A DNA stretch of 59,970 nt, the filler included, from Gonapodya sp. JEL0774 (lineage: Eukaryota): assembly GCA_027604505.1 (NCBI GenBank). It is 9 parts of 9 records of this genome, joined end to end, with 100 filler letters (N's around TTAATTAATTAA, not from the genome) between each part and the next. Parts side by side here need not be neighbours in the genome. Positions count along the whole stretch, not along the records: positions 13,401 to 19,993 come from JADIIX010000576.1; 8 more parts are not named here. One strand, 5' to 3'. Below the pieces are notes generated by a model. The model worked only from the letters and a program-made list of their open reading frames with translations, made no database searches and had not been told where the DNA came from. Shown here piece by piece: positions 1 to 59,970 of this stretch (position 1 is its first letter; every line of letters starts with the position of its first letter). The translations under genes were made by a program, and so were the position numbers.

Positions 1-490
1 AGCGCCACTGATTGCTGGATTGTACTCACCTTCTCCGCTGCTCCGCGGTTCCATCGAGCCCCAACCTTGCGCTGCAGTTTTGCGTGGACAGTGACTTGGT
101 TCCCCTTCGACATCTTGGACTGATCCATCAAACGGGTGGGCGTGATCCGCGTCGGCGAGGAGAAGGGGAGACGGGTACGTCAAGGCGGTGTTGAAGATAG
201 GCAAATGCAGAACATCATGACAGATTTAGAGCACGATACAGAGTTGATGTTCCACGACACACTTATGGGTTAGTTGATCGTGTCCATGAAATCATGTCGC
301 GCGGATGGGTCATTCCATTTATGCTCAGAACGTGGGGGGTGAGGAACGGTCGTATTTGACGAAACCGGGAAGGCATTCAGGATGCGGCTCGTGAAAACCG
401 GGAGGGGTAGAATGGGAAGGATGTGGAGTGTCGCGGTTGTAGTGTTTGGCGGGGACGATGGGCAGGGGAGAGTCGGAGTGGGAGGGGTTG
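1..490. repeat. Diverged direct repeat, copy 1 (copy 2 at 6096-6607)
   Basis: Long near-identical stretches such as gctggattgtactcaccttctc and ggtcattccatttatgctcagaacgtggggggtgagg occur at both ends of contig 1. Copy 1 lacks ~20 nt found in copy 2. Confidence 0.9.
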
Positions 491-2913
491 GTGGAGCGTG
501 GTGGTCGGAGCGGTGTGAGGCGAACACCAGTGCAGTGCAAGGAGGAGCCGCACGCCCAAACAGAGAGTGCACACACGTTTACTGGCGTAGCTTTTAGAGT
601 AGGCATGTAGTTTTTATGGCCACTTTCAATACATGAGGCAGTTCCGCACGTTGCAGTCTGACTTGGTTCCCCTGCAAGCCCCAGGCCTACGGGACTTTGG
701 ATCCGTACACCATTAGCAAGGAATCATGATCGCACAATGGCAGCATAAAGCATTTAAGTATCCCCTTTATCATGCAAGCCCGTGGCGTGCCGCAACGTTC
801 GATCAACCAACCACCAGCGCTCACCGTTGAGCGCACAAAGCGCGTACTTTTAGCTCAGAGATATATTAGTATTGCATTTGGTTTGCATTGCAGTGTAGCA
901 CGGTTATTCTATGCTTATCTACGGCTCGGGGGTGTTGACACCACATCCTTCACGCTTCGCTAATAAGAAAATCCCACCCCCGAGGTCTGACAGCTCACAC
1001 CGCACCTCTCATAGTGCGCGGTCCTCGTGAGGCGAAACCCGAACGCAGGCGGGAATCCCCCGCCAAGAAAGCACCCCCAATGGATTCCAGCACCGTATTC
1101 ACTCACCTGCACCAAGACCCGTTCAGGCCACAGTATCTACCGGCTACACAGAGCAGCTTTCAATTGTATTTGACGTTTTCGATTCGAGTCGGAGGTCGGA
1201 GATGCTCGCCGTGGGTGGGAAAGTTGGTTCGAGAATAGAGCAGATCGGCAACCGCGAGACCAAGAGCGAAGGTCGATTCTCACGTGAAGGCACTCTCAGC
1301 CAATTCATATACACCGGACAGAGTTACAATCGCAGTTTCTAATGGGATGAAGACGAATTGCGTCCAGTATAAGTGATTCAGCAACAGAGCAGCCGACCAC
1401 ACTCACCTTCACCCAGAGCTGACTGGTCCGATTTCCCATCGTTTTCCCACCGTTCACGTTTCATAATGAAGATGGAAGCCCGTGATAGTGGTGGAAGCCC
1501 GTGATAGGTGCCCGTTCGCTCAATTGATTGACGGAGTGGGTTCTGACATCCGACCACGCCAATCGATCCCCTCCCGTCCATCACGCATCCAGTCCATCAT
1601 TTTCATTGATTTCGCCGTGTTTGGTTGGTGAGAAGAGGGATGGGGGGAGGGAGAATGGGGATCTTCGCCTTCTCCACAGGTGCTGGACCTTGCAACAACC
1701 GGCCGACAGACACACACAGTAAAATCGAATGCTCATCATCGGGACTTAATTCTCCATAAATAGACTACGATTTGTGCTTTCTAATACATGTACTTTTGAT
1801 TTCCGCCCAGCTCTCATTCGCGATGTGGACACCCACAACTCGAAGAGGGCGAGGGAAGGAGGGACAAATCTCAAAATAGAGCATTGTCACTTTGTGGAGA
1901 ATCGACTCGCATTTGCGAATTTGTGCAGCGTGGGCCTCCCCCACGTTCCGTTCCCTACTTCTATTCTTTGGCAGTTTGACGTCGACGTCCAAATCACCTT
2001 GTGAGCTGATTCTCACAAACCGCGGCCGATTTTCTTCGCTCCTTTTCCGAGTAGACCATCTACAAAATGATATTTTCGAATCAAAATTTTCAGCCCCCAC
2101 GCGCGTCGAATCAGAGTACGACGGAGCGACGGCAGCCGAGAAAGCACGACAGGAGGGCAGATCACCCAGTTTCCATTGGCACAAGATCGTCCACGTTCGC
2201 GGGCACAACTTTTACCAGTACATCGAGCATGTTCACGATCTCTTTAGTCTTCATCAGGTGACGGCGGCCCTGTGGCACGAAGGCCATTATCACTACTCAT
2301 ACAGTTTTCATGGGGGCACCTTCATTTTCACAGGTAGCCCCGTCATACCAGCAGCTACAATGTATTCAATTTACAATACTCAATGCGCCCGTAGAAAGCT
2401 TTAGCGAGAGTATTCCAGGCGGAAATGCCACGCTGTTTCTATAGGATCAGAACACGACAACCGGCGCAGACGATGCCCACTGAAAAGTTCAGGAACGCGA
2501 GTTCGCGCGTTCTCTTCCCAGGGAAAGCGCGGTCGGAATGCCCACTCAGCGCTCATTGTGCTCAGAAGCGCTGGCACGCTAGAGAGAGCGGCCTGAGTTA
2601 CGGCATAAAGGGGAGGGTAGGGGAGGGGGGGTACGCGTGAATCGACACAACACGATTGCACTCGACTTTTCCTCCGTTCCCTCAAAACAAGAGAAAAATT
2701 AGAGCGAGGGTACGAGCTTTTGAACATTTCACTAAAACACTTTACTTTTACCGTACTGTACCGTGTACTACAATGAAAGTCTCTTCCTAAACTCTACAGA
2801 TCAAAGGCACTTCACACCAAACTGAAGGTAAAGCAAAGAATAGATTGAAAAGGAAAAAACTCGACAAACCACCCTGCCAGATCCCAACTCCACCTCTCCA
2901 ACTGCTGGACTGT

Positions 2914-4717
2914 TCACCTCCCTTGCCCCGATCCTGCTCCAGCCCCTCCTGCTCCAAGCACCTCAGTCTGCACACCTATCCTCCCACTCCCACTGTGGTT
3001 CCCAGTTCCTGCCCCACCACCAGCTCCACCAAACCTCCCAATTGCCTCACCCGCTCCTACACCATACCCACCCCGCACGGGCCACGTTCCTGATGCTAGT
3101 GGTGTTGGCCCCGTCGGGTATGCTGACTGTTGCGGTGGGCCAGCCACGTCGCCGTCGTACTGGGAGGAGAGAGGTGGGGCGTTGGGGACTGGACGGAAGG
3201 GGTTAGAGGGGGGAGGTTGAGGGCCAATGTTGAGGCGGGAGTCGTAACGGAGGGTGAAGGAGAGTGGGTTGAGGGGGAGTTGGGAGGGGGCAGGCGCATC
3301 ACCATTGTCACTGACACAGACCATAGGGAAGGCACCCAAGGAGCTTGTTCTGGTGTTGAGGCCCTAAGTGAAGAGGTAGAAATGCACGGGATTAATGATC
3401 CATGCAGTAGAGATCATAAGACACTAATGACAAATTGTGTGCAGGTTGCAAACAACTTGCACTCACTGATCCCCACCCGTCTGCATACTCTAGGTTCACA
3501 AATATTGCATCACCTACTGTGATATGCAGCTCATCTGTGTCTTGTCCCTCAAAGTCAGAAACGGCATACATGAGGCGATGGACGGTGCGGGCCGGCTGGG
3601 GTTCACGAGGTGAGGAAGCAGGTGGTAGGGATGCGAGTTGGGTGCGAAGGGTCACCACCTCCTGTTCCAATCCTGAGTTTTTTGTGGCGAGGGTGAGAAT
3701 CACTATGGATTGGGTGTGGTTTTCAGTCTGGAGGTCCTCGTTTGCAGCTTCCAAGATTGCGATCCGTGACTGATTGTCCGCATTCTGCCGCTCCACCACC
3801 TCCACCTTACTTTCTGCAGTTGCTGTCCTTACTGATAGCTCCTGAACTTGAGCCATAAGACGATCTACTTCAGCTTGCAGCTCCCTATTTGCCCTGTCCT
3901 TGTCAGCGAGGAGTGAGACGAGGGCTTCAGTGGGTTGAGGAGATGATGAGGGTGCAGGGATAGGGGGAGAAGAAGGTCGAGTGCGGGCAGGGACTGGAGC
4001 GGGAGGGTGGGATTGATGGCCTTGGAGTGTTTCAAAGAAATGTCCATCTGGCCAATTGCGAGCAGCGTCAAGCTCCCTCTGAGTGACCACAGCCCCATGG
4101 GAGAGGAGGAGTTTGACGATGGGGAGGGACGGACGCAGAGTGAAGGGATAGATGAAGGTGTCCTTCCACTCCTTTGGATCTCTGATCTGCACGTCGCCGC
4201 CCTTGAGACTGATCGGGAGTTTGTTGTAAGAGTCGGGTGAATCGAATGTGTCACCGTTCCACCACGTATCCTTCCCGCCCCTCGCCACCGCCAGTGTCAA
4301 TGCAGACGGGAACAAAATCGTCCAACGCCAACGCATCCTGTTCCAATTGTCCGCAGTCCACGATGAAAACGAGTTCGCACGTTTCCACTCACACACCCCG
4401 TTGACATCGGCACCTCCTTCGAGCAACGCCTCGACAACCTCCTCATTCGCATGAAGAATCCCCAAGGCCAATGCAGACTCGCATTCTGCAGAATCCGTTT
4501 TCGTCTCATTCCCGATCCTGCAGGTCAACGTGACCCGCTTCCGCGCGTTGGGGTTCGCCCCATCTGCTAGAAGCTGTCGGACCCGCTGCGCCTGCCCGTT
4601 CTCCACCGCTCCGATCAGTTGGATGTCTCGTGTGTACAACATGGCGTTTTGGCTCGAATTTTCTTGATGTTGACCTGTGTTAGCGTGTTGGTTGTTGCTG
4701 TCACCGGGCGGTGCCAT
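2914..4717 (-). CDS. Ankyrin-repeat / coiled-coil / SH3 protein, 2 exons (4717-3467, 3363-2914)
   Basis: Ankyrin motifs (GAVENGQAQRVRQLLADGANPN; SALALGILHANEEVVEALLEGGADVN) and a heptad-rich segment. The SH3 (MYAVSDFEGQDTDELHITVGDAIFV...DGWGS/GLNTRTSSLGAFPMVCV) is joined in phase 0 across a GTGAGT...TAG intron at 3466-3364. Start codon uncertain. Confidence 0.85.
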
Positions 4718-6095
4718 TCGTTTCTGCACTTTCAAAATACCGCCGCGAGCGACAACGTGGACTTGTAACTTCATTGTTAAATACCTTTTGTACTACGTGC
4801 ATAATACATACATGTCAACTGTCCCCGCTTCCGGGGTCGGTGCTGTTCCACATGCATTACGCGCCACATTCCCAACTCCTCTTCGCCCGCTCACCACATG
4901 CTCTCTCCCCCGACGGGTGCCCATAGCAGAACACTCCAGAATTGGTCATCCCTGGGGATTCCAGCCGCCCTACTGTGCCACTGTCTCCCGCTACCCGCCT
5001 CGACCGTCTGCCTGCCCCCTCCCCCGCTTGTGTCTCCTCCTCCTGACCCTAGTTGCCCCCCCGTTGGCTCCCCAACATCGCCCTTCCCCCGCGCTCTGCC
5101 CCTAACACCCGCCCTGGCCCCCCATCTCGCCCTCCCCCCCCCCCGTTTTCCCCGACCGACCGTTTTCACGCCATCTCATCGCACTCACTCCCCCACCGTA
5201 CAACTCACCTATTTCCCTGTCCGCTGTTCCATATTCCAAGCTTCCATGCTTGTCTCAAGCCCGCCCCGTTCCAGTTGACACGCATCCGTCCGGGTAGAAC
5301 ACGGGTGCCGAAGTCGGGGCTTGTTGACTGTTTCGGCGTAAAAGCCAGCACATTCACCTCCCATAATGGGGGCCTGCCGTTTTGCCTACCACGCTTCCCA
5401 CTGGGTCTTCCCCTCATTGAACCATGAGGATTCGCCATAACACTCGTCATGCACCCTCTCTCAAGTTCTTAGCCGGGGAGTGGTCAGTGGAAGTTGGAGC
5501 AAGTGAAACCGAAAGAATGAAAGCATATTGAAACGTATCACCTAGGGTGGAAATACACCACGCTCGCCGTCGTACTCTCTGTTGGCATATTGTCCGCCGG
5601 TCCTTCCCTCTGGCGACCATCTTCGTCTTTAGCCAGTCGCGGTGCCTGTAAAGTTCATTCTCCCTTCTGGATTCCGTTGTCTTTCTGCGCCTCGCCTCCG
5701 CGTCCCGTTTCCAGGTCTCCTCCATTCGCGGTGCAAACGGGTGGAGTTGATTGAGTGGTACCGGAGGCGACAAAGTTGAGTGGGCTGGAGGAATTCCATT
5801 GCGAATCTCGTGGCGGAACGAGGGGAAGACCCGAGGTGAGGGGGTGGGTGTCTGCCTTTCGTGGCGACGTTTCATGTGAGTGCGAAAGCTGGGGATCAGA
5901 GGACGGAGGTTGGAGTAAGTGAAACCGAGAAAAGGAAAAAAACGTAAACGGAACACCTTGAACGTACACCATGCTTGCCATCCGTTGCTCGCAAGACATC
6001 CCGTCCGCCCCATCGCGCACCGGCATTCTCCCCGCGACCCCGCTCCCCCTTGGCGCTCTCTTCGGGTTCCCACTCCCACATGTCCTCGCACTCGC

Positions 6096-6607
6096 AGCGC
6101 CACCGAATGCTGGATTGTACTCACCTTCTCCCCTGCTCCACGGTTTCAACAAGCGACGACCCTGCGATGCAGCTCTGTGTGGACAGTGACTGGTTCTCCC
6201 TCGACATCTTGGACTGATCCATCAAACGGATGGGCGTGATCAGTGTCGGCGAGGAGAAGGGGAGACAGGTACGTCTTGACTAGGAAAGGAGCGTCAAGGC
6301 GGTGTTGAAGATATGAGCAAATGCAGAACATCATGACAGATTTAGAGCACGATACAGAGTTGACGTTCCACGACACACTTATGGGTTAGTCGATCGTGTC
6401 CATGAAATCATGTCGCGTGGATGGGTCATTCCATTTATGCTCAGAACGTGGGGGGTGAGGAATGGTCGTATTTGACGAAACCGGGAAGGCATTCAGGATG
6501 CGGCTCGTGAAAACCGGGAGGGGTAGAATAGGAAGGATGTGGAGTGTCGCGGTTGTGGTGTTTGGCGGGAACGATGGGCAGCGGAGAGTCGGAGTGGGAG
6601 CGGTGTG
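6096..6607. repeat. Diverged direct repeat, copy 2, ending at the contig end; minus strand looks like a decayed exon (LHILPILPLPVFTSRILNAF, possibly F-box-like)
   Basis: Aligns by eye to 1-490. Both copies have an in-frame stop at the same position and a minus-strand GTGAGT donor near their left end. Confidence 0.85.
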
Positions 6608-9039
6608 NNNNNNNNNNNNNNNNNNNNNNNNNNNNNNNNNNNNNNNNNNNNTTAATTAATTAANNNNNNNNNNNNNNNNNNNNNNNNNNNNNNNNNNNNN
6701 NNNNNNNCTAGCCCACTGAACCATCGTAGTAGACTTGAACTTCTACCGCCAACGAAGTTCCATGACAGACCAGCACGGACGGGAGAGTTCGGCGCAAACA
6801 ATAGTCCGTGACAGCCAAACATTGAGGGCGAGTTGCTCGGCCTCACAGTTGCCAAAAGAACCCCCCCAGACACGACACTCATCTTTTTGGGAGATCCCAG
6901 GAATTTCGAGGTTGGTGCACACCGTCTCGGGTACCTGATAAAACAAAACGAAATGTCACTGACAGCGAAACCCGATATCCCAGAGAGTTGCTTACAAGCG
7001 CAACACGTTCCTGCCTCCCATGCATCCACCCAATTGCCTCGACTCGCACACTACGCTTGATCAACGCGCTGCTGGTGGTTAACAGCAAAAGCTTTCGCTC
7101 ACTTGACCATCGAGATGATTCGCCTTGCAAAGGGCAGGGGAAGTCACTTAAATTTGGCCAGTTGAGCTGGTCGCAGCAAGTTCAAGTCGAAGGCCACGTT
7201 GGAAGTTTTTTCCACGTGCACAGTCAATACATATGTGGCATGAAAGGGAGTCCAATGTTGACAGAGCAAATCGGCGTTGTCAGTACTCATCTCAGCCGAA
7301 GCAAGAAGTGCATACTACTGACACGCTCACAACCCACCAGCCTTTTGTCTTCCGAAGAGCCTTGGGCGTTGGCATAGACTCACCTTAGTCATCCCATCCG
7401 TTTGAGGGAGTCTCGACGACGGAAGCGGGACCGTGGCTCGGCGGAGAAGGCGGCTCAACTTGATGAACGGCAGCGAAGAAATACGGGAATTCAGAGAGAA
7501 GGACCGAGCGAAAAGAGTCAAAGTGTGCGTATCTTTCAGATAAATGAAGTTTCCGCCGACCTTTGCAGGTTTGCGGTCGTTGGTTGTGAATTTGAACTCG
7601 AGTTGCATCAAGCTGGGGAATTTCTGACTGGTCACATTCGGCGCTTTGTTGGAGTGGCCACAGGTGCCAGGTTTAATTGTCCAATCGCACAATACAAACT
7701 TGATTTCACGACCGAGCAGAGCAATGAAAAATATTCCAAGACTCGGACAGCAACGGCAATAAAAGGCAGACCTTTCATCGCCAATATTGTGCTCCAGGCG
7801 TCCTCGGTTGGGCTGGACTGGCTCTGAAACTGGTCTTGGGTGGGAGCTCCAGAACAGGATAAATTTCATTCCCAGCGAAACAAGCTTTTTTTCGACACGT
7901 CGTCCTTGCAATAGCCCCGCCATGATCTCCCACTGATGCCTGGAAACAGATTCCATCGACGTGCCGTCCTCGTCCGAATCCGATGACGATCTTGTGTATC
8001 ACTAATCCACCTCACCGATCTCGCATCATAGCCCCAGAACTCATATTCTGGAACAAGATACTACAAAAGTATCCTCATGCCTTACCAATGTAATGTCGGA
8101 GGTCTGGCGATGCTGAGTGGGTGACGTTGCGTTTAAGGAATGTACTTCGTGAGGAAGAGGCAGTCCAGGGATTCCGATGCGGAACGCAGGAATTGTTGAC
8201 CGACAAGTATTTAATGCTGTAATTTTGCTTTTGCTGCTCTGCTTCTCTGACCTTCTTACCCGTTGGAGTCGTTTCGAATAACCCGCTCAGTAGACCTGCA
8301 CCACCTCGTGCAAGAGAGGGATTCGCGCTTAGCAACTCATTCACCATTGTTGCCGGGGCTATGATTGGATTAGAAACCGTGCACGCAAAGATGGGGTGCA
8401 ACGAGCTCTTCGGTTTGTATTGGTCAGTGGAGCCCGTGAAATCTCTTCGTCGTGTCGTCCTCCACGTCATATTCTAATGGTACGAATCCGGATGGGCCTG
8501 GTTCCGCTCTCTTATTACGCGACTCTTCGCCTTGTCCTTCCAGTACCACCAGTCCTCTTACTTGCGGCGTTGTAACACCAACATGTCCTTGAATGCTTTC
8601 AATCGAGCCAAACGCTCTCACAAACAAGGGCGTTTTTCGGTGCTCTGCCCCGCCAAATTCCCGTAGTCTTGTTTCCCGACATGGAAACTTTCCTCTTGTC
8701 TCCCCGTCTTACCTTCCATCCTCCCCGTATCACAGACCCACTCCGTCCTACCCACCTCTTGTCCGAACATCGTCACATAACCCGTCCTCACCTTCGAACA
8801 TCAGGGACATGTGCTGTCTCCTCTAATTGATTGTGGGCGCAATCTTGGTGACAATGGTTTGAATGTGCTCGCTGCAATCATGATGTGTATCTTCATAGCG
8901 GTACGCACGCTGAACACTCCCCTCCTCCGCCCTTGTCGTCATCCCACATACTAAATGACATCTTCTCCCCGCCCGACATTCCGTACACGTGACCAACCAC
9001 TCTGCGGAAGTTCTACTACTTGATCCCACAAGCATGGAC

Positions 9040-10160
9040 CATAGATCGTGGAGGATATTGAATCGGGAGCGACTCTTCAGGCAGACATGGATCCGGCGTT
9101 GGAGATTGATTCGCATTGCCGTCAATTACCAAGCAACACTGAAGTTGTCGACGATCCTGTTTCTCATGTGGGATCAGAATCGGAACGCGCCGGTGATCGA
9201 GAGGACTGAGCGGTCACCGCCGGGTCAACTGACGAGGCGGAGGTCAATGCGACTTCGAAGGTCCTGGAGTTTTAAGTACAAGAGCTGGTCAAGGGAGAGC
9301 TGGCAGATGAAAATACTGTCCAAGCACATTCTGGAACCGAAAAAGAGGAACTCGAGGGTGACACAAGAAAATGCTCCCGCAAGACTTGAGAAACGATGTT
9401 GATTCGACCATCAAGTCGTCGGGTGCGAAAGACGTTGCATCCGAGAATGGAACGGAAGATGTAGACTCGAGGATGGACCTTGAAAGCCCGATCATTGGAG
9501 GTTATTCGTCAGCATTCGATGAGATTTCTATACCGAGTGCTTCGAAACCGGTGGTGCAACTATCCCGTTTATTCGACGGAGTTCGGTAGCGATGTCCGTT
9601 GATGCCGATCTGCTATCTGCGCTACCGCCCTCACCGGGCTTTGGTGTTCCACTAGCGTCACCTCCGCATACTCCCCCACCCGGATTTGTGGTCGGTCCCG
9701 CTCCCCCGCCGCCGCCTCCCCCACTTGGTTTCGGTGTTCCTCCTGCTCCTCCCCGTCCTGCTGTCCGGCCCGGCTTTGGAGTTCCCAGTCCACCGCCCCC
9801 TCACCCAAACCCCCAGGGTTTAGCATTCTGCCTCTGCCTCCATCACCCCCAGGGTTTGGTGTCCCACCCCCGCTGTCACCGCCAACCGGATTTGGTGTTC
9901 CTTCGCCGCATCCACACCCCCACCTTTGGTGTTTCACCTCCATCGCCACCGCCCCCGGCCCGGGTGTGCCACCTCCACAATCAAAGGGTGAATGAACCAG
10001 AGGCAAAAACATCGATATCTTCCTGGGTCCAGATACTGACAGATGTGAATGAAGGGTGAATGACCGGGAGGCAAAAATAGAGATATCTTCCTGGATCAAG
10101 ATACGTTCGGATGTAAGTGAAGAAAGTGTCGGAGAGGGAGTTGTGACCGACATTCGCTCA
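9040..10160 (+). pseudogene. Decayed acidic then Pro-rich coding sequence with repeated PPPGFGVPP motifs (formin FH1-like composition)
   Basis: GFGVP-type units recur at ~9636-9980 in more than one frame. The upstream acidic segment is broken by stops. Confidence 0.4.
9984..10119 (+). repeat. 68-bp diverged tandem duplication
   Basis: aagggtgaatga...gaggcaaaaa...gatatcttcctgg...agatac...gatgt starts at 9984 and again at 10052. Confidence 0.85.
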
Positions 10161-10349
10161 CCAACTCTTGCACCATTAGTTTCAAACGTCCACTACTTGG
10201 GCACAGTGAGAAGCATCAGGTGGCTGTGATGAGAAATTAAAGACGAAGAAATGAGTTCATGCACGTTTAAGGGATCCGTGGGTGGGACGGGCACGGCGGC
10301 GAGACGAAGGGAAGTTCGTAGACCGGAACTCACCTATGCCAGACGAGCT

Positions 10350-11005
10350 CATCGTACCGAGCCATCCTTTGGGGGAGCGGGTGGGAAGGACGCGAGTTGG
10401 GGACGAAGGATTCCAATCTCCCGTTCAACATCTGGAATTGCCGTGGAAATTGTGCGGTTTGCCATAGAGAGGGTGGAGGGTGCAGTTTTCAAACTCGAGG
10501 TCATGGTTGACTGCATTCAGGGTAGTAATACTCGCCTGATTGTCTGCATTCTGTTGCTCCACCTCCTCCTCTGCCTTACTCTCGGATCAAGTCAAGGGTC
10601 GGAATGATTGCCGCCACGGTCCTTGCTGATAGCTCATCGTTCTGACCCTTGACTTGATTCAACACTGCACGTAGCTCCCGAATCTTGCGATCCTTGTCAG
10701 CGAGGGGGTGAGATGAAAGCTTCCATGGAATCCAAAAGCCGTGGAATGTGAGGTAGCAGCGGGTGAAGAAGGTCGGAGCCAGAAGGAACTGGAGTGAGAG
10801 GGTCGGATTGACGGTCGTGGAGTGTTTGCAAGAAACGGCCATCAGGCTGTTTGCCAACGGCATCAAGCTCTCTCTGCGTCACTGCAGCACCGTGAGAGAG
10901 TATGAGTCAGACGATAGGGCGGGAAGGACGAAGAGTGAATGAAGAGATGAGAAACTCCTTGGATTCCTTGAGATCACTCAACTGGACGTTGCCGCCCTTG
11001 TGATC
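10350..11005 (-). pseudogene. Frameshifted fragment paralogous to the ankyrin-coiled-coil-SH3 gene at 2914-4717
   Basis: VTQRELDAVGKQPDGRFLQTL vs VTQRELDAARNWPDGHFFETL; LADKDRKIRELRA vs LADKDRANRELQA; QNADNQASITTL vs QNADNQSRIAIL. The pieces lie in different frames. Confidence 0.8.
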
Positions 11006-11566
11006 AACGGCGGGAACAAAGTTGGGACGGCGAGAATGACGAGCGCCATGGTCAATACTCGTGGCTGAACGAGGGGAAGAACCCGGGGGCTTAGCCGTTC
11101 ATGCGCTCCGTGCTGTACATACGTGGTCACCATTGTCCGGTCCCACAAGTAATACTTCTTCGTGCAAGCTAATCTAAATCGTTTATCGCATGCGCATTGT
11201 ATCATTCACATACTTTTGTGCGTTATTAAGTGTACATGGCAGTGCGATAGCGGCAGTGGTGAGCGATATTGATCCACATTACGTACCGAGTATTAACAGT
11301 GTCAGTCGCTGATTCGGAGGCTCGGACGAGTATACGTGGACACGGCGTGCAGGGTTTCCCAAGCTGATGTCTTCTCTTGATTGTTTCTCTATCCCAAACA
11401 ATCTAGTTTATCTTACATAGTGTACACTTGCCCTTTTAGTAAAACCACGTAATCTAAACAAAAAGTTGCGCTAGTGAACCGTCCCGCTGCCATGCCGTAA
11501 CTATTGCCGCTGTCGGCAGCACAGCGGTGAACACCCGAGTTACTCATCCTTCTGTCTCCATTACTG

Positions 11567-12997
11567 ATGGATACCCTGCCAATCGAACTCCTCCACCGCA
11601 TTTTCCGCCTCCTCTCTCCCAAAGCTTTCTTCTCCGTCCTGCCACGTCTCTCGAAATACATCCGCGTCGCGTGGTCCGAATCGCCACTTCCTGGATGCCC
11701 AGACACATCTGTTGGCGTGACGTGCGAGCTCGTCGCATGGGATGCACCGGATCGGAGCGCGCTATCGTACATTATGAGCAAGGGGCCGATGGTTCGCATT
11801 TTGAAAGAGTTTGGGAGGGAAGAGAGCAGCGGCTCGGACATTTTGTCAAGGAACCAAACATGGACCGCCGTCTCGCTCGTGATGCCGCTTCGAGTGCGGG
11901 AGATCTCAGGATGTCTCGACTTCAATCGGCTCGTCATGGACAGCATCAGGTCCTCTCTGGAGAACTGGGCGCAATCCAGAATGACGACGAATACCAACGT
12001 GCGAGCCACATGTCCCGTATTCAACCCGGTCATTGCCCGGGTGAAGTTTTCGATAATTGGGGAAGAGGAAGAGTCACCCTTCAACCCACTCCGCTACACT
12101 ACTGCGCTGACCACGTTGCAACTGCTCATCGCCCTCGTAAACGCCTGCCACACCTGGCACTTCACCCTCGGCGAAAACGCCATCCACTTTTTTGACGCGC
12201 TTCCAGCTTCCGTCGTTATGGAGTCAGTCAAATCTGTCGCCGCCTATCTCTCAGCGGTTGGGTCTAATTTCGACTTTCAAAAGGAGTCTGCAAAGTACGA
12301 ACACGTGACAGGGAAACTTCTCAATCGATTTCCGAATGTCTCGAGATTGGAAGGAGACATGTTTTGTCCCTATAAGCACGGCAACGGTCCGACCTCTGTC
12401 TCCGGGTGGATTCCAGAAGAGCGCCGTGTTGCAATCCGCTCCCTGTTTGACGCGGTATCGCCACCGAATACACCCATTTATCCCGTGAGGATTTTCAGGG
12501 CACCGGACGTCTTCCCAAACCTCTTTGAGCTCGGTACACTTGTTCTTGAAAATCCCTGTGAGGATGGATATCCAAAAGTTCCCAGCCTACCCTACGTACT
12601 ACCTAACATTTCTGTTCTCCACGTACAATATTATACTCGCGAAGTGTTCCAACCGAGCCGACAATCGAAAGTGGTGGAGGATACACAGCAACTGTTGCAG
12701 CACCTTCCCGCACTGGTACGCGTGGTGGTCAAGGTAGCCCTCTTTTTGAACGGGTGGGACGCATCACTGGGCGTTGGTACATTTCTCAGTAGCCTCATTA
12801 CTGTCGCCGCTGTCAGAGTCGAGATTCAAGTAGTGGATGCTCAATGTCGACCATTCGATGACCCTCTCGCTGACAAACAGTGGAAGTTCAAAGTCACAGT
12901 CCTGCAAAGGTTGAACTCGTGGCCAAAGGTGCTGAAGGCGTGGGATGGGACAGGAATTGCTGTTGTGGTTGGAGGAAAGGCCCGATTTTTGAGGTAA
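11567..12997 (+). CDS. F-box protein, intronless, 476 aa
   Basis: N-terminal MDTLPIELLHRIFRLLSPKAFFSVLPRLSKYIR matches the F-box pattern. Long uninterrupted ORF with LRR-like FPNV/FPNL/LPNI/LPAL elements. Confidence 0.8.
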   Translation: MDTLPIELLHRIFRLLSPKAFFSVLPRLSKYIRVAWSESPLPGCPDTSVGVTCELVAWDAPDRSALSYIMSKGPMVRILKEFGREESSGSDILSRNQTWTAVSLVMPLRVREISGCLDFNRLVMDSIRSSLENWAQSRMTTNTNVRATCPVFNPVIARVKFSIIGEEEESPFNPLRYTTALTTLQLLIALVNACHTWHFTLGENAIHFFDALPASVVMESVKSVAAYLSAVGSNFDFQKESAKYEHVTGKLLNRFPNVSRLEGDMFCPYKHGNGPTSVSGWIPEERRVAIRSLFDAVSPPNTPIYPVRIFRAPDVFPNLFELGTLVLENPCEDGYPKVPSLPYVLPNISVLHVQYYTREVFQPSRQSKVVEDTQQLLQHLPALVRVVVKVALFLNGWDASLGVGTFLSSLITVAAVRVEIQVVDAQCRPFDDPLADKQWKFKVTVLQRLNSWPKVLKAWDGTGIAVVVGGKARFLR

Positions 12998-13400
12998 CAT
13001 GAGGATTTGTGCGACACAAAGTATATTTGACTTGGTAGCTGGTAGTGTCATTTAGCGAAACACTTGTGTCACGGATGAAGTTAGAATCATGGGGTAAAAC
13101 AAGGACACTTGAATTCGACAACAGATTTTCCCCGAGGGCCTCAAACCATGTGACATATAAGTTCATACATATCCAGACGCACATATGTCCTTGTCGCCTT
13201 CAAAAGGTCAATTTTCACGGTGTCTGTTATCGCGAGTTGCTGCAATGGTAGTTGACTGGACAGAGTCGGGCAGAGGTTCACCCTTAGAGTAGATCTTTGA
13301 NNNNNNNNNNNNNNNNNNNNNNNNNNNNNNNNNNNNNNNNNNNNTTAATTAATTAANNNNNNNNNNNNNNNNNNNNNNNNNNNNNNNNNNNNNNNNNNNN

Positions 13401-16400
13401 GCTCGTTCTTGGCTCAGCCGATAGTCATATTGAGCACGTAGTGACTCTTGGGAAGTGAGCATGTTGACTTGTCTGTGGGGAGAACAGTGCAGAAGACACA
13501 AGGAAAATTCCGCCAAGCGACTCAAAGTTAGAAAAGGCCCACAGATGGGAAACGATGCCAAAAAAAAAAAATACAGTCTAACACTCACGCAAGCTGGTGT
13601 GTTTGTGCCTGGGCAATGTAAGTCAATGCAGAGCCCACTGAGGATCCATGCACCCATTGGGCCTTCCTACCGCGGAGTTCATCAAAAATGGCTAAACATT
13701 GCAGTAAATTTGATGTAGGAGATGTAGCGTGGCAATATGTGGGAAACATGCCGTTTGGTGTCCGAGAACGTATCATGAGAAGGACGGGGGTGGGGGGGGA
13801 AGGGAGGAGCACAACGGGCCAANNNNNNNNNNCCCCCGCAGGGAGGAGCACAACGGGCCAATGGACAAAACGCTCAACATGGCTGCAAGCTGAGATAAAA
13901 CAAAAAAAAAATCTCACGGTTCACTCCAAACAGGAGACGGCGAGCAGTTTCCCCTCTGTTAAAATCTCCTCTGTACGTTGCATGCTGCCACCATTCCTCT
14001 GTAATTTTGAACTCCATGGATCTGCGGGCTCTATGGGCAGCCCATCTGGCAGTGGGGTTGTTCTTGTCTGCTCCCATGACCAGCTGCACTGCTGGGTCCA
14101 TGGAACGTGTCCAATTGTACTGATACCACACATATCGCTGACCTGTATGTTCAAACAGTTGCAGTGATGTAGAGGAGTAAAAGGAGGGAAACAGAGCAGT
14201 TTTGTTTTCATGAGGGAGAAAAGCAAAGTTACATTCCATACTTGGTATAATTGCAATATCATTTCATTATGTGTTGAAGAACACGCACCTGTGTCAACAC
14301 TGTCACGATGTGACTACTGCTTCCACGGTCAGGTAGCTGGGGTGTGAAGGGGTGTTGTGATCGGAGAGACATTCACAGATGTGGCACTGTAGTATTTAGC
14401 ACAGGGGCCTGCAGACCTTCCTTACGTTTAGCACCGTGGGTCTGCAGGTGAGTATCTGTCGCTCATTATGTATTCATTCACTCATACATATCGTGGGTCT
14501 GCAGTTGTAGTCTCTGCGTGCTAGTCCTAGGCGGCTGACAGTGTGCTAAACGTCCATTACTGAATTTGGGGAGCCACTCGACTGGACCCCAAACTCAGAT
14601 TGTCACCCATTATCTCAACTTCTCTCTCTCTCTTGCCATCTCTCTTGGGTTGATTGCATCCATTTTGCAATGTCGCAAATCCCTCGTCCTGCCACCTGAT
14701 CCCGATCAACTATGTCTCTAAATATGGCCTCGCTTCCAACCTCATCAGCAGGGCCAGACCCCTCACCTGCAATTGATAGTCCTCTATCCCGGGAATTTCA
14801 TCGATTTCAAACTGAAATGCGCAAAGAAGTGGACGCTTTGAAGTCCATGGTCGCTGATCAGATTTCTGTCATAACCAACTTGCAAGCGGAGCGGGATGAC
14901 CTTCACCAGAGGAACATTGATTTTGACGTGGAAATCCAAGGTCTGAGAGATGCCATCTCCGCACATCAGTCTCTTCCTGCTCGACAGGCTGAGGATTCAC
15001 GGCGAGACCCCATACTTGAAGCGCCTCCCAAGTTCACGGGCGTTGCCACTGCATTACCTATCTGGCGCGGCCTAATGAACAACTTTTTCCGGGCACAACC
15101 TCATCGTTACCCTGATTCTGCAGCTCGGCTTTCATACGCTGCCTCTCGCCTTGACAACACTACTTTCTCATTCTACATGAGTTGGGAAGCAAATGAACTT
15201 CTACATACGTCTTCTCCCACCTGGGAATCCTTTCTTCTTGCGTTATCTTCCCACTATGACGACCCAAACCGGGAAATGAAGGCGCGTTCGGCACTCAACT
15301 CCATTCGGCCAATTGCAAATGAAGATTTTCAATTGTATTTTTTGCGTTTTGAATCTCTACGTCGTGAGGCCCGGGTTCCTGAGGAACTCTTGGTGGTTCC
15401 TTTCCGTCAAGGCTTGCCCCCCGCTATCCACCATGCCTTAGCGGTGGATCTTTCCCTTGCTCCCAATGACTTGGCAGCCAATATCACAAAGGCTCGCCTA
15501 TGCTTTGATCATTTGTCAACTTCTACACCAGTCCCTAAGCCTCCCTCTCCTACTAGGATCTCATATGTGGGAAAATGCAAAGAGCACCCTACCGCCAATC
15601 ATGATGACGCTCACTGTTTCAAGCAGCATCCAGAGCTTCAGAAATCTACTCGTCGTGTTGCAGTGGTGGACGGGGCCCCAGGTGGAACGCAGTCAGCGGG
15701 TTTTCCTTAGGCCCTGGGGTCACTTCTCGCCCGCCCCAGGGCCCACACCCGGCGATGGTGACATCTCACCACCGGGTTGGAGCTAGCAAAAATGGAGTAT
15801 ATACTGGAGTTTCTATAGAGGTTTCGCTAGAAATACACGGAGGTTCCACATCCGTCTATGCAGAGCTTGACTCCGGCTCTTCACTATTTGCTATCATCCA
15901 CCCTCTCTGTGCCCAACGTCTCAACATACCCATCCTTCCTCTCAAATCGCCTCTTCCAGTCCTCCGTGTCAATGACACTCCCATCTCTCCCGTTTCTATC
16001 ACCCATCGGACTTCCAGTCTCCCTTGTCTTATTGCCGGTCGCAAGTGGGAGCCCACTCTCTGGTTCTATGTCATGGACATTGGACAACGGGATGTTCTTA
16101 TCGGATATCCATGGCTGTCGAAGCATGATCCAGTGGTCGGGTGGAAGGATGGTTCAATTATTCCCTGAGCGGACTCAAGCACCCCACAGCTCGGGCCGGA
16201 ACCTTCTTTGCCCACACCAATCGTTTCCCCCATCTCTCATCCGTCCATTCCTCCTCTTCCTGCCGGTGTCCCCGATTGCTATTCTGATTTTGCGGACGTT
16301 TTCCATTTGGAAGCAGCTTCACAACTTCCCCCCTCACGTGGTGTTCATGACTTCCCAATCGAACTGAAGCCTGGCAAGGTTTTCCCTCGCTCTCGAAAGG

Positions 16401-19400
16401 TCTACAAGCTTGCTGCTGATGAGGATAAGCTTTTAGCGGATTTCTTGCGTACTGGGCTGGCAAATGGAACCATCAAACGGTCGAAGTCTGAGTTCGCAAA
16501 CCCAATTTTCTTTGTCCAAGAACCAACGAAAAAGAGGCTCTGTTTTGACCTTCGCGGAAAAAACTCTGTTCTAACTACAGATGCTTATTCTTTGCCTAAT
16601 CTCTCTGAGATGGTGACTGAAATGTCAGGATGTACTTTCAACACAAAGATTGACTTGCGGAAGGCTTACCACCAGATTCGAATTCGTGATTCTGATGTTC
16701 CTAAAACTGCATTCCGGTGCAAATATGGGACCTTTCAAACACGAGTCTTGATGGAGGGTTGGAAGAATGCCGGTGCACACTTCCAGCGATTTGTGGATGA
16801 AATTCTTGCACAGGCAGGGCTCTCTGAGTCTGTGAAGACCTATTTTGATGATAATGGAATCTCTACCAATGGATCCTTGGATGAACACATTTCTGTTGTG
16901 CGGGCCCTCCTGCAAGTGTTCCGGGAGAACAAGCTCTATGTCAATCACTCTAAATGCATCTTCCACGCCAATGAAATTCCTTTTGGGGGTCACATTGTTG
17001 GTTGCAATGGTGTGCGTTTGTCTGAAGATTCAAAAGTGGAAGTGAACTCCTTGCCAGTTCCCACCAGCACAAAAACAGCCCAAATGGTTCTTGGTTGAAT
17101 TCAGTGTTTCCAACGCTGGATACCTCATTATGCTGAGGTAGTTCGACCTCTCCAGGAAGTTTGCAAGCCTTCTGCTCCCTTCTTTTGGGGTGCGGAACAA
17201 ATTGCTGCGTTTGACCACGTCAAGCAGCTTATTTCAACATCTAAAGTGCTTCAACCTGCTGACCCATCCAAGCAATTTATTTGTTACACTGATGCTTCTG
17301 CCTATGGACTAGGGGCTGTTCTCCTTCAAAATGAACCGACGACTTCTTTTCCCCAAGCGGTTGAATTTTGGGGTCGCAAACTCAAATCTGCTGAACGCAA
17401 CTATTCCATTAATGACAAGGAGCTTCTGGCAATTGTGGAAGCTCTAAAACACTGGCGGCATTGGCTCTCTGGTACGGTCTTACCTGTTGATGTTCAGACA
17501 GATCATCGCAATCTACTATACTTCATTACAAAACGATTTCTGTCACCACGCCACGCTTGGTGGGCAGTTGATCTCTCTGAGTATAATATGCATCTTAGCC
17601 ATGTGAGCGGTTCAGCCAATTCTGCTGCTGATGCTCTATCACGGAATCCAGCCTATGTCCCCTCATCTGGTGAAGTGCTTTCAGATCGCGAGCAAGTCCT
17701 GCTACCCCCCACTCTATTCATCCCCCGGCCTCCTTATGCCAGTCGTGTTGCTGCAATTTCTGCTGACTTGGACTCTATTCCCCACACTATTCTTGAAGAT
17801 GAACATAAGCTTGCTATCTGTGAAGTTTTCCATGATCATCCTAGTGCAGGACATCCTTCCTGGGAGAGAACGCTGGCTAAAATTCAGGAAGCAGGGTATT
17901 CTTGGGAGGGAAGGCGTGTATATGTTCGGGATTACTGTCGCTCTTGTGACTCCTGTCAGCGCAACAAGACTGACCATACAAAGCCTTTTGGGCTTCTCCG
18001 TCCTCTTTCGATACCTGCTTAGCCATGGACACACATTTCGATGGACTTTGTCACTGGAATGCCTCCCAGTGAATACCTTGGTGTTACCTAAAATGCCGTT
18101 TTCTGTGTTCGTGAGCGACTCATGGGAATGGCCAGATGGATTCGTTGTGTTGACACTATTACTGCGGAACAGACAGCACAGCTTTTCATAGATGAAGTTT
18201 ATCGCTATTTTGGAATGCCTCTTGACGTAGTCTCTGATCGTGGTCCTCAATTTGCTTCTGCTTTTATGAAAACATTCTGGGAGCTCCTGTGTGTCAAGCC
18301 ATCTCTTTCTACAGCTTGGCATCCACAGTCAAATGGTGGTAATGAACATAGCCACCAGATTATGAACACCATTCTGCGGCACTATGGCAATTATGAGCAG
18401 AACAATTGGGCACAAAATCTCGGAATGGCTGAATTTGCTTACAACAACTCCGTAAACTCCACAACTAAGTTCTCACCATTTTATGCCTATACTTTGAATC
18501 ACCCACTTGCCACTCCTCTCTCAATTCCAAGAGTGGACTCCCCATCTCAAGCAGCAGAACGCACAGTAGAAAGGCTCATGGAGGTTCATAACCAAATGAA
18601 GGAACATATTGCTAACGCTCAAAAGGCTTGGGCAAAATCTGCTGATGCTCACCGCCGTGAGGTTCCATTCAAAGTTGGGGATCTTGTCTGGCTTTGTACT
18701 CGCAACCTCAAATCTTCGCGACCTTCTCGCAAGCTTGACTACACCAAAATTGGGCCTTTCCCTATAACTGCTCAAATTTCCCCTGTTAATTTCCGTTTGA
18801 ATCTTCCCCCCCATTTGCACATTCATCCGGTCTTCCATTCTTCCCTCCTCTCTCCTCACTATGCCAATTCTATTCCTGGGCGCATACCTCCTCCTCCTCC
18901 TCCTATTTCTTTTGCCTCGGAGACTGAAGTGGAGTGCATTCTTGACGTACGCAAGCGTGGTCGGCGCTGGGAGTGGTTAGTTGATTGGAAGGGCTATGGA
19001 ATTGTTGATCGTACTTGGGAACCTTGGCACTCATTCGGTCGTGCAAGGGACGCTGTTCTTGATTTTCACTGCACCAATCTTCTCAAACCAATGCCTCATC
19101 ATATTCGGGTGCTTCCTGACACTGAGGGCGAGGGAAGGAGGAGGTGAAAGGGAGGGGGCACACTGTCACGATGTGACTACCGCGTCCACGGTCAGGTAGC
19201 TGGGGTGTGAAGGGGTGTTGTGATCGGAGAGACATTCGCAGATGTGGCACTGTAGTATTTAGCACAGGGGCCTGCAGACCTTCCTTACATTTAGCACCGT
19301 GGGTCTGCAGGTGAGTATCTGTCGCTCATTATGTATTCATTCACTCATACATATCGTGGGTCTGCAGTTGTAGTCTCTGCGTGCTAGTCCTAGGCGGCTG

Positions 19401-19993
19401 ACAAACACCCCAGATTTCCATGTCTGGACAGTGCTCAAATTGCTCCAGTACAAGCACTGACAGGTTTGTCAAGTCGAAAACAAACCCATGGGAGGTAGAT
19501 GGATCAGGAACAACCTGATACCTGCGACCTTTCCTGTTTGTGTTATGTTCTTGGAGTGCAGGAATGCGTGCTTACAAAGAGTGAACCAAGATTTGTTGTG
19601 GGATGTAAATTTGGTGGGAAAAAGGGAAGGTGAGACAACATGAAACTCACGGGACTTGTAAATGTTCACATTTGAAGCAGATCCTGTCGTGGCATGTAAG
19701 GACACGTCGCAGCCATATCCATCCGTGATGATCTGAAACTTTTCGATATGAATGCCATTTTTATCTGCCAACAGAGAGCAAAACAGTGTAAGCGATCAAC
19801 TCATCCAGCATTGGCTCAACGGTGCAGCTACAAGAACAATGGGAATTTTCTGAAACCAACCTTGAGGAGGAATCTGCCATCGCCCTTTGCTGCAACAGAC
19901 ACCAAAATCTGAAGGTTTCAAAGGCCTTGTAATCCTTACTCCTCGGACCCGTGAGATATCAAAAAGCTGGAAAACCAGCCACATTTTTTGCTC
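13401..19993 (-). CDS. Partial Fanzor1-like (TnpB-family RuvC) nuclease gene with 5 predicted introns, disrupted by the LTR element. Exons 19993-19861, 19764-19576, 19528-19404 + 14295-14289, 14142-13918, 13691-13589, 13472-13401
   Basis: The spliced reconstruction is 854 nt without a stop. Motifs occur in Fanzor1 order: WLVFQLFDISRV, IITDGYG, EIWGVDTGQRY (RuvC-I-like), FKITEEWWQH, GVNPIFDEL, LRAQYDYRLSQERA. Both ends are cut by contig ends. Confidence 0.72.
14301..14540 (+). repeat. 5' LTR
   Basis: tgtcacgatg...gcggctgaca; 4 differences from the 3' LTR counted by eye. Confidence 0.98.
14543..14553 (+). promoter_or_regulatory. Self-priming primer-binding site GTGCTAAACGT
   Basis: Starts 2 nt after the 5' LTR and lacks the TGG start of a tRNA PBS. 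It is the exact reverse complement of ACGTTTAGCAC at 14424-14434 inside the LTR. Confidence 0.8.
14712..15710 (+). CDS. gag: Gag (coiled coil, retrotransposon gag domain, CxxHxxxxHxxxxC knuckle)
   Basis: PPKFTG...FFRAQPHRYPDSAARLSYAASRL, TWESFLLALSSHYDDP and CKEHPTANHDDAHC; intact 332-aa ORF. Confidence 0.92.
   Translation: MSLNMASLPTSSAGPDPSPAIDSPLSREFHRFQTEMRKEVDALKSMVADQISVITNLQAERDDLHQRNIDFDVEIQGLRDAISAHQSLPARQAEDSRRDPILEAPPKFTGVATALPIWRGLMNNFFRAQPHRYPDSAARLSYAASRLDNTTFSFYMSWEANELLHTSSPTWESFLLALSSHYDDPNREMKARSALNSIRPIANEDFQLYFLRFESLRREARVPEELLVVPFRQGLPPAIHHALAVDLSLAPNDLAANITKARLCFDHLSTSTPVPKPPSPTRISYVGKCKEHPTANHDDAHCFKQHPELQKSTRRVAVVDGAPGGTQSAGFP
15698..15761 (+). promoter_or_regulatory. 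-1 programmed ribosomal frameshift signal (G GGT TTT + stem-loop/pseudoknot)
   Basis: In-frame X XXY YYZ heptamer at 15698-15704, a 5-nt spacer, then a perfect 10-bp stem (GGCCCTGGGG 15710-15719 / CCCCAGGGCC 15734-15743). Pol is in the -1 frame and open from the slip site. Confidence 0.85.
15704..19147 (+). pseudogene. pol: Pol (protease, RT, RNase H, integrase, chromodomain), single frame with 4 premature stops
   Basis: AELDSGS; KIDLRKAYHQIRI and TYFDD; YTDASAYGLGAVL; HDHPSAGH...CRSCDSC; VVSDRGPQF; EVECILDVRKRGRRWEWLVDWKGY. Stops at 16166, 17096, 18020 and 18089. Confidence 0.95.
19146..19158 (+). promoter_or_regulatory. Polypurine tract
   Basis: GAAAGGGAGGGGG just upstream of the 3' LTR. 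Confidence 0.9.
19164..19403 (+). repeat. 3' LTR
   Basis: Same 240-bp sequence, preceded by a polypurine tract. Confidence 0.98.
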
Positions 19994-20093
19994 NNNNNNN
20001 NNNNNNNNNNNNNNNNNNNNNNNNNNNNNNNNNNNNNTTAATTAATTAANNNNNNNNNNNNNNNNNNNNNNNNNNNNNNNNNNNNNNNNNNNN

Positions 20094-20790
20094 AGGTGGG
20101 GAAGTTTTGAAAGGATGCTGAGCAGCTCGGGGAGGTATGAGAGGGGAATGAGATTAGCATGGAGGTAGAGAGCGACGAGATGTGGGAGTCGAGTGAGCGT
20201 CTTTGATCAAATATCGAGGCCCATCTGTCAGACAAGAAGAGTATCACTGTCACCGCTGTATCCGCAACGAACCTCCGCGTCCAGCTTGTCGAGTTTATTG
20301 AACGATAGATCCAACCATTCGATCTTTTCGAACAGATTCCCACCCAATCCACGCTTCTCGCCCACACGGTTGATCGCGCTGTCCAGACCTACAATGTGTG
20401 CGAGGTTGTTGTTGGAGAGCCGGACAGCGCGGGGTGGGTCCGAGGGTGCAACTGGGAGCGGCGGGTTCCGAGAAGTCTTCGCATGAGTATTGAGTGCTGC
20501 CGAGCGTGAAGAGGGACGCTGGGTGGTGGATATGGGAGTCTTGGAGTCCGGCGGGTTTGACGGATCACTGACATGTGATATGCGGGGCTCAATAACGACA
20601 ATATCTATAGGAACCCCATACCCGGGCGTACGCCCATTAAAGCAATATTTGATGGGTGGCGGAAATCTTCGATTTTATAAGAAGGTGGAGACTCACCTTC
20701 TATGACGTCCAAGTCCCGGAATGAGTAATCCAGCGGATCAGCGACAAGCGATGCCCATTCCTGTTTAACGACGGATTCTGCTTCCTTCAT
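20094..20790 (-). CDS. LRRC51: LRRC51-like leucine-rich-repeat protein (3' truncated)
   Basis: PLDYSFRDL, AVRLSNNNLAHI, IEWLDLSFNKLDKLD and LVALYLHANLI occur in the order seen in LRRC51. Intron 20696-20605 (GTGAGT..TAG) joins in frame. Confidence 0.75.
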
Positions 20791-22867
20791 GTATATGGAT
20801 ACGACGTAGACCCTTTCACTCTGTTTGCCATTGCGAAAGCTCGATGGCTGATCGTCTGTTTGTTGGTACGGCGCATCCTAGTTCTTCAAGGCATATAGTA
20901 GCTTCGCATGGTTCGACCTTCGCGCAGGCCTCCCTTCCAAAAGGGTTGAAACGTCACACCTGTGAGCGCGTACATAGCATGTCAACGGTATGCATTGCTT
21001 GCCGTTGTGCCTACTGGACCGTCAACCATGGACTTTTGCGAAGTATTGATGATTTTGCTTATTCTCAGTTCCAATAATACCAAATACTACATGAGATATC
21101 AATACATATGTCTAACGAATTGGTACAGGAATCGCTTCGATAGTCCATGCTTGGTTTGTATTACTGTCGACCGGCCATGCCCTCGAACACCTCAAATTGG
21201 TCGCGAGTGTCAGAATGACACAGAGTGTCCCGGCTCCTCTCACACTTTGTACCGTCTACTCGGCTCTCTCACACACAAGAGTCCGCGCGTGAGCCTCGAA
21301 TTGGCCCCTCCGACATATTTCACCGCCGGCTCGACTGGTTGCGGATTGGTGCCGCTCCGGTTCCATGATACGTTCCGACTTTGAAATCATAGCGCCAGGA
21401 AAAAGCACGCGACAGCTTCGTGGAAGGCTTGTGAGCCTCAACGAACGATTCAACCGAAGGCCTGGCTGGTTAATTCCGTCACCAGGTTGAAGCGGGGCTG
21501 AAAAGTCGGATCGCGGCGACTTTGGATGAGTTCGCGTGTAAGGAGAAGTAGTGTGAAAGGAGAGTGAGGCAGGTTTGCCGCGCATCGGGGCAGGTGGGGG
21601 CTCGAGACGCCGTGGAAGGTCAGAGAAGATCGGGTGGGTTCCGGCGTCGAGTTCGCGGAGGTGAACACGGGAATCGCGGATTGGCGTAGAAAGAATGAGA
21701 GAATCCTGTTGCATTGCAAAGCCTTGAGGGATTGAGGTTCTTGCGAAGCGTGTGGTATGGGGTTATGTAGCGCTAACGGGTGGTGGCAAGTGAGCTCAAT
21801 ATTTGAGTGGGCCAGTGAATCCGATGCGAAGATCCAGTGGCGCGGCAGAACGCTCCAGAAATTTTCCCTGTCGCAACGCCGCCTTTCGCAGGCCTTGCCA
21901 ACGTCAGCATGATCCGCAATGTAAACGTTAAATGGCAGCGCTGGTCTGAATTCGTCCCCCCAGGGTTGAGTCCCTCTCATTGAGTCTTGAAACTTTCAGC
22001 ATCCCCAATAGTGTTGACTACAGAAGCGTTGCTACACAAACGGTAGTAAAAAGCCTAGTCTTGACAGATTTGTCCAAGTCTGACATCTCGCGATGTATAT
22101 TCACCGGCGACAAAAACCCAAACCACGATGAGTATCTACATCATAGTGTCGTCATTCATGACCTTGAAGTGGTAATTCTTGGCAGATTTTTAGCGCTTGA
22201 AACAAGCATGCTCTTGCTAGTTAGAAGTAAGCTGGCACTTTTTACAAACAGGGAATGGGGCCAAGCTATTTGCATCACGTCGGGTCTTATCAAGACAGAA
22301 TACATTCTGAAAAGGGAGAGGAAGGCTTTTCCCTGGTAATCATGACAAAGACCCTTAAAATTGCGCTATACCGGTCATTGTGTTGATATACTAGAATGCG
22401 TGAAAACTATTCTAGCACAGATTCATTCAATGACTGCGCGCATGAGCTCATTACCAGAGAGCGGCGCCAGCGAACAAAGGCTCAATCAAAAGACAGAATC
22501 CACCTGCAAAGAAATTTGGAACACGTGTACGACAAAGTACGCTGGCCAAGCCTGATCATCTTCCTCGCACTCGGACATCACACAGTACCTCTGATAATGC
22601 CTGCAGCGCGCGGCAACCAGAGTGGAACCCATCAGAGGGACTGAGGTCATGGCCTCCGAGTTCTCGACGCTGGCCTGAGACCACGTTTCGGCTCGCCATG
22701 CGCTCCTTTGTCCCACAAATGCGTTAGCGATACTTTCCAACCCCGTTCCTGGTTGCTTGTTTTGTTTGGGAATCTCAGAGGGATCGTGCGTTCTCTTTGC
22801 GGTGTCCGCAGCACTCTACACAAGCTGTGCAGACTCGCAAAGGGCTCGTCCCCCTCTCGAACCAACG

Positions 22868-24433
22868 ATGGGTCTCGCTGGTCCTCGTGTGAAGCAAAGA
22901 CTGTCACGAGATCCTCAGAATAAGCACTGGGCTGATGGTGATTGCTTGTCCTAAAGAATCGCTACGTTTATAAGTTCAAACAAATATTGGCGATCGTTTC
23001 ACCGCAGACAAAAACAAATTTGGCCACCGTCTCATGAGCAAGCTTGGCTGGTCTGAGGGGGAGGGTCTCGGTGTGAATGGCGATGGCTCGGCGACCCACG
23101 TCCAAGTCGCCTTCAAACAAGACAGTCTGGGAATCGGGGCGGAGAAGAAGCACGAAGATAACTGGCTCGAGAACACGGACGCTTTTGATAGACTCTTGAA
23201 GTCATTGAATGAAAAGGTGGCTGCGGGAGCTGTCGCGGCTGCGGATGACGGTGCGTTGGAGAAGGCAGCGGCTGCGAACGCCCAAGTCGAATCACTCAAG
23301 GAGAAAGAGGACCAGGCGCGACTTAAGTTTGGACGAAACTAGTGAGTTCCTCCCATCGAGTGTGTCGCGCACATATGAGTGTCTCGATTCATTTCATGCC
23401 TCTGTTCGATCGAACCAGCCATCGAAAGAAGTTCGTCCGCAACAAGCTCGTCTCAAACTACGATTCTCGTGACCTCGCCAATATCCTCGGAACAGCTTCT
23501 CTCGATACTCCCTCACCACTTGCGTCGGGAACCCTTTCACCCGCACCCAAGCCAATCGCAGACGCTGCGACACCTCACGACGGAAACCAGCTTCTCGTCA
23601 CTACAGCCGTCTCGGTGCAAGACTATTTCGCAACGAGGATGGCGGCCTTGCCACACCTTGCTCGAATATCCAATCTCGGTCGGGCCACACCACTTTCGTC
23701 TGTCAGCGGACAGTCACCGGCAGACGACTTTGGGAACACCTCAGAAGGAGATCAGAGGACTGGAAAAATCGGACATGGTCGTACCGGCACTTCAGCTGCG
23801 AGCTCGTCCGCTTCGATTCCTATCGCGGACTCCGCAGGGGACTCTGTAGAAATCGAGCGGAAGGAGAGGAAAGAAAAGAAGAAGAAGCGGAAAGCAGAGG
23901 AACTTGGCGCTGAAGATGGCGACGTGACGCGAACGAGGCGCGAAGGGAAGAGCAAAAAGCGGCGGGCGGACGATTCGGTGCCGGTCGTGGTTGCCAAGGA
24001 AGGGGTACTCCCAGACATTGACAAGGAGGGGAATCCAGTTGTCGAGAAGAAATCTAAAAAGCTGAAGATCAAAAAGTCTTCTTCACGAACATTAGGGGAT
24101 GTTGCCATTGAAGGTGACGGCTTGGCAAGCGCGGATGTGTCAAAAAAGAAATCCAAGACAGGACTACCTCCCGCGGAGACACCTGTACCGACAGAGGCAA
24201 CAGAGGATGTCCAAAGTGCCGCACCTGGAGGGGCAACGAGTATTAAGAAATCCAAGAAACGGAGAGTTGCGGAAAGTCTGACCGAAGGGAAGGAAATTAA
24301 AGATGTTGGTGAGCTTGACACTAGTAAATCCGGAGTAGTCGGCAGTGCAGATACAGTCACGGACACAGAGAAGAACCAAAAGAAGAAAGAGAAGAAGAAG
24401 AAGAAGAAGAAGGCGATTGGTGGTGAGGAGTGA
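22868..24433 (+). CDS. PXR1: G-patch protein Pxr1/Gno1/PinX1, 3 exons
   Basis: MGLAGPRVKQRLSRDPQNKHWAD/DKTNFGHRLMSKLGWSEGEGLG...GIGA, then HRKKFVRNK...DLANILG and a Lys-rich tail. Confidence 0.9.
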
Positions 24434-24950
24434 CAAGAGTGGAGATACTTAGTTCAGACATGAATTCATTTGTGTTCAAGGATCGTCAATATGCATAATA
24501 ATATCTGTCATGATATCTCATCGTTATCAAAAACTCATCGTTGATTGCAGTACCCATGCACCTCCTCACTTCCGGTAGGCCAAAGGGTAAACACAGCAAG
24601 TGATCAGAACTGTTCTCCAATAATTGTCGACACTGAGCCTTAATTTTTACATTTAGTAAGCTCACGCAGACGCTTGGGCAGCATTGTTTTAACGAGCGCT
24701 GGGTCATATCTCGATGAAGTCCCACAAATAGGTTATGATCCCATCACGTATATGAGGATGAATCCCACAAGAGAGCAAAACTCGTCGCAAACCTGGCAAC
24801 TCTATTCTACTACGTGTGTTTTTCACGCTCTAGATCTGCAAACGAGCCCTAGTTTGGTCCGTTTGTTTGGCAACGCCACACGCTGATGTATTTCGAGCCT
24901 CCTCCACCTGCATCCCTGATATACCAAATCGTACCATTCTTCACGCTCAT

Positions 24951-26678
24951 ATGACGATCGGTGTCACTGCCACGGCCCCAAAGACTGTTAATGAATTCGA
25001 GAACGAGTTGATCGCCTCCGAGGATGAGTTGCGTCTGGCAAGGGTGAGCTTGAGGTGTTGGGGGTCCTACAGCTCCTTTCTGATGCTTGCTTGATCTGAA
25101 CACCTCCAAACGCTCTTTGCGTTTTATGCCCCGGCGCAACAAAGATGGGGTACCGCCAATGTGAGCCTTTTTGTGGGTGATGCCCTAATCGGCTCGTGGT
25201 TTACATCCAATACCTTTTTAGCTTTCGGCCGATCGTTCCGACTCCTGTGAGAGCTGAATCGGGGAGAGACGTGATTTGAGTGCACTAAATATAATCATGC
25301 CTTGGTATCAACAGACACAATTTCGGCTTCTCTCTGTCGCATATGTCGGGCTTCGGCGGAGTCGGTACTCTCCTCACATATTCGTTGACAGCAGGTGGCC
25401 CCGCAGGGACAGTCTGGGGTTGGATACTCGTGTCTATCACGTCAGCATGTGGTAGGCTTTGTTGCTTGGAAATTTTTTTGGGCAGCAAACAATGTTGAAT
25501 TGTTGTTACTCGACTCGTCGATTCCCACTCGCTAGTCGCATTATCAATGGCGGAAATATGTTCTGCGTACCCCACGGCGGGTGGTCTGTACTACTGGAGT
25601 GCAAAGCTTGGGAGGGAAAAGTACGGTGCTGTACTTGCGTGCGTAACAAGGATCCAGTCTTCTTTCGCCTTTGGCCTATTCCTGCATGATCAGCTGATGC
25701 CTGAGTGTCAAATCATTCATTCCAGGTGGTACACTGGTTGGTTCAATTTGAGCGGAGAAATTGGGTGCCTCGCATCTGTTGGTTTTGCTTGCTCCACCAT
25801 CATTTCATCTTGCATAAAAGGTCTGTTAATGTACAGACCGCAGGCGGGAACACGTCTCCACTCAACGCTGACAGGTTCAAACTTCTCCGTCACGCACATC
25901 AGTGTACTACCCGGACTTTGAGGTAACATCGTGGATTTCGTCCGTCTTGGCGATATCTGTGGTCCTTCTCTGTGGAATTTTGAACTCGTTTGGCAACAAC
26001 CTTCTCAAAAGACTTGTAGAATTTGGTTTGTTTCGAATATTGGTTAAGCCATCGTTGATTTATGCAAGCTGATGTGCTTGACTTCTGTTCTTCGATGCCA
26101 GGTATCCCTGTGCAGCTATTCGGCCCGGTGAGCAGCAGAACATCTGTCCAATGCTCGGGGACTCTGGATCCAGCTCATTCAAAATAAATGTGATTGACGA
26201 ATTAACAGTTAGTTATCGTTCTTGTGCTCTACGTTACTGCTCCGAGAATCCAGGTTCGTAGTTCAATTCATGAAGAGTCCTTTTTATCATCGATAGCCGA
26301 TCCAGATCCGCTCCCTTATAGCCAACACAGTTCGTGTTCTTCCAATACGAGAATCGGACCGGTCAGGACAATCGAGCGTTTGCAATTCTTTTGGGACTGT
26401 TAATGCCTGGTTGGGCTTTTCTAGGTGAGTTGCAGAACATCAGCGAGATGGTTCATCCAAACCGTGATCGCAAGTTTATGACTCAATCTCGCTAGGTTAT
26501 GATTCTTCGGCTCATGTCTCCGAAGGTAGATGGAGCTATTGGATCAATTAGTTCATGCCTCACTGCCGCTCCCTGTCGATCTCCCAGAAACGATCAACGC
26601 CTACAAAGACGCGGCTAAGGGAATCATTGTATCCGTAGTATCTAATGCTGTTGTCGGATTCATATTTGTTATTGGTGA
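24951..26678 (+). CDS. APC-family amino acid/polyamine/GABA permease, multi-exon, 3' truncated
   Basis: HNFGFSLS...GGPAGTVWGW, SMAEICSAYPTAGGLYYWS, WYTGWFNL and GYDSSAHVSE. Confidence 0.9.
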
Positions 26679-26778
26679 NNNNNNNNNNNNNNNNNNNNNN
26701 NNNNNNNNNNNNNNNNNNNNNNTTAATTAATTAANNNNNNNNNNNNNNNNNNNNNNNNNNNNNNNNNNNNNNNNNNNN

Positions 26779-28459
26779 CGAGCGATGGCTTCGTCTGCGT
26801 TCATGGTCGTAGAAATTTTGAGCTCGAGTGGGGATTTGGAAAGGTCTGGTACACAGGAGATCAATCAACATGCATTCAAATCTATGGTGTACGATTTTGA
26901 CGGAATAATCAAGCCACTCACCGTCTCCGAAAAAGTGAGCAAACTTGGCTTTCACAGCCGGAATACGGGTACTGCCCCCGATGAGCTCTACGGCGTCAAT
27001 ATCATCTGCGGTCCATCCCGCGTATTGCATGGCCTTCTCCATAGGTGCGAGAACACGGTCAACCAATGGAGCGACAAGAGCTTCAAAATCACCCCTTCAA
27101 AATGCAGGGTGATTAGAGAGAATAAACAGGATTGAAAGAAATTCATTCAGTGCCCGTATTTCAACCATACAAACTCACCTCTCAAGAGGAACAGAAATAT
27201 CTCTGTCATCCACGATACTTTCCACTGACAAAACGGTGTTTGTATTGGCGCTGAGCATCTTCTTGGCCCTCTCGGCGGCCACCCTCAATCGGTACATGGC
27301 CCGCTTGTTGGTCCTTATTTCCAACCCCTTGTACTTCTTCTCGGCGTCCACTGCGGCCTTCTCTGCCAGGGCAAAGTCAAAATCACGACCACCGAGGTTG
27401 CGATCGTAGGCTGAGCCTCGAACACGGAGTTGGCCCTTGACGAACTCGACGCAGCTGGATTGGGTGGAAGAGTGACCAATATCCACGATGACGACACGAC
27501 GGGGTTTTGCGTTGGGTTCAGGAAGGTCGGTTTTGGTGATACCGTAGCCGAGGGCAGCTGGGAAGGGGGTCATAATGGGTTCGTCATAAAAACGTGAGCA
27601 CTCCACGACATATTGAGCATCAAATCCGAATCATGTACGGCAAGTCACCACGTCGAGCGCAATATCCCACAGCGAAAACGACCCGAGCACCAAACCCACA
27701 CTCCTTTGAAGTGAACAGAACTCACCAGCCGTTTCGTCATTCATCAGCCTCAATACATTGAGACCGGCGATTTCGGCAGCATCAAGTAACGCACGCCTTT
27801 GCCGGTCGCCGAACCACCCAGGAACAGACAAGACAACATCTGAGACTACCGCCTTGGTCTCATGTGCGGTAATGGCCTTCACTTTGGTGAAGTACGCAGC
27901 GCAGAGTTGGGTGAAGGTGAACTCGCGTTGCTCGCCGAGGTAGTGGACCTGTGCAGCGGCTTCTCCGGTGGCAGCGTGCTCGACGAGTTGGCAGTTGAGG
28001 TACTTTGCCTCGATATCGCGGACTTCGGGGTCCGAGTAGGGTCGTCCGGCGAGCCGTTTTAGGGTGTGGATGGTGTTGCGGAAGTTGGATATTTCCTAAG
28101 CGCCAAAATGGACACGCGTTGGCACAAAATACGGAGCAATGATATCAATCCGAGAGACAACACTGTCTCATTAGGAGAGAGCTCGCGTTGGTGTGTCCAA
28201 AATGACGACCCTCCTCGTCCGATGACGACCTTGTTCTGAGGTCACCATCCCCATTCACGACCATCTTGCGATCCCGAACCACAATATAACTCACATTACT
28301 CTTCGCTTGTTCCCCCATACTCCGTTGCTTGTGGCCAAACCCGACCATGGATGGCGTGAGCCTGTTTGACGTCTCGTTGGCGATGACATCAATACCACGG
28401 TTTCTGGCGACGGCGATGGCCGTGTTGAGGTTTCCGAAATCAATTCCTACGACAGACAT
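26779..28459 (-). CDS. SSE1: Hsp110/Sse1 (Hsp70 superfamily), multi-exon, 3' truncated
   Basis: [66 protein letters not shown] and [13 protein letters not shown]. Confidence 0.95.
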
Positions 28460-31400
28460 GACGATTGGATCTCAAAAGAAGGGGTGCTGGTGTCGAAATA
28501 AGAAGAATGTCGGCGATACGCAAGAGAAGAAGAATATACACAAGAGTAGCGCAGAGTCGAGTCGAGGTGAAGACGGACGGAAGACACGCGGCGCAACAGA
28601 AGAATGGATTGCCGTTGAGTCGAGTACGAAGCTTTGCTTTCCAAGAAACGGAAACGCTTTTTGATTTATGTGCTGGCGCAGCAACGGAAACAGCTGGAAG
28701 TTCGCGGAATCAGGGTCTACAAGGAAGTTGGCACTATACAATATACAGCACCAGTGGGGCTTTTCAATCTCTACATAACGTTGCAAAGAGTTTCAAACAA
28801 AGCGCAGTTTCTGCGATCATCAAGCTTTAAGGTTTGTTGGAGTTTGGGAGTCTTTATGTTGGCACCTTCGGATCCAAATGACTGCGGTTTGATCACGTCG
28901 TTATCTTGAACACCGCGCGACGGCCGACATGCATCACACAGTAATCTAAATGAATCTATATGGAGAACAATGACTCATTCGGCAATAGGGCTCAACTCCA
29001 AGTGAGAACAAGCCTCCGGGCGCGATGGAGCCTCCCAAATATAACGTCGTGGATTGGACGGTGGCGGCTACAGAGCCTGAACAAGGGGAGTTCAGAAGCC
29101 CAAAAGAAAAAGACGTGGTGCTTGTGAGCTCCAATGCCCCGTCAACCTTCCTACTCACCAGCAACGGGACCCAAACTCGAGAAACAGATCGTCCCAGCGA
29201 GGGGAGCAGAACCTAGCCCCAATGCGGCTATTCCGACGACCAGTTAGACGAAGTAAACAGCATCCATTTGATCTTATTTTGTATGTGGGTGTGATACTGT
29301 TGGGTTAGAGTGTGGAGCTTTCGAGCCGGGTCGGGTCGACGGCTGGGGATCACGGAAATGTGGTCACCTCGCAGGCCGATCGAGGTTTCCATGAATGCAT
29401 ATTCGCAAACACATCGATGAACAGTATATCTCGGGCGTGCGACATTTCAGGATTGTCGGGAATAGATTCCTGCAGGTTACAGATTCAGTTTGCACACCTT
29501 CCGTTCTATGGGGTGCTTGAAAGGCGAAAACAGTGTAGTCACTACTGCTCAACAATGAGAAACTCTGTATTGTGGCGCGTTCTCCCCCATATGCGCTACA
29601 AACAGCGCATCCGTCTCAAAGTGATTTGGAAAGGCGCGGCAGGACACCTGCACCATACTTAGGGTTAGGACGGCCAGCACATTATTGTGCACGATAAGTA
29701 GTTATGTGCACGAATAAATAGTTTTTGCACGGATTTGGATTATGTGGGTGTGTTCGGCACGGGTTTCCAAGAAACAAATTACTAGTTGTTGCTCACTGAC
29801 AAAAATAACTTGTTGTATCACTCAACTCTCGCCACCACACGTTGGAGGTCCAGGCCTTGCTTCCCCTAAGCATGCCATCGTCCATCACTGTGATGTTGTG
29901 AGCTTGAGAGCGTCACTTGTCGGAACAATCCTGGTCCCTGCGATTGACTGATTCCGTCCCACTTGATCCGAGGTGAAGCCAAGGCTTCCTACTCCCCGGG
30001 TCCGAGACTGTCGCTCAGCCTCCCCACACGCTTCCGGTGCTCGTTCTCAACGATGCGGTTGGCAAGTTTGTGGAAGGTGATGTTCAAAAGTCTGGGACAA
30101 GCATCTTATGTGGCAACCTATGCCTTGAAGCCATGCTTCGATTTCAAACTTTCAGCGGGCGTTCGCCCACTCTTGGACATTTGAGTGTGGGAAGACAATG
30201 TATATTATATTTGACTGTCTGCATACAAGATATGGTCTAAAGATCGTATCATTGGTCTCACTCATGAGGGCACTTTCACTAAGACCTTTCATATCCTGTA
30301 GCAACAACTTGCTATGAATTCAGCTGATTCTCTCGCAGCCAATGCAGGAGAAACTTGCTCAGAACTCATCTAGTAATCACTGAGACTACACAGACTCAAC
30401 GTACCTTTGTCCAAGTCCAATTGTCTGTCTCTTCATCCTCAGACATACTGTGGTCCCACAAATCGTCCTGAGCGATTGGTGACCCGTCGATATTCGGTCT
30501 GCGAGGTGATAGAGAGCATACATCACGGTGATTCGGAACATTCCGACACACCTTATCCACCTTCACCACTTCCTCGACCTCCGCCTCCGGCATCGGTCTC
30601 CATCTCGTCATTCTCATGCTGCTTTCGCGCGAGTCGTTGTGTGAGATAGTGGTTTGGGTGTGAGAGAGGATTGGTTGCGGAACCGAGACGTTCTCAGGAC
30701 AACGTACCTTCCCTCCTCCTTCCATCTTCTGCTTCCGCGTCAGACATATCTTCTGTATCAAAATTCGTTCCAACGTATTCGAACGTGGATATTTGGTCTG
30801 CGAGGGGGCAGAGGATGTGTTGAGTTCTGTCTCCCGAGTGCCTGACACCAAGCAGCAACCAGACAAAAACTCACTGATTGTCCTCGACAATCAACATCTT
30901 CGCTCTAGCTCTCAAACTAAAGCAAAACGTCACCAAGACATTCGAGACAACCGATGCCGTTGGACTCCTCTCCACGGTGGCATTCGAGCGCTTGTTTTCT
31001 ACCCCCCAAAGATGAGCGGTAACTGGTCGTAGGCCTTGCAAATCGCGGAGGGCCTTGCCAGTTCTGCTGCAAAGTCGATGTACCAACAGTACATGGACGG
31101 CCGCCCCCAAGCTTCTTCGCAGTCACCTTGCCGCGCCAAGCCGACCCTCGACGAAGTGAGCGTCATCCACGCCGGATCGAGCAGCCACCACTTCCAGAAA
31201 GTGTTCAGGCTCATGCAACGAGGTCGCGAGGTATTCACGTTCTTGGCACCGGCCAACATGCGCGACGGGGATGCGTACGGGAAGGTCATGGATCTCCTGG
31301 CACGGAACGGATGGGAGACGACGGATCACGTCACGCGTGTCCTGTCCCACTCGGATGATTCCGCGGTCAATCAGAGGGAGATCCCTCGCGGGAATATTTT

Positions 31401-32065
31401 ACACCTCTGAGATGAGCGAGGTGAGGATATATATGCAGCTCAGTCTGCTAGTGATTTCCGTTTCTGTAGTTCATATGCTGAATTCATTGAATTTCCAACA
31501 CATGTCATCGCAAAGTATCGCTCCACCATTTTCTTGGACGTTGCGGCTGGCTAGCTGCCGGCGGGCACACATGATTTCAACAAGTGGTGTCGACCATGAT
31601 CGGGGCGGGGGCAGGTGACTTAGATGAAGAAGGTCCAATTCCAATTCGGCGGGTTCATGTTGATTTTTACAATGTGAAAATTGTGCGCCGCGAATACATA
31701 ACGGAATAGGAATGTGTGCATTGTCAGTTACTCGTTCCCTGGTTTACAACCATAACGTCGAGAAGCTGTGGGCAGTTTCATCATCATGGGTTCAAGTTGA
31801 TCTCTCTTGCATGGCTGGATACTTACAGCGAGAACCATCTCCGTGCATTCCCCCTCAAATGAAGGAGAATGAATTGGGACCGATAGGGGGGAGAAAGAAC
31901 GCAAAGGGAAAGCAAAGTACAGAAAATGGATTGGATGATGACGTTCTTTTGTCGGGATGAGTGTGGGCATATGGATATGTGTTTTGGTAAAACCCGAGAC
32001 CCCGTTGTCCGTCCTCAGCACCAGCACAGTGATTTGACTGGCACCAACCACCCCACTCCACCGCA

Positions 32066-33354
32066 ATGAGCACACGCATGACGGGCACAGGCGACTCAGC
32101 GCGTGTGTCGCCGTCGCCTTCACCGCCTTCACTGCCTTTAGTCCCTCTGTCTTCCCCACTTCCCATCAACTCCACTTCACATTCAATCTCAACTCTCAAC
32201 GCAACTCCATCTTCTTCTTCCAACAACTCACACATCCTCAACTGGGACACTCTTCGCAGACATGCACGACAACTCGAAAATGAATGCGAGGCGAAACTCG
32301 CTCAGTTCTCACGACTCGCTGCTCAACTCTCTTACCCCTCCTACTCGGGCGCCTTCAACTCCTTCGCCAACGGGTCCTCAAACTACAATTCCCCATCGTC
32401 ATTCTCCTCGTATAATCCATACGGATACGCTGGTGGCGGTGGTGGTGGCGGCGGGCATCCCAACGGGCAGGCGTCAGCAACACATACCCACCAGCCAAAC
32501 GTCGCAGACCTCGACACACTCGAAAGAGAGCTCGAGGACAGACTCGAAAAGGTGAGTGTCTGGTCAAGTTGTGGGCCGTCGTCGTAGGATTGGAACGAAA
32601 TGTTGAAGGGAGCGAGAAGAGAGCCAGGTCGGTGCAAGATCGGGTGACACCCAACTTACGCGAGGAAGCCAGGACACGGACCCACTCGACTCGTCTCGAG
32701 CGCGCGAAAGGGAGGCCGTTTCAGGACTGCTCTTTTTGGGACACGTGGGCACGCACGCGGACACCACTTCGCCGGCCGTGTCGCCCCGTTTCCTCGACGA
32801 GTTCTCCGTTGGACAGAGTAGGGCTCGGACTTGCACTGCCCCCCCGCACCGAGAACGTGCTCAAGAAACCTGCTCATTTCAATTTGCTTATTTCCTCACG
32901 GTTTTTCGATTGATTCGTGGGCTCCTCACGCTCCTCTATTCCACCGTCACCTCTGACATCCACACCACACACGCCAAATAATACCCACACCTCACACTAG
33001 CTCTCATCAACCATAACGGCTATGTCCAACCTCTCCTCCCTCTCACCCTCACTCTCCCGCTCCTCCTCCCCCTCGCCTTCCCTCAACTCCGTCTCTCCCA
33101 CCCCCTCCACCACCACTCCCACCCCCACACCCTCCTCCACCCACCTCCACGCACTCACCCGCCACCGCGACATCCTCCACGACTTCCAAAAGGAGTTTGC
33201 CCGCACACGATCCACCGCCCGTGTGGCCCGGGACCGTGCCGCCCTCTTCTCCTCCTCCCACCCCTCCGCTTCAACTTCTTACACCACAGCAGATACCGGT
33301 GCACCAAACGGTACCGGTACCGGGTCCGAGTACATGCTCACAGAACGCAATCGG
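32066..33354 (+). CDS. GOS1: Golgi SNARE Gos1/GOSR1, 3' truncated
   Basis: WDTLRRHARQLENECEAKLAQFSRL, HALTRHRDILHDFQKEFART and SEYMLTERNR; intron ~32552-33000 (GTGAGT..TAG). Confidence 0.88.
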
Positions 33355-33454
33355 NNNNNNNNNNNNNNNNNNNNNNNNNNNNNNNNNNNNNNNNNNNNTT
33401 AATTAATTAANNNNNNNNNNNNNNNNNNNNNNNNNNNNNNNNNNNNNNNNNNNN

Positions 33455-35574
33455 CGGTTCAAGTCGCTCTCAAAAAGAGGACGAAGAAAGAAAAAAAGTC
33501 TTCTTCATCTCAGAGAATCATCAACAGAGACAGAGAGTAGTGAGTTAAAATGCTTTCGACGTTGTGTCTCAATATGACGGTCTGAACGTGCGTCTTCAGT
33601 GAATGTCAAGTGGCCGGCTCCTGGAGCAGAGCAAGGCGCCGACTCACGTGTTGAACAGCCTCTGCTTGCGAAAATTCGAACCGAAGCGCAAATCACCGTG
33701 GTAGACTATTCAGCGGAGAATCTCCAGGTCCACGAAATGACCAACGAAGATGTTGAAGAGTTCATAACTAATACTCCCCGCCCTGATTGGACAACGGTGC
33801 GATGGATTAATGTGAATGGTCTGAGCTGGGATGTTGCCCAGCCTTTGGCAAGTCATTACGGTGAGGGAGTGGATGCTGGCGGCCCGTCCACTCTTGAGTT
33901 CAATTACATACATTCTTTTGGATTAGGTATTCATCCGCTCGCAACTGAGGATATATTCAACAATCACCGCATCAAATGTGATTCATACGAGAATCACATG
34001 TACATTAGTATGGTTCTCATTGCTATCTCTGAGCGAGAAACTGCCAGCGATGCTGCTCGGAAGCAGGGCTCGAACTCCTCATCTCATAGTCCCACACGAC
34101 CAGCCGTTGTTCGCCACGGATCCGACTCATCTTTTCCCTCATACGTTCCTTTCTACAACGCTTCGCCTATACCCGAATCTAATTTTCCGCGAAAGCAAAC
34201 CCCAGAGCTGCACAGTGACTCTCCAAAGACCCCTTCCAAAGATGACCGTGCGCACATGCGTACACGCTCTACTGGGTCCGGAGGTTACTTTTCTGCTGTC
34301 GGGTCTCAACCTGTGCATCGGCGGAGCATCGTAATTCCCAGCTCCGGTCCTGCAGCACGAGCATTCGGCCATACATCAACTCGCCGAAAGCCGAAGTTCA
34401 GGTACCAAACGGTCTCTCGTACGTCGATTTTGAATCGTGATTCAGACACGGCTTTCTTGGACGCGCGGGCGCTAGCAAGAAACTATGAGATCACCATTGA
34501 ACAAGTATCGTTCGTGCTCCTGAAGGGTGGTTCGTACGCCGGACAGTGATTGTCTCATGAGCTTCTAACCTAAACGGGAGTCTTCTTCAAGGCACTGTGA
34601 TCTCGTTCTTCAACCGAGCTTCGGACCTCGTTACTCCTCCCATCTACTCTCGCCTACAACAGCCACAGACTCTCCTTCGGTCCAGCCAAGATGCCTCTTT
34701 CCTGGTCAACTCCCTCGTAGATGACTTGGTTGATCATTCACTTCACGTAATTGACTTCTACGGGAGTGAAGTTGCTAGAATGGAGATTAAGGTCTTGGAG
34801 GAACCGAAAATGCGTTATACAAAGGAGCTGCACCTCATGTGAGTTACTGATGAAAATCCGGAAGTAACGTCAGACTGATAGGGAGAGATTTGTGATCCTA
34901 GCCAAGCCGAATTGAACTTACTCAAACGAACGCTCTCCGCGACACAAAGTTTGGTTTCATCTCTTTCAATGCGAGCCGCGGTATCGATCGACGTGAAACC
35001 TACGGGATATGACTTGATTACGAAGCTGACGCGAGTGAGTCAGTTTTTCTTTCCTCTTTGTTCACACTTTGCTATGACACGAGATTTATAATTATAGACA
35101 TACCTCAGTGATGTTCTCGATAATTGCTCCGTAAGTCAAGACCGTGTTTGTCTTTCAGTCAAAAGTGGTTTGTACTTCATCTGACAATCGCTAAACATAA
35201 TGACTGCATAGACCTGCGTCGAGAACATTGATAGCCTTGATCGTGTGGCCGAGGATCTAATCAACCTCATTTTCAACTCCCTAGCCTTCTACCAGAATCA
35301 AACGATGCAAACTCTCACGGTGGCTAATATAGTTTTTTTGCCCCTCACTTTCTTGGCTGGAGTCTGTGAGTCGTTGTGGCATATTTGAATGTTGTACAGG
35401 TTGGAGCCATCCGATTGAACTTACACTTTACATAATACAGATGGGACTAATTTCTCAAACATACCCGAGCTGGATTGGGACTACGGATACTTGTACTTTT
35501 GGATGTTATGTCTGCTGGTTGCGTTGCTTTTAATCATTTTCTTCAGAACACGTCGCTGGTTCGTTTCAATTTAG
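33455..35574 (+). CDS. CorA-family divalent cation transporter, multi-exon, 5' truncated
   Basis: ITVVDYS, PRPDWTTVRWINVNGLSWD, IHPLATED, GTVISFF and MQTLTVANIVFLPLTFLAGVY/GTNF..PELDWDYGYLYFW; stop at 35572-35574. Confidence 0.9.
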
Positions 35575-35670
35575 ATTTGCATCTGTAATGCACTGTTGCA
35601 GTATTTTTAGACCGTACAATCAGTATCAACTCTATATGCAATACTACTACACGATATTGTTGGAACATAC

Positions 35671-37295
35671 TCAGATCCATTCCGAAATATTCACCGGCTC
35701 GGTGGATTTCAACAAGCTGGAATCTTTCGCAAGTACCTTCGCCAGCTTGCTCACTTGATCTACTGGTCGTTTCAGAACGCGAGCGACGAGAACATACTGT
35801 GTCCAAGAGAAACGACACGGTCACCTCACAAACTTAGAGTGGGAAATGTGTGCATAATGGAGCTCACCCGACCCGTTTTTCCCGAAGGAAACTTTTTTAA
35901 TAGTTCGCCCATTCTACTGAGCTCATGGGGCTCCCAAATATCCGAGGTATTCGTGGGCTCCCCATTTTCGGATTCGGAGTTCGACCCAACCGACAGTCGC
36001 GGCCCTATGCCGGCGGATCCCGGCTGCAAATCAGTCACTTTGGACTTTGCCAGAAAGGCGTCCTCTATCTCCTGCTCTCGAGCCACCCTCTTGCGCCGCT
36101 TCTTCGCCTCCTTTTGCTCCTTCAATCGACTGCGCTCGGCTTCGAGCTCGGCTGCTTCTCGAACCGCATCCTCTTCTTGCCGTCGCAGATCCGCTTCCTC
36201 GGCTAATTTTTGTTCGGCAGCTGTTCTTCGCTTCGCCTGCCAGTTTTGGTATCGTGACGGCCACTCCGGAATGGAAATCAGTAACTTCACCGCGCCAATA
36301 ACAAATTTGACGATCAAGAAATCCCAAACCACGGGTGGGCTCTTGGCGATACTCCGAATGTCCACTCCATTCGCTACGAACCATAGGTTCTCCAAGTCCA
36401 AGTCTTTCAACTCTGCGAACGTCTCTACGTCAACGTTGCCTTTCTTTCTGAATTCGGCCTTCAACTGAGGAAGTGAAATCTTCGATTGAACAAGTGCAGC
36501 GCGGAGGTCCGAAAGTCGATAAGAATCGTAGCGGTATTTTGCGTATCCTAGACGAGTTACCGTGGCATTACGTGGCTTGAGAAACTGAAGAGCGCGTGGC
36601 TATTAGTGCAGAGGAAGAGGCACGTGCGAGACCCACCTGCGAGATGTTGAGCGATAGAAACAACTATTAAGATGAACAGGAGTACGAAAGTCATGCTAGG
36701 TTTAAAGTGCTGTGGGCGGGGAAAAGGTCTCTTTTCTTAGACGATACAAGTTTGAAATTGTGCTCAACGTGCTCTCACCGAGTAATAGTATCCCGTCCCC
36801 CTCCACATTGGAAAACCTCTCTTTAGGTAGAAATTGTATCGTTCCCGGCCGTTTGGATCCCTCAATGTCTCAACTACACTCGTGAGGACGGTGTACAACT
36901 TCTGCTCCGTAGCGTTCTTCGTCTTGTCCGGGTGGTATTTTATGGCGGAACGCTTGTACGCTCTATTTATCTTCTCTATTGGAGCATCAACAGGAAGGTC
37001 CAAGATGCTTGTCGTTGGGACAATCATCAATTTGCTGGCAAGTCCAGTCGCTATTGCAACATCCTTTGGCCTGAAACTCACGAGTAAAAGGTCTGAGTAC
37101 CTGCAACTTTCTCCAATTCATCCTTCAAGTCAAAAAGTGAGTAGTCCAACTGATTGAAGTGAACATGGAGTGAACAGATGTGAATGATCGCGTTTCAAAT
37201 TTTTGAGGAGACGATGGCCTTGCCTGGTCAAAGGCGACCGCTCGCGAGCTCAGGAGGAGGCATAGGAAAACAGTCACAAGCACGAAGCGGTTCAT
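35671..37295 (-). CDS. ER membrane J-domain protein (Erj5/DNAJC1-like) with possible C-terminal SANT-like region
   Basis: Signal-peptide-like MNRFVLVTVFLCLLLSSRAVA; J domain INRAYKRSAIKYHPDK...LRDPNGRERYNFYLKRGFPMWRGTGYYYS; TM helix; IWEPHELSRMGELLKKFPSG. Confidence 0.85.
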
Positions 37296-37431
37296 GGCAC
37301 CGCCTGTGAGCGAGATTTTGACGGAACGGTGTCTCCACTTTCAGGCCGAGTGTCATGCAATTACCACCCAAAAAACCCCATGCGATTCAAATGCTCTGTA
37401 CAGTTTACTCCTCTGCAATAAGCTCCTGGTC

Positions 37432-39949
37432 TCACTTTTCAATTAACTTGGCCATCCAGTGCTGTTCAAGCTTCAACTCAATCTCAAGTTTGCGCATCGA
37501 CCTATGCAACAATTCGGGCTCAACACCTGCAATTCCAGCACACCGATCCAGGACGAAGAGGTAAGATGAGGGAAGGAACCTTAGAGCAAGGTGCCCTGGA
37601 TAGATTTGATAGTTCGAGCCAGGTGCTATATCTGGTAGCGCTGAGACAAACATGTCATGGAAAAACGGCAAGGCAGTACTGGTGAGAAGTACTGACGATG
37701 AGGGTGTTGTTGGGAAACTCTGATTATCGCTATTGCGGGATCCAGGGAGTAGTTGATTGAATTCCGTGTACGCTTAACGCATTGCAAACAATGTCGGTGT
37801 AAACAAGAGATAGCATTGACCGATGTTTTTCGAATTCAGAATACCTGCGTTCACTTCAGTAGCCATGACATTGTCCGCTAAGAAACGCAAATACTCTGAC
37901 AGATTCCTGTCGACAAACGACTCGAGATCCCTGAGTAGACAGAAGTCGAATGATACCACATGGCGTTTCGCGTGAACTTTTCAAGAGAATCTCACGTTTC
38001 ATCCGGGGGAACGCCAGCTGCATCGAGTTTGCTCTCCCGACCTTCCGTCAAAGCCCACACCCAAGTATGGAACGGACCCATTCGCTCAGAAAGAGAATTA
38101 TTTTGCACATGCCTTTTTTGTGGTATGCAAGGTGAGATGTGGCTTATATTAACCTGATAGAGAACGAACTATTCACCGTCCTTGGTCATCCAAACCGTAC
38201 ACCATCTTGAGCAGTATCGCAAAGGCAGCGAGAAGGGTGACCTCGGGATAACTTCTGCGGTCGACGATAGTGACATGAAAGGATCCATTATAGCCCAGTA
38301 CGTCAAGCAAGCCGCGCAACGGGAGGTAGAATTCGGCTAACGGCGGTAAAATATGTAGAATACCGAGAAATCAACATGTTATCTCAAGAGAAACCATTTG
38401 AGCATGCCTCACGCGGCAAAAGTAAATCCTCCATAATGCGAAAAGTTATGATCGGATAGTTGAGGGGTGGAAACTCGATTCCGTGAGCAGTGTTAAGGCG
38501 GAGGCGCACCGCGGAAGAGCGGAGGTAAAGCTCCTCCACAGATGGTATAGCCTTTCGCACGTGCGAGCAAAATGGTTATCATACTATGATATGGGTAACC
38601 AGGCAGTGCGTACGAACTCACTCGAGGCCTCAAAAAGATATGCGCAGATCCCCAGAGAAGATCACGTAGCCCCGATGGTAGGACGGTATCGATCGCATTA
38701 ACGTACGGGAGTCGACCTGAAGCGATCCATCTAAGGCAGCAGTCGAGGGTCAAGCAGCATAACCGTGAGAACTTCAGAAAAAACCTCGAGACCATCATTC
38801 CTGTCATTTATATTTCCCACCTCTGTAAATCCTTAATCATCACCGGTAGTCGGAGCCAAAGGCATCCCAGATAGCACATCGAGACAGTCAAGGCCAGGTG
38901 CAAGCGGTTGAGCAGTCGGTGTGTCTTCAGGTTAGCTTTCTCTTCACGTTCCGCAAGCTCGGGGGACATTTCGGGCTTCTCTTCCGCCCCCCACATTTTG
39001 TTCTTCCGCCCATCGCCAATTTCATCATCGACTTCGTCATCCGATTCCTTAAGAATAGGATCGTCCAAATCGTCCTGCTCACCCTCCATTCCATCTTCCG
39101 AGCCATCTTCCTCGAATTCCAGGCTTTCATGCTCCTCAGACTGCATTCCTCGCGCTTCATTTGAGGATATCCCCGTTGCTTGAGGGCTGACGTTGATGTA
39201 GAGGAGCCAGAGGTCACGGACGATGGTCTAAATAGAAGAAGTTTCTGAGTGAATACAAATATTTCGAGAATTCGCCGGATACGCGAAACATGCATGCAAA
39301 TCACTGGGCAATCCCATTTTCTCGACGAGAACCTTGAGTTGCGCTTTTAGTATGAGCTGGAGTGCTTCAAGTTGATGGAAGGCGATCTGCCCAGTGCTCA
39401 TGACTAATTACATCGGCAAGAGTGAGAAGCGTGTCAAATCGGCACGATGGACAAAGAGAGTATACGAAAAGTCCGGATTGTAAATTCTCACATGCTTTGT
39501 ATGTCAGCTTTTGCCCCATCCGTCTCTTGACCCCAGTAGGTCGCCGTAGTCTTTGCGAGCCAGAGGGAAGCATTTCTTCACCTGAGAGAATGTAATTCAG
39601 CCAAAAGGGAAAATTTGAAGACAATGAGTGCAGAGATACGATGTGAATCACCTTCTTCCATTCGAAAGTCATCCATCGTTTGGCCGCACATTCTGATCCA
39701 CCGACCGCACACAGTTCCCCGAGAATAAGGGCATCGTGAAAATCATGTGTAGAGGACGGAGGACCCTGTCAGCTCATGTGGAAATGACAGCTAAACGATT
39801 GGAGCTGGGATCGACCCACACCTGCATACAAAAGTCGCCGATGAGGAATCGAAGCGGAAAGATGTGGAGCGGCATTTCAGACATGTTGGGCGGCGAGATT
39901 GAGACTGTGATTGCGACAATGGCCGTGCCGTCTGTGAGGACAAAGACAT
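37432..39949 (-). CDS. RRN7: RNA polymerase I initiation factor Rrn7/TAF1B-like, multi-exon
   Basis: N-terminal zinc-ribbon-like CLKCRSTSF...FVC, LQLILKAQLKVL, and CYLGCLWLRLPVMIKDLQR/WIASGRLPY. 3' end approximate. Confidence 0.75.
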
Positions 39950-40128
39950 GAGCGGGGTTCGATTTTCAAGTGCAGAATGTAATTCTTGAGGAATCAAAAC
40001 TTTGCGAATCAAATGCTAAATCTACTTCNNNNNNNNNNNNNNNNNNNNNNNNNNNNNNNNNNNNNNNNNNNNTTAATTAATTAANNNNNNNNNNNNNNNN
40101 NNNNNNNNNNNNNNNNNNNNNNNNNNNN

Positions 40129-41078
40129 AACGCTGTGTTGGAGCACGGATCCTCTATTGGCACCGACCGCACGGTTCCCCAGTTGTCCCCCATGGCGCAG
40201 TACGAGGCTGTGAAGAGCTTCGTGTTGGCAAACGGTCACAGGATAGGAGAACGGACGATGATGGCGTTATGGGCGGAAGTGAGGTTTGGCGGATTGAGAT
40301 TCGGAGAGCTGGAAAGGGTGATGAGGGAAGGCGTCGCGCCGACCCCGAATGTGATCGACGCGATGCTGGCAATGTAAGTTGTTGAAGTTTTGCGTTTTTG
40401 AGCAGCCTTGTCATTTACCGAGGATATCCGACTTTCAGGACTAAAAAGAGTCCCAGTGATTCATCCCTCGCGTCCACACTCAATTCTTCGTCGTCAACCG
40501 CTGCACTTCAGCAGCAGACCCTTGGCGCATCGTCGTCATCCACCGCGTCTCTCCGTGTTCCCTCCTATGATCCAAAAATGATGTCTAGCTACTCCTCCGG
40601 TCATTCTCAATCAGGGCACTCTCCTGGTCGTGCTCCGGGTTCTACATCTGATAGCCGAGCTGTGTCCCCAGTACCTCCTCCCAGCAACCCCCCCACTGTT
40701 CCCTCCTCGCCCGAACATAGTGTAACGAGCTCGACGGACAATGGTCACGGCCGTCCGCGTGTGCGTCGCTCAATCTCACTCACTGACCTTCGTAGCGCTG
40801 CAATCGCTGCTTCTGCCGCGCCAGCGCCTGCCGCATATGGTCGAGATGGACGGCCTCTTCCAGATACTCACGGAGTATCTGACGCCGGCTATGGGTCGAG
40901 TACCGAGAACGTTCCCAGAAATTTCGCGCCTGCATCCGCGACGTATAGTGCTCAAACGCATTCGACCTGGGGCGCTCGGACTGCACCTGGTGCACCTACG
41001 GAATTCCAGGGTAGCAAAGGCAAAAGGAGTGTGGAAAATCTGATGGCTTCCTGGGGAGCGGCTGGGAAGGCCATCTGA
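40129..41078 (+). CDS. 3' part of a protein with a BACK-like helical domain and Ser/Pro-rich tail
   Basis: QYEAVKSFV...LWAEVRFGGLRFGELE, then a GTAAGT intron and a long Ser-rich exon ending at 41078. Confidence 0.55.
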
Positions 41079-41399
41079 TGCTTTGCTCTCGATGTTGGGT
41101 GGACTGGACACTTTGTGTGATATGCGTACTCAGTTGGAATGTTTTGACAAACGTTTTCCGTCCGAACATGACATCTTGTAACCTTTGGATCTAGACGGTT
41201 ATCGTTGATACCAGGTTTTGCTTGTACAATTTTAGCGCTCGACGTGTTGTAGAGAATGGTGTACGTAGTAGTTGGAAGTATTGTAGTGTGAGGATCGGAA
41301 CTACATGGAACCCTTTTGTAAAAACCTCATTGAAACCCGGAATTGAGAATTCACGTCACACTGAATGTAGTATGTGTTGTTTACTGATCGTGTGAAGTA

Positions 41400-42480
41400 C
41401 CACACTCGTTGAGACCAAATCCGGGTACTTCAGACGCAGTCACGTCAGTGGCGACCCTTTCCCTATTCAGACACCACTGCCTCCAATTCAGCCGAACGTG
41501 TTCACACAACTTTCATTTCTTCTGGCAGTGGCTCGCTTCCACCCAAATTGATATCTGGCCACTCTTCCCTCATTTTACACCAAGCATATTCGGGAGCCAG
41601 ATCAGTGACTGAATCCCAACGGAAATACAATTTTACAGGTGCCTCTTGCTTTTTCATCATTGAGTCAATCGTAAACTTGTCCGGTCCATCCGGCAACAAG
41701 CATCCTGTCGTACCGGCAAAACTCCATGCCCGAAGGCTGGGAAGACAGAAAAGAAGGGAGATAGGCACGGTAAGGGGCATCGCATCAAAGTTTTCAAAGC
41801 GAGAAACTCGAGGTTGGGGCAGTTTGTAATGATTTTGGATACTTTTGCCGATGTGATGTGCTCGGTTTCCTCCTTATACTCAGAGATCAAATCCAAGGAG
41901 TTGGCGTCCGAAAGCACCAAGAACAATTACAACATCGCTTTCAGGGAGTCGAGAGCCTCTCAAAGGAATATTGCGGAGATTTGGCGTAAGTGATAGATCC
42001 ATGAACGGAATGTTGTCGGCTGATTCGAGTCACCGGTCACAAGACAGTCCAAAGATCCTGCGACGCTGGTTGTTTGAAGAGCTTGCTGGTGAGTTGAGAA
42101 TTATCGGAGGGACTTTGGAAGACTCTTCGCTGAGGGTCTCTGGAAGATTTGTCCGCGGATCCTATGGTCACGTGCAAACGCTGGAGATTCACACACTTTG
42201 GGAGTAAGTGCGCCAAAAGCCCATCATGATCATTGGGAGCACCGTGAATCTCGATCTCTCTGACAGCGTCTGGTGTCTGTGTCACAGCGTTATAAAACAC
42301 AAAGAGCATTTCGCTCGAAGGATCAATGAGGTGCCAGACAGTCACTGACGCGAGAGGATATGTGACGGAAAGACAGATGGATTTGGTTAAACGGCTCTGT
42401 CGATTTAAAATGATAGAGGTGCACGACTGACGTACGAATCAGACTCCTGCGGAATCTTGTCGATCAGTTGTCGGAAAGTC
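41400..42480 (-). pseudogene. Degenerate F-box/LRR (RNI-like) sequence
   Basis: LIDKIPQE, LLPKCVNLQRLHV and IITNCPNLEFLAL fragments separated by stops and frame changes. Confidence 0.4.
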
Positions 42481-43406
42481 GTCAGTCACTTGATGCCTTG
42501 CGAAGAATCATCGATTTTCCATGTCCTTCAAAGTGCTCTAAAAGAGGCTTGATGCCACCGTTTGCTGTTTTGTTATTTTTGAGGAGCCATTGTCGTACTG
42601 TCGGGGAGTAACGATGGCATTCACACCCACGAGACATGAGCACCAAAAGCAAGATCTTAATTCGACCAGTAGGATACTATTGCCCCTAGTAGCTCGGTTG
42701 TTGAGAGAACACAGTGTCCTGGAGATCTCGTGGCGTTTATCGGTGCTTCTGTCGGAGACTTGCCATCGACCATGGACATCGGGACAGTGGGCGCCGGCTC
42801 TCCCGCACGAACAGTCGTTCTCGATTTGGATAGGAGCTATGTGACGGCGTTCAATGTTTGACACTCGTCATGAGTGACGTGTGGGATCGGTTGTTCTCAC
42901 CGTGATATTGGCATGTTCGATCCGATGACGACAGCTCATGAGCAACCGAGGACCAGCAACGACGGGTCACGGGAATTGATTTGCAGTTACTTGTAGCTTT
43001 CAGATCTGGTCCCGTGGAAAGTGTTGTTGGACCTTCCGGGTGAAAGCTGAAATCACAATGGGCTGACGTCTTGGCCGGTGCAGAGTCAAACTTTTGCCAC
43101 AAACCTGGTACCTGAACAAACATCCCGCATGTTCAAGCTCTTCTGACACGGGAACCATTATAAAGTCGGTATGGAGTTGCGCACGTACTCGTACATTCTT
43201 TGCAGTAATAATCTAGGTATCATCACGTCTACAAGCAACACGCTATCAAAGGGCATGCTCGCACTCGCGTGGGGGTACTTCCATGAAACACAATATCACC
43301 AATCAGCAGTCCTCTGACTCCAACGTCTTGTTTCCTTTCCGATTATGTCCACGAAAAAACATTATCGATCCCTCCCGGACCACATCACGCTTCCACGCAG
43401 AGTGGT

Positions 43407-45659
43407 CTATTCATCGTCCTCCCCACTGCTTATAGCACCCGTCGGGCTGTTCGGCGGGATGAAAAACACCGTCGGCTCTGGATCCCAGCTCACCGACTTC
43501 CTCCTGTTTCCCTGCCCCGGTCCCGCACTCCTGCTCCTCCCCACCGCGCTAAATGTCGCCGTGGTGGCGGTCGAGGTGGTGCGCGAATGACCTGGTCCAA
43601 GCGTGACGGATGTCGCTGGGGAGGAATTGTTGATGGACGATGTACTGGGCGTGCGGCCCCGCGCCGCAAGGGAGGGAGGACTCTTATCCAACGCTTCACT
43701 GTCCGAGTAGGCGGAGTCCTGAGTGTTGGCGAGGGTGCCGGGAAGCATCGTCGGATTTGTTGGAACGCCAACTCTGTCAGGTTTGAGACAGATCCATTAG
43801 CCTTCGTGTCACAAAGTACCTTTTGGGTAACACATGCTTCACAACTCACCTTTCGAGAAGCACTCCAATCAAACTCCCGATCGGCGCTCCCAAATCTGCC
43901 GCTCCTTCCAGCTCCTCGACTGTCAAATCTTCAAACCTCACCTTCCTCCACATGTCCTCCGGCTCTCTCTCCCCCAAGGCCGGTCCATGTCGCTGAATAT
44001 ACGCTGCCACTGCCCGATACGCGTGCTGCGCGGACCACAAGGGTCTTTGCGGGTCGGAAGTAGCGAACCCGAGTAGGGCAGTGAAAAAGGCCGGGGATAA
44101 AGATGTGATGGCGTCCAGGTTATAGGAATGGGTCCCCATGGGGGATTGCGGACCGCTAAGGAAGGACGATGCGAGCATGTCGAGAGCTTGAAAGTCACCC
44201 GATGTGGAGTTCGTCGTGGAGAGTGACGTGGCGTCGGCGGAGGTCGAGAGAGACGTAGCCGAAGAGTATGCGAGAGCATCAGACGGAGTGGGCACGGGAA
44301 CAGACCGCTTCGAAGTCCGCGTTGGTGAGGCTTGTGCAGGAGAACTGGGTTGACTATAGCTCGGCGTGCGTTGCGGTGAGGCTCGGCCCGGTACGGATGG
44401 CCGGGGAGGCGTCGCGGCGGGGTAGGTAGGGATTTGGATAGAGATAGGCGAAGGGGCGATGGTGGATAGATGTCCAGGATCGGTGGCGGCCAGAGGGTAG
44501 GTGGCCTGTGAAAATGGTTGACGACCAGGCATACATCAGCCGTCATCTCGACCTCAAAGTCTCTGTCGGCCCATGCGATTGGGACATTCGCTTCCATACA
44601 TATTTGATCAATCAAGCGCGAATCGTGCTCGAATTGACGGTCCACACTAAGAAGCATACCAGCAATAGGAGACGCCACATTTTCCACCGCTGTCATGGGC
44701 AGTCTCGAATAGCAGCCGAAAACGGACATCCGCACCATACGAAGCCAATACTCCCACAGATATCCACCACAACTAACTGCCACCTGAACCACTTGGACTC
44801 ACTGTTCTCGAAAACAACTTTGTCCTGGGATCCGGCGCGCTTGCAACCGTCGCTTGTGCTTGCACATGAGCTTGCACTGCCTGTGCGTACAGAGCCGCCC
44901 TTTGCATATCTGACGACACCCGGTACAACTCTCGAGACTCTCTGGATCGCGATTCTATGGAGGTGTGAGAACCCGTTCGCTTGTGTGAGGACGGGGCCGC
45001 TTCGGGAGGTCCTAGGTATCCCGCGGAGCTGTGCTCCAGATCAGATCCTGCATGGTCGGAGTCGACGAGTGTATGGTCAGAGACGCTAGGATCATCTGGG
45101 GACGGGAGGAGTGTGGGAGATTCGCCGCCAGAGGGAGGTCCCGGTGGAGGCAGTGGGTCTGCCGTAGATGATCGTAGGGGTGATGAATGAACTGGTGCCG
45201 GTGCTGCCCCTACATTGTAGGTGGGGTGAAAAGGCAAGGGGTTCGAGTGAATCCTTCATATGAGAGTTCCGATTTTGCCCCAGCGGAGGCTCCTTCCGCG
45301 TCCAGAACAGCGGTGAAAAACCTCGATCGCAGCTATCACGCACCTTTCTGGGGTCTTAAAAAAGATGCCAGCTTCTTGAATCCAGCTCGCGTCCTGGCGG
45401 GCGCTGGGGAGTCCTGTGTGCTCTCGATTGGTTGTGGCTGCAACACGGACACTTTTTCTGTCGGCTCCTTTGAGCTGCCACTTCCAAACGCGCCGAACAA
45501 GAACCCCCGTGGTGCCGCTGCGAAGAACGGTCGTGGGCCATCCGAGCTCGCGCGAGAAATCCTCGGCAGGTTCAGATTGCGGGGAGCTGTCGCCTGGCTG
45601 GGATGTCTCGCCTCCTTATCACGTACTGGGGAACCGCTCTGCGAGGACTTTGATTCCAT
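43407..45659 (-). CDS. Multi-exon Ser/Pro-rich protein with BACK-like domain
   Basis: Consecutive minus-strand exon-like ORFs with GTGCGT/GTGAGT donors; AYRAVAAYI...MWRKVRFEDLTVEELE; C-terminal RRKSVSW. Exon boundaries not fully resolved. Confidence 0.55.
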
Positions 45660-47449
45660 GGTGATGTCAACACAGGAAAGCGCGTTCTCGACTGCGCAGA
45701 GAATCAACGCCGATTCCGGTTCGGCTTTTGGGCTGTTTTGAAGGGAGTTTCCTAAATTCGAGGGCGAACCGTGTTCAGTTTCGCCGATCCAAACAAAGAT
45801 TACTGCCGCTTTTTTCTGTACATACCAATTTTTAGTACCCATACATTGCTCATAAGACAAAAATGTAAGCTGCTAAATAGCGGGGAAGTCTTTGATGGGT
45901 CGTGCAGCCAACTTCAGAAGGTGAACTTTGGCTGGTGACTTGGTCCTCCGGAACCTCCAAACAATACACGGACACGGATGCCGGTGAACACCTGCGCTCT
46001 GATGCCTGATTCCGAGGTGCAGCTCCATTTTGACTGATGATGTCACTTTTGTTGTTTTGTTCGTCTCTGATTGAGCTCCTTTGGGAGTCAGGAGCTGCCA
46101 TGTCAAGATCAGTGTTGAACCTTTACTTGTTCTTTGATGTCGTTATTGCTTTTCCGAAAAGGAACCACGTCCACAAGGTGGATTCGTGCTCCGGTGTGCA
46201 CATTACCTGGTAGGGGGGGCAGGAGTGAGGTACATAACGGGGGGCGGTCCATGAATGCGGCCCCCAAGACTAGCACGCACAACGACAGCCCCGCAATCAA
46301 ATTTCGCACCATGAGATCTTTGTTTCCGTGTTACTGTAATACAGCAGTTTACAATGACGGTATAAATTAGCTTATTGGTGATCCGAGAATCACTGCAGGT
46401 AGTTCCAACGATATCGGCTCCACATAAAGTCAAGTCAGTTCACCCACGTCAATCTGTACGGTACTTTGAATCAAACTGTTGTACAACTGATCCAACCATC
46501 GAGAGCCACACAAATCATTGTCCGTATTGAACTTGCCCCAGCTCCACACTGTCCCCCATCTCGGCCAACTCCGCCTTGTTGGCGATGATCATGACGCTTG
46601 GTTTGAGGTTCCAGCTGACCTTTTTGGGCGCACTGGCGCGGCGAAGAAGGCTCGGTTGGGGATTAGAGCCTGAAGCTGAGGGGTGGCGGAANNNNNNNNN
46701 NNNNNNNNNNNNNNNNNNNNNNNNNNNNNNNNNNNTTAATTAATTAANNNNNNNNNNNNNNNNNNNNNNNNNNNNNNNNNNNNNNNNNNNNTGACGCCAA
46801 TCCAATTGTCGCTCCCGGGCTCCTACTCTCGGTTTCTACCACCCAGATGTCAGGAACCGACGACACGACGACGCCCACACCTGTAACAGCAAACTTCTCG
46901 CACAGCGTCGACGAGCTCGAGTTGCTTAAGTCGCCGGGCATGTGGGATGCGAAGCCAGAAGATGATTGAACCGAGACTGGTGAAGTCAATTGATCCCGAG
47001 GCGAAACTGTCGAGTATCAAAGTGTTCTTCGTACAATGAAAGTGCCTTCTACTCTTTCATAACCACAGTGTAATTCCTGGTGCTATCAAATAATACTGAG
47101 GTGTTTGGTTTGTTTGGGAAAACTGGAGGAGGAGTGCACATAAGCGTTGCGCGTCACTTCCCCAGCATAACTCGACACCAGCTATTTGTAGAACGGAATT
47201 CTGGAAACATCGCGTGGGAGGCTCAGGTTGTTTTGTTGGGTTTGCTTGAGTCCAGATTTGTAAAGGAATTACCTTTTCGAAACATGTGCAAGATTTAGAA
47301 ACTTCCAGGAACAACTTCTTTCTTCACATACAACCATTTCAATTATACCAGCATGGATATAAAAACCACAAATCTCGAGCTCTTCCTCTCACCTACTATT
47401 ACGGAATCGCTCTCTCGATCGCCCATCCCTCCATCCCGATCTATTCGAA

Positions 47450-48647
47450 ATGTCTGGCAAAGTCTATCTGGTTACCGGAGCCGGTCGCGGACTGGGCTTA
47501 GAGTTTGTGAAGCAAATTCTCAACAGGTAAGTCAATGATTTAGATAGATTGACTTTCGTGCAATCTATCATCGGACAGCAGCCATTGATGGAACATCCAT
47601 TCTAACGATTCCCCTCAACGAAAACTCAAAACAGATATGTCGACGCAACTGTTATCGCAACTGTTCGCAGCAAGGCCAAAAGCGCTGCCGCAATCGAGGG
47701 AGTTGCGGGGGGAGCCGCGGCGCGGGTCAAGGTACTTTGAACTGCATTCATTTATGAGGCAACCGTTTTGAGGCTACTCGCTCTTTCTCATTATGCTGCT
47801 TTGCTACATCGCATCAAGATCTTTGAAATGGACTCGGACAACGTGGAGACCATCAAAGTGGGTCTTTGATATCGTCGTTGGTGAAACCGCTTTACTGAGT
47901 CTCACCACCTCTTACACTCACTCAGAGTGCTGCCGCAGCGATCGACAAGGAGTTCCCAGCGGGAATTGATATCTTGATAGTAAGCTCACCGGAGAGCAGT
48001 TTCTACGAAGATTTTCCGCTCTCACGCAGGTATTCAACAACTAGAACAACGCCGGAATTATGTTGAACGATGGAAGCGATATTGATGTGTAATTATCACC
48101 TTTTCCGTTTCTCTGTTCTCACATTTGTGCTTAGTGGCCAATTTCTTCCGCAATCGCAACACACAGCCCCGCTCAAAACCTCGAGTCCTCTTTTCGCACC
48201 AACGTTGTTGGGCCCACCCTGGTCACCCAAAACTTTGTTTCGCAGCTTCGCAAGAAACAAACTCGCACTATCATCAACATCACGTCCATCTTGGGTTCCA
48301 ACACTGTCCCACTTCCCTGGCCAAACATAATCTCTTACCGCGTCAGTAAAGCGGCTCTGAACATGGGTGAGTGATTCACGTACGCAGTCCACGGAAGTTA
48401 TGCTGCTTCCTTTGTCTGACCTGAACTGTCTTTCAAAGCTACTGTCACTCTCGCTCGCACTCTCAAACCTGAAGGCTTTACTGTCGTTCCCCTCCACCCG
48501 GGCTGGGTTCAGACCGAACTCGGTGGGAAGAATGCGCAAATCACCCCAGAAGAGAGTATCTCGGGAATGTTGAAGGTTATCGAGGGGCTCAAGATCGAAG
48601 ACAGTGGGAAGTTTTTGCAACACGACGGAACGGGTCTCCCGTGGTAG
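47450..48647 (+). CDS. Short-chain dehydrogenase/reductase (CsgA/sniffer-like), copy 1
   Basis: VTGAGRGLG, NNAG, TNVVGP, YRVSKAALNM, LHPGWVQT and terminal LPW; about 6 introns. Confidence 0.93.
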
Positions 48648-49225
48648 ATTTGCCTAAACTACGACTTGATTTTGATATCACATCAATAAATAGTGTAAAA
48701 CTTTTACTGCTTTGTTTGCCTCCCCAAGCCGCGGTACTGCAGAGGCTTTCGTTTTGAGCTTCACGTTGTAGACCTGTCCCGTAATTGTGGAGCGCAGTAC
48801 ATACTCAACGTCGCTTGGACTGGATAGCCCCAAAGCTTGTGGAGATCAGGAGAAATGTTATGATATTCGCTAATTATTATAAGAGCACTACCCGGCATGA
48901 GCAGCAGTATGTATAACATCGGTTGCCGCCCAATTTGGCAAGACGCCCCACACATCGGTCCACATCATGGAAGATCGCCAACGCTTGTCCCAAGAGAGAC
49001 AAGATGGGGCGGCAATACTTTTTGTTTCCTCTGATCATTGTGTTCACTGACGGATTACGAGAATCAAACCACTTCAGGAACAACCCAATCTTCACAAGCC
49101 ATATCTCATAATCATGCCCATAAAAACTCTGCTTCTGAAGCTTTCGCCACTCTCTTCATCAATCGACTTCAAGCGAGTACTCTTTCCATCTCGACCTTAT
49201 CTTCTGAAACATCGCTCAAGACCTG

Positions 49226-50467
49226 ATGTCTGGCAAGGTTTACGTCATCACGGGAGCTGGCCGCGGCCTGGGTCTCGAATTTGTGAGGCAGATTCTCACC
49301 AAGTGAGTCTGTGATCTGTGGGAGCCGGCTCTTGGCTGGGTCTAGGCTGATGGATGGGTTTCATTCACAATCGGACTTTTGCGCCCACTTGGGGACCAAA
49401 CTCATGGGACCTCCAGATACGATGACGCAACTGTTATTGCAACTGTTCGCAATAAGTCCAAGAGTGTGGCTGCCATCGAGGCAGCCGCAGCAGGAGCAGG
49501 TGATCGCGTTAAGGTGAGCAAGTGAGACATTCGGCACCCGCATTCCTAGAGTCGACGATGAGTTACAAGGCTCTTTCCTTTGGCTTCATTCAATCTATGT
49601 ACTATCTCGCAACAAGATCTTTGAAATGGACTCCGATCACGCGGATACCATCAAGGTGATTAAGCCGATTTAAGTGTATCAAGTAGGCGGGTCTCGCTCT
49701 AACACTCATCCCTCATTCTTGCAAGGCGGCAGCAGCTGCGATCGAGAAAGAGTTTCCGGCTGGAATTGATGTCCTGATTGTAAGACCCACTTGCAAATGT
49801 CGCCTGCCGGCGAGGTCGATGGATGTCCGCTCACTACCTCCTCTGCACCTTAACACCATCAGAACAACGCCGGAATCATTCTCAATGATAGAAGCGATGT
49901 TGAAGTGTGAGTGGAATGGCTGTTGTTCCTCATCTTCACTGAATACGGCTCAATAAGCAAAATCAAACAGTTCCGCCGAAAACCTCGAATCCACATTCCG
50001 CACCAATGTAGTTGGTCCCGCTTTGGTCACCCAGAACTTTATCTCACAACTCCGCAAAAAGCAAACACGGACCATTATCAACATTACCTCCGTACTGGGC
50101 TCAAACACGGTCCCACTGCCGTGGCCTAATATCATCTCGTACCGTGTCAGCAAAGCTGCACTGAATATGGGTGAGCACCTCCTTCCTCGAGTGCACGAGC
50201 TTAGGGTTCTATACCTGCACGTCAGACCGTTGACTAATCCGACCGACATACACCTAAGCGACCACCACTCTCGCTCGTTCACTCCGCCCAGAGGGCTTCA
50301 CCGTCATTCCCATCCACCCTGGCTACGTACAAACGGATATGGGTGGACCCAACGCGCACATTACGCCCTCACAAAGTATCTCCGGGATGTTAAAAGTGAT
50401 GGAGGGACTCACCCTAGAGGATTCGGGAAAGTTCTTGCAGTGGGATGGGACCACCCTTCCGTGGTAG
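49226..50467 (+). CDS. Short-chain dehydrogenase/reductase (CsgA/sniffer-like), copy 2
   Basis: ITGAGRGLG, NNAG, YRVSKAALNM, IHPGYVQTDMGG and LPW; same intron positions as copy 1. Confidence 0.93.
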
Positions 50468-51896
50468 ATAAACATACGGTGATTAATTGAGATTAGTGTC
50501 AAATATTTCGCATGGAACACGGCTGGTATCAATAGAGCACGATTGGCCATCAATTGTTGAACGCGACGCCCGATCCAATTTTATACATAACTTATCACGA
50601 CCTCGGGCGAGACCCGAGGGCACTCCCACTCGTGTTCCTTTATGGTGGCCGAGACTCCACTACACCAACTGCAACACGATCAGTACGTGTCTAAGCGGAC
50701 CTCTCAGGCGCCCTCATCATCCATCTCCACGTTCCCCAAAGAAAGACCAGATTTGATCCTTCGTACCTTCGATCCCTCCTCTCTCTCTACCCGACAGCTC
50801 TTTTTCTCGATTATTTTTGACCCCACTGGTTCGCAGGCGAGGGCGCCACAACTGCTGCGGCAGGCATACGGAGTAGATTGGGACTTCAACGAACAGTTTG
50901 AGTGCACAATTCTAAGAAACGTACTTTTTCTGTTGTTCTCGCTCGCTCTCAGATTTTGGAACCATACTGCAACTCCCCAAACGGACTATGGAACGGAGTT
51001 TTCCAACGCACACTCCATTGGCCGCAGCATTCCCCTTATAAACCCTCACCGTCCCGCGTTTTTCTCTATCGACTGTACTTTCAGGATCTCGTGTACAGTT
51101 GCTATCTAGTCTTTTGGTTCCAAACTACCAAACTAGACACTTTGATCACTCCAGACGATGATATGTGGAGCCAGGGCCAGAGCGGGAAGTGGATTGGTGA
51201 GCCGTGACGTTTCAACCGCCTTCTCGTTTGTCTTACGGCTCCCGGGCCGGATAATGGGCAAGTCGGAGGTGTCGCTGGTTCCCAATCGTTGAAGATCGCG
51301 TCCGTCTGCCTTTGATGTCCTTGGACGTCGGGCGTCGCGACGAGGTCGTTGGCTCGTTCTGATGGAGTGATCAATAGTTATAGATACGGTAGGAATCCCT
51401 CGTCAGAGGAATTAATCTTGAAAATTGAGTGGAAAGATGTCTAGGAATATCATATTGCAGTGCTATTGGACTGTCGGTTACTTTGCACGGTTGAGAGCGG
51501 TTTTTAGATTTTCGAACTTGCCCAAATTCCCGAACTGCCGACCAACAACCCCTGGGAGTCTTGCCAAAATCAAGTATGATATTTTCGCGATATGCCGGAG
51601 TAAAAATTCTTGTATCACCGGCATGTTTCTGATAGCGACGATTGAAACAAACGAGATCGACAAAAGAGTGTATGCTCCCGAGGGGGTACATTCTGGGAGA
51701 ATACCTCGGTAAAACTGTGCCCGTAGCTGAGAACACAAACCGACGTGCTAACCTGAATACATATCTCTCTGTCGGAACCATTTCAAACAACGAAAGGATA
51801 CGTCTTATCACACTCCTGCAACAGACCTCCATCTGTGCTGTTTCTCACCCCTTTACCAAGAGTCATTGTCCTTCTGCGACCGACCGTGCCTCTTGA

Positions 51897-53340
51897 ATGT
51901 CTCTAACTTTCGAAACCAAGGAGACAATGCCGGATCAGAGCGAGGCAGTTCTCGATGGGTCCCTGGTACCTTCTGTTCCCGGAATCAATCCCATCTCATC
52001 GGAAGACGGCGTGCAGTCCCGAAGGCTCTCAGGGGCGAGTATTCAGAAGGCACGGATTATTCCTCTCTCGGGCGACAAATCTGAAACAGAAGAGACTACG
52101 ACAAAAGTTGCGTCCGAGTACCCCGGAGACGATAACGCTTTTCAGGCGTGGGTCATTGTTGCTGCTGGTATGTCCTGATATCATGTAATAACTCGTGTCA
52201 GATCAACCACGGGAACGTACTACATTTGACCTCCCCCAACAGCCTTTATGATCCAGTTCTTTTCTATCGGACAGCGCGATGCTTTTGGGGTGCTCCAGCG
52301 ATTTTTTGTTGCTGACCACAGTGAGCGTCGCAGAGAATCCTGCCGGGTAAAGATCCACCTGTTCCTGACTCGCCGCCCTCTAAACACATCCAGCGTTCCC
52401 TGGCTCCACCAATCTTCAAATTTCTCTCATTGGCGCCCTTGCAGCCTCGGTCCTAATGGCTTTTGGACCGGTTGCGGGTTTCATGGTTGGCAGATTTGGA
52501 CTAAGTCCCACCGTCATGATGGGTGGGATCTGCATCTGCGCTGGTCAGGTCTTTGCATCTTTTGCATACGAACTTTGGCAGGCACATCTTAGTCTTGGGG
52601 TCCTCGTGGGAGTGGGATTTGCGTTCTCGTACTTTTCAGGTGACTTTCTACATCCGGCAAACCGTCCACGGCGTGGACACGCTTCGTCTCCCGCTGACTC
52701 TATTTGGTTGCACTAGCTGTCTCCATGCCCTTGCAGTGGTTCCAGAAGCGTCGTGGATTCGCGCAGGTGAACCTGCGCCCTCAGCATTATGTATGTCGGT
52801 GGTCCGGCTGACCCTGGAGGCCTCAGGGTGTTTGTGCAGCAGGGTCCGGTCTCGGGGGTTTCGCACTATCCAACTGGACGCAACGTATCATTGATGCGTC
52901 AGGGCTGGGGTGGAAGTGGGCCCTCAGAATCAACGGGATTCTGGCATTGGTTGGTGAGCAACGTCTCTTTGGACAGTCCTCGAGTTTTGATTCTCAGACG
53001 TTACTCCAATTTTAAGTAATTGGGGTTTCCGCTTTACTTATCAAAAATCGCCCGGTCACCCCATCTATCAGTTCGGGTACCTCTAACCTGAAACCACCAC
53101 ACCGATTCTGGCACGAGGTGGGAAATCTCTTTCGAGAACGATCATTCCTCGTCCTCTATGTACAGGGCTTTGTTGTTGCACTCTCCTTTTACATTCCTTA
53201 TTACTTTACGGGTGAGTGCGCAATTCATGAAGGATAATCTTTCCCGCCGACTAGAATAAAACGTAACCTTCCATGCCGTCCGAACCCAGCCTCATTCGCT
53301 GTGAACATACGTCTATCTGCCACTGATGGTGCATTTATTT
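51897..53340 (+). CDS. MFS monocarboxylate-porter-family (Mch-like) transporter, 3' truncated
   Basis: AWVIVAA/AFMIQFFSIG..AFGVLQ, FGPVAGFMVGRFG, GVLVGVG and QWFQKRRGFA; multiple hydrophobic helices. Confidence 0.88.
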
Positions 53341-53440
53341 NNNNNNNNNNNNNNNNNNNNNNNNNNNNNNNNNNNNNNNNNNNNTTAATTAATTAANNNN
53401 NNNNNNNNNNNNNNNNNNNNNNNNNNNNNNNNNNNNNNNN

Positions 53441-53770
53441 CATTATGGCTCCATCAGGACCATTGTTCGGGGTATTGATCGTGATTAACAACTTCTCATC
53501 ACACCGCTCAACACGCTCCAAGATCGCCTTGATTACGAGATGCTGATCAGTGTCAGATATCCATGATTCCCACACCAAAGTCCTGCACGGGTACTTGTAG
53601 TGCGCGAGTGCCCTCGCTGCGATGCTCGCGGGTGTGCGGAAGATGCTGGCCAGGCGTCTGTTGAGGGCACCCGTCGGCAGGCCGAGACGGAAGCGAAAGT
53701 AGTTGGCAATGTGAAGGAGGGTTTCAACCGGCAGGTCCGTGAGGGGAATGGAGGTGCGAGATTGCAGCAT
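53441..53770 (-). CDS. F-box-like/ankyrin family paralog, truncated by contig end
   Basis: N-terminus nearly identical to 54219-55094 (LTDLPVETLLHIANY...DQHLVIKAILERVER). Confidence 0.75.
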
Positions 53771-54218
53771 CGGGGCCAAATGTAAGGCTTTCCGACGGCA
53801 GCGGATGAAATACCGGAAATGAGGACAAAAGGGAAGGAGGACTATGAATGTTGAGAGTGAGCGCTGCGGGCTCTTGGTAATAAAACGAATCGCCCTGTTT
53901 GGGGCTCAGTTGATGTGCGGACGTGTGAGTTCAAACCTGTACTGTTTGAAGTCATTATTATTGACGTGTGTCCCTCAAGCCAAGTCATACATAACGTATT
54001 GCGTGGTTAGGAAATCTCTTCATGTATTTGATGCACTGAAGACTTGTGGACTCTCCAAATATCCCCATGAATCTGAATATGACCCGGTGGACTACCATTG
54101 ACTACCAACAACACTCCAAATTCACGAAAAGGCGGCTCGAGACATAACAGAACTGATGGTAACAAACACAGCTATGGGTATTCGCCGCGGGCTCATTCGG
54201 AGCACATGTATGATGGCT

Positions 54219-55094
54219 TTAACTCCCTGCCGAATGCAATTTCAGTAGGTCAAGAATCTCCGTGAAGCCCCCTGTTCTCGCTTTTGCCATTGCGATCTTT
54301 GCTTGTTCCGATTCTCCCACTGTATCTGCTCCCCGCTTCAACAGCAGCCTCACCACAGCGGCTTTCCCTTCCCTCACTGCAAGCCAAAGCGCCATATTGT
54401 CTAAGAAATGAATGTCTGCTCCGTGGTCCAGCAGCATGGATACCACTTCGACATGACCGCCCAGAGCAGCTGTTTGCAAGGGACCATCCTCGTGAGGGTA
54501 ATGATAATACCCTCGTGAACGTGGGTTCACATTGGCACCCAGCGTCAACAGGAAGCGAACAACATCAGCACGACCACTGCTCGTGCTCTTGTAGAGGAAT
54601 TCATCAAGCCACTCTTCCGTGTCTGCCCCGTTGTCCATCAACAGCTTCACCATCTCGAGGTGGAAGCCTCTGGCTTCACGGACCCGCACAAACAACCGGG
54701 CAAGAGCAAGGTTAGCACCTGCGTTGAGCAGAACTTTTACAGTGGCGGTGTTTCCGGTGCGAGCTGCCGCTACCAGCGGGCTCGCTGTGGATCCGTCAGG
54801 ACAAAAGTATGTGTCATCGATCCTGAACCGCTCGACACGCTCCAAAATCGCCTTGATTACGAGGTGCTGATCAGTGTCAGATATCAATGATTCCCACACC
54901 AAAGTCTTGCTTGGGTTCGTGTAGTGCGCGAGTGCCCTCACTGCGATGCTAGCTGGTGTGCGGAAGATCCTGGCCAGGCGTTTGTTGAGGGCACCCGTCG
55001 GCAAACAGAGACGAAAGCGAAGGTAGTTGGCAATGTGAAGGAGGGTTTCAACCGGCAGGTCCGTGAGGTGAATGGAGGTGCGAGATTGCATCAT
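54219..55094 (-). CDS. F-box-like + ankyrin-repeat protein, 291 aa, intronless
   Basis: LTDLPVETLLHIANYL, then SPLVAAARTGNTATVKVLLNAGA, PLQTAALGGHVEVVSMLLDHGADIH and ALWLAVREGKAAVVRLLLKRGAD. Confidence 0.88.
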   Translation of the reverse strand: MMQSRTSIHLTDLPVETLLHIANYLRFRLCLPTGALNKRLARIFRTPASIAVRALAHYTNPSKTLVWESLISDTDQHLVIKAILERVERFRIDDTYFCPDGSTASPLVAAARTGNTATVKVLLNAGANLALARLFVRVREARGFHLEMVKLLMDNGADTEEWLDEFLYKSTSSGRADVVRFLLTLGANVNPRSRGYYHYPHEDGPLQTAALGGHVEVVSMLLDHGADIHFLDNMALWLAVREGKAAVVRLLLKRGADTVGESEQAKIAMAKARTGGFTEILDLLKLHSAGS

Positions 55095-55726
55095 ATTTGG
55101 GGCCGAACGTCGGTTTCACGAGGGCAGCGGATGAAATATCCGAAATGAGGGTGAAAGGAAAGGAGGACTATGAATGTTGAAAGTGAGCGTTGCGGGCCCG
55201 CTCTTGGTAATAAAACGAATCAGCTGGTTGTTTGTGGCCTTGTGCTTTGGGACTATGTAGTTGTTGAATACAGAGGACCCCAATCTAACTATGGATGGCG
55301 ACCATTGACCGTCAACAATCCGCGCATGGACTATGATTCATGTCCAGCCATTATGTTATTTGAGAATTGAACTTACTCGGATCAATTCTGCTTCACATCA
55401 TTCCCACCTCTTCTGCTCCTCAACGGGCAGTCATTATACCCATTCTCATTTTCCTCGAAGTCAACACTACAGTCACAGGGGACCTGCCCCACCCGCACCG
55501 CGGGTTTCCGAATTACATTACAATATAGTACGAAGCCTTTACTGTGAAGTATTTGGGCTGTGAGGTATGTCGAAGCAATACAAGCTCCATTGCGCCGAGG
55601 AAGAGTCCTGCTCCGTGACCCCGCGATCAAAGGATTATAAAACACGTGTCTTGTATGTAAAGAAGTTCCCGCCGGGGCGAACAATTGGGGGTGATGGATG
55701 ATGCAGATGCCGAGATGTCTCCCTCA

Positions 55727-57721
55727 TTAGACCGCAGCCACAGCGTCGCTGCTCTCCTCACTGCCGAACAGAACTGACGCCGGGAAGAGACCAGAGGATC
55801 CGGTGGTCAGGTTTCGGCCTATGGTGAGTGGTGAAGTTAAAAATTGTGGTTACACAGATTAGGATGAACACGAACGCGGGGAGACAGCATAAAATTTGTG
55901 CGAGACGTACCCAACAACCAATTCTCGTCCTCCACTTCGTCAAGCAGCATCATGTCCGCGGGAGTGACAGGAATCTCATCAGGTGGGCGATCAATCGCTG
56001 AACCGCGAGACAGAACAATGGTGGTCAATTGAAGTGAGCGAGCACACAAACAAGTCTGGGCAACTCACCATCGTACCTCCTCTGCGCATAGTACACACTG
56101 CCCCCCCACCAACCATATTTGACCACGTCGACCTTAACACCTTCCCCCTTTCCAACTTTCCCGGGGGTTGGAGGGGGTGGTCGGCCTCGCATGGAAAGAC
56201 GGCGCATGTTTGGCGGAGCGGGCTCTGGAAAGCGGAGGGATGGGTTGAAGAGGACAGAAGGAGGAATGACACCTCGACGGGAATGGGTGAGGGATTTCAC
56301 TGTGAAAATAAAGCGTGTTCACGCATCATTTCATGGGAACCGGAGTGAGCGATCGATCGAAGCCGTTGCAAACGCGGCGAAACATACCTTCAATCCAACC
56401 ATCACCCTGGATACTCTCAACGCGGACAACATCACCTGCATCCACATCCAGCTCAGACGGGTTGTCGTGATCCTGATTCGATGAGTCACGGATCGGAGGT
56501 CATGAGCAATGTCATCACATAACGGCGGTGACGTCTCACTTTCGTGTGTTGTACTACGTATGCGACACCCAACATCAATTCCCACCGATCTCGGACATGA
56601 TCCACATCCCATACAGCTGCAGGAGGTGTCTGTCTCGATTGCAGCTGTGATGCTGAACGTCGTATCACCGCGCTTCCCATATAGGACCGCCGTTTTGAGC
56701 CAGGGGTGGCTTCAGCGAATCGGCCGCGGCTGGCTAAACTCCACGGTGATTGAGCACGTGCTGCCCCGTTTGGTGAAGGGATGCGCATACCTTCCATGAT
56801 ACCCCCCGACCGAGGGTAAGAATTGGGGGAGGAGAACAACACGGATGAGCCATTGTCGAAATACTCTGTGTTGGGGTGCCGATTCGCCGTATCGCTGCTC
56901 CAAGGTGGAAGGTCGTTGGGCTCGTCCGAAAGCATGCGGAACGATCGAGGGTTGGAAATCGACAGATTGGACGGACCTGGCTTCACGCGGCGCATGGGAT
57001 GGTTCGGAAATCGATCCCGAGACGGTGAACTGATCCCAAGAATTGTTGAAAGCATCGTATGGACGTGAGGGAAACCGACGGGCGTGTGGGGTGCGTCGCG
57101 GTCTGGATCGTACGAGGATGATGGGTAGTGTCGCTTTGAATCGATGATGTCATTTTCTCTTCTTCGTCGAGCTCGAGCTCGGAAGTAGAATAGTGACATC
57201 AGACCGATTGCAGCGACAAGAGCAGCACCGCCGGAGATCAGGCTGATGACCACGACGTTCGAAAGAAGAGGAGCAGATGAGCCGGGAGCCACACTAGAGT
57301 TTGTTGGTGATATAGTGGCAATCTGAGGTGCCATTAACGTGTCTGACGGAGTTGTGGAGGATTGAGTGGAACTCATGGAACGGGAGGTGGTGGTTCTGTA
57401 CGTTGTGGTGGACCGCAACGTTGTCTGCCGGGTTGTGGTGGCTATGAGCACGACACTTGAGACCGCTGTCGTGACAGGCGGCTGTGTTGTTGTTGTATCC
57501 GTTGTTGTCGTAGGTGCTGCAGCGGTGGTGCTGGATGTGCTAATGAAACCTTGCTGAGAGTTCGTCAATCCTCCATCTGGCATAGGAGAAGTCCCCGATG
57601 TCGGAACAAAAACATTTGACGATGTTGTTGTGGATGTCGGTCCCGCCGACATCGTCCCTGCATTGCTGATTGTTGCCGGGTCTCCCACGGCCGTCGTGGT
57701 GGAGCTTTGAAAGATTGACAT
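55727..57721 (-). CDS. Ser/Thr-rich single-pass membrane protein with two cytoplasmic SH3 domains
   Basis: Mucin-like Thr/Ser tract and TM VVVISLISGGAALVAAIGLMSLFYF followed by RARARRRR. SH3-1: PSELDVDAGDVVRVESIQGDGWIE/..RRGVIP. SH3-2: PDEIPVTPADMMLLDEVEDENWLL/GRNLTTGSSGLFPAS. 5' end uncertain. Confidence 0.75.
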
Positions 57722-58631
57722 CCCGGATCAACACGATGTCGTGACACTCGAATCTATCCAAGATATCAATGTTCCCATATCCGCGACTAATGGCAACGTC
57801 TTCGTTTTCGGGGTCTCCGAAAGGGCTGCAGCTGACGCCACATCAGCCGATATTTGCGTGCGGCGGACCAACATTTAGTTTGACATCCCGTGACACAAGG
57901 AAGCTCTTACAGCAAAGGAAAGAGAAAGGGAAATCGTCATGAAACAGTGCCGGTGACATACCTACACCATCCTCTTGATGATGACCTTTGAGTTACATCA
58001 CCTTCTTTGCTCGACTGGGACCCCTCCAGATCTTCAACCCGTTGTACAAACCCTTGAATGGGACAATTGTGCCACTAAATGTCTACGAAGGTGAGTGCAT
58101 AGGTTTGTACCGTTTGTGAATCCGCAGCGGGACGTGAAGTTTGACTGGATGAAGAGCAACAGCGGTAAGGTGAACGCCGTGGGCGAACCATGCGTCAAAC
58201 CTGGTACGGAACCACTAAACAATGAATCAAAGAGCAGGTTTATAACTTTGGATCTTATAAAGATGTGACGTGTCTCTGATATCGTTGTCTCAGTGGGAAA
58301 GTTCCTCAGCCATGAGTCGGTGCGAAGCCGCTTCTTTTAGCAGCGTTCAAAATGCTAGCCAGAAGCCTGCAGGATCAGTCATTGTTCATCTTTGTTCATA
58401 AATTAATTTATATCAAAACTTTCTGTTCATCCTGATCTAGATCTCTATTTCTTGTCTCTATTTCAAAACTCCGCAAAATGTGTTCACAGTTGATCATGCC
58501 CACTCAATTGTCCATCATTCAAAATAAATAAAGCAACCACCGGCCTTTTGTTCCGATCTACCAGCTTCCATCATCACGACCCAAAAAGACGTTGACGCGT
58601 CCCCACTGCCCCCCGAAACGCTGCACACAAC

Positions 58632-59434
58632 TCACTGCGCCGCCCTCTTCACCCGAGTGCCCTTCCCCACCTTGCGCACTTTCCAGGTCTCCCCCGTTGC
58701 TTCGTTACCGATCACCTGCCCTTTCCCTCCCCCTCCTGAACCGTACAATCCCACAGAACAGATCCCCATTTCCCCCTCCACCTCCCTCTTGATCTGCCCT
58801 ACTTCGCCCATCACGGTGTCACCGACAAGTGACTTGCGCTCCACACTGACACTCGACAGCGCCGCACAGGTTCCGTACTCCCCAGATCCACTCTCCGCGA
58901 CCAGCGTCCTCTGCGAGTCCTCTCCCATCATCGCACTCCCCCTTCCACTCCCACCACCGTGAGCTGAGTGAGTAGAGTGCCTGGTGTCCTCACGGAGGTC
59001 GCAGTCGAGGTCATCCTGGACCCGCGGTTTCTTTCCCCATCCCCGTTGCACTGCCACGGCTACGATGGCGCCGTGTTCATTCGAGTAACTCGACTTTGAA
59101 TTTTCGTTCCCTTTCGATGCAGATACCGCAGCCGCCACCCCGGCATTGTACCCGCTCTCGCCGTCCCCGTCTCTGTCCCCGTCCCCCATCCCCGCCTCGC
59201 TGGCACTCCGCTTCGTCACCTTTGGCCTGGCATCGCCGCACCGGGGACTCACTACCTCGATGGTCGGCGACGGGGACGGGGACGGGGACTGGGACGGTGC
59301 AGCTCCAGCGGTGGTGGCTGCAGGTTCCGACCCGGCCAGCAAGGACAGCGAGCGTTTCAGCCGGTGGGATGAGAGAGCCCGCATGGGAATGCGGATGACG
59401 GGTTTGGGGCGAGGGTCCGTTTGTGCCTGGGACA
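58632..59434 (-). CDS. Hypothetical low-complexity protein (possibly last exon)
   Basis: Long open frame followed by an AT-rich 3'-UTR-like tract; no recognisable domain. Confidence 0.35.
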
Positions 59435-59970
59435 TCGTCGTGGTGAGTGGTGTCGAAGGCGGTGGAGTGGAAGCCACGGTCGGGGTGTGGTGGAGCACGG
59501 GAGACACAGCGTGGGCTGAGAGTCGCACATGCGCGTTCACTTGTCCTCGCTGGTGCATTTTTGTTACCGACTCCTGTCCGTCCGCCTCGCCCGGCCGTCC
59601 CGTGCCCGCCGGGACACCACACCGCACGGGCACGGCGGGCGACGGACACGCAGTGGGCGGGCGTGATCGGAGGAGGGGGCAGGAAGGGCACAGGCTTGGC
59701 AGATAAACGGAAGAGCGCGGGATGTGTGCGGATGGGATGAGTGACGGTTCACCACTTCCCCTGATCCCCTACCCCCGCACAAACTCACTACTTCCCCCCC
59801 CACACCACCCACCCCCCTCCAACTCCTAGATCTAGCTCCCCCTCCACCATCCCACAATCCCCACACACCACGCCCGGCTCCTGCCCCCGCACGTCCACGG
59901 CGTACCCGTGCCACACGCCTGCTCGGCCCGACACCACGTCGTCAAACGGTGCGTACAGGATCGCCGAGCT

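What the first reader, a model, noticed from the sequence alone, without database searches (positions are those of the whole stretch)
13401..19993. Hidden intron-containing Fanzor1-like (eukaryotic TnpB) RNA-guided nuclease gene split by an LTR retrotransposon
Seen: I removed the LTR element plus one TSD copy and five minus-strand GT-AG introns (19860-19765, 19575-19529, 14288-14143, 13917-13692, 13588-13473). Every junction is phase-compatible and the result is ~284 stop-free codons: EQKMWLVFQLFDISRVRG...PPQ/DKNGIHIEKFQIITDGYGCDVSLH...WFTL/CRRYQVVPDPSTSHGFVFDLTNLSVLVLEQFEHCPDMEIWGV^DT/GQRYVWYQYNW...SMEFKITEEWWQHATYRGDFNRGETARRLLFGVN/PIFDELRGRKAQWVHGSSVGSALTYIAQAQTHQLA/QVNMLTSQESLRAQYDYRLSQERA. 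Knowledge (consensus recalled, not searched): fungal Fanzor1 proteins show the order W..lFd, I.TDGY, (W)GvDPG (RuvC-I), S.xEYYH, GI..IE, Y...Qra; Fanzors occur in chytrids and can carry introns. Inference: this is a divergent Fanzor1 (DTG instead of DPG, EEWWQH instead of EYYH) that ORF-based mining would miss. RuvC-II/III, the zinc finger and the omegaRNA would lie beyond the contig end at 13401. The 47-nt second intron with an AAG acceptor is the weakest junction.
Basis: partly seen in the sequence, partly recalled or inferred. Interest (0 to 1): 0.9.

Follow-up and report, generated by a model that had tools for sequence, protein, structure and literature searches.

The report
Dead Fanzor1-like fragment split by retrotransposon
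A retrotransposon has jumped into what is likely the catalytic motif of an intron-containing, very divergent Fanzor1-type (eukaryotic RNA-guided nuclease) gene, leaving a broken middle piece of a gene family already known to carry introns and such insertions.

Summary
Likely a dead, divergent Fanzor1 fragment; a known kind of relic. With the element removed, the minus strand matches Fanzor1 profiles built here: W..LFD, TDG and WGVDTG fall in order. Splice-aware scores are 28-36 against 14-16 for shuffles and top all 216 window tiles (per-tile p 6e-4 to 6e-5); a TnpB/Fanzor2 profile does not match. Support is modest and confined to the 5' half. No exon is significant alone, and exons 4-6 score near chance, where true fungal Fanzor1 loci gain about 60-80 bits. 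The flanks are CpG-poor like a methylated repeat. Catalytic Glu, zinc finger, last Asp, omegaRNA and element ends lie off the contig and are untested. Intron-bearing Fanzors and Ty3 insertions into Fanzor genes are published, and this scan noted similar relics on other DNA.

The parts
19940..19993 (-). First visible coding stretch, cut by the contig end; W..LFD motif that precedes TDG in Fanzor1
   Evidence: Block placed here without splice assumptions, 7.4-7.9 bits
19874..19939 (-).
   Evidence: Donor rank 4 of 88, acceptor rank 37 of 75; shortens LF-to-TDG from 48 to 26 residues and raises HMM scores by 0.3-1.2 bits; uncertain
19765..19860 (-). Intron 1 (96 nt, in frame, holds a TGA); weak donor, good acceptor
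   Evidence: ranks 15 of 88 and 5 of 75
19651..19764 (-). Exon with the TDG motif (19726-19718), the strand before RuvC-I in Fanzor1
   Evidence: 17-18 bits block score; alone E 0.02 against A4; codons checked
19457..19650 (-).
   Evidence: Chosen by the splice-aware aligner with the euk profile; TDG-to-Asp spacing 42 against family median 41 of 63 sequences; donor rank 1 of 88; not shown by RNA
19404..19456 (-). Exon part up to W-G-V of the RuvC-I-like motif, including one copy of the 5-bp target duplication (19404-19408)
14301..19403 (+). Ty3/chromovirus LTR retrotransposon, opposite in orientation to the gene, inserted between the Val and Asp codons of the RuvC-I-like motif
   Evidence: Pfam gag, RT, RNase H, integrase zinc finger, SH3, chromo; LTRs and duplication
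14301..14540 (+). 5' LTR (240 bp)
14543..14553 (+). Primer-binding site complementary to 5' LTR 14424-14434 (Tf1-type self-priming layout)
   Evidence: 11 of 11 pairs; mechanism as described in PMC4600332 (passages)
14700..15710 (+). gag frame, ending after a slippery heptamer (15698-15704) and beside an 11-bp hairpin (15710-15743)
   Evidence: Retrotrans_gag E 2.3e-07; hairpin -24.3 kcal/mol
15608..19147 (+). pol frame (protease, RT, RNase H, integrase, chromodomain), broken by 4 in-frame stops
19164..19403 (+). 3' LTR (240 bp), preceded by a purine-rich tract
14289..14295 (-). 7-nt exon remainder with the predicted RuvC-I Asp codon (14295-14293) followed by Thr
   Evidence: aligns to the DPG column
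14143..14288 (-). Intron 3 (146 nt)
   Evidence: RuvC-I block 18.1 bits spliced against 9.2 unspliced; chosen by the aligner with the euk profile, while the fun profile chose acceptor 14092
13918..14142 (-). Exon 4 (225 nt): strand after the Asp, then a stretch weakly like the fungal Fanzor1 AaDg..hRiR..EYY region (TEEWW at 14002-13988)
   Evidence: Weak: 18.8 with the fun profile, reached by 1 of 200 shuffles and 6 of 130 tiles; E 0.047 against A3; E 0.78 against A4
13692..13917 (-).
   Evidence: no homology support
13589..13691 (-).
   Evidence: Open frame only; chance-level profile scores
13473..13588 (-). Intron 5 (116 nt), strong splice sites
   Evidence: Donor rank 2 of 88, acceptor rank 2 of 75
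13401..13472 (-).
   Evidence: Open frame only; chance-level profile scores

Best explanation
The contig holds a likely middle piece (end of WED, RuvC-I and the following insertion) of a divergent, intron-rich Fanzor1 gene, and a Ty3/chromovirus retrotransposon sits between the Val and Asp codons of its predicted first catalytic motif, so this copy would be dead. How it works: shown are the insertion, its 5-bp duplication and the ordered motif match once the element is removed. Inferred from the family: the intact parent was a passenger of a eukaryotic DNA transposon, was spliced, bound an omegaRNA made from the element's 3' end and cut DNA beside a short TAM with an Asp-Glu-Asp site. Inferred from CpG loss: the gene was already a methylated repeat before the young retroelement landed in it.
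For: Reference profiles are real Fanzor1: A1, A3 and A4 hit SpuFz1 at E 3.5e-27, 1.2e-10 and 2.6e-47. Splice-free block chain: 48.7 and 56.8 against shuffle means 29.1 and 27.6, 0 of 150 shuffles and 0 of 142 tiles reaching it, though one tile came to 47.1. Splice-aware alignment: 29.9 (euk), 28.0 (comb), 36.4 (fun), 0 of 200, 200 and 150 shuffles, top of 216 tiles, Gumbel p per tile 2.9e-4, 6.4e-4, 6.3e-5. 5' half alone 26.0 against 11.9 +/- 1.8, close to the 27-41 of 8 true fungal Fanzor1 loci. The match needs both flanks: 20.1 right only, 16.0 left only, 21.3 with the element in place, 29.9 excised. The nr profile, built without window input, gives hhalign 33.2 against at most 21.3 in 60 shuffles and HMMER E 1.2e-4 for one comparison. 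TnpB/Fanzor2 profile: 16.0, reached by 23 of 150 shuffles. CpG observed/expected is 0.47-0.51 in the flanks against a mean of 0.97 (minimum 0.58) in 32 tiles elsewhere, while the LTRs differ by only 1.7%.
Against: No exon is significant alone: nothing in Pfam, NCBIfam, PHROGs or PDB, E 0.02-0.78 against A4 and 0.047-0.34 against A3. No relative was found among 1.84 billion representatives (2 hits, both repeat proteins), 110 word candidates, or viral and metagenome contigs. Best HMMER scores are only 5-11 bits, which would not pass a library-wide search. Downstream of RuvC-I the match is near chance (comb 5 of 200, euk 44 of 200 shuffles), whereas true fungal Fanzor1 loci score 88-116 on the full profile. 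The residue after the Asp is Pro in 50 of 51 family sequences counted, never Thr. The fun and comb profiles are biased towards WG[VI]DPG..EYY by my search pattern, and the euk set came partly from a search whose alignment held window exons.
Confidence: 0.75

Rival explanations
1. The flanks are some other decayed repeat or transposon gene, and TDG and GVDTG line up with Fanzor1 by chance plus free choice of splice sites.
For: Window-corrected p only 0.005-0.05; downstream half unmatched; 10 of 56 acceptor triples are stop-free and strong donors are not enriched; the plus strand reaches 22.6 with the same profile; CpG loss shows a repeat, not which kind.
Against: Three motifs in the family's order and spacing, in frame exactly across the target duplication, with profiles of different origin agreeing; no other family was hit.
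Confidence: 0.13
2. It is a domesticated or catalytically changed Fanzor1-derived host gene whose RuvC insertion has been remodelled, knocked out only in this strain or haplotype.
For: Open exon frames with canonical splice sites; D-T-G in place of D-P-G; downstream half unlike known Fanzor1; no other copy seen in the 60-kb window.
Against: CpG depletion to about 0.5, unlike other contigs of the window, points to a silenced repeat; copy number and neighbours cannot be seen on a 6.6-kb contig.
Confidence: 0.08
3. It derives from TnpB or Fanzor2 (IS607 type) and not from Fanzor1.
For: GVDTG also resembles the generic RuvC-I strand (one search aligns it weakly, E 0.04-0.17).
Against: A 38-sequence TnpB/Fanzor2 profile scores 16.0, at shuffle level; 0 of those 38 hold TDG.
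Confidence: 0.02

Closest known systems
Fanzor1, e.g. SpuFz1 of Spizellomyces punctatus (PDB 8GKH; PMC10432273), PpFz1 (9CF0), GtFz1 (9CER)
   Same: Order W..F, TDG, then a hydrophobic strand ending in Asp and a following strand; the profiles that match the window hit these structures. The Asp column is SpuFz1 D383 by my count with a recalled protein length. Saito et al. report Gypsy/Ty3 inserted in Fz genes (passage).
   Different: SpuFz1 is a single ORF; this gene has 5-6 introns in about 1.5 kb. D-T-G instead of D-P-N/G. No direct sequence hit to any solved Fanzor. Downstream half not alignable.
Fungal-type Fanzor1 loci from JGI metagenome contigs (L218-L243, WG[VI]DPG...EYY type)
   Same: Trp before the RuvC-I Gly, TDG about 35-45 residues upstream, an intron shortly before TDG in 5 of 6 loci traced, and a weak AD..hR.R..E-aromatic-aromatic echo in exon 4.
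   Different: Intron positions differ; no tblastn hit better than E 0.47; the window has about 20 extra residues between the Asp and the EYY-like motif.
Multi-exon Fanzor1 of Chlamydomonas Helitron2 elements (CRe-1, 2, 3; CrFNuc)
   Same: Spliceosomal introns in a Fanzor1 gene: 5 and 10 exons (PMC3627910 passage); up to about 9.6 introns per kb (PMC10530073 passage).
   Different: No sequence comparison was made; the host transposon here is unknown.
Tf1/Tf2-type chromoviruses (Ty3/Gypsy)
   Same: gag-pol with chromodomain and Tf2-type SH3, 5-bp duplication, self-priming PBS layout.
   Different: This copy has 4 stops in pol; no tree was built, so the clade is not placed.

Membership tests
Fanzor1 | TDG strand followed by the RuvC-I Asp at family spacing | tested here: met
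   Spacing 42 under the revised intron, family median 41, range 32-106, n 63; joint scores above all shuffles and tiles; modest strength
Fanzor1 | RuvC-I motif D-P-G/N | tested here: inconclusive
   Asp and Gly present (the two invariant columns of A4); Thr replaces Pro, seen in 0 of 51 counted sequences (50 Pro, 1 Ser)
Fanzor1 | Helical RuvC insertion after RuvC-I (S..EYY, P..KT, F..Y...Q) | tested here: inconclusive
   Weak with the fungal profile, chance with two others; single-sequence model of exon 4 uninformative (pLDDT 53)
Fanzor1 | Rearranged catalytic Glu six residues before a C4 zinc finger, then RD (PMC3627910, PMC13565253) | not testable with these tools
   Would lie beyond the contig end at 13401; no genome held
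Fanzor1 | omegaRNA at the 3' end of the element | not testable with these tools
   Off the contig; Rfam gave 0 matches on 13401-19993, which says nothing on this
Fanzor1 | Carried by a eukaryotic DNA transposon, in several copies | tested here: inconclusive
   No ends or transposase on the contig; CpG depletion fits a repeat; no second copy found
Fanzor1 | RNA-guided DNA cleavage | not testable with these tools
   Needs an intact copy and an assay; this copy is interrupted
TnpB / Fanzor2 | Match to a TnpB/Fanzor2 WED-RuvC-I profile | tested here: not met
   16.0, reached by 23 of 150 shuffles; HMMER below 0 bits
Ty3/Gypsy chromovirus | LTRs with TG..CA, 5-bp duplication, order gag-PR-RT-RH-IN and a chromodomain | tested here: met
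   the protease (E 0.007) and integrase core (E 0.0008) hits are below Pfam's cut-offs, the other domains pass

The most novel reading that the evidence does not exclude
The fragment belongs to an unsampled Fanzor1 lineage with a D-T-G RuvC-I motif, a remodelled RNA-binding insertion and one of the highest intron densities, invisible to ORF-based mining, with intact and active sister copies elsewhere in this genome.
Probability: 0.2. Interest if true: 0.55.

Novelty: new member of a known kind. Interest (0 to 1): 0.25.

Why it matters
Little on its own: it is a broken, truncated copy of a known family, and both of its striking features are in print. Its value is as a bait. If sister copies are intact, they would add a far-diverged, heavily spliced Fanzor1 that sequence catalogues searched here do not hold, and would show how much of the family ORF-based mining misses.

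Tried and rejected
No whole genome is held. No sequencing run was listed, so splicing and expression were not tested; this is no evidence either way. The ESM Atlas gave no answer. Exon-only searches found nothing real; this is weak, since the query still held intron sequence and a true fungal Fanzor1 lacking its C-terminus (L240) is also missed by NCBIfam and has no transposase hit in PHROGs. P0002 and P0003 were rejected as repeat artefacts. Viral pattern scans gave no Fanzor. A profile of 58 giant-virus Fanzor1 ORFs matched only TDG (-4 bits). AlphaFold of exon 4 alone was too poor for a fold search; the spliced product was not folded or sent to remote searches. Enrichment of strong donors was tested as proof of a spliced gene and failed. 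A KRHVSHILP stretch inside intron 4 resembles the family (8.6-8.8 bits) but is at chance level for about 1000 positions. A literature search for Fanzor + pseudogene + LTR retrotransposon found 0 papers, but the insertion type is in PMC10432273. Supplements were not opened; the Fanzor catalogues there may already list this lineage.
Full report
Setting. The window is a join of nine contigs of about 6.6 kb, separated by N-linkers. The finding fills one contig, 13401-19993. No genome is held and no sequencing run was listed, so only this copy could be read.

The retroelement. It spans 14301-19403 on the plus strand. The LTRs are 240 bp, end in TG..CA, differ at 4 sites and are flanked by an AACAC duplication. 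Pfam finds gag, reverse transcriptase, RNase H, integrase zinc finger, Tf2-type SH3 and chromodomain above cut-off, and protease and integrase core below it: a Ty3 chromovirus. pol carries 4 in-frame stops. The insertion is young (1.7% LTR difference). On the minus strand it lies between the Val and Asp codons of W-G-V-D-T-G.

All five introns have GT..AG ends and the joined frame has 284 codons and no stop. That alone proves little: 10 of 56 acceptor triples downstream are also stop-free, and strong donors are no more common than on the plus strand (6 against 8; 45 of 1000 shuffles reach 6). No single exon hits Pfam, NCBIfam, PHROGs, PDB, the 5.8-billion or 1.84-billion protein sets, or viral and metagenome contigs.

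Building references. I collected Fanzor1 proteins with motif scans and homologue searches. Profiles: nr (33 of 188 hits kept at under 70% identity; no window input), euk (32 diverse proteins picked by hand), fun (13 of the 15 metagenome ORFs that hit euk, out of 27 loci; 2 near-duplicates dropped) and comb (those 13 plus 25 of the 32 euk proteins). Tool-made alignments of these sets hit SpuFz1 at E 3.5e-27, 1.2e-10 and 2.6e-47. Two biases: fun and comb were selected on WG[VI]DPG..EYY, and the search held window exons as rows.

Test 1, no splicing assumed. Seven ungapped blocks were chained in order on the excised minus strand. Scores were 48.7 (euk) and 56.8 (comb) against shuffle means of 29.1 and 27.6; 0 of 150 shuffles and 0 of 142 window tiles reached them, though one tile scored 47.1 with euk.

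Test 2, splice-aware alignment (my own aligner). Scores were 29.9, 28.0 and 36.4 for euk, comb and fun, against shuffle means of 14.0, 14.2 and 15.5, with none reaching them. All three top 216 tiles; fitted p per tile is 2.9e-4, 6.4e-4 and 6.3e-5, or 0.02, 0.05 and 0.005 for the window. The score needs both flanks joined (20.1 and 16.0 apart, 21.3 unexcised). A 38-sequence TnpB/Fanzor2 profile scores 16.0, reached by 23 of 150 shuffles. The 5' half scores 26.0 against 11.9 +/- 1.8, just under the 27-41 of 8 true fungal Fanzor1 loci. The 3' half is the weak point: 18.8 with fun (1 of 200 shuffles, 6 of 130 tiles), 15.2 with comb (5 of 200, 16 of 130), 12.9 with euk (44 of 200, 51 of 130), while true loci reach 88-116 on the whole profile.

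Revising the model. A GTGAGT..CAG intron at 19650-19457 has the right phase, brings the TDG-to-Asp distance from 91 to 42 (family median 41, n 63) and raises all four HMM scores, for example euk from 6.0 to 10.3 bits and the hhalign E from 2.8e-4 to 2.9e-5. This was chosen after seeing the profiles, so it is a better fit and not an independent test. Intron 14288-14143 is supported by the strand it restores after the Asp (9.2 to 18.1 bits). An extra 66-nt intron at 19939-19874 is possible. Introns 4 and 5 rest on splice signals only.

Independent clue. CpG observed/expected is 0.51 and 0.47 in the two flanks and 0.62 in the element, against a mean of 0.97 and a minimum of 0.58 in 32 tiles of the other contigs. 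Since the element is young, I infer that the flanks lost CpG as a methylated repeat before it arrived. This fits a transposon passenger better than a host gene, but does not name the family.

Mechanism. Shown: a retroelement interrupts the predicted RuvC-I motif. Inferred: the parent gene was a spliced Fanzor1 on a DNA transposon, guided by an RNA from the element's 3' end, with a site like D383, N385, E541 and D606 of SpuFz1 (PMC10432273, passages). The Glu, zinc finger, last Asp, omegaRNA, N-terminus and element ends are all off the contig.

What is known. Fanzor genes with introns, up to about 9.6 per kb (PMC10530073, passages), multi-exon Fanzor1 in Chlamydomonas (PMC3627910, passages), Fz1 widespread in fungi and Gypsy/Ty3 inserted in Fz genes (PMC10432273, passages), and the position of the catalytic Glu (PMC13565253, passages). 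I saw passages only and no supplements. Paper searches. This scan holds eight earlier notes on spliced or dead fungal Fanzor genes in at least four other genomes (unchecked) and none on look-alike DNA or this genome. The motifs used for my pattern scans were recalled.

Verdict. A likely dead, divergent Fanzor1 fragment (0.75), a new member of a known kind, interest 0.25. The one open upside is an unsampled lineage with intact sister copies (0.2).

Noticed in passing
window 14543-14553 and 14424-14434: The retroelement's primer-binding site is the exact complement of 11 bases inside its 5' LTR (Tf1-type self-priming); one of the 4 LTR differences breaks the match in the 3' LTR copy.
   Followed up: partly
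window 15698-15743: Slippery heptamer in the gag frame followed after 5 bases by an 11-bp hairpin (-24.3 kcal/mol), with pol in the -1 frame: a likely programmed -1 frameshift signal.
   Followed up: partly
window 15608-19147: pol has 4 in-frame stops although the LTRs differ by only 1.7%; the element may have been copied in trans from an already defective template (inference).
   Followed up: no
window 13795-13870: The 10-N gap is flanked by a duplicated stretch of about 20 bases, which looks like an unresolved assembly overlap or two alleles or copies.
   Followed up: no
window 1-488 and 6096-6604: Direct repeats 82-97% alike about 6.1 kb apart on the first contig, around an ankyrin/coiled-coil/SH3 frame at 3395-4792; no TG..CA ends checked out.
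   Followed up: no
window 53503-53871 and 54827-55197: Tandem duplication with a period of about 1.3 kb in an F-box-like plus ankyrin gene region.
   Followed up: no
window 47632-48090 and 49414-49908: Diverged tandem duplicate (75-84% alike, about 1.8 kb apart) next to a short-chain dehydrogenase frame at 49957-50487.
   Followed up: no
window 27178-28095 and 38811-39227: Hsp70 frame with an in-frame stop between two matching halves, and an Rrn7/TAF1B cyclin domain, which shows a eukaryotic host.
   Followed up: no
L223, L224, L238, L242, L243: Fungal-type Fanzor1 genes on metagenome contigs with a short GT-AG intron just before TDG; 4 of the 5 share position and phase 2. Several have an open RuvC, zinc finger and RD region.
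   Followed up: partly
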